From: an uncultured Phycisphaerales bacterium
GTDB taxonomy: Bacteria; Planctomycetota; Phycisphaerae; Tepidisphaerales; Tepidisphaeraceae
Length of the DNA: 64,000 bases
Assembly: GCA_963758525.1 (NCBI GenBank)
Contig: CAVWVQ010000001.1
Coordinates: 1 to 64,000 of the forward strand
Direction: 5' to 3'
Shown here: one piece after another, positions 1-64,000 of the stretch
Layout of the letters: each line of letters begins with the position of its first letter
Numbering within the stretch: the stretch's first letter is position 1
The notes under the pieces: model-generated
Databases searched by the model: none
The model's input: only the letters and a program-made list of their open reading frames with translations
What the model was told of the DNA's origin: nothing
Position numbers and translations under genes: made by a program

Positions 1-206
1 CCGGCCTGCCCGGCCCGCCGCGTGGTGTGCGCGGAGGGCCGGGGCCGCCATCTCGGGCGGTTAGGGCTTGGCATCGCCGGAGGCCGGCGTCTCCGGCGCG
101 GGCGGCGAATCCGGACGGTTCAATGGTGAGGAGGAATCTGACGCAGGACCGCCGGCGGGCGCAGCGGCGTCGGGAACCTGGGCCGGCGGGTTTATACACT
201 GCGGTT

Positions 207-410
207 TTACTTCACTACCGGAGTGCGGATTTCCTGGCTGCCTTCATAAACGGCCAACTCTTCGTGCAACCGGGCGATCATCTTGCGTACGCCGGCTTTG
301 GTAAAACCCTTGGACCCGGCGGGATTGGTTTGCTGAAGGCGGGTGAGGCGGTCGGTTAGATCGCGGAGTTCGGCCTCGGCTTTTTCGTACTCGACGGTTG
401 TCGTGATCAT
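207..410 (-). CDS. Small helical protein (67 aa), possible antitoxin-like partner of the upstream gene
   Basis: Clean ORF MITTTVEYEKAEAELRDL...; start overlaps the stop of the upstream gene (ATGA coupling). Confidence 0.6.
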   Translation of the reverse strand: MITTTVEYEKAEAELRDLTDRLTRLQQTNPAGSKGFTKAGVRKMIARLHEELAVYEGSQEIRTPVVK

Positions 411-607
411 AGCTGAATCTCCACAAGGCCTTTGCGGCGGCCATCAGATTCGCGAGTGCGGGCGAAGAATTCGAACCATTCGATCCAATCTGATTCGTCT
501 TCGGCAGCCAACAACTCCTCGGGCCTGCGAGTGAGCAGCATTTCCTCCAATTCTAGCGCGGACTCATCGCCTTGTTCAATCTGAACGGCGAAATTGACGG
601 GCAGCAG
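407..607 (-). pseudogene. 3' remnant of a gene (possibly DUF6932/nucleotidyltransferase-like), 5' part lost at the MITE
   Basis: Protein-like C-terminus ...WIEWFEFFARTRESDGRRKGLVEIQL; upstream the frame runs directly into the 143-bp element at 608-750. Confidence 0.45.
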
Positions 608-750
608 GGGTGTGGCGCTCGAAAGTGGCGATCGGCTCCGAGTAGGGCGGGATTCATCCCGCCGATTTGTTGGCCGGCTGAGAAAACGGCGGGATGAATC
701 CCGCCCTACGATCGCAAAATCTGCAATCGCCACAAATAAAAGTTACACCC
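608..750. mobile_element. 143-bp MITE, copy 1, with an internal GTAG-type REP doublet
   Basis: Identical to 29697-29839; imperfect terminal inverted repeats GGGTGT-N11-GTGGCGAT; internal GTAGGGCGGGATTCATCCCGCCG / CGGCGGGATGAATCCCGCCCTAC; no target duplication at this copy. Confidence 0.85.
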
Positions 751-777
751 GCGGCACGTAGGGGAAGAAGGGGGGCT

Positions 778-882
778 GTTTAGCCGGCGAGTCCCGGCGC
801 GCCGGGATCCGTGGTACTCCACGGAGTTTCCGGAAATCGTTTTCGCCTGCGGGGACACGGCGGGCATGCCCACCGGCTAAAC
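778..882. repeat. REP-like inverted repeat
   Basis: GTTTAGCCGG ... CCGGCTAAAC with internal GC hairpins. Confidence 0.5.
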
Positions 883-1571
883 GAGGGGGAATCCGCTGAA
901 AGCACGGGTGAGATGAATTGATGGCTTTGTCAACATTCACTTCCTCCTCGATCGGCACAGAGCAACTTCAAAAGTGTGCCAATTCGTGCCATTTCGTGCC
1001 ACTTTACGGGGGGAAGCGGAGGTCGGGGCTTTCTGATTGCAAATTCTTCTGATCGATCGGGGGTTTGTGGTAAAGCGGGTCGAATGCATCAATTCCCACG
1101 GATTGCAATCCGTTGGCTTTTGGAGATTCAGAAGAGACATCGGGCTGCGGCCCAGGCAGCGCAATTCCGGCGGACGGTCCGTCGCCTTCAGGAGACACGC
1201 AATCAAAGTGGATTGCCGTCCGGGCAATCTGCTAGAGACAGTTGGATGAATAACTCATCACGGACAGCGGAGAGCGCCGTCGAGGATTCTCGCGGAAGTC
1301 GAGGAATGGTCCGCACGGCGGCTCGACGCTGTCATCGATTCGAGGCGTACCCAGGAGCCGCCGAGCGGACCCTACGGCTTTGGAACAGACGGAAGCGTTG
1401 TTAGCGGAGAAACCGGAGGCCAATCAATGTCGCACGGGGGCGAGCGAAAAGGATAGCGTGATGCAATCACAACAGATCGGCGTGGACAGCCGCAGGTTCA
1501 GCACCAAGACGCACTCCGATGGACGACGCGCGGAGACCATGGCCGAGCGCGTGGGAATCAAGGAGCGAATG

Positions 1572-1693
1572 GCCACAAAAACACAAAAACACAAAAAGGA
1601 AATCGAGAGGCGATGGGCAACAGCAGAAAGTGAAACCGGAAGCTGCTCTGGTCCCCAGGCTCTCTTTTTTTGTGTCTTTTGCGTTTTTGTGGC
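1572..1693. repeat. Inverted pair of short tandem repeats
   Basis: GCCACAAAAACACAAAAACACAAAAAG and the near-complementary CTTTTTTTGTGTCTTTTGCGTTTTTGTGGC. Confidence 0.7.
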
Positions 1694-2541
1694 AATCACT
1701 CTTTGGGCTGGCGCGGCTGGAGACCGGCGGAGGAGGCGCATGGTAAACAGCAATCGCGCGGGGATGCCGCGTTTTTAGCAAACGGCGAGCAACTGTTGCG
1801 CGCGGTGTCGCGCGGAGCCGGGAAGTATCCCGCGCCATTGCAAGGAGTTGGAGGCCGGATGCGACATGCGGCGCTGCAAAATCTGTCGCGCGATGTCGCA
1901 TGAGTGGGGAGAAGGCACCCGCCGCGGCGGGTAAACTGCGGCACGGAGGGGAGGAGGGGGAACTGTTTGGCGGGCGAGCTTGCTCGCCGTTTGGGGGAGC
2001 GCGCGATGCGTCAAATTCGGCGCGGTGACGACATGCGACGGGCAAAAAAGTGTCGGGAGGAGGTCGGGCACACGGGCAGAGTTGGCCGTCAATGGCGATT
2101 TGCTGCCGCATTCTTCCACAACTCTTTGCGCCGGCGTTTCTTCTCCCGGCGATCCAACTTCTCCCTCGCGGGAGAGTGCGGCAACAGCAGATGTGCGCCT
2201 GCGGCTAAGAGTGCCGCCGCAACGACCAGTGGACGTACGAAGACTTTCAATGTGACTCGATACCACAGCGGATGGGAGGGATTCTGAGACAAAGTGTCAT
2301 TGGTCATGGGTACCGAGCCAGCACCGCAACAGTTGTGCCGTACGCCCAAAAGACCGGTGCGCACGCCAGAACACCCGGTTCGGGGCGTCGCACCGCCAAC
2401 CCGACACCTCGCTCATTTCCATTGCTGCCATGCCCGCACGGAATCCGCGTGGATTGTCCGCTCCCTTCCGCACGGTGGCGGGCGATGATGCAGAAGTTCG
2501 GATGATGCGGAAGCTCGATTGTCTCCTCGGAGGTACACACC

Positions 2542-2706
2542 ATGTCCAGCGTCGCTCGCACTGTATTGTTGGTCGTTCTTATCCTTCTGGTAATTGGCTT
2601 GCTGCCGACCTGGCCTTACAGCTCGGGATTCGGGTATTACCCGAGCGGTGGCTTGGAATTGGTGCTGCTGGTCCTTATCATCTTGCTGGTCTTGGGAAAG
2701 ATCTGA
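2542..2706 (+). CDS. DUF3309-family small membrane protein (54 aa; not in ORF track)
   Basis: Manual translation MSSVARTVLLVVLILLVIGLLPTWPYSSGFGYYPSGGLELVLLVLIILLVLGKI; GGAGG RBS; LPTWPYSxxxGYYPSGG signature. Confidence 0.85.
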   Translation: MSSVARTVLLVVLILLVIGLLPTWPYSSGFGYYPSGGLELVLLVLIILLVLGKI

Positions 2707-2767
2707 TTTCGATTACCGGGCTGGCAGACGCAGTCGCGTCGCGTCCTTTGTGATCGAAGGGAGCGAC

Positions 2768-3421
2768 GTGCGAAAGCTTCAGGCCTGGATCAAGGAGCCG
2801 TTTCCCGCCCTGTCCCATTTTTGTGGCGCGATACTCTCTGCGGTCGCGCTGGTCGCGCTGCTCTTTCACACGCACGGACGACTGCATCTGATCGTCGGCT
2901 TCGCAGTCTACGGCGCGTCGCTGATCGCACTTTACGTGGCCAGCGGGCTGGCGCACGCACTGAACGTCTCGCCCAAAAATTCCGCGCGGCTCGATCGTCT
3001 CGACTACGCAGCGATTTTCCTGCTGATTGCCGGCACCTACACCCCGCTTTGCCTGGTCACGTTGCGCGGCCCGTGGGGCTGGAGCCTGCTCGGCGTGGAA
3101 TGGACGATGGCGGCCGTTGGAATTTCGGTTGTCGTCTTCGGCCGCGGCTCGTCTGACTGGTTTCGCGTTGCGGTGTACTGCGTGATGGGCTGGCTGGCGG
3201 TGATTGCCATCATTCCGCTGACCGCGGCGTTGCCGCCGAGCGGACTGGCGTGGCTGGTCGCCGGCGGATTGTGTTACTCCATCGGCGCCGTGATCTTCGC
3301 CGTCGACCGCCCGCACTTGTGGCCCGGCGTCTTCCATGCCCACGACCTCTGGCACCTCCTGGTGCTCGGCGGGAGCGCCTGCCATTTTCTGGTCGTATTC
3401 TGCTTCGTCGCTCGAGCGTGA
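2768..3421 (+). CDS. Hemolysin III / PAQR family membrane protein
   Basis: EPxxALSH, RLDYAAIFLLIAGTYTP and HDLWHLLVLGG motifs; 7 TM segments. Confidence 0.92.
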   Translation: MRKLQAWIKEPFPALSHFCGAILSAVALVALLFHTHGRLHLIVGFAVYGASLIALYVASGLAHALNVSPKNSARLDRLDYAAIFLLIAGTYTPLCLVTLRGPWGWSLLGVEWTMAAVGISVVVFGRGSSDWFRVAVYCVMGWLAVIAIIPLTAALPPSGLAWLVAGGLCYSIGAVIFAVDRPHLWPGVFHAHDLWHLLVLGGSACHFLVVFCFVARA

Positions 3422-3612
3422 TGAAGCGATCGACATTCTCGGACCTTTGGTGCCCCTTGCCGACGGAGTTGATGGACGTCGTCGGCACAAAGCCCCCCGT
3501 CGCCCGCCTCGCGTGCCTTCCGGCTGCATTTGCGGGTCTGCAGACGTAAACCCGCTGCGATCCCGAGACGAATCTCTTGCGGTTGCAGTAGCCGGATGGG
3601 TCGGAGGATGCG

Positions 3613-4122
3613 ATGGAAATCTACGACAAAGCGCGAATCGCTCAGTTGGCAGCGAAGCTCAGGCTGAACGCGCTGAACGGAAATATCGCCAACGGCTCGA
3701 CGCCCGGCGCCTCGGTCAGACCGCAGAAACAGAATCTCGCGCGCTCATCGCCTGCGTCGACCGGCGCGGTCGGGACCCCGGCGCGTAAATCACCGGTCAC
3801 CTTGCCGCCGACCTACTCGAAGCTGAAGATTGACGTTGACGAATTGATCCCGCACCTCTCCAACGCGCGCGAGCTGTACACGGCCAAGTCCGCGGTCAGC
3901 AAAACGGCAAACCAGCTTTACGGAACCATGGTCGATGTGATCGAGGACAGCGGCGACATGGAGGACTGCATGCTCGAGGACGATGCGGCGATGATCGAGG
4001 AAGGGGACATGGAACTCGAAGCAGAGGCGCTGCGCCAGGGCGAAGGAGACTCCGACGGCGACGACGAAAACTCCGGCCAGACCAGCGCTGTCGCGGGATC
4101 GGAGCTCGACGCCAGCGCGTAG
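3613..4122 (+). CDS. Hypothetical protein with acidic C-terminal tail
   Basis: GGAGG RBS, 169-aa ORF, coding-like composition. Confidence 0.65.
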   Translation: MEIYDKARIAQLAAKLRLNALNGNIANGSTPGASVRPQKQNLARSSPASTGAVGTPARKSPVTLPPTYSKLKIDVDELIPHLSNARELYTAKSAVSKTANQLYGTMVDVIEDSGDMEDCMLEDDAAMIEEGDMELEAEALRQGEGDSDGDDENSGQTSAVAGSELDASA

Positions 4123-4139
4123 CTCTGCTTCTGTTGTTC

Positions 4140-4538
4140 CTACTTCTCTTCTTCGATCGCCGGCGCTGATTCGGTGATGACCGACTCCACCGCGCCGACG
4201 ACTGCGCCGGTGGCGGTCGCCACCGCGTGGGTAACGGTTTCGGCGGCTTCGCCTACTGCCTCGCCCACGGTGTACGCCTGCTCCTTGATCTGCTCCACTA
4301 CCTGGCGGGCGACGGCGGGGGCGCGCTTCGCTTTGCGCATCACGCTGCGCGATGCGGACTTCACGGCCTTGACCGTCTTACTCATCCTCTTGGCGGCTTT
4401 CGCCACGGTTTTTTTGGCCGGGGTCTTTTTCATGACCTTGGACTTCTTCAAGTCCTTCACGGCTGTCTTGGCTTTGGCCTTGACGGCTTTCTTGACTGCT
4501 TTGACAGCGGGCTTTTTCTTCTGCGGTTTCTTTGCCAT
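4140..4538 (-). CDS. Lys/Ala-rich histone H1-like protein
   Basis: MAKKPQKKKPAVKAVKKAVKAKAK... basic N-terminus with acidic C-terminus; AGGAAG RBS. Confidence 0.7.
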   Translation of the reverse strand: MAKKPQKKKPAVKAVKKAVKAKAKTAVKDLKKSKVMKKTPAKKTVAKAAKRMSKTVKAVKSASRSVMRKAKRAPAVARQVVEQIKEQAYTVGEAVGEAAETVTHAVATATGAVVGAVESVITESAPAIEEEK

Positions 4539-4749
4539 GCGGGTCTTCCTTTCGTTGAGTCTGGTTATTTGTAACCGAAGTCAGCCCTGAAGCGGAGCGC
4601 AGTGCAGAATTTCAACAGGAATCTCCCGGATGTAGACTACATGACTCGCGCGAGTACGCGCTCGTGCTGGCGCATCGCTGCCCTTGGGGGCAGCCGCTAA
4701 AAGGTTCTGGGACTGGGAAGCGCAGTTGCGCAAGGTCATATTCGTCTTG

Positions 4750-6545
4750 ATGCGCTGTTCTCCTCAACGCCGGGCATTGGCGCTCGCTCTCCTGCTGGCG
4801 GTGCCTTTTCTCTTTCTCGGCCAGACGTGGGGGTTACCCAGTCGGGCCGCTGATCCTTATCTGTTCGGCAGCAACTCTCCCTGGTCTGGAGCGACCATAC
4901 TGCGGCTTTCGGGGGGATGGCCGGCTGATCCCGCCCGCGGAGCTGACGTCGCGGTCGACCCGCTGACAGGCCGCGATCGACCGCTCATTCTCAACCAAAC
5001 TGACGCTGCTCGCGCCAAACTTCTGCTTCGCTACCGTCTCTACAGCGAGCAGCCCGACGAAGCCAGCACATTTCGCGCTCTGGGCGGCATGCACCCCGGC
5101 CACGGCCCGCGCGGCGGGCTGGATCCCCGCCTCTATCAATACGGAGGGCTGTGGCTCTACCCGATCGGCATCCTGCTGAAGGTGTTGCCCGTGACGGTGC
5201 GGTCCGATGTCGCCTGGTACCTGGATCATCCCGAAGCGTTCGGCCGGTTCTACGTGATCGCCCGCTGCTACTCCGCCGCCTGGGGACTGCTGGGCGTCGC
5301 GGTCGTCTTTCAACTCGTGCGGCGCATCTGCGGCGGCTGGGCGTTTCCCTTCGCGGCCGGCATGCTCTTCGCGATGCTGCCCGTCGTCGTGAATCAATCG
5401 CACGAGGGCAAGCCGCACCTGGCGGGAGCAGTGCTGATGCTGTGTGCAGCACTGGCCGGATCCGTCTACGTCGAAACCGGGAAGCGCGCCGCCGCGGTGT
5501 CCGCCGGGGCTCTCTGCGGCGCTGCGACGGGCATGATCCTTTCGACGTATCCCATCTTCATCATCTTGCCTGTCATGTCCGTGCTGCGCCGGCAATCGGC
5601 GCGCAATGGCGTGCGCGAAATCCCGGACCAGAATCCTACTGTGTCGGCGCGGTTGCAGTCGCAGTCTGGAAGCTTTCACCACCAACCGCCGGCCGAAAAT
5701 TCGCGCACGCCGCTGTGGGGAATCGCTGTTCCCCTGGCGGTGGCGCTCTGCGTCTACATCGCGACCAATCCGTATGTCGCCATCAATCTGATCTGCAATC
5801 GCGAAGTGTTGCGCTCCAACCTTGGCACTTCCGCGGCGATGTATCACACGGGATTATCCCTCTCATCATTGCGGAATGCAGCGCTGCTGATCGCGAACGG
5901 AGCCGGTGCACTGACAGCGCTGGGGGGCGCGATCGGCATGGCTCTTCTCGCGCCGCGCAGGCGCAGATGTGGACAAGACCCGACGTGATGGAAACGCGCC
6001 GCCGCGCCACCGGCCTCCTGCTCGCGCTGCCCGCCATCTGGATCGCGGTTCAATTCCTTGTTTTCGCCACCGGCAAGCCGGGCGAATACGGCAGATTCGC
6101 GCTCTACGTCGACATTGTCCTGGCCATCGAAGCGCTTGCCGCAGTCCAGACCTTCGCGCGTTCACGCGCATCGCAACTGGCTCTCGTTACGATCCTTCTC
6201 CTGTCCAGCGGGCTGCTTGGGATGCGCTATCTCGCGGGATTCATTCGCGATTCCGGCACGGCCAACTCGCGCCTCGCCGCGGCGCGAATCCTTGCTGATT
6301 CGCATCGGCAAGGGAAGCATGTTCTGCGGATCGCTGATGAACCCGCGCCATATTGTCTTCCGCCGGTCGATCTGTTTTCCTGGCAAATCGAACTCGCCCC
6401 GCGCGGCCAATCGCTCGCACTACAGAGTGCTGACGATGTTTCGGTGAGACCCGTTGAGGACGACCGTCTGCTTGCGGCATTGACCGCGACCCGCATCAGT
6501 TGGGCCGATAAGCAGTTCGAGATCCGATCATCATTGCCGCATTGA
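4750..6545 (+). CDS. GT-C / family 39-like membrane glycosyltransferase (frameshift near 5960)
   Basis: WGLP...QPDE luminal motif, multiple TM helices; N-part in ORF 4684-5988 continues in frame of 5151-6545. Confidence 0.7.
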
Positions 6546-6688
6546 TGGTCTGACGCGATTGCGCAGCACAGCGGAACGGCGCCGCCTTGGGTGCGGGGCT
6601 TGGGAATGCGGCTCACCGCGGTTTTGTCAGCAGGCGCATTGCCCGCCGCGGCGCTACAATCACGTCTGGTCATGCAGAAAGGATATTT

Positions 6689-6925
6689 ATGCTGCGCACG
6701 ACAACAGTGACGTTCCCCGAACTCACGCAGATCGCCGCCACGCGTGTGATGCTCGGTGTCGGCGTTGGACTGCTTTTGTCTGATTATCTTCGGCCCGAGC
6801 ACCGTCGCCCGGCCGGCTGGACGCTGTTTGCCGTTGGCGTTCTCTCGACCATTCCCCTGGCAGCGATGGCGATTTCCCGGTCCGGCGGCCAGGCGCACCC
6901 ATTCATTGACGAGGCAGCGCGATGA
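6689..6925 (+). CDS. Small membrane protein
   Basis: MLRTTTVTFPELTQIAATRVMLGVGVGLLL...; AAAGGA RBS; two hydrophobic segments. Confidence 0.7.
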   Translation: MLRTTTVTFPELTQIAATRVMLGVGVGLLLSDYLRPEHRRPAGWTLFAVGVLSTIPLAAMAISRSGGQAHPFIDEAAR

Positions 6926-7074
6926 TCCGCAAACTTCCCTCCGGCGGCTATCGCCTCTACTCGCGGAAGAAAAATCCCAAGACCGGCAAGCGCCGAAACC
7001 TCGGCACGTTCAAGTCGCTTGCCGCGGCGCAGAAGCATGAGAAGGCGGTTCAGTATTTCAAGCGCAGCGGCTAA
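6922..7074 (+). CDS. Small basic conserved hypothetical protein (50 aa; not in ORF track)
   Basis: Manual translation MIRKLPSGGYRLYSRKKNPKTGKRRNLGTFKSLAAAQKHEKAVQYFKRSG; ATGA overlap with the upstream gene. Confidence 0.75.
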   Translation: MIRKLPSGGYRLYSRKKNPKTGKRRNLGTFKSLAAAQKHEKAVQYFKRSG

Positions 7075-7144
7075 CGGATTCGCACCGCTGCGTACGCGGG
7101 AAAGATTCCATCTGCGGAAATCGCGTCAATGTCATCGACCGCGC

Positions 7145-8761
7145 TCAGACGAATGCCAGGTCGGCAACCCGATGGCGGGTCCTGGCGGCGAGATAAATCT
7201 CGGCCAGGGGACGCTGGCCGTCCCAGGTGTTCCAGAGAATGACGCGCTGCCGGTCGGGGGAGACGGCGGCGACGAGCGACGCGGAGGCGGCGACAATGCG
7301 CAGCCCGCGATGAGGGCTGACGTATTCGGTGACGACTTGATCGTCGAGGCCGACGCAGGCGATCGCGCCGTCTTCAGAGGCCAACAGCAGGCGCTGACTG
7401 TCCATCCAGGGGACGGCTGCCGTCGCGCGGATGCGAATCGGGCGATGCTGCAGCAACTGGATTAGTCCCGGCGAGCGACGATCGAGCCGGGAGATCGTGC
7501 CGTCTTCACGGACGATCAACAAACTATCGGTTTCGGGGATAATGCCGACGATTTCCGAGCGGGAATCGTCGGCGGCAACCGGCGCGATTGACTGGCCGTC
7601 CCAGGTGAACAGATCGGCTCCGGCGCAGAAAAGCATGCGACGGTCGTCCAGGATGCAAAGGTGCTTTGGCCCGCGACTGCTCGAGATGCTGCCGGTCGAA
7701 TTTGTTGTCGGTCCCGTGAAGGGGGCAGCAAGGAATTGCGCAGGCGGCACGATCCGGGCGGGCGCGGCGCCGTTGTTGGTATCCCATTGCACGAGGCCGG
7801 CCTCACTGTGCGTGCCGGCGAACGTCCGTCCGTCATTGCCGGCGATGATGCGGTTGAACCCAAGCGAGGATTCGAGCGCGGGGAAGACGTAAGCGCGCGG
7901 TTTGGAAATGTCCGTGGGCTCTGCTGCAAAGAAGCCGCGTTGAGCGCCCAGGAGCAGCGTTGTCTTGCCGTCGATGGTGGCGGACTGCACGCTGCGGAGG
8001 GGGCCCAGGTCTGATGGAAGCGGGAAAAGGTCGGGGGCGTGTGTTGGATCTGCCGAGTCGATCCTCGCCAGGGTATTGCCGGCGACGATCCAGAGGCAAT
8101 GCGCGTCCGCCTCGCCGCCGCGTGCTGCTGCAAGCTGCAGGGTGCGCAGCATCGTGCCGCGATCGGCTGGGCTGATCTGATCGAGAACGCGGCCCGCAGA
8201 AAGCTCCGGAGCCGAGCGTCGAATCGCTTCGAAGCGCTTGAGCAGATCGGCGGCACGCTCGAGGTGCTCAATCTCGCCGGTTCGCTGTTGCTCGATCAGG
8301 GTTTGCTGCATCGAACGGAGTTTTTGCCGTTGAAAGCTTTCGCTCTGGAACTCGAAAGCGAACGGAGCCAGCATCTCGAGCCCGCAGGCAAATGCGACCG
8401 GTCTGGCGGCGGCCTTGAGTGCGGCGAGCAGGGCTTCGCGTGCGTTGCTGTCGGGGGCGAGCAGCGCCGGGGCCGGAAACTGTTGCGCGGCTTCGGCCGC
8501 GGCGGATTGCAACGCCGGCATGAAATGCAGGGCAATGTCATCCTGGGTCAGTACGGCGCGGTCGGCCAGCAGAACTTCAGCCAGCATGCGGCGTTCGATA
8601 TCCTCCTGCACGGCGCACACGCTGGCAGTGAACACGCAGGTGACATCGTGAGAGTCGGAGGTGGTCAATCCCTTGAATGTCCAGCGGACGCGCATGGCGG
8701 CGTCTCGCAGCTCAAAGCCGCTTGAATCCAGACGGGCGAGCTCGTGCGATTGAAGAGCCAT
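7145..8761 (-). CDS. Hypothetical protein, possible SPFH-like N-domain plus WD40-like beta-propeller
   Basis: 538 aa; C-half has propeller-like repeats (GTHSEAGLVQWD, LLLASEDGAIACV, AVSPDRQRVILWN). Confidence 0.65.
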   Translation of the reverse strand: MALQSHELARLDSSGFELRDAAMRVRWTFKGLTTSDSHDVTCVFTASVCAVQEDIERRMLAEVLLADRAVLTQDDIALHFMPALQSAAAEAAQQFPAPALLAPDSNAREALLAALKAAARPVAFACGLEMLAPFAFEFQSESFQRQKLRSMQQTLIEQQRTGEIEHLERAADLLKRFEAIRRSAPELSAGRVLDQISPADRGTMLRTLQLAAARGGEADAHCLWIVAGNTLARIDSADPTHAPDLFPLPSDLGPLRSVQSATIDGKTTLLLGAQRGFFAAEPTDISKPRAYVFPALESSLGFNRIIAGNDGRTFAGTHSEAGLVQWDTNNGAAPARIVPPAQFLAAPFTGPTTNSTGSISSSRGPKHLCILDDRRMLFCAGADLFTWDGQSIAPVAADDSRSEIVGIIPETDSLLIVREDGTISRLDRRSPGLIQLLQHRPIRIRATAAVPWMDSQRLLLASEDGAIACVGLDDQVVTEYVSPHRGLRIVAASASLVAAVSPDRQRVILWNTWDGQRPLAEIYLAARTRHRVADLAFV

Positions 8762-8763
8762 TG

Positions 8764-9948
8764 TTATTGCGGCGAGCGGACGACCGCTGCCGGGACGGAC
8801 AAACGCTCCTTATCATATCCAACGTTGTGGTGCGAGATGGGCATATAAAAGAACGTGATGGATAGAATCGCATAAACGCCCAGGAGCATGACGCCCTCGA
8901 ACCAGTTGGTGTCGCCGTTGATGCCCAGAACGATCACCACCGCGACGGAAAGCAACACCGCGGCAACCTCCATCGGGGAGAAGATCAGGTCCATTCGGTT
9001 CCCCTGAGCGGTCCCGGAAAGCAGCGACCCGAAGATGACCATGACCGGAGTGGCGAACAGCGCGATCTGCAGGCTGCTTTGGTATGTGATGGTCATGGCG
9101 GTTTCCATGTCATTCCGCAGCGCCAGGAAGATCGCTGTGGAATGCTCCGAGGCGTTGCCGACGACCGCGATGACGACAATTCCGACGAAGACCTCGTTCC
9201 AGTGCAGCGACTGAGCCATCTGCTCGACCGTGCCTGTCAGCAGTTCCGACGCGATACCAACAAAGACCGATGCGACGCTCAGGATGACAACGCTTTTGCA
9301 AATCGTCCACGCGGGATGCAGTCTCGAGATTCCGGCTGGTCCTTCGTCGCTGTCGGCGGGCGCTGGAGAGAAGATATGCGCATGCGTTTTGAGCGTGAAA
9401 ATCAGCCCCAGCGCATAGACGGCAAGCAGGATGATGCTTGCGCCGATCGACAGGCTCATCTCGTGATCCAGCAGTTGGGGGTCGCGGCCTTGAAAACTGA
9501 AGTGGAAGATGGCGGGAAAGAGCATTGCCGAAACGGCGACAGCGAGCAGGCCGGCATTGGTCTGGGCGGCGGCGCGCGAGTAGGCCTGCCGCTCCCGCTT
9601 CCAACCTCCGACAACCATTGCGCCGCCGGCCACCAGCAGGAGGTTCCCGAGAATGGATCCGGTGAGGGAGGCTTTGACCACCTCGGTAAGTCCCTTGGTA
9701 AGCCCGACGAAACCGATGATCAGCTCGCACGCATTGCCGAAGGTCGCATTGAGCAGGCCGCCCCAGGTCGGCCCGGCCCGCTCGGCGAGTTGTTCGGTGG
9801 CGATGCCAATCAACCTTGCCAGTGGGATGATGGATATTGCGGACAGCAGAAACGTGATCCCTGGCTCCCACGATCGGCCCGTCGCGCGATAATGAACGGC
9901 AAAGGCCGCCGGCAGGCAGAGATACGCCGATCTGAAGAACCATTTCAT
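8764..9948 (-). CDS. cax: Calcium/proton exchanger (CAX/ChaA family)
   Basis: GGLLNATFGNACE, GSILGNLLL, VGNASEH and SSLQIALF alpha-repeat motifs. Confidence 0.93.
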   Translation of the reverse strand: MKWFFRSAYLCLPAAFAVHYRATGRSWEPGITFLLSAISIIPLARLIGIATEQLAERAGPTWGGLLNATFGNACELIIGFVGLTKGLTEVVKASLTGSILGNLLLVAGGAMVVGGWKRERQAYSRAAAQTNAGLLAVAVSAMLFPAIFHFSFQGRDPQLLDHEMSLSIGASIILLAVYALGLIFTLKTHAHIFSPAPADSDEGPAGISRLHPAWTICKSVVILSVASVFVGIASELLTGTVEQMAQSLHWNEVFVGIVVIAVVGNASEHSTAIFLALRNDMETAMTITYQSSLQIALFATPVMVIFGSLLSGTAQGNRMDLIFSPMEVAAVLLSVAVVIVLGINGDTNWFEGVMLLGVYAILSITFFYMPISHHNVGYDKERLSVPAAVVRSPQ

Positions 9949-9997
9949 CGCCGGGGATTGTGGGGCGTGCGGGAAGGATCGTCAAACGGAAGGGGGA

Positions 9998-10062
9998 AGG
10001 CACGGAGGCACGAAGGGAGGGAATTGCAAATTGCAAATTGGGGAATTGCAAATTGCAAATTG
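9998..10062. repeat. Short tandem repeats (heptamer AATTGCA; GGCACG[AG]AGG)
   Basis: gaattgcaaattgcaaattggggaattgcaaattgcaaattg in an intergenic region. Confidence 0.7.
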
Positions 10063-10191
10063 AGGGAGGGCAGGTTCGCTGCCCTCACCGGGTGTTGTTC
10101 CGAAAAGAGATGCGATTGGGCCCTTGGACATTTCTGTTCTGAAGAAACGGGCGATGCATGGATATAATTCGTTCAAGCAGTGGATTGCGTC

Positions 10192-11321
10192 ATGTCATTA
10201 CAAGTATTAGACGACAAGCGGCGGCTGCAATCTCTCAAGGAGATGCTGCATCAATACAGCGGTCCGGCGGCGGAGGCGCTGATCGAGCGGAAGGGCGATG
10301 GCGCCGTTCAGTGCTTTGCGTGCGGGCACCGCTGCGTGGTGAAGCCGGGGCGCGATGGGGTTTGCCGGGTGAGGTTTAACGAGGGGGGGCAATTGCTGGC
10401 GCGCGCGGATATGTGGGGGCGCTGGCTTGTGATCCGATCGAGAAGAAGCCCTTCTTTCATGTTTTGCCGGGGAGCGACGCGCTGACCTTCGGCATGCTGG
10501 GGTGTGATTATCATTGCGGCTACTGTCAGAATTGGGTGACGAGCCAAATGCTGCGCGACGCCGATGCGGCTGCGCCGCCGAGGGTGACCACGGCGCGGGA
10601 ACTGGTCGATTATGCGATCCGCCATCAGGCGCCGGTGATCGCGTCCAGCTATAACGAGCCGCTGATCACCAGCGAATGGGCGGTGGAGGTCTTTGCCGAG
10701 GCGCGCGAGCGCGGCTTGCGATGCGCGTATATCTCCAATGGGAATGCGACGCCGCAAGTGCTGGACTTCATTCGGCCGTTTGTCGAAGCCTATAAGGTCG
10801 ATCTGAAGACATTCAACCCGAAGCACTACCGCCAGCTTGGCGGCGTCCTGGAAAACGTGACGGGAACCATCCGCATGCTCAAGGAGCGCGGCTTCTGGGT
10901 CGAGATCGTCACGCTGGTCGTTCCGGGATTCAGCGACGATGCGGATGAGCTCAAACGAATGGCCGACTTCCTCGCCGGGATCGACCCGCTGATGCCCTGG
11001 CACATCACGGCGTTTCATCCCGACTATAAGATGATGGACCATCGCGCAACGCAGGCGGAAGATCTGTTGAAGATCGTGGAGATCGGCACGAACGCGGGGA
11101 TGCGGTATTTGTACCCCGGCAATCTGCCCGGCAAAGTCGCAGAGTGGGAGAACACGCGCTGCCACTCATGCAACGCCACGGTCATTCGCCGACGTGGATT
11201 TCTGGTGATGGAGAATCGGCTGGGAGACGGCGGCCAGTGCCCCGGTTGCGGAGTCGTCCTGCCGGGGATCTGGGGAAGGGCGTCGGGACACGGCGACGGA
11301 CGGGTGCGGGGGATCGTGTAA
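10192..11321 (+). CDS. amrS: AmmeMemoRadiSam system radical SAM enzyme (frameshift near 10405)
   Basis: VQCFACGHRC...GVCRVR, DPIEKKPFFH, CxxxCxxC (GCDYHCGYCQNW), SYNEP, WHITAFHPDY. Confidence 0.9.
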
Positions 11322-11392
11322 AACTTGCTTGGATGGCGCTGGCTTTTTACGATCAGTCGGGAAGAGTGGGCTCGCCTGGCAGGAGAAACGAT

Positions 11393-12604
11393 ATGCGGCA
11401 ACGACGGATCCTGGCGACAGTTGTGATGATCTGCGCCTTGTCCTCGTCGCTCCTGGCACGCCAGGGGACGGTCATCACCAAAGATAACAACCCTTTCGAG
11501 GGAGACATTACCGAAGACCAGGCAGCGGGAAATGTCACCGTCGTCACCCACGGAATCCACTACACGTTCAAGCTGGCCAACGTGGAATCCATCATCTACC
11601 TCGATGAGGTCGACAGGGATGTTCGCACGAAAATGTCGGCGCTCGCGGCCAACGATGTAAAGGGCCGCCTGGCATTGGCGCAATATGCGATCGCTCATCA
11701 CGCGTTGCAAACCGCCCATGACGTGCTGACGGACGCGCAGAAGATCGACCCGAACGACCCGGATGTGCGGGATACGCTCGAGCGCGTGAAGCGCAATTAC
11801 GGGCGCGGCAGCCCGCGGCGCCGCCGATTGCGCCGGTCGCCGCGACCCGGCCGACAACGACGCCAAGCACCGTCCCGGCGGTGGCCGTCGCACCGCTGAA
11901 ATCTGATGCGCCGCCGACTCCCTCGCCAGCCGGCGCGGCTGTCCGCCAGTTGACGGCCGACGAGATCAACCAGGTCCGTCAGTTGGAGCTGCGCGACGGC
12001 GACAACGTGCGCGTCAGGATCGATCCTGATTTGCGAAGGCGGTTCGCGGAGTACATCAACATGTCGGTGGCGGACTTCAACAAGCTTCCCCCCATGCAAC
12101 AGGCGTTCATGATCATCGATAAGGGAAAACCGGATATGGCCCGCAACGTGAAGATTCTCAGCGACCCGCCGGCGATCGCATCGTTCCGCAAAGACGTGGA
12201 GCGCACGCTCGTCGCCGGGTGCGCCACGAGCAAGTGCCACGGAGGTCCCGCCCCAGGGGCGTTTCGGCTCTTCCCGCGGGAGAACGAAAGTGCGGCCTTT
12301 ACGAATTTCGTGATCGTCCAGCAGTACTCCGCGCATACAGGGCCGCCAGGTATTTCTCATCGACCGGGAAAATCCGGAACAGTCGCTGCTGCTGGATTAT
12401 CTGCTGCCCCCAGGGATCACGGACTCCCCGCACCCTGACGCCAAGGGATATCACGGGGCCGTGCGCAACAAAGCCGATCCGCGCTACGGCGCAGTTCTGG
12501 CATGGATTCGCGATGGGCTCAAACCCGTGCCTCCCGATTACTCGAAGATCGATCTCACCCGGCCCCCCACGACGCAACCCGCCGAAGCGGCAGCAACGCC
12601 ATGA
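11393..12604 (+). CDS. Secreted protein with TPR-like segment and CxxxxCH motif (frameshifts near 11805 and 12335)
   Basis: Signal peptide; AGGAG RBS; GCATSKCHGG; pieces in ORFs 11144-11899 and 11881-12438 plus a third frame ending TGA 12604. Confidence 0.6.
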
Positions 12605-13053
12605 GTCCCGGCGGGCTGCTGTGCCTGACCTTCGGCCTGACCTGCGGCGCAACGATCGCGCAGCGGGTTGTCGAACACAATCGCCGCAAGGCGCTGCGCC
12701 GATTAGCGGCGGCATGGCGGATGAATTTCAACGCCGGCGATCAGTTGCGGCTTGCCGCGCGCGTGGCCCACTATCTGCCAATTCCTGGCGCCGCCAATGT
12801 GACGGTGGGGGACGTGATTTATGGAATCGACGGAGACTTCTACCGATACATTTTCACTGCGGAGTACACGGTGGGGGTCTTAGGCACCAAGCGACGCTGC
12901 ATGCGCGTTGCGGCATTTGCCGAGCCGCGCGATCGCAACCGCCCGCAGCCGCCGGATCAGGTGATGCTGGCTCCGCTGGAGTTGCCGTTAATCGAGCAAT
13001 ATCAGAGGCTCTCGCCATCGAGCGTGGCGCCAACTGCCGCGCACGAATCTTGA
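12601..13053 (+). CDS. Hypothetical protein with N-terminal membrane anchor
   Basis: ATGA overlap with the upstream gene; 150 aa. Confidence 0.65.
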   Translation: MSPGGLLCLTFGLTCGATIAQRVVEHNRRKALRRLAAAWRMNFNAGDQLRLAARVAHYLPIPGAANVTVGDVIYGIDGDFYRYIFTAEYTVGVLGTKRRCMRVAAFAEPRDRNRPQPPDQVMLAPLELPLIEQYQRLSPSSVAPTAAHES

Positions 13054-13083
13054 TCAATTTGAAACGGTGAGTGACGCAATCAT

Positions 13084-13139
13084 GTAGCACGGCCGTATCG
13101 GCTGTGGCCGTGCGATCACAGCCGGGACGGCCGTGCTAC
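13084..13139. repeat. GTAG-type REP doublet, family B copy 1
   Basis: GTAGCACGGCCGTATCGGCTGTG...CACAGCCGGGACGGCCGTGCTAC; related to 38360-38414. Confidence 0.75.
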
Positions 13140-13314
13140 AGGGGAATCGCCCGTTGCTGTCGTCGAAATTATCGGACCAGTTTATTCGTTCCCGGCTTGC
13201 CCACAGTCGCTCGTCAGGAATTTCCTGAGTAGGAACCGGACAGTTTTCGTTACGCCCACCGCGTCGCGCAGCGTATAATGCAATCGTTGCCGTAACGCGG
13301 GAAGAAGGCTGACA

Positions 13315-13724
13315 TTGGGCTGCCGAATTCTGATTGTTGACGATCACGTCGATACGCTGTCGGTGTTGTCGCGCCTGTTGAAGGGCGAAGGTCACGACGT
13401 TGCCGTGGCCGCCACCGCCCAAAGCGCGTTGGAGCGCATCTGCAAACAGACTTTTGACCTGCTGCTGATCGACCTGGGTCTTCCGGATCAGGACGGGCGC
13501 GATCTCCTTCGCGGGCGCGCGCTTTCTGCGGAGCCCCCGCGATCGCGCTGACCGGTTACGGCATGGAAGCTGATTTGGAAAGCTGCAAAACCGCTGGTTT
13601 TGCGAAGCATCTCATCAAGCCGATCGCGTTTGATGTTTTGCTGACCGCGTTGGACGAAATGAGAGACCTCATCCCCGCTGGCGCCGCCGACCCATACGGT
13701 GCCGCGGCATTTCCAAAGGGCTGA
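13315..13724 (+). CDS. Single-domain response regulator (frameshift near 13515)
   Basis: RILIVDDH, DLLLIDLGLPDQDG, then IALTGYG...AGFAKHLIKP in the next frame. Confidence 0.8.
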
Positions 13725-13910
13725 TCCCGTTCATCTTGCAACTGACTTGCGCAAATCGCCATCAGGCTTTTGCCCGGCGTGCTGCGCGGCTATACTCCGC
13801 GTCCACGGCGGGTCGGCGGACCCGTCTGAGCGGAGCAGTGACGGTTCGTACTGCGCTCCTCCCGATTCAGTATTCCGAGATTAAGAACGCCTGGCGACGG
13901 GCAGCCTTTC

Positions 13911-14453
13911 ATGTGGTATTTCGCATACGGCTCGAATCTGAACTCGCAGGCGGTTACCGAATGGTGCCGCCATTTCGGCCATCGTCCCCCAGCGATGAAA
14001 GCCGGAAAAGCGGCCGTCCTCGACAATTACAGGCTTTGCTTTCCAATCTTCAGCGAATATTGGGGCGGCGGAATTGCCGACATCGTCTACGATCCCGGAA
14101 AGTACGTCGCTGGCGCGATGTTCGAAGTGACCGACAATGAAATCGCCGTATTGGACCTGAAGGTTCAACGCAAAGTGGACAGCTCCGGAAAAGAGACCGG
14201 CGTGTACCGGCGGATCGAAGTGAAGGTCGCCCCGCTGGGCCGCGGCGAGGCAGTGACCGCCGTCACCTATCAGGGCCTTAACGCGGATCGCTACAGTATT
14301 CCGCCGACGCAGCATTACATGGATTCGGTGATACAAGGGGCGTACGGATTTGGGATGTCGATGATGTGGATCGCGTATCTGCAGAGTTTCAGCACGCAAG
14401 TCGGTCGAAAACCACGCCCGCCCGGCGCGGGCGACGCGGCTCCGAGGTTGTAA
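13911..14453 (+). CDS. Gamma-glutamylcyclotransferase family protein
   Basis: YFAYGSNL motif; GGGIADIV. Confidence 0.88.
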   Translation: MWYFAYGSNLNSQAVTEWCRHFGHRPPAMKAGKAAVLDNYRLCFPIFSEYWGGGIADIVYDPGKYVAGAMFEVTDNEIAVLDLKVQRKVDSSGKETGVYRRIEVKVAPLGRGEAVTAVTYQGLNADRYSIPPTQHYMDSVIQGAYGFGMSMMWIAYLQSFSTQVGRKPRPPGAGDAAPRL

Positions 14454-14457
14454 CCCA

Positions 14458-15666
14458 ATGTCCAACACCAGCGAGATTGTCGAGCGGGGCAGCAAAACCC
14501 TCATCGGAAACTACGCGCGGCTTCCCATCGTCATGGACCGCGGCGAAGGGTGCCATCTGTGGGACGTCGAGGGAAAGCGATACCTCGATCTGTTCGCGGG
14601 ATTTGGCGGCGGCATTCTGGGCCACGCGCATCCCGTGCTGGTTGCCGCGGTCACCGAACAGGCGAAGAAGCTCTGGCATGTCGGAAATACGTTTCACACG
14701 TTGCCGCAGATCGAGTTGGCCGAGCGCCTCAATCGCCATGCGTTTGCGGGCCAGGCGTTTTTCTGCCACAGCGGCGCGGAAGCCAACGAGGCGGCCTGCA
14801 AGCTGGCGCGGTTGCGGGGGGTAGCCGAGTCGCCCAATCGATTCAGGATCATTTCGCTTCAGCACAGCTTTCATGGCCGAACGCTGGCGATGATCGCTGC
14901 CACCGGCAACCCCGCCGTGCGCGCGGGGTTTGGGCCGGAGGTTGCTGGATTCGATCAGGTTGACGCGGGCGATTTCGAGTCGCTCAGCCGCGCGGTCTCG
15001 GATGAAACCTGCGGAATCATTTTCGAGCCGATCCAAGGCGAGGGAGGAATCAATCTCTATCCCGACGGCTATGTGCAAAAAGTGCGCGAGCTTTGCGACA
15101 AGCGAAAGATCACGTTGATTTTTGACGAGGTCTGGACCGGTTGCGGTCGAACGGGCCGGTGGTTTGGCCACCAGCATGTTCGTGACACGGCTGGAAATGT
15201 GATCGAGCCGGATATCATGACGCTGGGCAAAGCGATCGGCGGGGGGCTGCCGGTCGGCGTGATGTATGCCAGGCCGCAATTGGCGTCGCTGCTGGTTCCC
15301 GGAAAACATGGATGCACGCTCGGCGGCAATCCGATCTGCATGTCGGCGGCCCGCGCGGTCTTCGACGTGATCGAGAAGGAAAATCTTCTCGCCAACGCCG
15401 CGGCCCAGGGTGAACATGCCATCGCCAGGTTGCGTAACGAATCGCGTATCAAGGCGAAAGTCGCGGGCATTCGGGGTCGCGGGCTTTTCCTGGGAATTGA
15501 GCTGAAGGAGGCCCCGACCCGGATCGTCGAGAAGGCGCTGGATCGCGGCGTGATCATCAATCTAACCGCCAAGAAAGTGCTTCGGCTCGCGCCGCCGATC
15601 AATATTCAGCGTGAACAATGGGACCAGGGGCTGGATGTGCTGGTGGAACTGATTGCCTCGCTCTGA
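14458..15666 (+). CDS. argD: Acetylornithine aminotransferase
   Basis: SGAEANEAA, SFHGRT, EPIQGEGG, IFDEVWTG, TLGKAIGGG, HGCTLGGNP. Confidence 0.92.
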   Translation: MSNTSEIVERGSKTLIGNYARLPIVMDRGEGCHLWDVEGKRYLDLFAGFGGGILGHAHPVLVAAVTEQAKKLWHVGNTFHTLPQIELAERLNRHAFAGQAFFCHSGAEANEAACKLARLRGVAESPNRFRIISLQHSFHGRTLAMIAATGNPAVRAGFGPEVAGFDQVDAGDFESLSRAVSDETCGIIFEPIQGEGGINLYPDGYVQKVRELCDKRKITLIFDEVWTGCGRTGRWFGHQHVRDTAGNVIEPDIMTLGKAIGGGLPVGVMYARPQLASLLVPGKHGCTLGGNPICMSAARAVFDVIEKENLLANAAAQGEHAIARLRNESRIKAKVAGIRGRGLFLGIELKEAPTRIVEKALDRGVIINLTAKKVLRLAPPINIQREQWDQGLDVLVELIASL

Positions 15667-16648
15667 GGCGCTGGGATTCGGTATGAACCGAGAGCTGCCC
15701 ACCACTTTCGGCTTGTCTCTTTTCCCTTCCTCTGGCCCTCCCCCGGAGTATCAGCGGAGGGGAAAAGAGAGAAGCGGGAAGCTTTTCGTGTCCACGCACA
15801 GATGGCGCCCCCTCGCGATACTGCCGCTGCTGATGTTGACCGGCTGTCCGGGCGGCCCTCCTCCTGCAACCGACCCAGTCGTGCATTCGGCTCCCGATGA
15901 TGCATCATCGCCGACGCAGGGGACAACTGCACCGGTGGACGGAAGCGATGCTCCGGAGAACGGTCCGAGAGTGGTGGCGTTGGATGTTTATCAACTCTCG
16001 GTGCCGCTGGGTTCCATCAGCCGTAGCGAGGAATTTTGGAAACATGTGGAGGAGGAGTCCGCGATCGACATCGGAACCTACGACCTCCTGCTGAAGAATT
16101 GCGTGAGGGTTGGGATCGGCGACAACAAAGACTGGCCCTTTTTCAAGTCGCTGATCGACAACAATCACGCCACCGCGATGCGCGGCTCCTCCAGCCCGTC
16201 GGCGCAGGGTTTTCTGCAACTGACGCTCAAGTCCAAGATTCCGTTCGAGGACGTCTTCTGGACCGACGATCACAACATCCTGACTGGCCGAACGTTCGAG
16301 GACTGTGAGAATCTCCTGTCGATCAGCTTTGAGCCGCATCAGCGAAAGCTGGATCATGCCGTGCTGAAAGTCTGCCCGGTGATTCGCGGCACCCGCAAGC
16401 TGTTTCGATTTACGCCTCTGAATCACGAAGAGCCCGGGCTCGAAGCGGTCTATCCCGAACAATTGCTGCAACTTGCTGTCGAGGCGGACGTGCCGCCGGA
16501 ACATTTTCTGATCTTCGGGCCGACGGCAAATTCGCACCCTGACACCAGCCTGGGTCGAACTTTTTTCGTGAAGGGCGGAGATGCGGAAGAACTGGAGACC
16601 GTGCTGATCCTTTCCCCCAGAACGCTTCATCTTTCGCCGATGCGTTGA
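15653..16648 (+). CDS. Hypothetical lipoprotein (true start uncertain, probably near 15788)
   Basis: Lipobox-like LLMLTGC; long ORF. Confidence 0.6.
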   Translation: MPRSEALGFGMNRELPTTFGLSLFPSSGPPPEYQRRGKERSGKLFVSTHRWRPLAILPLLMLTGCPGGPPPATDPVVHSAPDDASSPTQGTTAPVDGSDAPENGPRVVALDVYQLSVPLGSISRSEEFWKHVEEESAIDIGTYDLLLKNCVRVGIGDNKDWPFFKSLIDNNHATAMRGSSSPSAQGFLQLTLKSKIPFEDVFWTDDHNILTGRTFEDCENLLSISFEPHQRKLDHAVLKVCPVIRGTRKLFRFTPLNHEEPGLEAVYPEQLLQLAVEADVPPEHFLIFGPTANSHPDTSLGRTFFVKGGDAEELETVLILSPRTLHLSPMR

Positions 16649-16677
16649 GGAACGGGCTCATGATCCAGAATGCCGAC

Positions 16678-16758
16678 CACGCCGAGTCTGAGGTACTCCG
16701 AAGGCTCGGATCAAGCGCCGGAATATCCGAGCCTTCGGAGCACCTCAGACTCGGGGTG
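16678..16758. repeat. Long hairpin / REP-like element, family C copy 1
   Basis: CCGAGTCTGAGGTACTCCGAAGGCTCGG...CCGAGCCTTCGGAGCACCTCAGACTCGG; related to 43020-43094. Confidence 0.75.
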
Positions 16759-16788
16759 GAATTGTGAAACAAGCTCTGATCGAGAAAA

Positions 16789-17607
16789 ATGGTTTCTATG
16801 GACGTCACGCAACGGTTGATTTGCAAATGGTGTCAAAGCCAGAATCCCGCGGACGCCACCGCCTGCCGGACCTGCGGAGCACCGCTGGATGTGCGCGACA
16901 TGGTGAGCGATTCGGGATGGACCGCCGCGCCGCGCATCCGCGACATGACGGAGATCCATTTCGGGCAGAGCGTCTGCCAGGTCGAGGGTCAGATTGTTCC
17001 TGTCGCGGAGGTGACGCTGGGGGATGGCGACTCGATTTATTTTGAGCATCACACGCTCCTCTGGCGGGATGAGAGCATCCGCATTTCATCGATGCCGTTG
17101 ACGGGGACGATCAAGCGATTGCTCGCGGGGATGCCGTTTGTCGTGACCCGCGCGGGCGGCTCGGGACACATTGCCTTCTCGCGCGACGCCACCGGCGAAT
17201 TGGTCGTCCTGCCGCTCCATCCGGGCATGGAAATGGACGTGCGCGAGCATGCGTTTCTCCTGGCATCGCATTCGGTTCAATATTCGTTTATCCGCGTGAA
17301 AGGTCTGGCCAATATTTTTTTTGGCGGCGAAGGGATGTTCATGGATCGCTTCGTGGCCGCCGGCGAGAGCGGGCTGCTCATTCTGCACGGGTACGGGAAT
17401 GTGTTTCAACGGACGCTCAAGGCGGGAGAGAGCATCCTCCTGGAGCCGGGCGGGTTTCTCTATAAGGACGCATCGGTGAAGATGGATGTGGAGATGCAGA
17501 ACTTGAGCACCGGTCTGCTCGGCGGCGCGGGCCTCGCCTTGGCGCGGATGACCGGGCCGGGCCGCGTCGGAATCCAATCGATGTATCACCACCACAAGTC
17601 CTCCTGA
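16789..17607 (+). CDS. AIM24 family protein with N-terminal zinc ribbon
   Basis: CKWC...CRTC; REHAFL, FFGGEGMFM, MTGPGRVGIQS. Confidence 0.85.
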   Translation: MVSMDVTQRLICKWCQSQNPADATACRTCGAPLDVRDMVSDSGWTAAPRIRDMTEIHFGQSVCQVEGQIVPVAEVTLGDGDSIYFEHHTLLWRDESIRISSMPLTGTIKRLLAGMPFVVTRAGGSGHIAFSRDATGELVVLPLHPGMEMDVREHAFLLASHSVQYSFIRVKGLANIFFGGEGMFMDRFVAAGESGLLILHGYGNVFQRTLKAGESILLEPGGFLYKDASVKMDVEMQNLSTGLLGGAGLALARMTGPGRVGIQSMYHHHKSS

Positions 17608-17613
17608 TCCGTG

Positions 17614-18803
17614 ATGACCGCGAACGATCCAGCCTCGACCTCGTCCGACCGCTGCCCCTGGTGCGGCGCCGCTGCCGATCATGCGCAGATGAGTTGCCCC
17701 GCGTGCGGCGCCGCGCTCAAGTTCAAGCCGCGGCGGGATGACTCGGGTTGGGTTGAGCTTCCGCCGATCAAGGACATGGCGCGGCTGCGCATCGGCGCTT
17801 CCACTTGCCAGATCGAGGGGGAGTATGTTCCAGTCGTCGATTTCAATCTTGCCGCCGGTGACGGCGTTTACTTCGCGCACCACGTGATGCTTTGGCGCGA
17901 CGTCGGCGTCAGGATGCAGACGATGCCGCTGAAAGGCGCGCTGCGACGATTTGTTTCTGGTCTCCCGGTGGTGATGACCGAGGCGTCAGGCCCGGGACAC
18001 ATCGCCTTTTCCAGCGACATTCCCGGCGAGATCGTTGCCATTCCGCTGCAGCCAGGCCAGTCGCTTCACGTCCGCGAACATGCATTTATCGCGGCCACCA
18101 GAGCCGTCTCGTACGACTGGCAACTCTGCGGAGCCTGGTTCCAAACCGGCTCGGGAAAAGATCAGCAGACGCACTATGCGATCGGGCGTTTCATCGATGA
18201 ATTCTCCGCGACGAACGATCCAGGGCTGCTGCTGCTTCACGGCGGCGGGAATGTTTTTGTTCGCGATCTGGGTCCGGACGAATGGCTGTTCGTGAAGCCG
18301 GCGTCGTTCCTTTTCAAGGACCCCTCAGTCCGTGTCGGAATGATCACGGATGCGACGATGGCCGTGGTCGGATACCAGCGCATTCTCTGGCTGCAGCTTG
18401 TCGGACCCGGTCGGATCGGCATCCAGTCGGCATATCCGCCCCTTGAAGGAGAGCACGAGGCCGTCACAGGCATTTCGGGGCGTGTGAGCGGCGCTTGGGA
18501 AAAAGGCAGAGCCGCGCCGGCCTTTGCCGCCATTTCCGGCAATCGCGGAGATCGCGCACGACAACTTCTCACCAACAGCTCGACACAGGCGAGCATTCCA
18601 AGAACGCCGACGTACCATTTGTCGGCCACGGACTACCGCGTGGGCATCTCCAGGCGAATTGCCGAGGCGATGGTGGATGGTGAGCTTCCCCCGGGGGCGA
18701 TGTCGGAAATTGAGGCCGACGCCGCAAAGCGGGGGCTCTCGGCGCATGATCTGCGAATGCTGATCAATCACGTGAAAACCGACCTCCGCGGCGGTGGGCG
18801 TAA
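17614..18803 (+). CDS. Second AIM24 family protein with zinc ribbon and C-terminal extension (end uncertain)
   Basis: CPWC...CPAC; REHAFI, GPGRIGIQS; paralog of the upstream gene; ORF track reads through to 19029, probably from an indel. Confidence 0.75.
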
Positions 18804-19656
18804 TGGCGTCGCGCCGAAGAAGGTCTGTCCGATGGATGCGCGCGTCGATCGTCGGGGCGCTGGTTGCCTACGTTCTGCTGATTCCATCCGGCTGCGCGGC
18901 GAATTGGCTGGTGCTTGGCGAAAACCATCAGACGATCGATCCGCACGGCGCGCGTCAGCGGATACTGCATGTCGATGGAAGGGCGATCGAATGCTGGATC
19001 GCGCGATCCCCCGGAGCGAAGAATCGTGAGCCTGCGGCGTTTTCGATTCTGTTCACCGGCAAGGGCGATCGGGTCGACCGTTGGATCAACGTTGTCGCCG
19101 ACGCATGGGGCGATAAACCGGTCGAAGTCTGGGGAATGAATTATCCCGGGTCGGGTGCATCGAGCGGGCCGGTCAAGCTCAAGCTGGTCGTGCCTTCGGC
19201 ACTTGCCGTCTTCGACGAAGTTCAGAAGGTTGCCGGTCGTCGTCCTATTTTGCGCAGGGGGCGAGCTTTGGAACAACCGCGGTTCTCGCCATCGCCGCGC
19301 ACCGCCCGCTGGCTGGAATGATCGTGCACAACCCGCCGCCCCTGCGGCAACTGATTATCGGCAACTATGGATGGTGGAATCTGTGGCTGATTGCCGTTCC
19401 GGTGGGGATGCAGGTTCCTGATGATCTCGATTCGGTCGTGAACGGGGCCAGGAGCCGCGCGCCGTGCGTCTTCGTTTTTTCCGAGGCCGACGAAGTCATT
19501 CCGCCGCGATATCACCAACTGGTGGTGGATGCATATAAAGGGCCGACCAGGATTATCAGAATGCCCGGGGCGATGCACGACGCGCCCCTCCCGCGGGATG
19601 CCGCCGACGAGCTGGCGCGCGATCGCGACTGGTTGTGGAGTTGCGCCGGGCTTTGA
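18803..19656 (+). CDS. Alpha/beta hydrolase (frameshift near 19255)
   Basis: NYPGSGAS, GASFG nucleophile elbow after frame correction, DEVIP, GAMHD. Confidence 0.8.
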
Positions 19657-19825
19657 GCCATTTCTTCTATCCGATGGCGCCGCATTGACTTATGTTTAAC
19701 CGCGCATTCGGCGCGTCTGATGGTTTCCGCTAAACAACAGTCCGTTCAGACCCGATATGTGCAACGGCGACCATACTCGGATCGCCGCGGGGGACACCCG
19801 TGTAGTCTGAACCGGAGCGTTTTTG

Positions 19826-21874
19826 ATGCGCGCTTTGATGGTCGATGACGACGAGCTTTCGCTGGAGCTGCTCGAAGGCGTCCTGCGCGAGCTCGGATAC
19901 GAGGTGGAGCGCGCCACCAACGGAAAAGAAGCGCTGGAAAAGCTTCGCAAGGAGCCGATTCATCTGGTCATCACTGATTGGGACATGCCCGAAATGAACG
20001 GACTGGAGTTGAGCCGTGCGATCCGCTCGGAAGACTTCGACGGATATGTCTTCATCATCATGCTGACGGGACGTGACAGCGGCAAGCAGCGCCTCGAAGG
20101 TCTTCACGGCGGGGCCGATGCGTTTCTGACCAAGCCGCTCAATCCCGACGAATTGCTCGTGAGCCTGAAAACCGCCGAGCGGATCCTGGCGCTGGAAACA
20201 CGCGATCTGGCGATGTTCGCGCTGGCGAAGCTCTCCGAAAGCCGCGATCCCGAAACCGGCGCTCACATCGAGCGCGTTCAAAGTTATGCGCGCCTCCTGG
20301 CACAGTACCTTTCGACCACCGAGCATCACTACGGCTTGATCGACACCGAGTTTGTGCGGCTCATTTTTCAGACCAGCCCGCTTCACGATATTGGAAAAGT
20401 CGGAATTCCTGACGCCGTGCTTCTCAAGCCGGGCAAGCTGAACGAGCAGGAGCTGCAGATCATGCGCACCCATGCCAGTCTCGGCGCAGACCCTGGAAGC
20501 ATCGCTGCAGAGATTCCCCAATGTGCAGTTTCTTCAGATGGCCCGTGACATCGCACTGTACCACCACGAAAAATGGGACGGGTCCGGATATCCGCACGGG
20601 CTGGTGGGGACCAGGATTCCCATCGCCGCGCGAATCGTGGCGCTGGCCGACGTTTATGACGCGTTGACCAGCCGCCGTGTGTATCGCGATGCGATGACGC
20701 ACATGCAGGCAAAGACGCTGATTCTGCGCGAGCGGGAAACGCATTTTGATCCGGATGTGGTCGATGCCTTCCTTGCCGTCGAAAAGCAGTTCATTTCCGT
20801 TCACGAGCGTTTCCACGACGACGAACGGGAAGAGCGTTCCATGCAGCAGACCGACGCCACGCGGGAGAAAGAGGCGCAGCGCCCGCGGTCGACCGAAGGC
20901 GCGTTGGTGGTCGACGACGATCCACTGGTGCGCGACATGTTGCAGAATTTCCTGAACATGCATGGCATGGAGTGCATGGTTTGCTGCGATGGAGGCGAGG
21001 CGCTCTCGCTGCTGGAGATTTACAGTCCGCGCCTGATCATTTCCGACTGGGAAATGCCGGGGATCGACGGGCTCGAGTTCTGCCGGCGCGTTCGCTCGCG
21101 GGTCGGCGCGGATCACATCCACTTCATCATGCTGACGGTCCACACCGGCGAGGAAGAGCTGACGCGCGCCTTTGACGCGGGCGTCGATGATTTCCTCGCC
21201 AAACCGTTCAACGACGCTGAACTGATGGCCCGCATCCGCACGGGGATGCGGGCAATCGGGCTTTACGATGAGCTGGCCCGGCAGCACCGCGGCTCGCGGC
21301 AGCTCAACGAACAGTTGACGAGCTTCAATAAACGCCTCGAGAAACTCGCGATCACCGACGATCTGACCGGCCTGTACAACCGCCGCCAGGCGATGCACCG
21401 GCTGGAGGAGCATTGGGCGCTGTGCGAGCGCTATCAACGACCGGTAGCGATCGTGAGCCTGGATATCGATCACTTCAAGCAGATCAACGATGTCCACGGT
21501 CACGCCGGCGGCGATACCGTGCTGTGCCAGATCGCGGACATTCTGCGGCAGTGCGTGCGCAGCACCGATACGGTCTGCCGGATCGGCGGCGAGGAGTTTC
21601 TGATCGTGCTTCCCTATCAGACGCAGCAGGAAGCCGAGATCTGCGCAGGCGCTGCCGTCAGGCGGTCGCCGAGCATCGGTTCGGATTCGGCGAGCAGACG
21701 ATTCGCGCGACCATCAGCGCGGGCGTCGCGAGCCGTCGCAAGGACATGGCCCAATGCTCGGAGATTCTCGTGGAGTCCGATGAGGCGCTGTACGAGGCCA
21801 AGCGGGCCGGCCGCAACACAGTCTGCTGCGCCCGCGGGGATATTTCTGAGCGCGTTGCAGCCGCAATTCCGTGA
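19826..21874 (+). CDS. REC-HD-GYP-REC-GGDEF c-di-GMP signalling protein (frameshifts near 20488 and 21648)
   Basis: REC (DWDMP), LHDIGK, HHEKWDGSGYP, second REC (DWEMP), DIDHFK, RSTD I-site, IGGEEF, ALYEAKRAGRN. Confidence 0.85.
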
Positions 21875-22134
21875 TATGGCGACAGGGGCGCCTCCGGGTC
21901 CGATAAATCCGCATTTCCCATGCGCTGCGGTCGCTTCGTGAGAATCTGGTGCGTAGGCGGGGGCCTCCGGGTCTAATAATTCCGCACTTCCCATTCCACC
22001 ACCGCGGTGAAACTTGAAACGCGGCGTTTGGGCGCGCACAAGTGCGAATTGTTCAGCCCATCCGCTCGGCTGGCCCATGAGGCCGGAATAAACCTGACAG
22101 ACCCGCCAACCGATACGACAGACAGCCGCGGCAA

Positions 22135-23127
22135 ATGTCTTTGGCCGCTGCGCGCATGTTCGAAGCACCTCCCAACGCTCGCCGGAAACCATCGGCGGCA
22201 TTCGCACGCGCTATCTGGGCACTGGTCGCGCTGCTGGGAATGGCGCTGACCGCGGCGCACTCGGCGCGGGCTGACATTCTGATCGTCCGATCTTCGGACG
22301 CCGCCCCGTACACGGAGGCCGACGCGGCCCTGCACGATCGGCTGGGTAGCCGCGCGGAACCAATCCGCAGCGTGCTCGCCAAGCAGCTTGCCGACAGCGG
22401 TTTGGCTGCTGGCATCAAACCCACCGATACGATCGTGGCAGTTGGAACTCCCGCCGCCCGCTGGTTGCACGCTCGGCTGCCCGCCGAAAACCGCCTTGTC
22501 TATTGCATGGTAAACAATCCCGCTGACGCCGGTCTGCTGCAGGGGCATCCCACTTGGGGAGTGACGACCGACGTTGCCATCGACGACCAGATTCATCTGA
22601 TTGCCGAAGCGCTGCCGCAGGCGCGTGTGGTTGGCATGCTCTACCGATCGGACACCGCTGCCGGCAAGGAGGCGGTCAAGATGCTCACTGCCGCGCTCCC
22701 GGCCGGCTGGAGCGTTGAACCGGTCGCGGTGAACGAGGCGCCATCGATCGGCGCCGCGATCGAATCGCTGGTCGCAAAGAACATCGACGTGGTCTGGACC
22801 ACCGCCGACGCAAATCTGTTCGACGCCGCCAGCGTGCGAACCCTGCTCCTGGCGGGCATCCGCAAGAAAATTCCCGTGTGGGGCTATTCCACTGCGTTCG
22901 TGCGCGCCGGCGCCCTGATTGGTGTCGGCGTCGAGCCGCGCGCCCAGGGGACGCAGGCCGCGGAAATCCTGATCAAGCTTCTCGACAACCCCGCGTCCCT
23001 GAAAGAACCAGCTCAGTCTCCGCGCGAATTTCAGATCGCGCTGAATTTGATCGTGGCCCAGCAGCTCTCGGTGGAGATCCCCGAGTCCCTGACTCGCCGT
23101 GCGGCCTTTGTGTTTCGACCGGAGTAG
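22135..23127 (+). CDS. ABC-type substrate-binding-like periplasmic protein
   Basis: Signal peptide; VGMLY, FVRAGALIGV, GTQAAE, IALNLIVAQQL typical of ABC_sub_bind. Confidence 0.8.
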   Translation: MSLAAARMFEAPPNARRKPSAAFARAIWALVALLGMALTAAHSARADILIVRSSDAAPYTEADAALHDRLGSRAEPIRSVLAKQLADSGLAAGIKPTDTIVAVGTPAARWLHARLPAENRLVYCMVNNPADAGLLQGHPTWGVTTDVAIDDQIHLIAEALPQARVVGMLYRSDTAAGKEAVKMLTAALPAGWSVEPVAVNEAPSIGAAIESLVAKNIDVVWTTADANLFDAASVRTLLLAGIRKKIPVWGYSTAFVRAGALIGVGVEPRAQGTQAAEILIKLLDNPASLKEPAQSPREFQIALNLIVAQQLSVEIPESLTRRAAFVFRPE

Positions 23128-23130
23128 GAC

Positions 23131-26070
23131 ATGTTGCGAAAATCGTGCTCGAAACTCAGTCTCCGTGCCAAGGCCACCGGCCTGAGCCTGCTCATTACCA
23201 CGCTCTCGCTGGTGGTGGTGGCGACGACAGGCGTCATTCAGATCCGCGCCCAGATCGCCGCGGAGCAGTTGCGCTCCGCCGATGCCGTCGCCATGGGGAT
23301 GGCGCGCGCGGCGGAATTGCCGCTCGCGGTCGGCGATCGTCAGGAGCTGATGCGCCTGACGGCGAGCTTTCTTCGCGACGAAAACATCCTCTTTGTCGCC
23401 GCCTACGGCCGGGGCGATCAGCCGCTCGGGCTGGCCGTGCGCGATCAGGCGGCGTGGTCCGATTTTCAGTGCGGCCGGGCCGACGCTTACCGGTGTGTCA
23501 TCGGGAAACGCGCGGTGGAAGCGTTCGCCGCGCGGGACGAGTTTGCAGGCGACGGGGACGCCGATCCGTCGCTGGCGCCCGCCGCCAGGCCCGCTGCACA
23601 GGCAGGCGGACTGAGCGGCCGCGTCGTTGTGGGCGTTTCCACCGAAGCGACCGTTCGCGCGGAGAAGGATCAGATCCGGCTCACCCTCGCGGCAACCGCC
23701 CTGGCGGCGGTTCTCGGAGGCGCGGTGCTCTATCTCTCGCTCAGCGCCTGGCTCCGGCGCCTGCAGCGCCTCGCGGCCGCCAGCGTCACCATGGCTGCGG
23801 GCGATTTCAATCAATCGCTCACCGATCTGCACGACGACGAGATCGGAAGCCTGGCGCGATCGTTCGAAGAGATGCGTCTGACGCTCCGGGAACGCGACCG
23901 CAAGCTCCAGAAGTTTACCGACACGCTGCAGGACCAGGTGAAGCAGCGCACGCTGGATCTGGAGACCGCCCTCAAGGCCGCCGAGGAGGCAAGCCGGACC
24001 AAGAGTCTTTTCCTGGCCAACATGTCTCACGAGCTGCGCACGCCGCTCAATGGCGTGATCGGAATGGTCGATCTGCTGCTCGCGGCCGAGCCCAACATGC
24101 AGCAGCGGCGATACTGCGACGTCGCCAAGACCTCCGCCCGCTCCCTGCTGGAGCTGATCAACGACATCCTGGATTTCTCCAAGATCGAGGCCGGCAAGCT
24201 GGAGTTGGATTCCACGGCGTTTGACCTGCTGGAAATGATTGAAGGCGTTGCCACCATGTTCGGCGAGCGCGCAGAGAAAAAGCGGCTGGAACTCATCTGC
24301 GGCGTTGCCGCCAACGTTCCCCCGATGGTTAATGGCGATCCGGTACGGCTTCGGCAGGTGCTGACCAATCTGGTGAGCAACGCCCTTAAGTTCACCGAGA
24401 GCGGGGAGGTGGTGATCGACGTCGCGGTACAGGAGCAGACCGCGACGCACGCAATGGTCCGCTTCAATGTGCGGGACAGCGGGATCGGCATTCCTGCCGA
24501 CCGCGTCGCCCGGCTGTTCCGTTCCTTCTCGCAAGTGGATGCGTCGACAACCCGCAAGTTTGGAGGCACCGGTCTGGGCCTGGCGATATCACAGCGAATC
24601 GCCGAGATCATGGGCGGCCAGATCGGCGTCGAGAGCACGGAAGGGAAGGGATCGACGTTCTGGTTCACGGCCCGGCTGGAAAAGCTCGATATTCCCCGTC
24701 CCACTCGGCGCGAGACGAAGATCGATCCGCGCGGGCTCCGCGTGCTGGCGGTGGACGACAACCAGACCAACCGCGAAATCCTGCGCACCCAGTTGGAAAG
24801 CTGGCATCTGCGTCCCAGCGTCGCCGATGGCGCGCACAGCGCGATGCAGATGCTGCGGGATGCCGCGCGAACCGGCGACCCCTATCGCTTTGCCATTCTC
24901 GACATGCACATGCCCGAGACCGACGGCGCGCAGCTGGCGCGGCAAATCAAGGCCGAACAGGGCCTTCGCGACGTCATCCTGATCAGCCTCAGCTCGATCG
25001 GGGATCGGATCACGCCGCAGATGATGGAGCAGATCGGATTCGCCGCCTGCCTCACCAAGCCCGCGGTTCCATCGTTTCTGTATGACTCGATCATCGATTG
25101 TCTGGCCGCCGGAGCGCCGCGGGGCCGCCGTGACGACTGGGGAATCCCCCAGGCCGCGCCGGCGCTGCGGCTTGATGGAGCCCGCTGCCTGCTGGCAGAG
25201 GACAACGAGATCAACCGGATGGTCGCCTGCGAACTGCTGCAGCAATCCGGCGCCGTGTGCGACGTGGCGGTTGACGGGAAGGAAGCGCTCGGCAAGGCGC
25301 TGCAACAACAATATGACTTCATCCTCATGGACTGCCAGATGCCGGAACTGGATGGGTTTGAAGCGACACGGCTGATCCGTGCGGACGAAGCCGATGCCGG
25401 GGGCCGCCAGCGGCGCGTGATCATCGCCCTGACCGCCAACGCGATCAAGGGGGATCGCGAGCTTTGCATCGGCGCAGGAATGGACGGGTACGTCACCAAG
25501 CCGATCGACCCGTCGGAGCTGCTGGGGACCATTCATTCCCTGGTGCCGCGGCTGCGACCCGCGGGGAAAGCGTCAACCGCTCCTGCGCCGGCAACGGAAG
25601 TGAAACCCGTCGCCGCGGCCTTGAAGACCGCCGCAGCAGCGCCGTCGACCCCCTCCGTGGAAACAGTCTCCGACGGTCGACCGCTGCCGATCGACGTTGT
25701 CTCGCTGCAGAAGCGATGCATGGGCAATCGCAAGCTGGCCGCCAAAGCACTGGCCAAGTTCGAGAGCGTTGTAAGCACGGACATCGCATCGCTGGCAGAA
25801 GGCATCCGCAACGACAACGCAAAGTCCGTCGCTGCCGCGGCGCACAAGATCAAGGGGGCGGCCGGCAACGTCTCGGCCGAAGACGTTCGGCGGATCGCCG
25901 CCGAGCTGGAAATCCTCGGCAAGGAAGCCCGCCTGCAGGACGCGCAGGACGGTCTGGAAAAACTCCAGGATGAGGTGGGGCGGTTCAGGCAGTATCTCGC
26001 ATCGGCCCTGGCGGATCTGGGCGTCGCCGGCGAATTGGCGCCCCCAAGGACGGAGCAACAAAATGCATAA
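23131..26070 (+). CDS. Hybrid sensor histidine kinase (HAMP-HisKA-HATPase-REC-REC-HPt)
   Basis: FLANMSHELRTPLNG, NALKFT, DSGIG, GGTGLGL, two receiver domains, AHKIKGAAGN HPt. Confidence 0.95.
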   Translation: MLRKSCSKLSLRAKATGLSLLITTLSLVVVATTGVIQIRAQIAAEQLRSADAVAMGMARAAELPLAVGDRQELMRLTASFLRDENILFVAAYGRGDQPLGLAVRDQAAWSDFQCGRADAYRCVIGKRAVEAFAARDEFAGDGDADPSLAPAARPAAQAGGLSGRVVVGVSTEATVRAEKDQIRLTLAATALAAVLGGAVLYLSLSAWLRRLQRLAAASVTMAAGDFNQSLTDLHDDEIGSLARSFEEMRLTLRERDRKLQKFTDTLQDQVKQRTLDLETALKAAEEASRTKSLFLANMSHELRTPLNGVIGMVDLLLAAEPNMQQRRYCDVAKTSARSLLELINDILDFSKIEAGKLELDSTAFDLLEMIEGVATMFGERAEKKRLELICGVAANVPPMVNGDPVRLRQVLTNLVSNALKFTESGEVVIDVAVQEQTATHAMVRFNVRDSGIGIPADRVARLFRSFSQVDASTTRKFGGTGLGLAISQRIAEIMGGQIGVESTEGKGSTFWFTARLEKLDIPRPTRRETKIDPRGLRVLAVDDNQTNREILRTQLESWHLRPSVADGAHSAMQMLRDAARTGDPYRFAILDMHMPETDGAQLARQIKAEQGLRDVILISLSSIGDRITPQMMEQIGFAACLTKPAVPSFLYDSIIDCLAAGAPRGRRDDWGIPQAAPALRLDGARCLLAEDNEINRMVACELLQQSGAVCDVAVDGKEALGKALQQQYDFILMDCQMPELDGFEATRLIRADEADAGGRQRRVIIALTANAIKGDRELCIGAGMDGYVTKPIDPSELLGTIHSLVPRLRPAGKASTAPAPATEVKPVAAALKTAAAAPSTPSVETVSDGRPLPIDVVSLQKRCMGNRKLAAKALAKFESVVSTDIASLAEGIRNDNAKSVAAAAHKIKGAAGNVSAEDVRRIAAELEILGKEARLQDAQDGLEKLQDEVGRFRQYLASALADLGVAGELAPPRTEQQNA

Positions 26071-28114
26071 AGGGCTCATCGCCATTTTCAGCGTCTGCGC
26101 TCTTTGGGCCGCCGCCGCACGCGCCCAGAGTTTCGAGCCGGACACTTCCGATTTTCCAACGACGGCGCCGACAACCGCCCGCAGCGGCACGGGCTTCGAT
26201 GCGCAGCCCGCTCAGGACGCCCCCGAACTGATGCTCTTCAACGACATGCCCGTCGTCGTCGCCGCCGGCCGGCGCGAGCAGACGCAGCAACAGGCCGCCG
26301 CCTCAGTCAGCGTCGTCACCGCCGATGATATCTCGCTGTTCAATTACGAGTCGGTCTCCGACGTTCTGCGCGGGCAGCGCAGTTTTTACATTCACACCGA
26401 TGGTCTCAACGACTTCGCCGGAGTCCGCGGATTTCTCCGTCCCGGTGAATGGAATGCGCGGATTCTGGTGCTGGTTGACGGCCGGCCGACCAATGAAATG
26501 AACTACGGCCAGACGCACATCGACAAGGACTTCGTTGTGCCGATGGAAGCCGTCAAGCAGATTGAAGTGGTGCGCGGCCCTGGATCGGCGCTGTATGGAA
26601 GCAATGCGGTCTTTGGCGTCATCAACGTTGTGACCAAGGAGGGGGCGGACGTCAATGGGATCCAGGCGAAGGTGGAGGGCGGGACCCAGGACACCGCCCG
26701 TGTTTCCGCGCTGGTTGGCACCAAGACCAGCAACAACTGGGACCTCCTCGCCTGCGTCACCGGCTACACCAGCCAGGGAGACCACGACGTCTTCTACGAT
26801 CAGGTGCATGACGCCGCCCACAACTTCGGACATATCGAAAATTCCGATTACGAGGGCGTTGAATCCATTTTCCTCAAGGCGAAGAAGGGGGAGTTTACCG
26901 GCGAAGTCGATTTCGAAAACCGTCAGAAGGACAATCGTGCCGCAACCTACGATACGTCCTTCTTCGATCCCGGTTCCGAGCACGAGGAGCGAGCCAACCT
27001 CGCGTTGCACTTCGACCATGAGATCGCTCAGGGCGAGAGCCTCCACGCGATGCTCTATTATGGATCGTATCACTACGAGCAGCGCTGGCGCATCGACTCG
27101 GACGTGCCGACCGCGTATGAGTATCACACCCTCGGCAATGACGACTGGGTTGGCGAGGAAGTTCACTACGACTGGCAGGCGTCGGACACCTTCCACGTTC
27201 TGGCCGGCGCCGAAGGAGCGCAATCGCTCTACACCTATCAGCATGATTTCGACTCGCTGCACGGCTCACTTCTGCACGCCGATCCTTCGTTCAACACGGC
27301 GGGAGTCTTCGCCGAGGGCGAACTGAAGCTCACCAAGTGGTTCACGATCGTCGCTGGCGGCCGAGTGGACAAAGTGCAGCGCATCGGGGTCAACGTCAGC
27401 CCACGCGCAGCCTTCATCCTGCAGCCGACCGCGCAGGATACGGTCAAGGCGCTCTACGGACGCGCCTTCCGAAGTCCCAATCTCTACGAGCAGTTCTATA
27501 ATGTCGCAGGCTTCAATACCGGCAACCCGCATTTGAATCCGGAAATCTGTGACACCTACGAAATGGTCTACGACCATCAGTTCAGGAATGGGTGGCGCAG
27601 CACACTCGATGGTTATCTGTGGCGTCTCTCTGATGCGATGGACGACGTGGTCCTGGCCGATGGAAGCGTCCAGACACAAAACCGCGGCACCACGTGGGCA
27701 CACGGAATCGAAGGTGAAATCGACAAATCGTGGGACAGCGGCGCCAGACTGCGTCTGTATGGAAGCTACACGCGCGATGAACACTCCGGCCATCTCATCG
27801 CCAACTCTCCCCAGTGGATTGCCGGGACCTCATTGGCGTTTCCAGTCTTCAACCGGCGGACGTTTCTGGCACTCGAACCGCAGATCATCGGTCCTCAATC
27901 CAACGATACCGGCTTAATGACCCAAGCGACCTTTCTTACCAATGTCGTGCTCACTTCGCGGGATGTCGTCAAGGGTCTGGATCTGCAGGTTGGCGCCTAC
28001 GACATTTTCTCCAATGGGGCTCGCATGCCTCGCGACAGCGCTTTCAACCAGTTCCAACCCACATTGAACTATCCGAGCACGAAATTTCTCGCCAGCTTAA
28101 CATACAGATTCTGA
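26063..28114 (+). CDS. TonB-dependent receptor
   Basis: Plug motifs RILVLVDGR and IEVVRGPGSALYGSNAVFGVINVVTK; C-terminal LTYRF. Confidence 0.93.
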   Translation: MHKGLIAIFSVCALWAAAARAQSFEPDTSDFPTTAPTTARSGTGFDAQPAQDAPELMLFNDMPVVVAAGRREQTQQQAAASVSVVTADDISLFNYESVSDVLRGQRSFYIHTDGLNDFAGVRGFLRPGEWNARILVLVDGRPTNEMNYGQTHIDKDFVVPMEAVKQIEVVRGPGSALYGSNAVFGVINVVTKEGADVNGIQAKVEGGTQDTARVSALVGTKTSNNWDLLACVTGYTSQGDHDVFYDQVHDAAHNFGHIENSDYEGVESIFLKAKKGEFTGEVDFENRQKDNRAATYDTSFFDPGSEHEERANLALHFDHEIAQGESLHAMLYYGSYHYEQRWRIDSDVPTAYEYHTLGNDDWVGEEVHYDWQASDTFHVLAGAEGAQSLYTYQHDFDSLHGSLLHADPSFNTAGVFAEGELKLTKWFTIVAGGRVDKVQRIGVNVSPRAAFILQPTAQDTVKALYGRAFRSPNLYEQFYNVAGFNTGNPHLNPEICDTYEMVYDHQFRNGWRSTLDGYLWRLSDAMDDVVLADGSVQTQNRGTTWAHGIEGEIDKSWDSGARLRLYGSYTRDEHSGHLIANSPQWIAGTSLAFPVFNRRTFLALEPQIIGPQSNDTGLMTQATFLTNVVLTSRDVVKGLDLQVGAYDIFSNGARMPRDSAFNQFQPTLNYPSTKFLASLTYRF

Positions 28115-28243
28115 AGGATCGCCGTGCAATACGGCGGACCACAATATTTGCCCCCGACCGATCCGAAAAGTATTACTATAACGCTTGCATTGCCGCTGGC
28201 GTGTGGCACTCGAAAAGCCTGCGCATTTCATGCCGTTTTTCCT

Positions 28244-28273
28244 TTGACACTTACACTGGACCTAATCTATATT
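28244..28273 (+). promoter_or_regulatory. Putative sigma70 promoter of the PEP-CTERM gene
   Basis: TTGACA-18 nt-TATATT upstream of 28319. Confidence 0.5.
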
Positions 28274-28318
28274 GCGTCCCCCTGAGGGACGTGAGCCATA
28301 CACCTTTACGGGGGATAC

Positions 28319-29083
28319 ATGAATAACAACAACGTGAGACTCCTTCGCTGGGCAGCCGTGATTGGCGTGAGTATTGGAGCTTTTCAAAACACCGGCCGCG
28401 CCGCGATAAATCCGACTATTTACTTCAACGCAGGCGGCGATCCGCCACAGAGCCCAGGCGCGCTGTTGCCCCTTCCCCAGTTGGTTGCATCGGGATCCGG
28501 TCAGCACACGGGCGTGTTCACCTCAAACGATTCAGGCAATCTTTCGAATCCGGACGGGGCCAACACGCTGAAGGTCATCGGCAGCAACGGAGTCTACGTG
28601 CCCGGGTATGTCGACGGGATTAATGGCGTTGCCGGCGATTCCTCGGATTACCTGAAGATCACCGGGTTCGCGCCATCCACTGACAACATCTATGTTGCCC
28701 TGAAACTGGATGATGCCGGAAAATATATCGACCCGTCGAACACAACGGTGCTCAACCAGATCATCCAGGACATCAACGACAACCCTTTTAATCCCAACTA
28801 CCAGGGGCCGTTGGCGTCGACCGTGTCAGGCCAATTTCTCGGGGTGTTTCCGGGCTACGATGTTCTTTTGGCCTTCCCATCCACCTTCTCCGGAGGCACG
28901 CGACCCGCGGCCGGCACGGCAGAGCAGTTTGATGTCGGCTTTGATTTTACCTACTTTTCAGACACTCACTTCAGCAGTCTGACCGTCACCGACGTTGGCG
29001 TCGTGCCCGAACCAGCATCTCTCGGCTCGCTCGCTGCGGCCGGACTGGTTCTCCTCCCGCGCTATCGCCGCCGCAAGCTTTGA
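28319..29083 (+). CDS. PEP-CTERM sorting domain protein
   Basis: Signal peptide; C-terminal VPEPASLGSLAAAGLVLLPRYRRRKL. Confidence 0.9.
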   Translation: MNNNNVRLLRWAAVIGVSIGAFQNTGRAAINPTIYFNAGGDPPQSPGALLPLPQLVASGSGQHTGVFTSNDSGNLSNPDGANTLKVIGSNGVYVPGYVDGINGVAGDSSDYLKITGFAPSTDNIYVALKLDDAGKYIDPSNTTVLNQIIQDINDNPFNPNYQGPLASTVSGQFLGVFPGYDVLLAFPSTFSGGTRPAAGTAEQFDVGFDFTYFSDTHFSSLTVTDVGVVPEPASLGSLAAAGLVLLPRYRRRKL

Positions 29084-29117
29084 ACGCCGCTCACGCGCAT
29101 CAGCTCCGTAAGGGGCG

Positions 29118-29642
29118 CTACCCATCCCATTGTGATTTGCGAAGTAGCGCGTCTGTGGCTTGACTGCGCCCTGCACCCCGCGGCTTGCTGCCGATCGGTT
29201 TGCGACGCGGCCTATCGCAGGATGCCTGCGTCCGACGTTGCCTCGTCTGCGCCCTGCGCCTCCCCAAGCCAGCCCACAGAGCGAGTGCCGCGTACATCAG
29301 TGCAAGAACGATCCACATCGTCCACGGAAGCCCTGGCGCCCCGCTGTTGTCTTGCGGATCGTAGTACCCGCTCTCAATACGCAGCAGTCGCTCCCGCGAC
29401 CAGCGGGACTGGGCGATGTAGGCGTAGATGCAACTTGCCGCCGCTGCCAACGCCCAGAGGATCGAGAGCGGAACGATGGCATCCGTCTTCCGGTGGCGTA
29501 CTTTCCACGCGGTGCAGATGGGAACCAGAGCCGCTACGACGCATAAGAACAAAATACCTGAAGAAACGACGATAATTGCGATCGACGCGTTGGACTGATC
29601 CGCTGCATCCGCATACGCAAGCATCAGATCCATCTGTGCCAT
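29118..29642 (-). CDS. Hypothetical membrane protein (3 TM)
   Basis: Hydrophobic segments; ORF-track start extends spuriously into the MITE. Confidence 0.6.
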   Translation of the reverse strand: MAQMDLMLAYADAADQSNASIAIIVVSSGILFLCVVAALVPICTAWKVRHRKTDAIVPLSILWALAAAASCIYAYIAQSRWSRERLLRIESGYYDPQDNSGAPGLPWTMWIVLALMYAALALWAGLGRRRAQTRQRRTQASCDRPRRKPIGSKPRGAGRSQATDALLRKSQWDG

Positions 29643-29696
29643 TCTACCAAAAGCTACATGGCTGGCATCGCGAACATGCCAAGCACGGTAGATGAT

Positions 29697-29839
29697 GGGT
29701 GTGGCGCTCGAAAGTGGCGATCGGCTCCGAGTAGGGCGGGATTCATCCCGCCGATTTGTTGGCCGGCTGAGAAAACGGCGGGATGAATCCCGCCCTACGA
29801 TCGCAAAATCTGCAATCGCCACAAATAAAAGTTACACCC
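29697..29839. mobile_element. 143-bp MITE, copy 2, with an 8-bp target-site duplication
   Basis: Identical to 608-750; flanked by TAGATGAT at 29689-29696 and 29840-29847. Confidence 0.9.
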
Positions 29840-30113
29840 TAGATGATGTCGGCAGATTTCGCCAAACGCTGGTAATGTGTTGATGCTGACTTGGTCAAGC
29901 CCACACCATAAACGGCAGCGACCGCTTGAAAGGCAAACACGCGATAGGCGTCATTCTCGTCGCCGGCGTTACCCGTGCATGACTTGCGACATTTAGACGC
30001 CCTCGCGTCAATCCGGCGTGCAATAGCACGGCATTAAGCCATTTCTTTCTAAATCACCGTACGCGAACACGCGCCGGCAATGTGCCAGGTTCCGCGCGAT
30101 TGCATGAAGAAGG

Positions 30114-30208
30114 AACACGAATCTGCACCAATGGGCACCAATCCTCACGAATAAACGCGGGGAAATCTTCTTCGTGTAGATTCGTGCGAATTCGTGTCGA
30201 TTCGTGTT
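30114..30208. repeat. Inverted pair of short tandem repeats (CACGAAT / ATTCGTG)
   Basis: aacacgaatctgcaccaatgggcaccaat ... attcgtgcgaattcgtgtcgattcgtgtt. Confidence 0.65.
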
Positions 30209-30281
30209 CTGCATTTTTTCGGTCACTGCAGACCGGCCGGGATCGCGCAGGGCCATTTAGCCCGTTGCGCGGGTATGCGGC

Positions 30282-31199
30282 TTGATATGCCTGAGGGCGG
30301 TTCGCCACCGGGATCCTCAAGTGAAGACGTCTTATCCCCAACCAAGTACTGCTCGCATCTCTGAGTCCGGCTCCGACCTAGCGAAGGGGAAAGCCAAACA
30401 GCCTGAGGCAAAAAAACCATATAATCAAATCCTTTACGAGGAGGTCAGTGCGGGAATGCGCGAATTGCGCAGGCCCGCGATCAGCCTTTTTCTTTCAGGA
30501 TTGTCCGCGGGTTTGGATGTGGGGTTCAGCCTGCTGTTGATGGCTGCGATGCTGACGCTCGCTGGCGGCTCGTTGAGCAAGCCGGTGCTGGAACTTCTGG
30601 TTGCCAATGTCTACCCCGTGGGCATTTTGTTCGTCGTCCTCGGGCGATCGGAGCTCTTCACTGAACATACAACGCTTGCGGTTCTCCCAATGCTCAATGG
30701 GCAGGCGGCAGCAGGCACCGTGGTACGGCTGTGGATCCTCGTGTACGCGGGCAACCTGCTTGGCGCGGCATTGTTCGCGGCGCTGGCGAGTTACGCCGGG
30801 CCGATGATGGGAATCATTGAGCCGCACGCGTTTGGCCTGATTGCCACCCGCCTCGTGAATCATCCGCCGATGGCGGTTTTCTTCGGCGGAGTTCTCGCGG
30901 GTTGGCTGATGGGGCTGCTCTCCTGGCTGGTCACCGCGTCGCGCGACACGATCAGCCAGATCGCCATCGTCTGGATCATTGCGTTTGTAATCGGATTCGG
31001 GCACCTCCAGCATCCCATCGTCGGCAGCGTCGAAGTGCTTGCCGCCGTCTTTTCGCGGCAAGGCGTCTCCATGGGCGACTTCGGAACGTTTCTGCTCTGG
31101 TCGACCGTGGGCAGCGCGCTGGGCGGCGTGGTGTTTGTCGCGCTGGTGAAGTTCAGTCATGTGAGTCTTGGCTCGACACGGATTAGCGCGAGCGAGTGA
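30282..31199 (+). CDS. Formate/nitrite transporter family protein (YfdC-like); start uncertain
   Basis: SGLSAGL, GRSELFTE, GNLLG, AGWLM, HPIVGS, GGVVFVA. Confidence 0.88.
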   Translation: MICLRAVRHRDPQVKTSYPQPSTARISESGSDLAKGKAKQPEAKKPYNQILYEEVSAGMRELRRPAISLFLSGLSAGLDVGFSLLLMAAMLTLAGGSLSKPVLELLVANVYPVGILFVVLGRSELFTEHTTLAVLPMLNGQAAAGTVVRLWILVYAGNLLGAALFAALASYAGPMMGIIEPHAFGLIATRLVNHPPMAVFFGGVLAGWLMGLLSWLVTASRDTISQIAIVWIIAFVIGFGHLQHPIVGSVEVLAAVFSRQGVSMGDFGTFLLWSTVGSALGGVVFVALVKFSHVSLGSTRISASE

Positions 31200-31356
31200 A
31201 CGGTTGACGCACCGCAGAGCCGGCGAAACGATTATTGACGTTGTCGCCTTTGAAAACGGGTCATATTATCAAAGCGGTCACGGGAAGACCCTCCTGCAGA
31301 AAACGACTTTGTGAAGCAGGGACGCTGGCAAAACGCTGGCGTCCCTGTTTTTGGTC

Positions 31357-34007
31357 ATGAGCCTGAGCAACTACCACAGGAAACGCGATTTCACTCGCAC
31401 GCCGGAGCCCAGGGGAAAGTCCGCACCCAAATCCAGCGGCGAGCTGCGTTTTGTCGTGCAGAAGCACGACGCGTCGCGCCTGCATTATGATTTTCGCCTC
31501 GAAATGGACGGCACGCTGAAAAGCTGGGCGGTGCCCAAAGGCCCGTCCCTCGACCCGGCGCAAGAATCTCGCCGTCCAGGTTGAGGATCACCCCATCGAT
31601 TACGGCGACTTTGAGGGCGTTATACCCAAGGGAGAATACGGCGGCGGCACCGTTCTGCTCTGGGATCGGGGAACGTGGGAACCGTTGCACGATCCGTTGG
31701 AAGGGTACGAAGCCGGGAAGCTTCATTTCGTTCTGCATGGCTCCAAGCTCAAAGGAGAATGGAGCCTCGTCCGTATGCACGGCCGGGCCGATGACGACGG
31801 CAAAAACTGGCTGCTGATGAAGCTCAAGGACAAGTTTGCGGACACAAAGAAGGACGTCCTGAAAGGCTTGCCCGATAGTGTAAAAAGCAAGCGGTCGATT
31901 GAGCGGATTGCCGACGAGCGTGAGAGCGTCTGGTCGGGTGACGCCAAAAAAACCGCGAAGCTGAAAGACGCAAAGACCGCCGCGCTTCCCGCATCGCTTT
32001 CGCCGCAACTGGCGGTGCTGGCGACGCGTCCGCCAGTCGGCGCCGACTGGCTGCACGAAATCAAATTCGACGGATATCGAATTGTTGCGTTCATCAAATC
32101 GGGAGAGGTCACGCTTCGCACCCGTAACGGGCTTGACTGGACCGCGAAATTCCCCGCCATCGCCAAGTCGCTCGGCAAGCTCAAAGTTGATTCCGCCATT
32201 GTGGACGGCGAAGCCGTCGTTCTGGACAAGGAGGGGCGCAGCGATTTTCAGGCGCTGCAGGCGATGCTGAAGAACAAAGCTGACGTGCAGCCGGCGCTCT
32301 ACGCCTTTGATCTTCCATTCTGCAACGGCTCGGATTTGCGCGAAACTCCGTTGATCGAGCGGAAGAAACTGCTCGAGCAGATTCTAACCAAGAGCAACCT
32401 GGCGCCACGAGTGCTCTACAGCGACCATGTTCTGGGTGACGGGTCGGCGGTGATCGAAAAAGCCTGCCACATGTCGCTGGAGGGAATCGTCTCCAAGCGG
32501 GTGGATTCGTCTTACGTCTCGCGCCGCGTTCCGAGCTGGCTCAAGAGCAAATGCGATCATCGCCAGGAATTCGTCATCGTCGGGTACACCGATCCGCAGG
32601 GAGGCCGGCAGAATTTTGGTGCGCTGCTGATCGGGTATCACGGCGAGAAGGGGGAGCTCGTCTATGCCGGTCGCGTGGGGACCGGCTTTGACGACCGATT
32701 GCTCCGCGACATGCATCGCCAGCTCACTTCGCTGGAGCAGAAGGAGCCGCCGCTGAAGATTCCCGCCGGCGCCCGCAAGGGCGGAATCCATTGGGTGAAG
32801 CCAACGCTGGTGGGTGAAGTGCGGTTCACCGGCTGGACCCGCGACGGCGTGCTCCGCCATCCGGCGTTCATCGCATTGAGGACAGACAAGCCGGCCTCGC
32901 AAATCGTCCGCGAAAACGCAGTCGAACCCCGCGCCGCCGCGCCCGCTCCGGCAAAGAGCCGCGCCGAAAAATCCGGCGCAAAGTCTGAGGCGTTAACAGC
33001 GCTCCGATCGGACGCCGAACAGCGCAGCCTCCGCACCGTCGCGGACTCCGCCGCGAAGAAAACTCGCGGTTCTCACGCCGCTTCCAAGCCGCCGCACGCC
33101 GCCGCGCAATCCTCCGATGGGCAATCCGTAGCCGGCGTCAAGCTCTCCCATCCCGATAAAATCTTCTATCCGGAAACGAAAACCACCAAGCGGCACGTCG
33201 CGGACTATTGCGAGCTCGCCGCTCCGTGGTTATTGCCGCATGTGATCAATCGCCCGCTGGCGTTGGTCCGCTGTCCCGAAGGGTACGCCGCCAAGTGCTT
33301 CTTCCAGCGGAACTGGTCATCCACGCTGCCCGCCGCCATCGATCAGGTAAACGTCGGGGAGGGAAAAAAGAAGGAAATGCACGTGGGTGTGCACGATCTG
33401 ACGGGCGTGGTCGCGCTGGTGCAAATTGGCGTGCTGGAGTTGCACACCTGGAATTGCCGATCCGGAAATATCGAGCACCCCGACCAGTTGATCTTCGATC
33501 TGGACCCTGGACCCGATTTGAAATGGGACCGCGTGATCGAGGCGGCGCGAATGCTGCGGGAGACGCTTTCCAAACTCGATCTTCCCGTCTTTCTGAAGAC
33601 CTCCGGCGGGAAAGGTTTGCATCTGACGATTCCCATTCAGCCGAACATCGGCTGGGACGAAGCAAAATCGTTTTGCGAGACGATCGCCAAAGACATGGTC
33701 CGCCAATCTGATTTATTCGTCGCGAATATGCGCAAGGATTTACGGGGGGGAAAGGTGTATGTCGATTATCATCGAAACGGCCGCGGCGCAACCGCGGTCG
33801 CGCCCTATTCAACGCGTGCCCGATCGGGCGCGCCTGTCTCCATGCCGATCTCATGGAAAGAGCTCGGGAAACTAACCTCGGCCGCACAATTCACGGTAGA
33901 GAACGCGCGCCGATATCTCGAAGAAGCGCAAAGCGGATCCCTGGGACGACTTTGAGCAATCGCGCGTCGATCTGCACAAAGCCGTCGGCCAGAAATCCGC
34001 CGCGTAG
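31357..34007 (+). CDS. ligD: NHEJ DNA ligase D, PE-LIG-POL order (frameshifts near 31565 and 33922)
   Basis: [60 protein letters not shown]. Confidence 0.93.
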
Positions 34008-34088
34008 CAGTTCCTGAATCGGGTCACCGGCGTCGTTGTCAAGCGACCCACTGGCGATCCCTGCTGCGAACTGCGAAGGAGCATCGTC

Positions 34089-34922
34089 ATGGCACGCCCC
34101 GTCTGGAAGGGCTCGATTAACTTCGGGCTGGTCAACATTCCCATTCAGCTCGAGACCGCCGTTCGTGAGAAAAATGTAAGCTTCCATATGCTCTCGAAAG
34201 ACGGCACGTGCCGTCTGCGGCGCAAGCTTGTCTGCCCCGACACGGGAAAGGAAGTCGATTTCAACGACACCGCCCGAGGCATCGAGGTTGGCAAGGATGA
34301 GTACGTTCTCATCGACGACAAAGAGATCGATCGCATCAAGCCGGAGAAGGGAAGATCCATTGCCATCGAGCAATTCGTCGACCTCAACGAGATCGATCCA
34401 ATCTATTTCGACCGCATTTATTTCGTCACCCCCGCTGAAGGCAGCACGCGGCCGTACCGGCTGCTGTTTGAGGCCATGAAGGAGAGCGGCAAGCTCGGCC
34501 TGGCCCGGTTCGTGATGCGCGGCCGGCAGTACCTCGCCGCTCTCCGCGTCATGGGCGAAGGCATCGTGCTCCACACGATGCACTACGCCGACGAAGTTCT
34601 TTCCCTGGACGACGCCTTGCCCGGCACGCTCGCCAAGGCCAAGCCCCCGGAGAAGGAAGTGAAAATCGCCCAGCAGCTCATCGAGGCCATGACCCATCCG
34701 CTCGATCTGACCGCTTTCAAGGATGATTACCGCGAGCAGGTGGAGCGCCTGATCGAGCAGAAGCGCAACGGCCGAAAGACCGTCACCGCCGCCGACGATC
34801 ACGAAGAGGAACCGCCGCCGCCGACGATCAACCTGATGGACGCCTTGAAGCGGTCGCTCAGCGCCAAACCTCCGCGCGGCGCTGTCGCCGCCGCCCGCCA
34901 TCCGCGTCGAAAGAGCGCGTGA
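34089..34922 (+). CDS. ku: NHEJ Ku protein
   Basis: MARPVWKGSINFGLVNIP, IDPIYFD, NLMDALKRSL; adjacent to ligD. Confidence 0.95.
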   Translation: MARPVWKGSINFGLVNIPIQLETAVREKNVSFHMLSKDGTCRLRRKLVCPDTGKEVDFNDTARGIEVGKDEYVLIDDKEIDRIKPEKGRSIAIEQFVDLNEIDPIYFDRIYFVTPAEGSTRPYRLLFEAMKESGKLGLARFVMRGRQYLAALRVMGEGIVLHTMHYADEVLSLDDALPGTLAKAKPPEKEVKIAQQLIEAMTHPLDLTAFKDDYREQVERLIEQKRNGRKTVTAADDHEEEPPPPTINLMDALKRSLSAKPPRGAVAAARHPRRKSA

Positions 34923-34924
34923 CA

Positions 34925-35048
34925 GTGCCACGGGTTTTCAGCCCGTGCGAACGGCATGGTGCGAAAGAAAGACTTTGAATGCAGGTGATGCATTATTGGA
35001 CTCAATCTACCTTTCACGCACCTTGCACGGGTTGGAAACCCGTGGTAC
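34925..35048. repeat. REP doublet between convergent genes
   Basis: GTGCCACGGGTTTTCAGCCCGTGC ... GCACGGGTTGGAAACCCGTGGTAC. Confidence 0.7.
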
Positions 35049-36033
35049 TCGCGAGGATCTGAGCCCACTCGTCGGCGGCACGCTCCAGGGTGTACCGGCT
35101 CGTCGCCAGTTCACGGGCGGCGGCGCCCATCGAGGCGCGCAACGGGGCGTCGCGCGCCAGCGTCACAATCGCTTCGGGCCAATCTGCAGCTCTTGCCGGC
35201 AGAAACCCCGTGATTCCCTCGGCCACCAGCTCCGCATTTGCCCCCACTGGCGAAGCAATCACCGGCAGCCCGCTGGCCAGATACTGCAGAATCTTGAACC
35301 CGCACTTTCCCATCGTCCAGTCGTCCCGCGGAGTCGGCGCGATCCCAATATCGCCTTGGCAAAGCGCCGCGGCCTCCCCCGCCTCGGTCCATTCGACGTG
35401 CTCAATCTGCAGGATATCGCTTTTCACGCTCGCGTTGGCGATGGTCACCAGCCGCAGCCCCGGCAACTGGCGCACGGCTTCCTCAAACGCTGGCAGAAAT
35501 TCCTGGACGTACTGAATCGTCGATCGGGAGCCGATCCAAACCAGTCGCGGCGTCTGTGTTGCCGCGTGGGTCTTTACGAGGTACCGGCGGCTGTCCAGCA
35601 TCGTCGGGATGATCGTCACCTCCCGCCCGCGCGCACGGAAGATCCCGGCCAGGTATTCGTTGCCCGCAACGACGTGATCGACGACGTTCGCGGTCGCCTC
35701 AAAATTTCGCCCCGTTCGCCAGCGCGACAGCCGGCCCACCTCGCGGTTGTGATGCATCAGGGCATCGTCAATATCGTAAAGAATTCGCCGGGCGTGACGC
35801 CGAAGGACCCTGGCTTCCGCCGGTGCAAGAAATTTGCGCTGGATCAGGACAGCATGAAAGTCACCGGCGCGGGCGAGTTTCGCCCGCAGCGTCGGCCCCG
35901 CCCGCCAGCCGCGCGGCCGCACGTATATTTCCAGCTCATATCCGCGTTCGGCAAGCAAGGGGGCCAGCGCGGCGATCCTGAGCCGAAACGACGCCTGGGC
36001 AAGATTTGTCGCGAGAACCAGAACACGCTGCAT
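35014..36033 (-). CDS. Glycosyltransferase family 4
   Basis: YDIDDA, WIGS, GKCGFKILQYLASGLPVIASPVG. Confidence 0.9.
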   Translation of the reverse strand: MQRVLVLATNLAQASFRLRIAALAPLLAERGYELEIYVRPRGWRAGPTLRAKLARAGDFHAVLIQRKFLAPAEARVLRRHARRILYDIDDALMHHNREVGRLSRWRTGRNFEATANVVDHVVAGNEYLAGIFRARGREVTIIPTMLDSRRYLVKTHAATQTPRLVWIGSRSTIQYVQEFLPAFEEAVRQLPGLRLVTIANASVKSDILQIEHVEWTEAGEAAALCQGDIGIAPTPRDDWTMGKCGFKILQYLASGLPVIASPVGANAELVAEGITGFLPARAADWPEAIVTLARDAPLRASMGAAARELATSRYTLERAADEWAQILASTTGFQPVQGA

Positions 36034-36042
36034 CCAGCGCGA

Positions 36043-36645
36043 TTATAGCCGGAACATCAACCCCAGATACGCTTCGGGCCCATTGAGGCTCGGATTGTGC
36101 GCCGGGCCTTCCAGGCGGGCGTTGGAGAGATGGAAGTAACGCACCCCGACGATCAGATCGACGTTGTCGGCAATCGGATGATCGACGCCGATTCCGCAGT
36201 GGAACGTTAAATTGAAGTATGTCCCATTCTGCGGCACCCGCCGGCCGGCTTCGAAGATGCCAAATCCGACGTCATTGAAGATCGAGGAATTGCCAAAGTG
36301 ATAGAAATCATGGCGCAAACCGAAGCTCCCCTGCACCGCCGCCGCGTCCGCGGCTTCGGTGCTGACGCCATATGCGGTGAACTCCGATCGCAGGCAGAAA
36401 TTCGTGTCGGTGTAGTAATCAAATGCGATCCGCGCACCGCCCATCGCGACGTGCCGGTTGGTGACATCCGCCATCCCCGTGCCGAGGACCTCCAGGCGCC
36501 AGCGGTGCGGATCGAGCATCGGATTCCTCGGCTGCGTCGCTGCCACGTCGAGCGTCAGCGGACTCGTATCCGCCGCCGCCTTCGCGGGTTCCGCGGCCAG
36601 GAGAATCGTGGTGACAACGCAAATCAGGGAAAGTTTCGCAAACAT
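36043..36645 (-). CDS. Acyloxyacyl hydrolase / PagL-like lipid A deacylase beta-barrel
   Basis: Signal peptide; GTYFNLT, RYFHLSNA (catalytic H-x-S), NPSLN. Confidence 0.8.
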   Translation of the reverse strand: MFAKLSLICVVTTILLAAEPAKAAADTSPLTLDVAATQPRNPMLDPHRWRLEVLGTGMADVTNRHVAMGGARIAFDYYTDTNFCLRSEFTAYGVSTEAADAAAVQGSFGLRHDFYHFGNSSIFNDVGFGIFEAGRRVPQNGTYFNLTFHCGIGVDHPIADNVDLIVGVRYFHLSNARLEGPAHNPSLNGPEAYLGLMFRL

Positions 36646-36758
36646 TGTCCGCTGAATTTGGCGAAAAGATGCCGGCCGTCAAATGCGCCGACCGAATTTA
36701 ACGCGAGCCGTGGTGCGACGTTCAGCAATTGCGATTTCACCGCGCGTGCGGAAGTCTG

Positions 36759-38236
36759 TCACTTCTTCTGATGCACGACCGGCTCAAACCCCGGCTCGAT
36801 GCAGCCAAGGATATCCCGCGATCGCAACGGCCTGTCGACGCGCCCCGTCATTGACAGGAGAAACGTCGCGCTGTCGAGCTGGTTTAAGCCGCCGTGGGTG
36901 GATTCCATGGTGATGTATTTTTCGTACTCCTCGAGGCCGGCGCAATACCCGTCCCGCGTGGTGAACATCACGCGAGGCGGATTGACCACCGTCGCGTGAA
37001 ACGCGTCCCACAAGCGACGGGGCGCGTCGGGAAACTTCGTGTCGAGCGTCGCCCGAAACCATTCGTCATCGGATGCGTAACCGTTGGCGTCCGTCTTGAG
37101 CGACTTTGTGATTTGTTCGTAGCCCAGCACATCGTGGTCGATGGGGACGTATCGCAATTGCTGATGATCGCATTCGACGGCGGCCGACCCCGTTGCGTCG
37201 CGGACGATGACGCGGTTCCCGTCCAGATACATCGCCAGCTCGATTTCCCGATGACCGACCAGTGCGCTGGCGACGCGCCGCGGCTGCAGCGTGTCGATCG
37301 CGGCATACGTCACCAGTCCGTTGATTTCGAGGAAGACGTCATTTGAGCCAGCAATGGTTTCAGCCGGATGGAAGCCCGCGTCAATCATGTATTGAGCGAT
37401 CGGCAGATTCTTCGAGCGCATCAGGTTGTGCCCGTGATCGGCCATCAGTGAAATCTTGATTGCCCCGTGGCGTTCGTAGAGCAACTGCAGACAAAGCCGA
37501 TCGGCCCCATCGAGCACTTCGTCAACCCCGGCCTTACCGTATTTGCAGACCAGGGATGCGGCGCTGATGAAGTAGACGACAGTCACGCGGTTCGGGCTGT
37601 CGTCTATGGCCATGCGGGCACGTTCCAACTCGGCGGCGTACCAGGGCGCGGGTCGAGAAATGACAAACCGCCTTCAGAATACGATGCGTGATAATCGCAT
37701 CGCTGTTCCCACGGCTCTTCATACCCCCATATTCGCGGCCAAAGCCCGCTTCGCGCCTGCCGGGTCTTGGGGTCATAACTCTGATCGATCATTCCCGTAA
37801 GCGGCGGGCAATGCAGCACGCTGGAGTAGCAGATTTCCGTCAGCGAAGGAAACGGCGGGATGATCTTTTGCGGCGGCGCGCAATAGCGAAACCCGCCGAC
37901 GTTGTAGCGGTCGACCACGCTTTGGTAAGGGATTGAATCCAAAAGCACGATCACGTGCGGGACATCGGCGTCGGCGTAGTCCGCCAGGCGGTAGGTGCGG
38001 CTGATTGTTCCGTCGTGCAGATCGTCATAGAGCAACGCGGAAACCTTGCCGTTCGCGTCGTACGCCAAACCGAAGTCTCGCGTGCGTTTCCCGGAAAGGT
38101 CATACCAGACCGCGTCGGCCGTCCGGCTCAGCGGGTGGGACGGAAATGTGAGCCGTCCGCTGGGAGCCGCGCAACCGCCCGCGCACCAAACCACCCAGAA
38201 GCAAGCCGCAGCCCGGATAGTGAGGGGAATGTTCAT
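36759..38236 (-). CDS. Lipoprotein with alkaline-phosphatase-superfamily-like domain (frameshift near 37640)
   Basis: Lipobox AGGC; VLLDSIPY, FPSLT, ADHG, STHGGL. Confidence 0.65.
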
Positions 38237-38359
38237 GCAGAGGCGGCGAGGCCGTGACTCTATCGACTCCCAATCCGCCGCTCAAGAAGGCGCGCATCCC
38301 CGTGGGCGCTCGCGCACGAATAACCTGATCGAATGTCGAAGCTAAAGCGACTGAATTAA

Positions 38360-38414
38360 GTAGCACACCCGTCTCGGCTGTGGCTCGAAATCACAGCCGA
38401 GACGGCTGTGGTAC
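38360..38414. repeat. GTAG-type REP doublet, family B copy 2
   Basis: GTAGCACACCCGTCTCGGCTGTG...CACAGCCGAGACGGCTGTGGTAC. Confidence 0.75.
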
Positions 38415-38471
38415 GGGGATGTGCTCCGCGCGCTTCGGAATGAATTGCGAAGGTTATTCCTGCGCGGCCTC

Positions 38472-38876
38472 TTAGCCTCGCGGTGGAGAGGACGACTCGT
38501 CCAGATACCGGGAGATGTGGGGAAGCAGCTCGGTCCAGCCGCCGCCCTTGACGACGAATTCGGCTGCGCCAAGCTTCTTTGCTTCGGCACGCACCACATC
38601 GTCGCGCACGGCGGTGTAGAGGATCACCGGTAGTCCCTTTGTGCGCGGATCGGCTCGGAGCGAGCGAAGCAGCTCCAGGCCAGTTCGATCCGGTAACATG
38701 ACGTCAAGCACGAGCAGTTGCGGCAGGTGACCGGAAAGCATTTTCACCGCTTCATTCGCGTTGAAAACACAGGTCGCCTTGTGCCCTTCAGCGCGAATGA
38801 GGCGCGCGACTGTTCGACACGTCAGGGAGTCATCATCGATCACCAGCACTTCCGCCAATTTTAATCTCGCCTCCAA
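38472..38876 (-). CDS. Single-domain response regulator
   Basis: VLVIDDD, LLVLDVMLP, VILYT, FVVKG. Confidence 0.85.
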   Translation of the reverse strand: MEARLKLAEVLVIDDDSLTCRTVARLIRAEGHKATCVFNANEAVKMLSGHLPQLLVLDVMLPDRTGLELLRSLRADPRTKGLPVILYTAVRDDVVRAEAKKLGAAEFVVKGGGWTELLPHISRYLDESSSPPRG

Positions 38877-39188
38877 AAAACACGGGTGCAGGTCAAAGGC
38901 AATTTACCGGGAGGACCGTCGTTCGTGGAACGGCGAAAATCCCACACCTCGTCGATGCACCGCCAAGCCAAAACCCGGGCGGCCGGTCCTCGGAATCCTG
39001 GCTCAAGGCCCGTGCCGAGGTCGAGGTACGCCAGCGGCCCCTGGGGGGGCGTGAGCTTTTGAAGTCAATGTACAACGCCGGTGGCGCTTGGACGGCCAAT
39101 GCTCATTTGCCCGCGGCGCGGTGGAATATGCCCTTTTCGCCCACTAGCATTGAATATCGACAGGCATGTGTGTCTGCAGGAGGCCTCA

Positions 39189-40280
39189 ATGAATCGCTTG
39201 GTTCAACTGGCGGGGGCCGTGAGTCTTTTGGCTGCAGTGGTTTCGTTCGCGGCGGATCCCGCACCGCCGGCCCCAACCCCAGGGCCGGCGCCAGTGGCTG
39301 CGCCGGCGGCCCCGCAGTCCTACTCGTCTGTGCTCGTTCTGCCCTTTGCCCCGGTTGCGGGAGCAAGCGATTGGATCGGCAAAGGCGTGCAGGAAGATCT
39401 TGCCACCGAGCTTGTCAGGCAGAGCAAGCTTGACGTACTCACTCCGGCTGATGTGCAGGCCGTCTCCGATCCTGCGGCCGCCGCGAAGGTCGGACGCGAC
39501 AAGGGCGCGTCGTTGGTTGCCTTCGGCAGCTATCAAATCCTCGAAACAGAAGTGCGTATCAACGGCCAGCTTGTGGATGCCGCCACCGGAAAACCTCTGG
39601 CCGCCCTGAAGGCAACCGGGCAGCGCCGCGACCTGTTTCACATGGAGGACCTGCTGGCTGCACAAGCGGTGGCGTCGCTCCCGCCGAGTTCGATCAGGGT
39701 TGGTGGAGGCGCGTATGCAGCCTCGAGCGAGCCGGCTCCCGCGCCCGGCAGCACGTCGACTCAGTCCTACCAGCCGTACAATGCGCAAGGCTACTACGTC
39801 ACCCCAGGCCCGGACTATACGCCCGCCTACAACTACGCTGCCGCCGAGACGACCGCTCCCACGACGACCTATGACGGCGGATATACAACCTATCCGCAGC
39901 CGTATTACAACTACGGCTATCCGTGGTACGGCTACGATTATCCATTCTGGGGCGGCAGCGGCTTTTTCTTCATTGGCGGTGGTGGACGCCATCACGATCA
40001 CGATGGTCACTGGCACGATGGTCACTGGCAGAACGGAACCGAAGGGCACAACCTCGCCTTCAACGGCGGCCTCAACACCCGCTCGCCCGTCGTCACCGGC
40101 GGCACGCGGTCGATCAATTCCTTCGGCGGCACAGGCTTCCGCACGTCGACTCCAAGCTTCCAAGGCTCCATCGGCGCTCGGAGCGGCGCCGGCGCATTCC
40201 GTGGCGGAGGATTCAGCGGCTTCCACGGCAGCGGCGGCTTCAGTGGCGGATTCCACGGCGGCGGCGGCGGTCACCGATGA
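39189..40280 (+). CDS. Secreted protein with TolB-N/FlgO-like domain and Tyr/Gly-rich tail
   Basis: Signal peptide; VLVLPF...WIGKG...GSYQ...VRINGQLVDAATG; GGFHGGGGGHR tail. Confidence 0.75.
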   Translation: MNRLVQLAGAVSLLAAVVSFAADPAPPAPTPGPAPVAAPAAPQSYSSVLVLPFAPVAGASDWIGKGVQEDLATELVRQSKLDVLTPADVQAVSDPAAAAKVGRDKGASLVAFGSYQILETEVRINGQLVDAATGKPLAALKATGQRRDLFHMEDLLAAQAVASLPPSSIRVGGGAYAASSEPAPAPGSTSTQSYQPYNAQGYYVTPGPDYTPAYNYAAAETTAPTTTYDGGYTTYPQPYYNYGYPWYGYDYPFWGGSGFFFIGGGGRHHDHDGHWHDGHWQNGTEGHNLAFNGGLNTRSPVVTGGTRSINSFGGTGFRTSTPSFQGSIGARSGAGAFRGGGFSGFHGSGGFSGGFHGGGGGHR

Positions 40281-40306
40281 CCCGTCGCTGGGCCCATTGC
40301 GGCGCT

Positions 40307-40416
40307 GCGGTTAGCCGCGACGCGCAGCGGAGCGCGTATTGGAACGATAAAAGCGCGGTTAGTACGCCCGGTCCATGTCGCAAATACGCGCTCCGCTGCG
40401 CGTCGCGGCTAACCGC
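40307..40416. repeat. Perfect 34-bp inverted repeat (REP-like doublet)
   Basis: GCGGTTAGCCGCGACGCGCAGCGGAGCGCGTATT (40307-40340) and its exact complement (40383-40416). Confidence 0.85.
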
Positions 40417-40481
40417 GGAAGGAACATCGGACAGCCGCTATTTTCCAAAAATTCGTCGCAGTCCGGGCGGTGTCGTCGCAA

Positions 40482-41203
40482 TCACCGTATGCACCACAAA
40501 AAGAAGAATGCCAGTCCCACAACCGCGCAGACGATCCCGCCGATCGCTTTCTTTTTGTCTGCGGAACTGCCCGCCTGCGACGCCTGGCGGTATCCAATGC
40601 TCCCCAGAATGATTGCGAGGAGCGCGGGCACGATGACGCAACCCATCGGCAGGCTGATGATCCCCAAAACGAGCGAAGCGGTGCAAAATCCGTTGCCGGT
40701 GCCCTGGGCCTGCGTGGTGGTTCCCTCCAGCGTGAATGGCATTCCGCAGTTTTTGCAATTATTTGCCGAGATCGGACTTTCCGCTCCGCAATGGGTGCAA
40801 CGGATGATTTGCGAGCCGTCGTCGCGCCGAAGGATCGTTGGCGCTGCGCGCCCGCGGCTGCGTACGCATGAACCGGGTGCGGGTCGGGCTTGATGATCTG
40901 CCCGCTCTTGGGATCGATCAATCGCCCGTCGCGATGCAGGATGGGGATGGTGATTTTGTTGTCGCAGGTCGGGCAGTGACCTTCCTGTCCGCTCATCGAC
41001 TCATGGGCTTCAAGTCGAGACGAGCAGTAGCCGCATTGGAACGGGAACCGCCGCCCCGATGTCTTGAGGGAAACCGGGGCAGTTGCCTGTCGCTGGGGAA
41101 CCGTGACCACCGTGAGGCAGGTGGGACAGCGCACCGACGAACCGCCCTGCGCATCGTCCGCGGAAAGCGAGCTTCGGCAAACGTGGCAAACGAAAGCGAT
41201 CAT
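40482..41203 (-). CDS. Zinc-ribbon protein with C-terminal DUF4190-like TM domain (frameshift near 40850)
   Basis: CHVC/CPTC, CGYC/CPTC, CTHC/CKNC pairs; ASLVLGIIS...AIILGSIG...AIGGIVC. Confidence 0.7.
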
Positions 41204-41252
41204 GCCCGCATGAATCGTACTTACGGTATCGCGCAATTGGAAAGGGCGCGTG

Positions 41253-41415
41253 GAAGGCACGAAGGCACGAAGGCACGAAGGCACGAAGGCACAAAGGCAC
41301 AAAGGCACAAAGGCACGAAGGGAAGGAAGGGGATTTTAGAAGAGGTTCAGGGGAACATCACAAAAATCCCCTTCCTTCCCTCCGTGCCTTCGTGCCTCCG
41401 TGCCTTCGTGCCTTT
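41253..41415. repeat. Octamer tandem repeat (8 x RAAGGCAC) with inverted partner
   Basis: gaaggcac x5 and aaaggcac x3; GGGAAGGAAGGGGATTTT/AAAATCCCCTTCCTTCCC; gtgcctt(c)cg repeats. Confidence 0.8.
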
Positions 41416-41479
41416 CTGTCCTCATTCTCTCGCCCCCTCAAGTTGCCCGGCATCGCGTCCTCGGGAATAATCAAACCAC

Positions 41480-42952
41480 ATGTTAGAGACTCTCAGCGAC
41501 AAGTTGGGCGGCGTATTTCGGAATCTCTCGGGGCGCGGGCGCATCAGCGAGGAGAACATTCGCGAGGCCATGCGCGACGTCCGCACGGCGCTGCTCGAAG
41601 CCGACGTGAATTTTGGGGTCGTCAAGACCTTCACCGAAACGGTGGTTCAGAAAGCACTGGGCCAGGAAGTCATCAAGAGCCTGCAGCCGGGCCAGTTGAT
41701 GGTGAAGCTGGTGTACGACGAACTGGTCGCCCTGATGGGGCCGGTCGACACGCGCATCTACCTGGTGCAGCCGCCGCCGACGATCATCATGATGTGCGGA
41801 CTGCAGGGGTCAGGCAAAACCACCACCTGCGGTAAACTTGCGAAATACCTGGTTTCCAAGGGACATCATCCGCTGCTGGCGGCGGCGGACCTGCAGCGCC
41901 CGGCGGCGGTCGAGCAGTTGCGCGTGCTGGGCGAGCAGGTGGGGGTGCCGGTCTATACCGATCCCACGAAAGTTGCGCCGCACGGCGAGGTTGCGAAAGG
42001 TTCTGCCGTCGCGGTCTGCCGGGCCGCTGTCAGTCAGGCAAAGAACAACGGGCAGGACATCGTCATTCTCGATACTGCCGGGCGGCTGCACATTGACGAC
42101 GAACTGATGGGCGAGCTCCGCGATGTGCGCACGCAAGTCCGGCCGCATCAGATCTATCTCGTGCTCGACGCCATGAGCGGCCAGGACGCGGTCAACAGCG
42201 CCAAAGCTTTCAACGAGCAGCTCGAAGTCGACGGGCTGATCCTCACCAAGTTTGATTCCGACACTCGCGGCGGCGCACTCCTGTCTGCCAAGATCGTCAC
42301 GGGCAAGCCCGTCAAATTTCTCGGCGTCGGCGAGAAGCTCGACCGTCTCGAAGAATTCCGCCCCGAAGGAATGGCCCAGCGCATTCTCGGCATGGGCGAC
42401 ATCGTCGGCCTCGTCAGCGAGGCGATGGAGAAATTCGACCAGGACGAGGCCGCGCGTTTGCAGGCCAACATGGAGAAGGGCCAGTTCACGCTGGACGACT
42501 TCATGGCGCAGATGACGCAGGTGAAGAAGCTTGGGCCGATGGGGAAGGTGATGGGAATGATTCCGGGCATGAGCGACATGACCCGGAAGATGAACATGAA
42601 CGAAGGGGACATTGAGAAGCAGATGGTGCACATGCGTGCCATTTACGACTCGATGAACAAGAAAGAGCGGGCCAACACCGACCTGCTCGACGGCGCCCGC
42701 CGCCGGCGCGTCGCGCGGGGGGCCGGGGTGGAGCTGAACGAGGTCGGGCAGTTCATGAAGCAGTTCGAACAGAGCCGCGACATGATGAAAGCGGTGGGGG
42801 GCATGGGAATGATGGGCCGGATGAAGCTCATGAAGAGTCTGATGAGCGGAGATCTGGCGAGCCTCGGCATGCCCGGCGGCCCGACGCTCCGCACGAAAAA
42901 GTCGGGCTTCATGGAGAAGAAGGACCGGAATAAGAAGAAGAAACGGCGGTAA
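41480..42952 (+). CDS. ffh: Signal recognition particle protein Ffh
   Basis: ALLEADVN, GLQGSGKTT, DTAGR, TKFD, RILGMGD; Met-rich M domain. Confidence 0.97.
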   Translation: MLETLSDKLGGVFRNLSGRGRISEENIREAMRDVRTALLEADVNFGVVKTFTETVVQKALGQEVIKSLQPGQLMVKLVYDELVALMGPVDTRIYLVQPPPTIIMMCGLQGSGKTTTCGKLAKYLVSKGHHPLLAAADLQRPAAVEQLRVLGEQVGVPVYTDPTKVAPHGEVAKGSAVAVCRAAVSQAKNNGQDIVILDTAGRLHIDDELMGELRDVRTQVRPHQIYLVLDAMSGQDAVNSAKAFNEQLEVDGLILTKFDSDTRGGALLSAKIVTGKPVKFLGVGEKLDRLEEFRPEGMAQRILGMGDIVGLVSEAMEKFDQDEAARLQANMEKGQFTLDDFMAQMTQVKKLGPMGKVMGMIPGMSDMTRKMNMNEGDIEKQMVHMRAIYDSMNKKERANTDLLDGARRRRVARGAGVELNEVGQFMKQFEQSRDMMKAVGGMGMMGRMKLMKSLMSGDLASLGMPGGPTLRTKKSGFMEKKDRNKKKKRR

Positions 42953-43019
42953 CGACGGTCGAGGCGAATATCGGAGGCGCGAACCTTTTCTAAGGTTGCA
43001 CAAACTAGAACGCGCCCGC

Positions 43020-43094
43020 CACGCTGAGTCTGAGGTGCTCCGAAGGCTCAGATTTACGGCGCTCGATTCAAGGCTTCGGAGGAGTTCAGACTCA
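43020..43094. repeat. Hairpin / REP-like element, family C copy 2 (degenerate)
   Basis: CACGCTGAGTCTGAGGTGCTCCGAAGGCTC...GCTTCGGAGGAGTTCAGACTCA. Confidence 0.65.
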
Positions 43095-43119
43095 ATCAAT
43101 CGCGAAAGGTTTTTTCTCA

Positions 43120-44811
43120 ATGGCCGTCACTCATCGTCCCGTTCCCGCGCTTCCTTCCTGTCCTCGCGCACCATCCGTAGCCAAAGAAATTCATCGCTCC
43201 TATCCGACCGGCCGGCTGGAATTTGCCCGGGCTTTCGCTGGGAGCGTGCTGGAGCTTGCGATCTCCACTGCCGGGCAGTTTCCCGCGAAGATTCAGGCCG
43301 CGCTGGTCACCACACTCAACGCGAGCCGCGCGGGTGAATGGAAAGACATTTCGTTTGTACGGACCGATGAAAAGACATTTACCTGCCGAATCGTCCCGGA
43401 CCGGCCGGGCCTCTACTCCTTTTGGGCGCGCTTCTCAGTCGATGGCGGTTCCACCTGGATCGCTGATCCGGTTCCCGATGCCTGGGTCCTGGTTGATCCG
43501 CCACAGGTCGACCAGATGCGGCTCTACACGTTAATTCCCAGTGTCTCGGGAACGATCGCGGACTGGTCTGCCGAGTTGAAGAGAATCAAGGATCTCGGTT
43601 TTAACACGGTTCACCTGCTTCCCCTCACGACGCTCGACAGTTCGCAGAGTCCATACTCCGCCAAGGACTTGTTCAGCGTCGATCCCAGTTATCTTGCCAG
43701 TGGCACCAAGCGCGACGGCCTCGCTCAGCTCGAAGAATTCATCGAAAATGCCAAGGCGATGGGCATCCGGCTCTGTTTTGACCTCGTGCTGAATCACGTT
43801 GGCGTCAACAGCAATATCGCGCAACAGGCTCCCGAATGGATCGTGCCCGATCATGAGAGCCCCGACGGCCTGCGGCGCGCCCGCTACTTTTCCGACAAAG
43901 GCTGGCTCCCCTGGAACGATCTGGTGCTGATCGATTATGAGCATCCGTCACAGCGGATTCGCTCCGACATCTGGGCCTACATGACCGAATACGCGCTCTT
44001 CTCGGCGCACTATGCGAACGCGACAGACGGCTTCGTGCGCTTCGACAATCTGCACAGCAGTGACAAGGGCTTCGTGGATTCAGTGACCAAGTCATTGCGC
44101 ACTGAGTACCCGAACGTGGGGATTATCGCCGAGTATTTCACCGACGCCGGCACGCTGCTGAGCACCGTTCCGAAGTGGGACCTGAATCTGATTCTGGCCA
44201 CGCCTTGGGACAATCGGTTCGTGCCGCAGCTGCGTGATTATCTCAAATGGATTCACTCCGTCTCGGAGCACGTGCGGTTCTTCATGCCGATCACTTCGCA
44301 CGATTCGGGTTCGCCGGCCCAGGAGTTCGGCGCCGTCGAATCGACAGTTCCGCGCTACATCGCCGCGGCATTGCTCGGAACCGGCACCACCGGCATCACG
44401 CAGGGTGTCGAATGGGGGATGAAGGAAAGGATCAACTTCATCGGGAAGCAACCGCGGTTGACGCACTCCGGCGAGCCGATGTTCGGCGATTTCCTTCGCA
44501 AGGTGCATGAGATCATTGCCGCCGAGCCCACCTTCCGCCGCGGCAAAAACTGCCAGTTCGTCGACGGGAACCACGAGGCGGTGATCGCCGCCTTCCGCAG
44601 AGATGCCGGGCCCGCAAAGCCCCGTTTCCTGGTCGTCTGCAACTTCGACATCCTCCACGAGCATGCCTTTGAGGCCGATCTTTCGGTCTTGCTCGGGCAC
44701 GACGGCCCTGTTCACTGCGTGGATCTGCTGACCGGCAAGGAATTCAGTTTCTCAAGTGCGCGGGTGTGTCTTGTATTGGCGGTGTGCGCGGCGCATGTTT
44801 TGAAGTTTTAG
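43120..44811 (+). CDS. GH13 alpha-amylase-family glycoside hydrolase / glucanotransferase
   Basis: LGFNTVHLLP, SPYS, DLVLNH, VRFDNLHS, IAEYFT, ITSHD. Confidence 0.88.
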   Translation: MAVTHRPVPALPSCPRAPSVAKEIHRSYPTGRLEFARAFAGSVLELAISTAGQFPAKIQAALVTTLNASRAGEWKDISFVRTDEKTFTCRIVPDRPGLYSFWARFSVDGGSTWIADPVPDAWVLVDPPQVDQMRLYTLIPSVSGTIADWSAELKRIKDLGFNTVHLLPLTTLDSSQSPYSAKDLFSVDPSYLASGTKRDGLAQLEEFIENAKAMGIRLCFDLVLNHVGVNSNIAQQAPEWIVPDHESPDGLRRARYFSDKGWLPWNDLVLIDYEHPSQRIRSDIWAYMTEYALFSAHYANATDGFVRFDNLHSSDKGFVDSVTKSLRTEYPNVGIIAEYFTDAGTLLSTVPKWDLNLILATPWDNRFVPQLRDYLKWIHSVSEHVRFFMPITSHDSGSPAQEFGAVESTVPRYIAAALLGTGTTGITQGVEWGMKERINFIGKQPRLTHSGEPMFGDFLRKVHEIIAAEPTFRRGKNCQFVDGNHEAVIAAFRRDAGPAKPRFLVVCNFDILHEHAFEADLSVLLGHDGPVHCVDLLTGKEFSFSSARVCLVLAVCAAHVLKF

Positions 44812-44935
44812 AGCGATTGATGGGGGGAAGTTTCCAATCGGTGGAACCCGCATTTTGCAAGCAAGGAGATCGCTTGAGACGGGAGGAGAGACTGCCACGC
44901 CGTCAGCGTTGCTGTCCGATCTATATCCTCTGCTG

Positions 44936-45215
44936 TCACGATTCTTCGGCGAGCTTGCGCTGCCAATCCTGGGCGGTGTGAAAGACGTGAAGAATGTGGA
45001 CTTATGTATCGTTGAAATTGCAGACGGCCACGTGCCCGTGTCCGCCGGCTCTCTGCCGCATGATGACATATCGCAAGTCCGGGCGCGTGCCGACTGTCTT
45101 GCCCCTGGCATAACTGACGGCCAGATCCGCGATGCACTGTTTGAGGTAATGCAGATACACATCAGCGTGGGATACTCCGTAGCGTTCGGGCATTCCATCG
45201 CCAAACTCACGGCCT
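44936..45215 (-). pseudogene. Degenerate RelE/ParE-family toxin
   Basis: VWRWNA/ERYGVSHADVYL...RPDLRY...HVAVCNFNDT*VHILHVFHTAQDW; in-frame TAA at 45002 and an N-terminal frameshift. Confidence 0.6.
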
Positions 45216-45412
45216 GCCGTAAAAAACGGGCAACAGTCGATTGCCGAGCAATTTTCCGGTGCAAGCCGACGGATTGCCTTCCGTTGATCCCCGCTGAGGC
45301 CGGGTGAGGCGTCAGACCGATTTCGCGGACAGCAGCAATTATTCCGGAAGGGGGACATGGATAACATTGCAACGACCGGAGCGAACCGTGCCGATCCGTT
45401 CGACCGTTCGAC

Positions 45413-45554
45413 CCCCTTGCCCGCAAACGCAACCCGCGTATGATGCGAGGCTTGGGAATGAGCGGAGTCACCGACGGGAAAAGCGACGGTATTTCAGGTG
45501 ATCACCGGATCGTTGACGACACATGCGGCCGAGTACCCAAGCGGACTAAGGGGA
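45413..45554 (+). repeat. attL: 142-bp direct repeat (tRNA-Cys promoter, leader and first 28 nt)
   Basis: Matches 60207-60348 with one mismatch (45424 C vs 60218 G). Confidence 0.95.
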
Positions 45555-45594
45555 ATCATCAAAAACACGGGGAAATAAGCAGACTTTTGCCGCC

Positions 45595-45614
45595 GGTGGA
45601 CCAAATGTGGACCA
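45595..45614 (+). promoter_or_regulatory. Putative integrase arm-type binding sites (left)
   Basis: GGTGGACCAAATGTGGACCA; near-identical copy at 60125-60144 inside the other end. Confidence 0.7.
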
Positions 45615-45798
45615 CGGCTTACGGAAAGTCATCGCGGCATGGCCGACACTGCCGGCGAACGTCCGCGCGCAGATCCTTCGACTCGCGGAGCGGCAAGGGT
45701 AGAATCGAAACGAACATCGGGACGGCCGACTAATTACCGGCCAAGCGAATCGACGGCGGAGCCGTGTCCACCAGCACGACCCGCCGAAGATTCGGCCC

Positions 45799-46569
45799 GT
45801 GAAAGACTGGTGGAAAATGGAAGAATCGCAGGCACTTCGTTTTATCCGTGGACAAGGCAGTCAACCGGCACGATTTGAACGGCCCGACCGGAAGCCATCA
45901 CCGGAGGTTGAAGAATGCCGGAAGCTGCTCAGGGGCCCGGACATTCCCGTAATTCCTGCGGAGCTTCGTCGCATCGCCGACGTGCTCGACCGCGTTCCCG
46001 GGATGAACGAATTTGATGCGATGCGTACGACCGCGTCTGGCTGCCTGCATGACGCGATTAGAGCGGGCGCGTTCTCTGGAAGCCGCTGGCTCGATTTCCG
46101 TATCAAGCTCGCTGTCGGGCCCGGCATCACCACCGCGTACTTTCTGATCCTTGACAACTCGGAAGCGTGGGGCGTCACGATCGACAAAACGAAGCGATCA
46201 CCCCGTGCCGAAATTGAACTGGGTTGCCCGCTGATTGCCGCTCTGCTGAGGGAGCAAGCTCCTCAAAATTCCCTCCCGGCGCCAGCCCCAAAGGCGACTA
46301 CAGACGACGCCGCCGAGGCGGTGCGAATCATCGCCGATCGTGCAGCCACCAAGCCCAGGCTGCTCTGGCTTAAGTTCTATCTCGACCAAAATCCGAATGC
46401 GACGCTGCGCGACATTGAAACCGCCGCGAAGCTCTTACATCACTCCCTTCCAAGGGCGAGCACCAACGGCATTCTCGCGAGGGAAACATGGATAGGTCAT
46501 CAACCGCGCAGGCGATCGCACCGAGACACGTCAATTGAGCCAATCCTGCACCGTATCCCGTCCCGATAG
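45799..46569 (+). CDS. Hypothetical protein, possible C-terminal HTH
   Basis: 256-aa ORF; NPNATLRDIETAAK; position upstream of alpA. Confidence 0.55.
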   Translation: MKDWWKMEESQALRFIRGQGSQPARFERPDRKPSPEVEECRKLLRGPDIPVIPAELRRIADVLDRVPGMNEFDAMRTTASGCLHDAIRAGAFSGSRWLDFRIKLAVGPGITTAYFLILDNSEAWGVTIDKTKRSPRAEIELGCPLIAALLREQAPQNSLPAPAPKATTDDAAEAVRIIADRAATKPRLLWLKFYLDQNPNATLRDIETAAKLLHHSLPRASTNGILARETWIGHQPRRRSHRDTSIEPILHRIPSR

Positions 46570-46697
46570 CTGTCCGAACTGTCCGGCCGCTGCATTTCTT
46601 CGGACAGCGCATTTTTCTTGCCACTAACTGACATCGCTTGAAAACAGGGTGATTCCGCGCGCCCGCTTGCACGCCGCTGTCCAGAAATCCGGACAAC
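46569..46697. promoter_or_regulatory. Putative operator repeats upstream of alpA
   Basis: GCTGTCCGAA (46569) / TTCGGACAGC (46599) inverted pair; further CTGTCCGG and GCTGTCCAG...CCGGACA copies. Confidence 0.45.
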
Positions 46698-46753
46698 CCC
46701 TAGGAATGAAACGGTGCACCCACGGGGACAGGGTGCGCCATTCAGGAGGCAAT

Positions 46754-46975
46754 ATGACACACGAAAACGACACGCCGTCTCTGCTGCTGCGAGCTTCGAC
46801 CGTCGCCCGCATGTTGGAAATCGGGGAACGCACGCTCTGGCGTTGGGTCAGCGAGGGCGATTTCCCTTCACCGGACTACCGGAAAAACGAGCGGATTGTC
46901 CGCTGGAAGCGGGACACCGTAATGAACTGGGTGCACACCAACACCACCACGACGGCTGCTGCCATCACCGCTTAA
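46754..46975 (+). CDS. AlpA / excisionase-family HTH regulator
   Basis: LLRASTVARMLEIGERTLWRWVSEGDFPSP...VRWKRDTVMNW; AGGAGG RBS. Confidence 0.88.
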   Translation: MTHENDTPSLLLRASTVARMLEIGERTLWRWVSEGDFPSPDYRKNERIVRWKRDTVMNWVHTNTTTTAAAITA

Positions 46976-47057
46976 ACCCACTTACCGCTGCGGTTGCCCG
47001 GCGCATAAAAACGCCGCGGCAGGGCTCGCAACCCGTACCGCGGCAGAAACTCGACTG

Positions 47058-48581
47058 ATGACCATCGTAGCAGAAGAAATCGAAGCCCCCAACGAAATCG
47101 AAGATTCGACGAGAATCGTCGAACAAGTTGATGTTGAGGCCATCCGCGAGACGCATGAGAACTGGCGGATCTACTGCCGGCCATCAGCGACAGACGCAGC
47201 GTTCATCGAATTGGTTACGAGCGTGATGGAAAGCGGCATCAACACGCCGCTGGAGCTGTCAGCCGATCGGTACATCATCAGCGGCCACCGGCGCATTTTT
47301 GCCGCCCGTGCTGCCAAACTCGCGACCGTTCCATGCCTCATCGACCACGACATCTACATCGGACCGATGGACGCCGCGGAGCGTATCGCGCTGCTGACGG
47401 AACGCAATCGCGGCGTCAGGGTCAAGTCAGACGCGGAGCAATACCTTGAAGCCGCTGCGAAGATCGATCCCGAGGCTGCGATCCGGGACGCACAGCAGCG
47501 CAAGGCACAACATTTCAACAAGGCAAAAGGTTCTGTCGAACTGGTGGAGACCCAGGGCAAGAGTCGTCGCACGGATCCATCAAAGGCGCGTAGCGAGCTA
47601 TTGAATGCGGTTCTGGAAGTTCTGGAGGAACTGCGCTGCAATGGTCATCTGCCGATCGGCTCCAGGCATATTCACTACAGATTGCTCCACAAGAAAGTGA
47701 GGACAAGCAGCTACGCCAACGGATTTATATACGGCACGCGCAAGGGTTCCGATGGGTTACTCAGCAAACTTCTGACCGACGCGCGCAGCAAAGGCATTGT
47801 CGATCCAGACGACATCGGCGACGACTCCCGCCCTACGCAGAAGATGGAACATGATGGCAATATTGCTCGATACGTCGGCAGGGAACTGGACGCGCTCTTC
47901 GGCAATTTTTTCTCCGACATCCATGCAGATCAACCGCATCACGTTGAACTGCTGATCGAGAAAAACACGGTCTACCCGCTGATCGCAAAGCACGTCGGAA
48001 ATAAATTCCGCGTGCCGCTCACGTCAATGCACGGCTACGGCAGCTTCCCCTCATCCCGCGACATTGCCGCCAGGTTCAAGGCGAGCGGCAAGGAAAAGTG
48101 CGTCGTGATTTATGTCTCCGACCTCGACCCTGAAGGCGTGAACATGCCAGCGGCGGTCAAGAAATACCTCCTCGAAGACTTCGGAGTGACCACCACCATT
48201 GTGCGGGCCGGCGTGACGATGGAACAGGTCAAGAGGTTCAAACTGCCGCCGGATGCCGACGTGAAGTTGTCGAGTACCCGCGCAAAAGGCTTTATTGCGA
48301 AGTACGGGCACCAATGCTGGGAACTCGACTCGATGCCCGCCGACATCCTCATCAGCGAAACCGCCGGCGCTGTGTCGAAGTTCTTAGACATCGACGCGTT
48401 CAACAGGGCATTCGATCGCGAACGAGAAGCTGATATCGAGCTGGCTAGGATGAAGGCAGCCGCGTCCGCGTTCGTTCGTGACCAGTTTCAGGAACAACTC
48501 GGCCAGGGGCGCAATGAACAAGCACCTCCAATATGCCGGCGGGTTCTTTGTAACACCGCTGAGCGGCGGCTTGCCATTTGA
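47058..48581 (+). CDS. ParB-like N-terminal domain fused to a TopoVI-A/Spo11-like WHD-TOPRIM domain
   Basis: SGINTPL...IISGHRR (ParB); SRHIHYRLL (catalytic-Tyr helix); LLIEK and SDLDPEG (TOPRIM E and DxD); WELDSM; true stop may be 48517. Confidence 0.8.
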   Translation: MTIVAEEIEAPNEIEDSTRIVEQVDVEAIRETHENWRIYCRPSATDAAFIELVTSVMESGINTPLELSADRYIISGHRRIFAARAAKLATVPCLIDHDIYIGPMDAAERIALLTERNRGVRVKSDAEQYLEAAAKIDPEAAIRDAQQRKAQHFNKAKGSVELVETQGKSRRTDPSKARSELLNAVLEVLEELRCNGHLPIGSRHIHYRLLHKKVRTSSYANGFIYGTRKGSDGLLSKLLTDARSKGIVDPDDIGDDSRPTQKMEHDGNIARYVGRELDALFGNFFSDIHADQPHHVELLIEKNTVYPLIAKHVGNKFRVPLTSMHGYGSFPSSRDIAARFKASGKEKCVVIYVSDLDPEGVNMPAAVKKYLLEDFGVTTTIVRAGVTMEQVKRFKLPPDADVKLSSTRAKGFIAKYGHQCWELDSMPADILISETAGAVSKFLDIDAFNRAFDREREADIELARMKAAASAFVRDQFQEQLGQGRNEQAPPICRRVLCNTAERRLAI

Positions 48582-49089
48582 TGAGGGGTTGCACTTCGCC
48601 CGCATCGAACTGCAGCGCGTTTCGGCATCGCTGGAACTGATCGGGAGTTGCTGGCAGGAACCGGTTGAAGCCGTGCGGATCTGCGCCGAAGAGGGCATCA
48701 ATTCATCTGCCTTTGACGACGACAGCCGGATTCTGTTTTTGGTTCTGGAGCTTGCCGCCAAATATCCAGACGCAGACCGACGCAGACTTGCGCGGCGGTG
48801 TCTCAGAGCAAATCACCATTGGGACGATGCGGCGCCGCCGATTGAATTCGGCCGGCTCGGCTGGTCTGACAAAACGCTCGCGGTCCTGGCCGAGAGCTGG
48901 TTTCACTCGCCGCTGTTGATCCGTCTCAACGCTCGAAACTTACTCCGGATTCTCGTTTCACGGCGCGATGCGGCTCACCACCTCCGTGAGGCCCGCCGCC
49001 TTCTCGCGGATCCCGCACATTCTGAAACCCACAAACGCCCCGTGCACGTCATCAACCGCCCGGCACAGAATCGGAGGCGATCCGCATGA
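48514..49089 (+). CDS. Hypothetical protein, weakly DnaB-N-terminal-like
   Basis: LIGSCWQEP...GINSSAFDDDSRILF pattern; ATGA-coupled to the helicase. Confidence 0.55.
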   Translation: MNKHLQYAGGFFVTPLSGGLPFDEGLHFARIELQRVSASLELIGSCWQEPVEAVRICAEEGINSSAFDDDSRILFLVLELAAKYPDADRRRLARRCLRANHHWDDAAPPIEFGRLGWSDKTLAVLAESWFHSPLLIRLNARNLLRILVSRRDAAHHLREARRLLADPAHSETHKRPVHVINRPAQNRRRSA

Positions 49090-50876
49090 TTGCACTCGAA
49101 TACGACAACGAGATTCTCAACGGCGATTACCTCGCGACCGTGCGAGCTGTAGACACCGAGCGGGAGACAACCATCCACGAGCGGCGGATAAGCCTTCTGG
49201 ACGTGACACAGCGCCAGAACTTCGCGGACGCCGTGGCGAAAAGCATCGGCGATCGCGGCGCGGCGGAAGCAATCCAATTCAAGCTCCAGGAAAAAGCCAA
49301 CGAATGGAAGCCGGAAGGACACGGCACGCTGAAACTCACGACCCACGAGGAAGAGCCGGAAGCGCAGACAACCAGTGAGGGTTACAACCTCGTGCCCGGC
49401 GACTACACCGACGACGCCGGCAACAGCATCGAACGCGGCACCGACGACTTCACAGACGAAGTAATCGGCAATCTGCCCACCGGCACGATTTACTCGCGCG
49501 GCGGTGTTGCTGGTCAAGTTGAGGGCGAGCCAGGGGCGCGGTTCTTCTCTGATCTCGCACCGGACGGCATGCGCATCATCGTCGACTCCTGCATGAAGCT
49601 CGGGAAGTGGCGCACCCGTGGAGCCGGGAAGAACACCTATCAAGAAATCGGCTATGTGTCCTGCACGCGCGACCATGCCGGGCTCGTGTTATCTCGGGCA
49701 CCCGCCGATCGGCGCGTTCCGGTTCTCAAGTTCCTCACGTCGTACCCAATCTTTCTTCCCGGCTTTCGACTCTCAGAGCCGGGTTTTCACGATGGCGTTT
49801 TCTATGATGAGCCAGAAGCAATCCGGCAGATTAAAAGCGAGACCGATGCGGAAATTATCCGCGACACACTCTATGACCTCGTCATCGATTTCCCGTTCAA
49901 GGATGAAGCCAGCCGGCACAACTATTTCGGGCTGCTGATCACGCCGCTGATCCGTCCGGCGATCGCCGGCAACGTCCCCGGGCATCTCATCGGCGCGCCG
50001 CTGGAACGAACCGGCAAGACACTTCTCGCGGAGATTGTCGGCGCCATCGTTAACGGGATGCGGACGCCCGCCATGCAAATCTGTGAATCGAATGAGGAAA
50101 TGGACAAACGGCTCCTCGCGATTTTGCTTCGCGGGGAAACCCTGCTCCACCTGGATAATATCCGCGACACAATCGACCTCCCGTGTCTCGCCTCACTCTT
50201 GACCGCTAGCGTTTACAAAAGCCGTTTGCTCGGCGCGTCCAAGATGCTGGCGATTGAGAACAACGTGACGCTGATCGCCACGGGCAACAACCCCCGGGCA
50301 ACTGGTGAACTGGCAAAGCGGTTTGTTCCCATCACGCTCCAACCCACTACCGACGCGCCAGAACTGCGGAAGGATTTTCGACACCCCGATCTATGGGGTT
50401 ACGTCACGGAGCATCGCCGTCAAATCCTCGGCTGCCTGTTGGGCGCGGTGCGGATCTGGACCGACGCCGGCTCACCCCGCGGCGAACAACCGATGGGCGG
50501 GTTCGATGAGTGGGCAGCCGTCATCGGCGGCATCATGAAGGTGCTGGGTTTCGATGACTGGATGGGGAATGCCGGCGAATGGCGCGACTCGGCAGACTGG
50601 CGCCGATCCGACCTGCGGGCACTGGTGAAGTGCTGGCACGAACGGCACGGCAGCGGGCCCGTCACGGTTCGAGAAGCCCTGGCGATCGCGGAGGAGTTGG
50701 AACTATTCGGCGACGTGCTCATCGGCAAGGAAGGCAAGGCGCTGCTCACCAGCTTCGGAATGAAGGTGCTGGGGCGCAACACCGACACGCCGGTCGAAGG
50801 CTTCATCATCCGCAAGAACAGCCTCAGCCGTCCGGCAATCTACTCACTTCAGCCGCTGGAAGGGGTGACAGCGTGA
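49086..50876 (+). CDS. Phage/PICI replication P-loop helicase (SF3-like)
   Basis: Walker A GAPLERTGKT, Walker B LLHLDN, motif C IATGNN, ELAKRF; C-terminal winged-helix-like region. Confidence 0.82.
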   Translation: MIALEYDNEILNGDYLATVRAVDTERETTIHERRISLLDVTQRQNFADAVAKSIGDRGAAEAIQFKLQEKANEWKPEGHGTLKLTTHEEEPEAQTTSEGYNLVPGDYTDDAGNSIERGTDDFTDEVIGNLPTGTIYSRGGVAGQVEGEPGARFFSDLAPDGMRIIVDSCMKLGKWRTRGAGKNTYQEIGYVSCTRDHAGLVLSRAPADRRVPVLKFLTSYPIFLPGFRLSEPGFHDGVFYDEPEAIRQIKSETDAEIIRDTLYDLVIDFPFKDEASRHNYFGLLITPLIRPAIAGNVPGHLIGAPLERTGKTLLAEIVGAIVNGMRTPAMQICESNEEMDKRLLAILLRGETLLHLDNIRDTIDLPCLASLLTASVYKSRLLGASKMLAIENNVTLIATGNNPRATGELAKRFVPITLQPTTDAPELRKDFRHPDLWGYVTEHRRQILGCLLGAVRIWTDAGSPRGEQPMGGFDEWAAVIGGIMKVLGFDDWMGNAGEWRDSADWRRSDLRALVKCWHERHGSGPVTVREALAIAEELELFGDVLIGKEGKALLTSFGMKVLGRNTDTPVEGFIIRKNSLSRPAIYSLQPLEGVTA

Positions 50877-50880
50877 GAAA

Positions 50881-51070
50881 TTCAACACCTTTCAACACCT
50901 TTCAACACCTTTTCAAAAAAGGTGTTGAGCGCAACCAACGCGGTGATAAGAGTATACGCAACAACCAACACCTTCAACACCTTTCCAGTACCCCCCCACA
51001 TGCGCAGGCGCGCGCCTGAACCACGAACGGGTGGGCTGGAAAAGGTGTTAAAGGTGTCTGAAGGTGTTGA
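50881..51070. repeat. Iteron cluster / putative replication origin
   Basis: 5 direct CAACACCTT copies and 4 inverted AAGGTGTY copies immediately after the helicase stop. Confidence 0.75.
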
Positions 51071-51286
51071 TTTGGTCCTGCACATCACCATTCGGCCGCA
51101 CGAAATCCCGTGGGACGTTCGGCTTGCCGGCGAGATCAAGCGGATGGGGCGTCATCCGCTTATCCAGTTCGACGTGACGCATTACGCGATGGCTGGCACC
51201 GCCAACGCGTCCGCGAGCACCGCGCCCACGTCCGCATCGCACGAACCAGCAACGCGGGAAACAGGCTGCAAACGCAAAGGGAACCA

Positions 51287-51517
51287 ATGAGCGACGAACT
51301 GGCAACCATCACCATCTTTGAACCGCGCCCGGCGCTCCCGGACCTGCTGGCGGCACTGCGCAGCCGCGGATTGAAACTCAGAGCCGGCAGAGACATCGAC
51401 CAGCCGCACTACCGATGGCTGGACGTGATGCCAGCCGAGCGAGTCGGGAACTTGTGGCCGGCGATCGAAGCGAACTTCAGCGCGTTGCACACACTGGCAG
51501 AGCAGGTGGCACCATGA
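51287..51517 (+). CDS. Small hypothetical protein
   Basis: MSDELATITIFEPR...; AAGGGA RBS; ATGA overlaps. Confidence 0.6.
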   Translation: MSDELATITIFEPRPALPDLLAALRSRGLKLRAGRDIDQPHYRWLDVMPAERVGNLWPAIEANFSALHTLAEQVAP

Positions 51518-51696
51518 GCACGGATGAACAGCAGACAGACAGCAGCAGTGCCGACGCCACGATTACGCGTTCGATGGGCGACTATGAGGTCGAAACTGCC
51601 AAGGTGGCACCCCCCCATGAGGTTCTTTTTTGGGGCCGGTGGCATCTCACGGGTTCGCCGCAGAGCCAGCGAATGACCACCTACGCCGCACTGTAG
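51514..51696 (+). CDS. Small hypothetical protein
   Basis: ATGA overlap with the previous gene. Confidence 0.4.
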   Translation: MSTDEQQTDSSSADATITRSMGDYEVETAKVAPPHEVLFWGRWHLTGSPQSQRMTTYAAL

Positions 51697-51765
51697 CAGG
51701 AATGAAAACACGACTTGACGGTACGACACAATGCCGAATGTTAAGATAGTTAAGGTGGGTATACT

Positions 51766-51807
51766 GGGTCCTCTCCGGGCCGCACGCCCTTTACGCGGGT
51801 TTGCGAC
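51766..51807 (+). other. Lambda-like cosQ-cosN packaging site
   Basis: GGGTCCT-17 nt-TTTACG CGGGTTTGCGAC, about 55 bp upstream of terS. Confidence 0.65.
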
Positions 51808-51863
51808 TGCCTTATTCCCAGAGATTGTTGCCTTGAACGTGATGAGTTAACGCTTTCCACGCA

Positions 51864-52391
51864 ATGAAAAAGCACCGCAAACAACCTCTGCCGCCGATCA
51901 CCAGCGCCCGGAAACTTGCCACGCTGATGCAGCGGAGTCACGTCGCCGTCAGCAAATGGCTGAAGCGTGCCGACTGGCCGTTCGGTACGCCGCCGTGGCT
52001 CGCGTCACAGCTTCCATCGATCGCAAAATGGTCTGATGAAACGCTGCGCCCATCAGTCGACGCCGGCAACGAAGACGCTGCCGCGGTTGATCTGCGCCGT
52101 CAGAAGCTACGGCAGGAAATCCGCCGTCTGAACGCCCAGGCTGACGCTTCTGAGTGCGCCCTTGCCAAAGAGCGTGGCTCCCTGATGGACGCGGGGGAAG
52201 TTGTCCGGGAGTGGCAGTCAATCACAGCGGCGCTGACGGCTGGCGTGGGCTCGCTGCCAGAGTCGGCTGCAATGCTGGCGCTGTCGCATGGGATGCCGCA
52301 CGAAGCGCGGGGAACGTTCAAGCAACAGGTACGGGAAGCGATCGACGCCATTCTGCAGCGGATGAACGCGCGGAGCGTGGTGGAACAATGA
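51864..52391 (+). CDS. Terminase small subunit, lambda Nu1-like
   Basis: N-terminal wHTH (SARKLATLMQRSHVAVSKWLK..WP), coiled coil, LAKERGSLMDAGEV...SLP pattern. Confidence 0.75.
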   Translation: MKKHRKQPLPPITSARKLATLMQRSHVAVSKWLKRADWPFGTPPWLASQLPSIAKWSDETLRPSVDAGNEDAAAVDLRRQKLRQEIRRLNAQADASECALAKERGSLMDAGEVVREWQSITAALTAGVGSLPESAAMLALSHGMPHEARGTFKQQVREAIDAILQRMNARSVVEQ

Positions 52392-52477
52392 GGCTGTCTT
52401 AGGGCTGCCGGGTGTTCCGGCCGCCCCAGAGTTTTTGAAAACAAACAGCCGGCGAACTGTCGGCGGAAAGATGAGCG

Positions 52478-53014
52478 ATGAACGCATCAGAAACATGGCA
52501 GGATCACACGGAGGCGATCGCCGCCAATCGGTGCGCCGAAGCAGGTGCCAGATACCAAGGGTATCGCCAGCTCCTGCGCGAGATTGCATCCGATGGCAAC
52601 CTGTCCGACGGTCGCAAGGATCAGCTTGAAACCCTCGGTCAATCGCTCGCGATACCCGCCGATGAGATTCGCCGGGATCTGGCGACGATGACGGCCGCGG
52701 TGGCGCGGGAGAAACTCGCTGGCGGTTCCGACGCCGCAAGGGTCGCGGCGCAGGCGGCGCGTGAGGCGGTTGACGCTCACGTTACCGAAACCGATCGGCT
52801 GGTGTCCGCGCGGGAAGAGGAAACTTGGCATCTTCGGCATGATCGCAAGGTGACTGAGAACGAGCTTCGCGCCGCGCACGAGACGGCAGAGCGAGGCGTA
52901 TCGACGACAGCCGAAGCGCAGGCGGAGCTTGACCAACTCCGAATCGACCACGCGCAACTTTTGAATCATCCCACGACGGCCCCGGTGTCCCCGGCGGCTC
53001 ATATCGTGGCGTGA
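52478..53014 (+). CDS. Coiled-coil hypothetical protein, paralog A
   Basis: YRQLLREIASDGNLSDGRKDQLETLGQSLAIPADEIRRDLAT. Confidence 0.7.
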   Translation: MNASETWQDHTEAIAANRCAEAGARYQGYRQLLREIASDGNLSDGRKDQLETLGQSLAIPADEIRRDLATMTAAVAREKLAGGSDAARVAAQAAREAVDAHVTETDRLVSAREEETWHLRHDRKVTENELRAAHETAERGVSTTAEAQAELDQLRIDHAQLLNHPTTAPVSPAAHIVA

Positions 53015-53050
53015 CTATTAGCCGGCAAGTTCCGGCGGAAAGAAGAAGCA

Positions 53051-53728
53051 ATGGATTTTCTGAAACGACTGAAGGCGCGGCGAGCCGAAAAGCACGCCAC
53101 CGTGATTGAGAAATATGCGGCACTGATCCGACGAGCAGCGAATGGAGGCGAGCTCTCTGAAGCGGATACGGCGCGGCTTGATGCTCTTGCTGCGGAACTG
53201 AAGTTCGAACCGGAGCGCATTGAAGCGGACGTTGAGACGATCAAGCGCGTTGTAGCGCTCGAGGAAATCGCCCCGACGCTGGACGCAAAGAAGGTGGAAC
53301 ACAAGGCGTTGACCGTCGAACTTGGCGCGGCTCACGATGAACTGAAGACGATTCTCGCGAGGTTCAATGAGCGCATCACGTCGATCGAAGGACGCAAGGG
53401 ACAGGCGGGCGTTGCAATGACGGAGGCGAGCCAGGCGGTCGATGAACTTGCCGATCTGCGTTCCCGTCACTGGCGTTTGCTCGGCTTCCCCGAACCACCC
53501 AAACGCGAAGTGCCGGAAACGATCATCGATCCGATCAGCGATGGGCATCGGATCTACCAGGATTCCTACGCGGAGGTCTACGGCGGCGAGAGTAAGACGC
53601 CGAAGCCGCTCCCTGAAGTGATGGCGCCGTTGCCGGGTCCGCCAGCACGGGTTCACGTCACAGCATCGGCGGAAGAGACGGGCGTTAAAGGACGGATCCG
53701 CGGGACGATCAGTGTGCAGCCAGCTTAA
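53051..53728 (+). CDS. Coiled-coil hypothetical protein, paralog B
   Basis: YAALIRRAANGGELSEADTARLDALAAELKFEPERIEADVET. Confidence 0.75.
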   Translation: MDFLKRLKARRAEKHATVIEKYAALIRRAANGGELSEADTARLDALAAELKFEPERIEADVETIKRVVALEEIAPTLDAKKVEHKALTVELGAAHDELKTILARFNERITSIEGRKGQAGVAMTEASQAVDELADLRSRHWRLLGFPEPPKREVPETIIDPISDGHRIYQDSYAEVYGGESKTPKPLPEVMAPLPGPPARVHVTASAEETGVKGRIRGTISVQPA

Positions 53729-53729
53729 A

Positions 53730-53925
53730 CCCGCCGGCCAGGGTGTGCGGGGCCGCTCACGGCACCCCGCGTTACGAAGACCGTGAGCGGGTGAATCGTT
53801 TCGAGCCCGGCCAGCGGTGGATTTTCGTTCGTTTGTCCACCGCGAGAGACTTAACCCCGAAGGTCCGGCGGGATGCGAAAATCGACGACGGACCAACCCC
53901 GGCAGCGGTGAAAGCTGATGTCGGG
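53730..53925 (+). ncRNA. Candidate structured RNA with pseudoknot
   Basis: Enclosing stem 53730-37/53865-72; hairpins 53746-71, 53789-808, 53814-43, 53898-925; loop 53753-62 is complementary to 53781-90. Confidence 0.45.
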
Positions 53926-53953
53926 ATTTGAAAGAACAACTTAACCGCGGCGA

Positions 53954-55072
53954 ATGCCGCAAGGAATTTCAAATGACCAAGTCTTCAACACTTCAGCGGC
54001 GGCGCAGCATCCGGGTCGTCATCTCGGGCGACCTTGGGCAATTGCACCGCGCGACTTCGAGCCAATCCTTCAGAGTGTCTCAACCCTGAATTTCAACAAT
54101 GTGCCGGCACCGTCGGATGATGACGCCGCGCCTTATCGAGTGGTCAACGGACTGGCGATTGTCAGCGTCGGCGGCCCGTTGGTTTCGAGCGCCGATTGGA
54201 TCGATGAATACCTCGGCTTTGTGGGGCTCGACGACATTGAAAACGCCGTGAATCAGGCAGCAGGCGATCCGCGGATCAATGGCATCATGCTCGCGGTTGA
54301 CAGCCCGGGCGGCACGGTTGCAGGAACAAGCTCCGCTGCGGCCGCCATTGCCAGAGCAGCAAGGATCAAGCCTGTACACGGTTACTCGGCAAACTGCGCG
54401 TGCTCGGGCGCTTACTGGCTCGTCTCGCAATGCAACCGCTTCACTTCCGGCGATACTGCCGCCGTCGGCAACGTCGGAGTGTACGCGGTTCTCTGCGACA
54501 GCACCGGCATGCAGCAACAGCTTGGATTGCGGCTTAGTCTCGTCTCGACTGCGCCGTACAAAGGATTGGGCGCTGACGGCGCGGTGAGTGATGCGTTGAT
54601 CGCGGACGTGCAGCGCGAGATCGCCGATATCAATCAAGTCTTTCTTGCGGCGGTTTCCCGCGGGCGGTCGCTCGATTCTACGAAGGTTCTGTCGGTCGCC
54701 GACGGACGCGCCCATATCGGGCAGGCTGCGGTTTCGCTCGGACTGTCCGATGGCATCTGCAGCTTTGAGGACGCGTGCCTCGCGCTGCTGAAGGAAACAG
54801 GCGATGCCGGTTCACCGCTAGGGCCCGCGTCGGCGGCGCCGGTGAAGTTCGCTCCCGACGATGACGCCAGCGAACCCATGCCCGATATCGATCCGCTGTC
54901 TCGTCGATCGACACAATCACCCGAGGCTGCCGCGCTCGCGGAATGGCAGAGCGATCCGAGTCTCCGTGAGACGTGGAAGACGCAAGAGCGGTTCACGAAA
55001 TGGCGCACCAGCACTGCCGGGATTGCGCATGCCCAACGATCGCAGAGCCGCATCGCGGGGACGTTCCGATGA
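53954..55072 (+). CDS. S49 family peptidase (lambda gpC-like prohead protease) with scaffold-like C-tail
   Basis: PWAI, VDSPGG, ACSGAYWL, VGNVGV, APYKG, VSRGR; tail AALAEWQSDPSLRETW. Confidence 0.88.
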   Translation: MPQGISNDQVFNTSAAAQHPGRHLGRPWAIAPRDFEPILQSVSTLNFNNVPAPSDDDAAPYRVVNGLAIVSVGGPLVSSADWIDEYLGFVGLDDIENAVNQAAGDPRINGIMLAVDSPGGTVAGTSSAAAAIARAARIKPVHGYSANCACSGAYWLVSQCNRFTSGDTAAVGNVGVYAVLCDSTGMQQQLGLRLSLVSTAPYKGLGADGAVSDALIADVQREIADINQVFLAAVSRGRSLDSTKVLSVADGRAHIGQAAVSLGLSDGICSFEDACLALLKETGDAGSPLGPASAAPVKFAPDDDASEPMPDIDPLSRRSTQSPEAAALAEWQSDPSLRETWKTQERFTKWRTSTAGIAHAQRSQSRIAGTFR

Positions 55073-55407
55073 ACGCCACCTATCAAACGATGATCGACCT
55101 TGTTCTCTGCTATCGCAGCTCCGCGCAGATTGGCGCGATGGCACGGCTGAACTGCGGACAGATCTGCGCGATGTTCCGGCGCTCGCTGGCGGCTGGCGTC
55201 GGCGATGCACTCTCAGGACGTTTCTACCGCAAACACGCGGCGCTCGGACGGAGCTGCCGTGCCGACATCGCCGATCTGTTCAAGCGTGAAGCTGATCGGT
55301 GGGCGCTTGCGCTGAGTGGATATGCGAAGCGCCGCAACTTGTTCGGCGCGGTCGAAGATGACCTCCGCGTTGAATCTGAACGTCTAGGCGGAACCACCCG
55401 CATTTAA
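55069..55407 (+). CDS. Hypothetical protein
   Basis: ATGA overlap with the S49 gene; 112 aa. Confidence 0.55.
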   Translation: MNATYQTMIDLVLCYRSSAQIGAMARLNCGQICAMFRRSLAAGVGDALSGRFYRKHAALGRSCRADIADLFKREADRWALALSGYAKRRNLFGAVEDDLRVESERLGGTTRI

Positions 55408-55422
55408 TCGAGGTAACCAGCA

Positions 55423-56916
55423 ATGGCCAAAAGTGAACGACAAGTCGATATTGCAATCACGGCCCGCGACGAAGCGTCAAGCGTTTTCAAGAGCGTTGCG
55501 GCGCAGGCGCGTGAGTTCAATATGGAGGCGAAGCGCAGTGGCGAGGGCGCAGTCGAGCGGCTGCTAAAAGGCGGCGGTGCCCTTGGTCTCGCGACATTCG
55601 CGCTTGAGGGCGCGGGACATGCTGCCAAGGCGTTCAGCGAATCGCTTGCGGAAGTTGCCAACGGTGAGCGGTCTGTCCAGGAAGGCTTCGGACACATGCT
55701 GGAGGGGGTCTCCGGCGCGGTGCCCGTGCTGGGGACGTGGGTCACGGCGTTCCGTGAAATCGAAAATGCAGGATTCGACGCCGCAGCTTCCATCGCCGCC
55801 GCCTTCGGCGCAGACAAGGCAACGCAAGAGGCCATTGAAAGTTCCGACACCCTCAAGGCGCATTATGAGGCGCTCTCCAAGGCGATCTACGAAGGCGAAA
55901 AGCTGGCGATGGCGGGCAAGGCAAAAGCCACGATCGCCGGATTGACGGGCATAGAGAGAGAGCGGGCCGAGGCCAACAAGGCATACCAAGAGGAGCTCGA
56001 CCATATCGAGCAGCTGCGCAAAGAAAAAGAGAAGGGGTTGGACGCCGACGGGAAACGCGCCGCCGACAAAGGATTCAATCAGGCGCGTATCGAAGCTGAG
56101 AACGCGCTCAATCAGAAGCTCGCCGAACTATCCCGCGAGGCGGCAGACCAAAAGGAAGAAAACCAACTCAAGCACCTCGAGCGCGTCAAGTCCCAAGAAG
56201 ACTTGGCCGACGAAGTTCGGCTTCGTGAACGCGGCCGCGATCTTGAGGCTGATCTGGTCGCATTGACGGCGGCGCATGAAAAGGAGCTCGCGGAAATTGA
56301 CCGGCTGCATCAGAAACAAAAACTCAGTGACCAACAGGCAAAAGAGGAGCGTGCCGCTGCTGATGAAGCGTTCGAGGCGCGATCCGGCGAGGCACGGGAG
56401 AAGGATGCCGCGGCCAAGCTCGAACGGAACGATTCGATCAATCAGACGCTCAACGCCGCCAAGCTCGCTGCGCTGAAGGAACAGGCCGCGATGGGCGATC
56501 AGGGGGCAGCCGCGGAGGCCAGGAAGTGGGAAATCTCCCTGAAGTACACCGCCGAAAAAGAGAAGCTCATCCGACTCCTGCGCGATGAGAAGGGGTTGAC
56601 TGATGCCCAGCACGCGGCGGCAATTCAGGCGCTGGGGGATCTTGAGAAAGCCAGAAACAAGGAACTGGAAAGCAGCAAAGTTGAACCGCAGGAGAACCGC
56701 AAGGCGGCCCTCGAGGAATCATCACAACTGGCTGGCGTGTCGGCATCACAGGACATCGCAAAAGAACATCTTCAAACCGCGAAGGATTTACTTGACGAGG
56801 CCAAGAAGAATAACGACACGCTGACCCAGGCGGCCGCCGACATCGCAACGATGGTGGGATATCTGGACCCGAGCAACGCCACGTCGGCGAACAGCGTTTT
56901 TGGAGACAGCCAATGA
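55423..56916 (+). CDS. Tail tape-measure-like protein
   Basis: N-terminal VDIAITARDEASSVF, Gly/Ala hydrophobic segment, long Ala/Glu/Lys coiled coil; GAGG RBS. Confidence 0.65.
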   Translation: MAKSERQVDIAITARDEASSVFKSVAAQAREFNMEAKRSGEGAVERLLKGGGALGLATFALEGAGHAAKAFSESLAEVANGERSVQEGFGHMLEGVSGAVPVLGTWVTAFREIENAGFDAAASIAAAFGADKATQEAIESSDTLKAHYEALSKAIYEGEKLAMAGKAKATIAGLTGIERERAEANKAYQEELDHIEQLRKEKEKGLDADGKRAADKGFNQARIEAENALNQKLAELSREAADQKEENQLKHLERVKSQEDLADEVRLRERGRDLEADLVALTAAHEKELAEIDRLHQKQKLSDQQAKEERAAADEAFEARSGEAREKDAAAKLERNDSINQTLNAAKLAALKEQAAMGDQGAAAEARKWEISLKYTAEKEKLIRLLRDEKGLTDAQHAAAIQALGDLEKARNKELESSKVEPQENRKAALEESSQLAGVSASQDIAKEHLQTAKDLLDEAKKNNDTLTQAAADIATMVGYLDPSNATSANSVFGDSQ

Positions 56917-57155
56917 CCGATCCACGCGTTATCGACATGATCGAGGCGACCCGGCGGAGCTTCATCGGGCTTGAGGAAAGCTACGCCAAGCACTCTGAAG
57001 TCATGGACCGGCATGTCGAGTACATCGGCGATCCGGATGTTTCGACGCGCGAGGACTGGAAAGCGCTCCTGCCAGAACTAGCGAATCTGCGTCGCCGGTT
57101 GGCGGTGTTTCACTCGGCGCTGGGACGGCTGGAAAAGCATATCAAGAGGGAGTGA
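56913..57155 (+). CDS. Small hypothetical protein
   Basis: ATGA overlap; 80 aa. Confidence 0.55.
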   Translation: MTDPRVIDMIEATRRSFIGLEESYAKHSEVMDRHVEYIGDPDVSTREDWKALLPELANLRRRLAVFHSALGRLEKHIKRE

Positions 57156-57189
57156 GGCGCGCCGGTGCGGAACTATAGGAATTTAGTTC

Positions 57190-57230
57190 TTGACTATGAT
57201 TCGGTACGCCTCTATATTTATTCCATAGTC
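57190..57230 (+). promoter_or_regulatory. Sigma70-like promoter overlapped by an inverted repeat
   Basis: TTGACT-17 nt-TATATT; GACTATG...CATAGTC. Confidence 0.6.
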
Positions 57231-57248
57231 ATCAACCAAGGAGCAGCC

Positions 57249-57440
57249 ATGACAACCGGGACGCGCCCGACCGCAACCCTGAAGAGAATGATTACCGCGG
57301 CAGCCGCCGATCGCGATGCCATGCTCCGCGAGGCCGGCGACTATGCCGGAAAGCAACGCTCGGATCGGTATTGTGAAGCTGATCGGCTCGACGGTGTTCT
57401 CAACGCACTGAAGGCGGAGCTGATCGAAGCGGAGGGGTGA
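57249..57440 (+). CDS. Small hypothetical protein (63 aa)
   Basis: AAGGAG RBS, own promoter. Confidence 0.6.
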   Translation: MTTGTRPTATLKRMITAAAADRDAMLREAGDYAGKQRSDRYCEADRLDGVLNALKAELIEAEG

Positions 57441-57527
57441 ATCGGGGGCGCCCGTGTCACAATTGACGAACCTCTGCGAAAAGTGGGCTCTCAGACTCCG
57501 CCTGCATAAACGCCACGGTAAACCTTT

Positions 57528-57719
57528 TCACAGCTTCCCCTTCGCCAGCTTTCCCTTCGGGCGCCCAGGCTTGCGGACACGCACGTCGGCAAGGCTTTTC
57601 TCTTCGATCATATAGACATTGCCGAACTTGGAGGCGCGAAGCCGGCCGGCGGTGATAAGGGCAATCACGCGGCGGCGGGTGACTTTGAGCTTCGCGGCGG
57701 CGGCGGTCGTGGTCAACAT
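57528..57719 (-). CDS. Excisionase-family (HTH_17) DNA-binding protein
   Basis: MLTTTAAAAKLKVTRRRVIALITAGRLRASKFGNVYMI...KPGRPK. Confidence 0.82.
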   Translation of the reverse strand: MLTTTAAAAKLKVTRRRVIALITAGRLRASKFGNVYMIEEKSLADVRVRKPGRPKGKLAKGKL

Positions 57720-57877
57720 TGCCGCCAGAGTCTACAGACTGACAAGAAAATATCTATGCACCCTTGCGAACAGTTCCCCGCGTTGTATAGTTTCTCGTAG
57801 CTTGCCGAGTGGCGAGCATTCAAAGTGCCCCCGCGACGTGTCACCGTCCGGGGGCCGGTCAAAGCTTTTAAGGAGCA

Positions 57878-58339
57878 ATGACGATGGAAAATGTACTGCA
57901 TACCGCGCCGCGTTTGAATCTTGCGGGTGTTCCCAAACATGCCCGCACGATCATCCGCAAGGCACCGGCGACCTGGCACCGCTGGCTCGCGTTCCTGAAT
58001 GCCGCCGACGATCCCGACTTCGAGCTGGTAGCCGAAGAAGCGGCGCCCATGTTTGAACTGGTGGCAAAGCTGACACGGCTGGGCGTCCCGTTCGATGAAA
58101 GCTTCCTGCAGCGCGTCGCGGAACTGCGGGAGGAAATGAAGTGGACGGATGCCGACAGTGACGGCGATGTGAGTGTGGACGATGGGAAGGAAGAACCACC
58201 CGATGAGCGGTTCGGACCCTGCGACAACGACGATCCGGCTTGCCGGGAGGACCTGCAACCAACTATCCGCCGGGACTTTGACGGCACCACAAGCCAGCAC
58301 AAGCCTTTGCTCAGCGAATGGGCGGGGGTGCCGCGATGA
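57878..58339 (+). CDS. Hypothetical protein
   Basis: AAGGAG RBS; ATGA overlap with the bet-like gene. Confidence 0.6.
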   Translation: MTMENVLHTAPRLNLAGVPKHARTIIRKAPATWHRWLAFLNAADDPDFELVAEEAAPMFELVAKLTRLGVPFDESFLQRVAELREEMKWTDADSDGDVSVDDGKEEPPDERFGPCDNDDPACREDLQPTIRRDFDGTTSQHKPLLSEWAGVPR

Positions 58340-58896
58340 AAACCACCAATGATGAGAAATCGTTGCTCCTGCTCAAATCGCTCTACGATCTGACGGACGA
58401 TCAATTCCAGATGTTCCTTCTCGACCATCAAGTTTACGATCTGGACCCCGCCCACCGCCTCATCGTTCCGCTGAGAAACCGCGACGGGTCGAAGACGAAT
58501 TTCTTGACCCTCGCCGCGAGAAGGCTCAGCGCCTTCCGGACAGGGGAATACGTCGGTCGCGAAGGCCCCTTCTGGTGCGATGCTGAGGGCAAGTGGTCCG
58601 ACGTGTGGCTGAGCGACGAGCCGCCCGCCGTCGCGAAAGTTGGCATCCGTCGCAAGGGGTTTCCCGAGCCGGCGTGGGGACAAGTCACGTGGAACGAGTA
58701 TGCCCGCTGGAAGAAGGGGAAAGGCGGCGCCCGTATCTATACGCGGTTTTGGCGATTGATGCCGTCGCACATGCTCGCGGTTGCCGCGGAACGGAAGGCG
58801 TACAGCATCGCCTTCCCCGATCTGATGGTTGGACGGGCGCTCAAGGAAGAATCAGTAATTGCACCCGGCGAGCTTCGATTGGCGGCGGAAGTATAA
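58336..58896 (+). CDS. Redbeta/Bet-like (RecT-family) single-strand annealing protein
   Basis: TDDQFQMFL...LDP, RTGEYVG..GPFWC..GKWSDVWL..PP..AKVGI.RKG, EY, WRLMPSHML...AER.A...AFP. Confidence 0.8.
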   Translation: MKTTNDEKSLLLLKSLYDLTDDQFQMFLLDHQVYDLDPAHRLIVPLRNRDGSKTNFLTLAARRLSAFRTGEYVGREGPFWCDAEGKWSDVWLSDEPPAVAKVGIRRKGFPEPAWGQVTWNEYARWKKGKGGARIYTRFWRLMPSHMLAVAAERKAYSIAFPDLMVGRALKEESVIAPGELRLAAEV

Positions 58897-59004
58897 CTTC
58901 TGATCGGTTGTGGCAAGATTTCCACAACCGATTCTTTGATCGAAAACTGACACGGGCCGTCCGCTGGCTAACGCTGGCGGAGGCGATTGAAAGGAACGTG
59001 AACC

Positions 59005-60295
59005 ATGGCTGACGTATTCAAGCGAAAGAGCAGTACGGGCGAGGCGCTGAGCATTTACTACGGCAAGTTGAAGGTCGTGCCCGGGACGTGGAAGCGCGTC
59101 AGCCTGTACACCGACAAGGAATCGAGCCGCCGGCGACTGCGCGAATTGCAGACCGAAGCAGACCAGCGCCGCGCAGGTATTCTCACCCCCGATACCGACC
59201 GGCTGGCGTTGCCGATTACCACGCTGGCGGAGCAGTACGGCGAATCGTTGCGCACCCAGGGGCGCGACGGGGATCACCTGCGCATCGTGAAATGGATGAA
59301 CGAGCAGCTTATCGAGCTTGGCGGCTGGAAGTTCTACCGGGACATCACCCGCGATTCGATGGGGAAGATTCTCGCCACGCTGGAGGGGCGGGGCGCCACC
59401 GCATCGTACCGCAACAAGTATCTGGCGCGGTGAAAGCGCTGGTGAACTGGCTTCTGCCTGATGGCGCAGCGTCTCCGCTGGCCAAGGTGAAAAGGATCCG
59501 GGAGAAGGGCGCAAAAAGACACGCGATCGGCGAGCCGCGACGGCGGATGAGCTGGCAGCGCTGATCGCGCTGGACATGCCCGACGATCGACGCCTCGCGT
59601 ATGCCCTGGCGGCATTCAACGGGCTTCGCAGGAATGAAGCCGCGCGGCTCAAGTGGAAGAGCCTGGCACTCGCCGCGGTCATTCCGTTCCTGGCGGTTCG
59701 CAGGAAGCAGGGACAGACCGACGAGCCGGATTACATTCCGGTGCATCCCTACGTTGCGAAACTCCTGGCCGGGCGGTTGGCCATGCCAGCGGCGACGGTA
59801 TTGCCCAACGTCCCCGACGTGGCCACGCTGGAAAAGGAATGGACCAAGGCGGGCGTGGCGTTCGCTGATGAGAAGGGGCGCAGGCTCGACTATCACGCCC
59901 TTCGTCACACCTTCCAGACCACGTTGGACCGCACGGGCTGCAGCCGGGCAACGAAGAAGAAACTGATGAGGCACGCGAATGAGGACGTGACAGACGGATA
60001 TGCGCATGCCGAGCTTTCGGAAATGCTGGAGGCGATCCTGCGCGTGCCGTCGCCGATGGAATGGCAGACGTTGACCGCAGCGGCAACCGGCACCGATCCG
60101 GCGGATATCACAATCTTGCGGGTTGGTGGACCAAATATGGACCAAGCCGCGACCCTTGAGCGGCAACGAGCGGCAACAACCCAGACCGCCGATGGGTTGA
60201 TTTTGACCCCTTGCCCGGAAACGCAACCCGCGTATGATGCGAGGCTTGGGAATGAGCGGAGTCACCGACGGGAAAAGCGACGGTATTTCAGGTGA
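59005..60295 (+). CDS. int: Tyrosine recombinase / integrase (frameshifts near 59428 and 59520)
   Basis: GLRRNEA (R), YHALRH (HxxR), LMRHA, DGYAH (Y); adjacent to attR. Confidence 0.88.
60125..60144 (+). promoter_or_regulatory. Putative integrase arm-type binding sites (right)
   Basis: GGTGGACCAAATATGGACCA. Confidence 0.7.
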
Positions 60296-60348
60296 TCACC
60301 GGATCGTTGACGACACATGCGGCCGAGTACCCAAGCGGACTAAGGGGA
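60207..60348 (+). repeat. attR: 142-bp direct repeat including the tRNA promoter
   Basis: Copy of 45413-45554; TTGCCC-16 nt-TATGAT at 60211-60238. Confidence 0.95.
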
Positions 60349-60394
60349 CGGATTGCAAATCCGTTATTCGTCGGTTCGAATCCGACCTCGGCCT
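60321..60394 (+). tRNA. tRNA-Cys(GCA)
   Basis: Acceptor GGCCGAG/CTCGGCC; anticodon arm ACGGA-TTGCAAA-TCCGT; T arm GTCGG-TTCGAAT-CCGAC; U73; CCA not encoded. Confidence 0.95.
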
Positions 60395-60480
60395 TCTTCG
60401 CCGGAATGTTTTGTCATCCTCCATGTCAACTCGTTGCTGAGCGGTCTTTGGAGGGGTGCTGGCGGACTTGAGGGCAGATC

Positions 60481-61992
60481 TTGGAAGCACTGTTACGGCT
60501 GAATGCCATCACGAAAAGCTTTGGCGGCGTGCGAGCGCTCAAGGGCGTTTCGTTTGAGCTTCGCCAGGGTGAAGTGCATGCGATCGTCGGCGAAAACGGA
60601 GCGGGCAAATCGACTCTCATCAAGATTATTACGGGGGCTCACCAGCGCGATTCGGGAACCATTGAAATACGCGGTCGGAAAATAGACGCGAATGATCCCA
60701 GCGCCGCCAGGGCGATGGGCGTTGCCGTGATCTATCAACAGCCGGCCCTCTTTCCCGATCTGACGGTGGCGGAAAATATCGCCCTGCGGCTGGAGCAGGG
60801 CGGGGCGTGGCGAGTGCTCAAATGGGGTGAGCGGCGCAGCCGGGCCAAGCAATTGCTGGAGCGGGTCGGCGCCGGAATTTCGGCTGATGCGCTGGTCCGG
60901 CACCTGACCATGCCGGAGCAGCAGTTGGTCGAGATCGCCAGCGCCCTGGGCGGCGACGCGAAGATTCTCATTCTCGATGAGCCGACGGCTTCCTTGAGCG
61001 ACCGCGAGGTGGATAATCTCTTCCGGGTCATTCGTGAGCTGCGGACGCAAGGCGTCGGGATGATTTACATTTCTCACCGGCTCGACGAATTGCCGAAGAT
61101 CGCCGACCGCGTCACGGTTTTGCGCGATGGAACCTACATTGATACGCGCGCGGTCGCGGAGGTGGATCGGGCTGAAATGATCCGGCTGATGGTCGGCCGA
61201 TCGCTCGATGCGGTCTTTCCGAAAGTCGAAGTGGCACCCGGTGCGGTCGTTCTCGAGACGATCCGGGTCGGCCGGCCCGAATCGGGGGTGCAGAATGTAA
61301 GCCTGACGGTTCGCGCGGGAGAGATCCTGGGTCTTGCCGGCCTCGTCGGGGCGGGGCGGACGGAATTGGCGCGGATTCTGTTCGGCCTGACTCCGGCGAC
61401 CGAGGGGGAGATTCTTCTCAGAGGTGAGCGGATCATTATCGACAGTCCGGCGTACGCAATCGAGCGTGGGATCGCTTATGTTCCCGAGGACCGCCGCCGT
61501 CATGGTGTCATTCTGGAGATGCCCGTCGATGCAAACACAACGCTCGCGATTCTCAGTCGGATAGCCCGATTCGGGTTGATAGACGTTGGCGAAGAAAGAA
61601 GCGTGGCGTCGGATTACGTGACGCGATTCGGAATCAAAACACCCTCGCTCGACGTGCCGGTGGGCAACCTGTCGGGCGGGAATCAGCAGAAGGTTTCGCT
61701 GGCGCGCTGGCTGGCGACGAAGCCGTCAGTGATCGTGCTGGACGAGCCGACGCAGGGAGTGGACGTTGGTGCGAAAGCGGAAATCCATCGTCTGATGGGA
61801 GAACTTGCCAGGCAGGGGCTCGCCATCATCATGATCTCCTCGGAACTTCCCGAAGTGCTCGGGATGAGTGACCGCATCGCCGTCATGCATGGCGGCAGGA
61901 TTGTGGGAGTCCTCGCGCGCGGTGAGGCAACTCAGGAAAAAGTGCTCGAACTGGCGCTGGGGCATGTGCCGGGAGAAGCGACCGCCGCATGA
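60481..61992 (+). CDS. Sugar ABC transporter ATP-binding protein (RbsA/RhaT-like)
   Basis: GENGAGKST, LDEPT twice, LSGGNQQK. Confidence 0.95.
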   Translation: MEALLRLNAITKSFGGVRALKGVSFELRQGEVHAIVGENGAGKSTLIKIITGAHQRDSGTIEIRGRKIDANDPSAARAMGVAVIYQQPALFPDLTVAENIALRLEQGGAWRVLKWGERRSRAKQLLERVGAGISADALVRHLTMPEQQLVEIASALGGDAKILILDEPTASLSDREVDNLFRVIRELRTQGVGMIYISHRLDELPKIADRVTVLRDGTYIDTRAVAEVDRAEMIRLMVGRSLDAVFPKVEVAPGAVVLETIRVGRPESGVQNVSLTVRAGEILGLAGLVGAGRTELARILFGLTPATEGEILLRGERIIIDSPAYAIERGIAYVPEDRRRHGVILEMPVDANTTLAILSRIARFGLIDVGEERSVASDYVTRFGIKTPSLDVPVGNLSGGNQQKVSLARWLATKPSVIVLDEPTQGVDVGAKAEIHRLMGELARQGLAIIMISSELPEVLGMSDRIAVMHGGRIVGVLARGEATQEKVLELALGHVPGEATAA

Positions 61993-62990
61993 GCAGCATC
62001 GCCCATTCAGCCATCGGAGCGCCGCCGCCCAAAGCGTTGTCGGCGCTGGCACGATATCTCCGCGAGATATCGGTCGGTCTGGCCTACGCGGTTCTGTTGG
62101 TGATCCTTGGAATCACGCAGCCGGGATTTTTCCACGCGAAACCGGGCGAGAATCAAAGCGAATTCTTTTCGATCTGCGTCAACATGGCGCCGATCCTCAT
62201 CGCCGCAATCGGAATGACGATCGTCATTGTCGCCCGGCACATTGATATCTCCATCGGGTCGCAACTGGCGGTCTGCTCGGTGCTGGCCGGACTCACGGCC
62301 AAAGCCGGCTATCCGATGCCGGTGGTCGCGCTTGTCAGTGTGATTGCGGGGGCCCTGATGGGCATGCTCAATGGGGCGCTGGTCGCGGGATCGGGCCTGC
62401 CGAGCATTGTCGTGACGCTCGCAACGATGGTGATCTTCCGCGAATCGTTGCGTTGGCTGCGCCAGGGCCAGTTCGTCAGCGATCTGCCAGACGGATTCCA
62501 GTGGTTCGGATTGTCGCAGACCGCCGGGCAGTTCCTGCTGCTGGGCGTCGCGGCTGCGGTTCTCCTGCTGTTCGGCTTTGCCCTGCGATGGACGGCCGCG
62601 GGACGCACCATCTATGCCGTCGGATCTGACCTTGAAGCAGCGCGCCTGGCGGGTATTCGGCCGCGCCGGGTGATCTTCCTGGTCTTCATGCTGATGGGCG
62701 GACTCGTCGGGCTTGCCGCACTCCTCAGCGCCGTGCGTTCTCCCGACGTCGATCCAAGCGTCGGCACCGGATGGGAGCTGACGGTGATTGCGGCGGTCGT
62801 GGTCGGCGGAGCCGCCATCTCCGGCGGCCGCGGAACCCTGGCGGGAACTTTGATCGGGGTGGCTCTCCTGGCGACCGTCGGCCCGGCGCTGGAATTTCTC
62901 GGCGTCCCGTCGCAATGGGAGAAGGCTGTCCGCGGGTTGATCATCCTCATCGCCGTCGCGTCCGACGGCATCTTCCGGAGGTCGGACTAA
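61989..62990 (+). CDS. Sugar ABC transporter permease
   Basis: HIDISIGS, GRTIYAVGS...AARLAGI, IAAVVVGG. Confidence 0.93.
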   Translation: MSSIAHSAIGAPPPKALSALARYLREISVGLAYAVLLVILGITQPGFFHAKPGENQSEFFSICVNMAPILIAAIGMTIVIVARHIDISIGSQLAVCSVLAGLTAKAGYPMPVVALVSVIAGALMGMLNGALVAGSGLPSIVVTLATMVIFRESLRWLRQGQFVSDLPDGFQWFGLSQTAGQFLLLGVAAAVLLLFGFALRWTAAGRTIYAVGSDLEAARLAGIRPRRVIFLVFMLMGGLVGLAALLSAVRSPDVDPSVGTGWELTVIAAVVVGGAAISGGRGTLAGTLIGVALLATVGPALEFLGVPSQWEKAVRGLIILIAVASDGIFRRSD

Positions 62991-62993
62991 CCC

Positions 62994-64000
62994 ATGTCGA
63001 TTTCCGCCCCAGCGCCATCGAGCCTCCCCGCGCCGCAACCCGCGCTGCGATCTGCGTCGCGGCCGCGCCTGCTCAAGCCGCAGCAATTGGTCCTCGCGCT
63101 GCTTCTCGCCGGCGAGGTTGTGGCCTTTGCGACCACCGGTAGCAACTTTCTCTCCTGGAACAATCTCTTTGAGATCACGCGCAACAGCGTCGAACTGGGG
63201 CTCCTCGCGCTGGCGATGACGCCGGTCATTATCACCGGCGGGATCGATCTTTCCGTCGGCTCATTGATGTCGCTCTCCGCGGTGCTGCTGGGCAAAATGT
63301 GGCACGATGCGGGAGTGCCGATCTGGCCGGCGGTTGGATTGACGCTGGTGTTCGCAACGTTCGCCGGCGGCCTCAATGCGATGCTGATCACACGACTGCG
63401 CATTCCACCATTGATCGTCACGCTCGGAACCTATTCGCTGTTCAGCGGATTAGCCGAGGGCGTGGCGCACGGCCGGGACAATCCGTCCAACTTTCCCGCG
63501 CCCTTCGTTTCCCTGGGCAACGGGTACATCGGTCCGGTTCCCGTGCAGGTGATTCTGCTGCTGCTCGGCATCGCCTTCTTCGGCGTCCTCGTGCATCGCG
63601 CCGCCATCGGCCGGGCAATTTCCGCGATCGGTTTCTCTCCCGAAGGAGCGCGGTATGCGGGAATCGCGGTTGAGCGAAAAGTCGCTCTCACCTATGTGCT
63701 GGCCGGCCTGTGCGCGGGGTTGGCGGCGATCGTTGCCGTCGCCCGCGTCAACACGGCAAAGGCCGACACCGGGGCGGGCTACGAGCTGTGGGCGATTACC
63801 GCCGTCGTGCTCGGCGGAACGTCGATCTTCGGCGGCCGCGGCAACGTTGTCGGGACCGTCATGGGGCTCTTTGCCATTGTCATTTTGCAGAACGGTCTGA
63901 GAATGGCGGACCGTCCCACCTGGCTGACGAGCCATCTGGGAGGTGAGCTGGCGGGAATCCTCACCGGCCTTCTGCTGCTGTTTTCCATTGGTCTGGATTG
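62994..64000 (+). CDS. Sugar ABC transporter permease (runs off the window end)
   Basis: GGIDLSVGS, PPLIVTLGT, ARYAGI, ITAVVLGGTSIFGG. Confidence 0.9.
   Translation, partial: MSISAPAPSSLPAPQPALRSASRPRLLKPQQLVLALLLAGEVVAFATTGSNFLSWNNLFEITRNSVELGLLALAMTPVIITGGIDLSVGSLMSLSAVLLGKMWHDAGVPIWPAVGLTLVFATFAGGLNAMLITRLRIPPLIVTLGTYSLFSGLAEGVAHGRDNPSNFPAPFVSLGNGYIGPVPVQVILLLLGIAFFGVLVHRAAIGRAISAIGFSPEGARYAGIAVERKVALTYVLAGLCAGLAAIVAVARVNTAKADTGAGYELWAITAVVLGGTSIFGGRGNVVGTVMGLFAIVILQNGLRMADRPTWLTSHLGGELAGILTGLLLLFSIGLD

Follow-up and report, generated by a model that had tools for sequence, protein, structure and literature searches.

The locus described here raises the question of whether a chromosomal element with phage-type packaging, head, and tail genes and no recognizable capsid is a satellite of a helper phage or what is left of a prophage. 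It lies in a 64,000-nt stretch of DNA (the window) from an uncultured Phycisphaerales bacterium and has a predicted circle form of 14,794 bp. Its ends are formed by a 142-nt repeat, with the attL copy at 45,413–45,554 and the attR copy at 60,207–60,348 (both + strand). This repeat pair confirms the 14.8-kb att-bounded element proposed in the initial annotation, although the copies, described there as exact, differ at one position (141/142 identity). The integration target is the 5′ end of a tRNA-Cys(GCA) gene (60,321–60,394, + strand), the start of which makes up the last 28 nt of the repeat. attL comprises a promoter-like site (45,417–45,444), a leader, and the 5′ 28 nt of tRNA-Cys, and attR, which overlaps the 3′ end of the integrase gene, gives the intact tRNA gene its promoter-like site and 5′ end. 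In a same-genus genome, a related element is also integrated at this tRNA-Cys gene, and its junctions are similar.

The gene order first proposed for the element stands as described, and nearly all genes do share one strand: every accepted ORF is on the + strand except an HTH_17 gene. The reported tight ATGA coupling does not hold: 4-nt ATGA overlaps account for just 5 of the 17 junctions between genes, and coding density is 87%. The gene caller favored minus-strand frames over orfD and cc1, for which the + strand frames were accepted because orfD has homologues and cc1 matches the CC profile described below. Capsid, portal, TerL, and tail tube genes, which would identify a complete lambda-like prophage and had been noted as missing, are found neither by Pfam or PHROG nor as remnants: a comparison of 178 phage proteins with the element matched only the S49 protease, the tape measure protein (TMP), and the integrase.

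The left arm begins with orfA (45,799–46,569, + strand; at most 256 aa), likely a regulator with a helical C-terminal part; orfA has no capsid-family match in Pfam or PHROG, and its single-sequence structure model was uninformative (pLDDT 40.9). It is followed by (i) an AlpA/excisionase-type HTH regulator (46,754–46,975, +; PF12728 E 1e-6, PF05930 E 0.008, phrog_66), (ii) a 507-aa protein with ParB-N and topoisomerase-like domains (47,058–48,581, +; phrog_6247 E 2e-35, PF02195 below the cut-off), (iii) orfD (48,514–49,089, +; ~190 aa), upstream of rep and with homologues in related elements, and (iv) a 596-aa replication protein, Rep, of a primase/helicase-type family (49,086–50,876, +; phrog_10537 E 9e-50, phrog_19930 E 9e-25). 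A likely origin at 50,879–51,073 contains direct and inverted AACACCTT iterons (detected as an inverted repeat). The same AACACCTT iterons lie 3′ of rep in an element of another genome (G002:C10), whose Rep is 68% identical (dN 0.23, dS 1.37), and both rep and int are under purifying selection (dN/dS ~0.17 and ~0.12, respectively). Searching named genomes with Rep led to one planctomycete phage-like locus, which is without CC. The element's own genome (G000) also contains a rearranged prophage of 40 kb in which neither TerL nor a portal is matched and whose Rep is 38–40% identical to that of the element. Two small ORFs of 76 and 60 aa (51,287–51,696, +) have no assigned function.

Packaging is represented by a lambda-like cos candidate (51,766–51,807, +; GGGTCCT, 18 nt, TTACG) that resembles the lambda genome ends and whose parts we take to be cosQ and cosN. 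The gene for a terminase small subunit (TerS) of the lambda Nu1-type family follows (51,864–52,391, +; phrog_57 E 1.7e-9), and the TerS of a lambda-like prophage in the genome G004 matches the same family. With a pattern tuned after the sites had been seen, a cos-like motif precedes the lambda-type terS gene at 14 of 17 element loci, compared with 2.3% of random windows and none of eight loci with the other TerS type. The initial annotation had suggested looking for a co-resident lambda-like prophage with a matching cos. None was found in G000 (90.9% complete), where a search with four Pfam families returned no TerL and no lambda-type portal. The element's cos motif was also not found upstream of terS in the G004 and G086 prophages, which are therefore not matched helpers.

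The late region opens with two coiled-coil paralogues, CC1 (52,478–53,014, +; 178 aa) and CC2 (53,051–53,728, +; 225 aa; one helix of 86 residues besides two short ones), which mark the family considered below. Next is an S49 head protease with a shortened scaffold tail (53,954–55,072, +; at most 372 aa; PF01343, phrog_53). Its Ser/Lys catalytic residues align with those of lambda gpC, and it is 37% identical to its G004 prophage homologue. The protein is ~90–140 aa shorter than full-length relatives and keeps a C-terminal phage-type scaffold motif at aa 313–352 (a modest match, E 6–7e-4), which forms stand-alone proteins of 148 and 226 aa in two other elements with TerS and TMP.

The adjoining orf112 (55,069–55,407, +) sits in the tail-chaperone position and has no Pfam, PHROG, or ESM Atlas match. 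The likely TMP (55,423–56,916, +; 497 aa) owes its assignment, in line with the earlier tape-measure-like label, to homology and position in relatives' prophages and not to a direct family match, as none was returned by Pfam or PHROG. Its match in the G004 prophage is the gene that stands where a tape measure would (profile E 1.4e-28; 40% over 145 aa; 497 vs 505 aa), and its homologue in the G086 prophage is placed likewise. Homologues at 52% and 46% identity are 512–610 aa long. With the TMP as query, viral and genome contigs gave no matches, and metagenomes gave a single phage tail locus. TMPs neighboring CC genes fall in several PHROG families, a pattern consistent with repeated capture; 17 of 30 inner branches of the TMP tree are open. 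Two small ORFs of 80 and 64–91 aa (56,913–57,440, +) have no assigned function.

The right arm contains the sole accepted minus-strand gene, an excisionase-like HTH_17 gene (57,528–57,719, −; PF12728 E 3.5e-7, phrog_2907), orf153 (57,878–58,339, +), which has homologues in related elements, a 186-aa RecT/Bet-like single-strand annealing protein (58,336–58,896, +; phrog_2780 E 2e-18, PF03837 just below the cut-off), and a tyrosine integrase (59,005–60,295, +; PF00589). Two apparent single-nucleotide losses, near 59,430 and 59,515, interrupt the integrase frame, a feature absent from the initial annotation. These frameshifts are probably assembly (homopolymer) errors, since 13 of 16 integrase matches are uninterrupted over 423–521 aa, the closest match (G014) reads through a shift that the element has in common with G002, and 2 of 35 host genes of G000 are split as well. 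A programmed frameshift was rejected on the open and read-through matches despite the shift shared with G002; homopolymer run-length counts do not discriminate between these readings.

The coiled-coil paralogy of CC1 and CC2, previously suggested, is supported by leave-out profiles (E 5e-15 and 8e-35, respectively) even though direct BLAST gives E 3.2. Within the host family the CC profile detects 40 of 141 genomes, 14 of which had contributed sequences to its training; elsewhere in the phylum it detects 7 of 400. A search of 50,697 phage records gave no match, and among 266 proteins of relatives' full prophage loci there is one marginal match (E 0.007). The 64 CC loci, a count that leaves out L091 and L129 (gene calls without CC) and the hit G129, were read ~10 kb to each side (13 of 64 extend over less than 10 kb), with a PHROG scan of 278 selected proteins. 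They include int (37 loci), rep (36), TMP (27), TerS (23), hub-like (8), protease/scaffold (8), and TerL (1) genes, and none shows a capsid or portal. As far as they were read, these homologous loci do not look like full prophages, an outcome that would have counted against a satellite. Sixteen CC loci are att-bounded, 15 of which span 6.2–17.4 kb and eight of which carry a TMP; a hub-like gene and TMP occur together in five CC loci (L016, L061, L065, L075, and L110). A same-genus CC element of 33.5 kb keeps a whole tail module, and L057, L064, L087, and L105 have no clear mobile-element context. In relatives, the headless CC layout recurs, whereas the full trio of TerS, protease, and TMP is seen only here. 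The family is defined by CC and not by its own packaging, head, and tail genes, which are variable modules.

Homology of CC to the P4 proteins Psu or Sid was considered and rejected, as Pfam, PDB-sequence, Foldseek (PDB and BFVD), and profile searches gave no support. Profile comparison with Psu and Sid, made against single sequences because Psu homologues are too alike to deepen a profile, returned probabilities of 0.5% and 0.2%. In the ESM Atlas, Psu is the nearest named cluster to CC2 (0.85, low recognition), which serves as a lead only.

Among known satellites, the closest layout is that of PICIs. By the SatelliteFinder definition (10.1101/2022.09.14.508007), these share with the element an integrase at an att-bounded chromosomal site (frameshifted here in the assembly), a regulator of the alpA/merR/stl group (here alpA-type), a primase-replicase module (here phrog_10537/19930 with iterons), a small terminase, a tRNA site, and a size of ~15 kb, as well as the absence of TerL, portal, and lysis genes. 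The same source mentions an occasional serine protease in PICIs. The element differs in its tape measure homologue, as tail genes are forbidden in the SatelliteFinder model, and in having no capsid-morphogenesis gene of a known family, for which the S49 mini-scaffold and CC are candidates; it adds CC, RecT-like, and ParB-topoisomerase-like genes. Since the TMP has no PHROG match, SatelliteFinder might not flag it as a tail gene. cf-PICIs have a PICI-like left arm, TerS, and head protease in common with the element and carry their own capsid, TerL, and head–tail connectors, whereas the element has none of these three and contributes to the tail rather than the head. P4 (X51522) shares an integrase, an alpA-type gene, a primase, and long helical late-region proteins. 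The P4 set of Psu, Sid, and delta is not found in the element, which has no detectable Psu/Sid homology, and its TerS, S49, and TMP are absent from the P4 record.

A satellite-encoded tape measure is reported as proven in the PLE of Vibrio cholerae (10.1101/2025.01.29.635557) and as proposed for EPIPs of Mycolicibacterium (PMC12822802). With the PLE, the element shares the tape measure and, in its relatives, a hub-like gene, and the PLE capsid-remodeling scaffold TcaP, which is elongated (PMC10945586), is a possible analogue of CC. PLEs depend on ICP1, a large lytic phage whose tail is contractile, whereas the predicted helper here is lambda-like. PLEs encode a tail chaperone, the position of which is held here by the matchless orf112, and no Pfam or PHROG match of the element points to PLE genes. 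EPIPs (~11 kb) share TerS, scaffold, and tape measure, and are described as helper-dependent with smaller heads and altered tails, as is predicted for the element. Their serine integrase, head–tail adaptor, and stopper have no counterpart here, where the integrase is a tyrosine enzyme and neither adaptor nor stopper is matched; a major capsid gene is also listed for them, inconsistently within the paper. The S49 protease, CC, and lambda-type cos (a candidate) of the element do not appear in the EPIP text consulted.

Taken together, the gene content makes it likely that the element is a PICI-like phage satellite. A lambda-like helper would package it, and it is predicted to change how the heads and tails of that helper are built. 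It would excise as a 14.8-kb circle and replicate from its own origin. Given a satellite, its TerS would probably bind its own cos and recruit the helper TerL. By analogy with PLE, substitution of its tape measure for that of the helper in chimeric tails is slightly favored. An alternative internal scaffold/protease role for the S49 protein, yielding smaller heads in the manner of SaPI CpmB, is an evenly balanced proposal. More doubtfully, the CC proteins, with their long helices and presence by definition in all family members, might be the core anti-helper factor, for which an external capsid scaffold like Sid or TcaP is the foremost guess. The hijacking of a lambda-like helper at DNA recognition, prohead, and tail that was initially proposed is partly supported, in that a satellite is favored; the self-encoded tape measure has published precedents in PLE and EPIP, the trio is not family-defining, and no helper with a matching cos was found.

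An immobile, decayed lambda-like prophage that lost its portal, TerL, capsid, and tail genes is an improbable source of this layout. TerS, S49, and TMP do stand in lambda-like order, and their best homologues of known context belong to full prophages (the TMP and S49 matches in G004); the frameshifted int, the rearranged 40-kb prophage of G000 with its related rep, and the tail module of the 33.5-kb CC element fit decay as well. The 178 phage proteins, however, revealed no remnants, CC, shared by 64 loci without capsid or portal matches, is all but missing from full phages, and the int shifts resemble assembly error. Two observations favor a satellite over a deletion remnant: many divergent att-bounded elements repeat the headless layout, and TerS/cos, S49-scaffold, and TMP are all of the type found in lambda-like prophages.

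Marginally less credible still is a mobile anti-phage island, in which the short scaffold, tape measure, and CC would poison lambda-like phage assembly and the element would hitchhike in unmodified particles via TerS/cos. The modules are indeed optional (8 of 16 att-bounded members are without TMP), the TMP is close to the G004 length, so tail length need not change, and satellite genes that interfere with tail assembly have been reported (PMC11364771, and Rta in the PLE study). Poisoning sits poorly with intact S49 catalytic residues, a full-length TMP with homologues of similar size, and hub-like genes beside TMP in five loci, as in PLE chimeric tails. That the locus is a misassembly, or that its phage-like genes lie together by chance, is very improbable: indel errors, 6% contamination, and an unusually long repeat might suggest as much, but the same tRNA-Cys site and similar junctions recur in the same-genus element and the layout in many genomes.

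What is new here is the CC-marked family, its mini-scaffolds, and its Mu-like transposable members; a literature search found no Mu-like capsid-less satellites and no satellite paper for Planctomycetota. Quite tentatively, CC may mark an undescribed satellite superfamily across Planctomycetota, whose fixed core would be a new helical capsid-remodeling protein and into which TerS/cos, mini-scaffold, tape-measure, hub, and whole tail modules would be swapped, on both integrase islands and Mu-like backbones (transposable satellites), with the present element simultaneously hijacking the packaging, head size, and tail of its helper. The satellite reading would add a common satellite family, with its marker in about a quarter of one family's genomes, to the phylum and would make satellite-encoded tape measures a recurring strategy. 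It would also provide two candidate capsid-size control proteins, a shortened lambda gpC/Nu3-type scaffold and the CC protein, and the CC profile can flag elements that current models, in which tail genes are disallowed, would discard.

The element (45413..60348) lies on contig C1 of a 6.47-Mb genome (G000, 6 contigs, 90.9% complete), whose host, judging from named homologues, is likely a planctomycete; it is delimited by a 142-nt direct repeat (45413-45554 and 60207-60348). The repeat called in the initial annotation is thus present, though not exact, as its copies differ by one mismatch; the pair defines a circle of 14,794 bp. The far end of the repeat is the first 28 nt of tRNA-Cys, and its start bears a promoter-like site that is weak alone (5 sites in the scan against 3.6 expected). 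The element therefore sits upstream of the tRNA, and when integrated would restore both the 5′ end and the promoter of tRNA-Cys. At the same tRNA-Cys site, contig C2 of the same-genus genome G002 carries a ~16 kb element; its integrase is 64% identical, the core measures 19 nt, and both junctions bear similar promoter boxes. In most loci examined (L236-L251), integrases of this clade are found immediately upstream of tRNA-Cys or tRNA-Arg, in elements whose cargo differs greatly. Outside the element, the window holds an array of 8-nt tandem repeats that has an inverted partner (41245-41439) and a perfect 34-nt inverted repeat (40307-40416), while contig C3 of G000 has arrays of 15 (~3764011-3766477) and 5 (~3600074-3600529) tRNA genes.

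Pfam and PHROGs identify an integrase, an alpA-type HTH, a ParB-N protein with a topoisomerase-like domain, a replication protein, a lambda-type TerS, an S49 head protease, a reverse-strand HTH, and a RecT-like protein, and return no capsid, portal, TerL, tube, or credible lysis family in the element. A holin-family match is weak (E 0.008), falls within the integrase, and is not a credible lysis gene. The reported lack of a recognizable capsid, portal, TerL, or tube holds in six frames, where queries with 178 proteins of lambda and of prophages in relatives match only S49, the tape measure protein (TMP), and the integrase. The integrase gene is broken at two homopolymers, one shift being common to the element and G002. 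Among its family matches, 13 of 16 are open (423-521 aa), the closest reads through the shared shift position, and 2 of 35 host orthologues are also split in G000; the frameshifts are likely assembly errors. A 68-nt overlap of the ParB-like gene with orfD (48514-48581) suggests one further frameshift near the end of the former.

Iterons at 50879-51073 are kept behind the 68% identical rep of another G002 element, on contig C10. The cos candidate (51766-51795) consists of GGGTCCT, 18 nt, and TTACG, words and spacing equal to the joined ends of lambda J02459; we take these words to be cosQ/cosN. A looser motif, tuned on the same sites as were counted, precedes lambda-type terS by no more than 400 nt in 14/17 element loci, compared with 0/8 where TerS is of the other family (phrog_83 type) and 2.3% of 5,000 random windows. 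A search ahead of terS in the G004 prophage and in that of G086 did not reveal it.

In S49 (53954..55072), the serine and lysine of the catalytic site align with those of lambda gpC. The protein has at most 372 aa against a median of 458 aa in 55 full-length relatives. A C-terminal scaffold profile, built from 17 of these relatives (the G004 and G086 prophages supplying two) and searched against 1,616 locus proteins, matches the G004 and G086 phage proteins, a 226-aa protein in L115 (E 9e-13), a 148-aa protein in L016 (E 6e-5), and residues 313-352 of the element's S49 (E 6-7e-4; next-best match 0.12). L115, L016, and the element all have a lambda-type TerS and a TMP of the same family. By analogy, S49 may contain a shortened internal scaffold, comparable to CpmB as PMC10945586 describes it.

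The 497-aa TMP (55423..56916) has no Pfam or PHROGs match and two close homologues (52% and 46% identical), neither with readable context. Their profile matches a 505-aa gene (E 1.4e-28) in the G004 prophage, ordered terS, terL, gpW-like, portal, S49, decoration, capsid, then tube, chaperone, TMP, and hub, with tube, chaperone, and hub named from position alone; this order and the identity figures of 40% (TMP) and 37% (S49) rest on G004, an unpublished genome. In G086 the order recurs independently, again alongside a TMP that matches. In the TMP tree, the element's protein groups with P0002 and P0003 (support 99/100), the rest being without resolution.

The two coiled-coil genes called paralogous, CC1 (52478..53014) and CC2 (53051..53728), indeed belong by profile to one family, found in 40/141 genomes of the host family and 7/400 others in the phylum. 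Of 50,697 phage records none matches CC, and 266 prophage-locus proteins give one marginal match. Its predicted model comprises two short helices and one of 86 residues (pLDDT 83), with no significant match in structural comparison; a lead to Psu was dropped, as further comparisons gave it no support.

Sixty-six CC loci were retrieved and 64 counted (L091 and L129 left out; G129 outside the set), with int in 37, rep in 36, TMP in 27, TerS in 23, Mu-like genes in 11, hub-like genes in 8, protease or scaffold in 8, and TerL in 1; TMP, scaffold, and att labels were assigned by hand, two scaffold labels being weak. TerS and TMP co-occur in 11/64, and four loci show no clear sign of lying in a mobile element. 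None of the 64 has a capsid or portal match (relatives' prophage queries against all called proteins; PHROGs on 278 selected, including 9 G004 controls that did return capsid, portal, and TerL). Of the 16 loci bounded by direct repeats, 15 are 6.2-17.4 kb long and the remaining one 33.5 kb; eight of the 16 carry a TMP.

The 33.5-kb locus (L110, L223; G002:C10 ~859400-892993), bearing the 68% identical rep, has what looks like a complete tail module, with neck, TMP, and hub-like genes, and no capsid, portal, or TerL match; it is possibly a tail-forming satellite. Mu-like transposase and MuB backbones with CC (L062, L099-L102, L108, L123, L124; genomes G019, G151, G093, G146, G103, G148, G069) are candidate transposable satellites; most have a tape measure, and none of the proteins scanned matches a capsid. 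L059 (G093:C1 ~1836000) has its own TerL (phrog_2) and no capsid or portal match. A HEXXH-motif gene (HEAGH type), absent from the element and with no PHROG match where scanned, often adjoins CC (L054, L055, L059, L060, L063, L065, L067, L086, L088-L090, L120, L137).

Taken as a whole, the observation of the initial annotation stands with corrections, and the element is probably a PICI-like satellite. Its reading as a decayed prophage is unlikely; an island that poisons infecting phages is slightly less probable still, and an artefact very improbable. The SatelliteFinder PICI model has five components and forbids tail genes (10.1101/2022.09.14.508007); the element would work like a PICI with a tail module of PLE type, but its tail gene keeps it outside the strict definition. 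PLEs, which form chimeric tails, carry genes for TMP, chaperone, and hub (10.1101/2025.01.29.635557), and EPIPs encode TerS, scaffold, and TMP (PMC12822802). Neither a planctomycete satellite paper nor a Mu-like headless satellite was found in the open-access literature at listing level.

The search for a co-resident lambda-like helper came out negative, G000 being without TerL (three families) or lambda-type portal. Its 40-kb tRNA-Gln prophage (G000:C3:4693061-4733164; L001-L003) has capsid, TMP, and tail-fibre matches, but no TerL or portal match among 42 proteins scanned; its tail segment is inverted, and its rep shares 38-40% identity with that of the element. An external, lambda-like helper is therefore likely. 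On such a phage, the element would bring to bear TerS/cos of its own, a protease serving as mini-scaffold, a tape measure in place of the helper's, and CC, steps that individually range from doubtful to rather probable.
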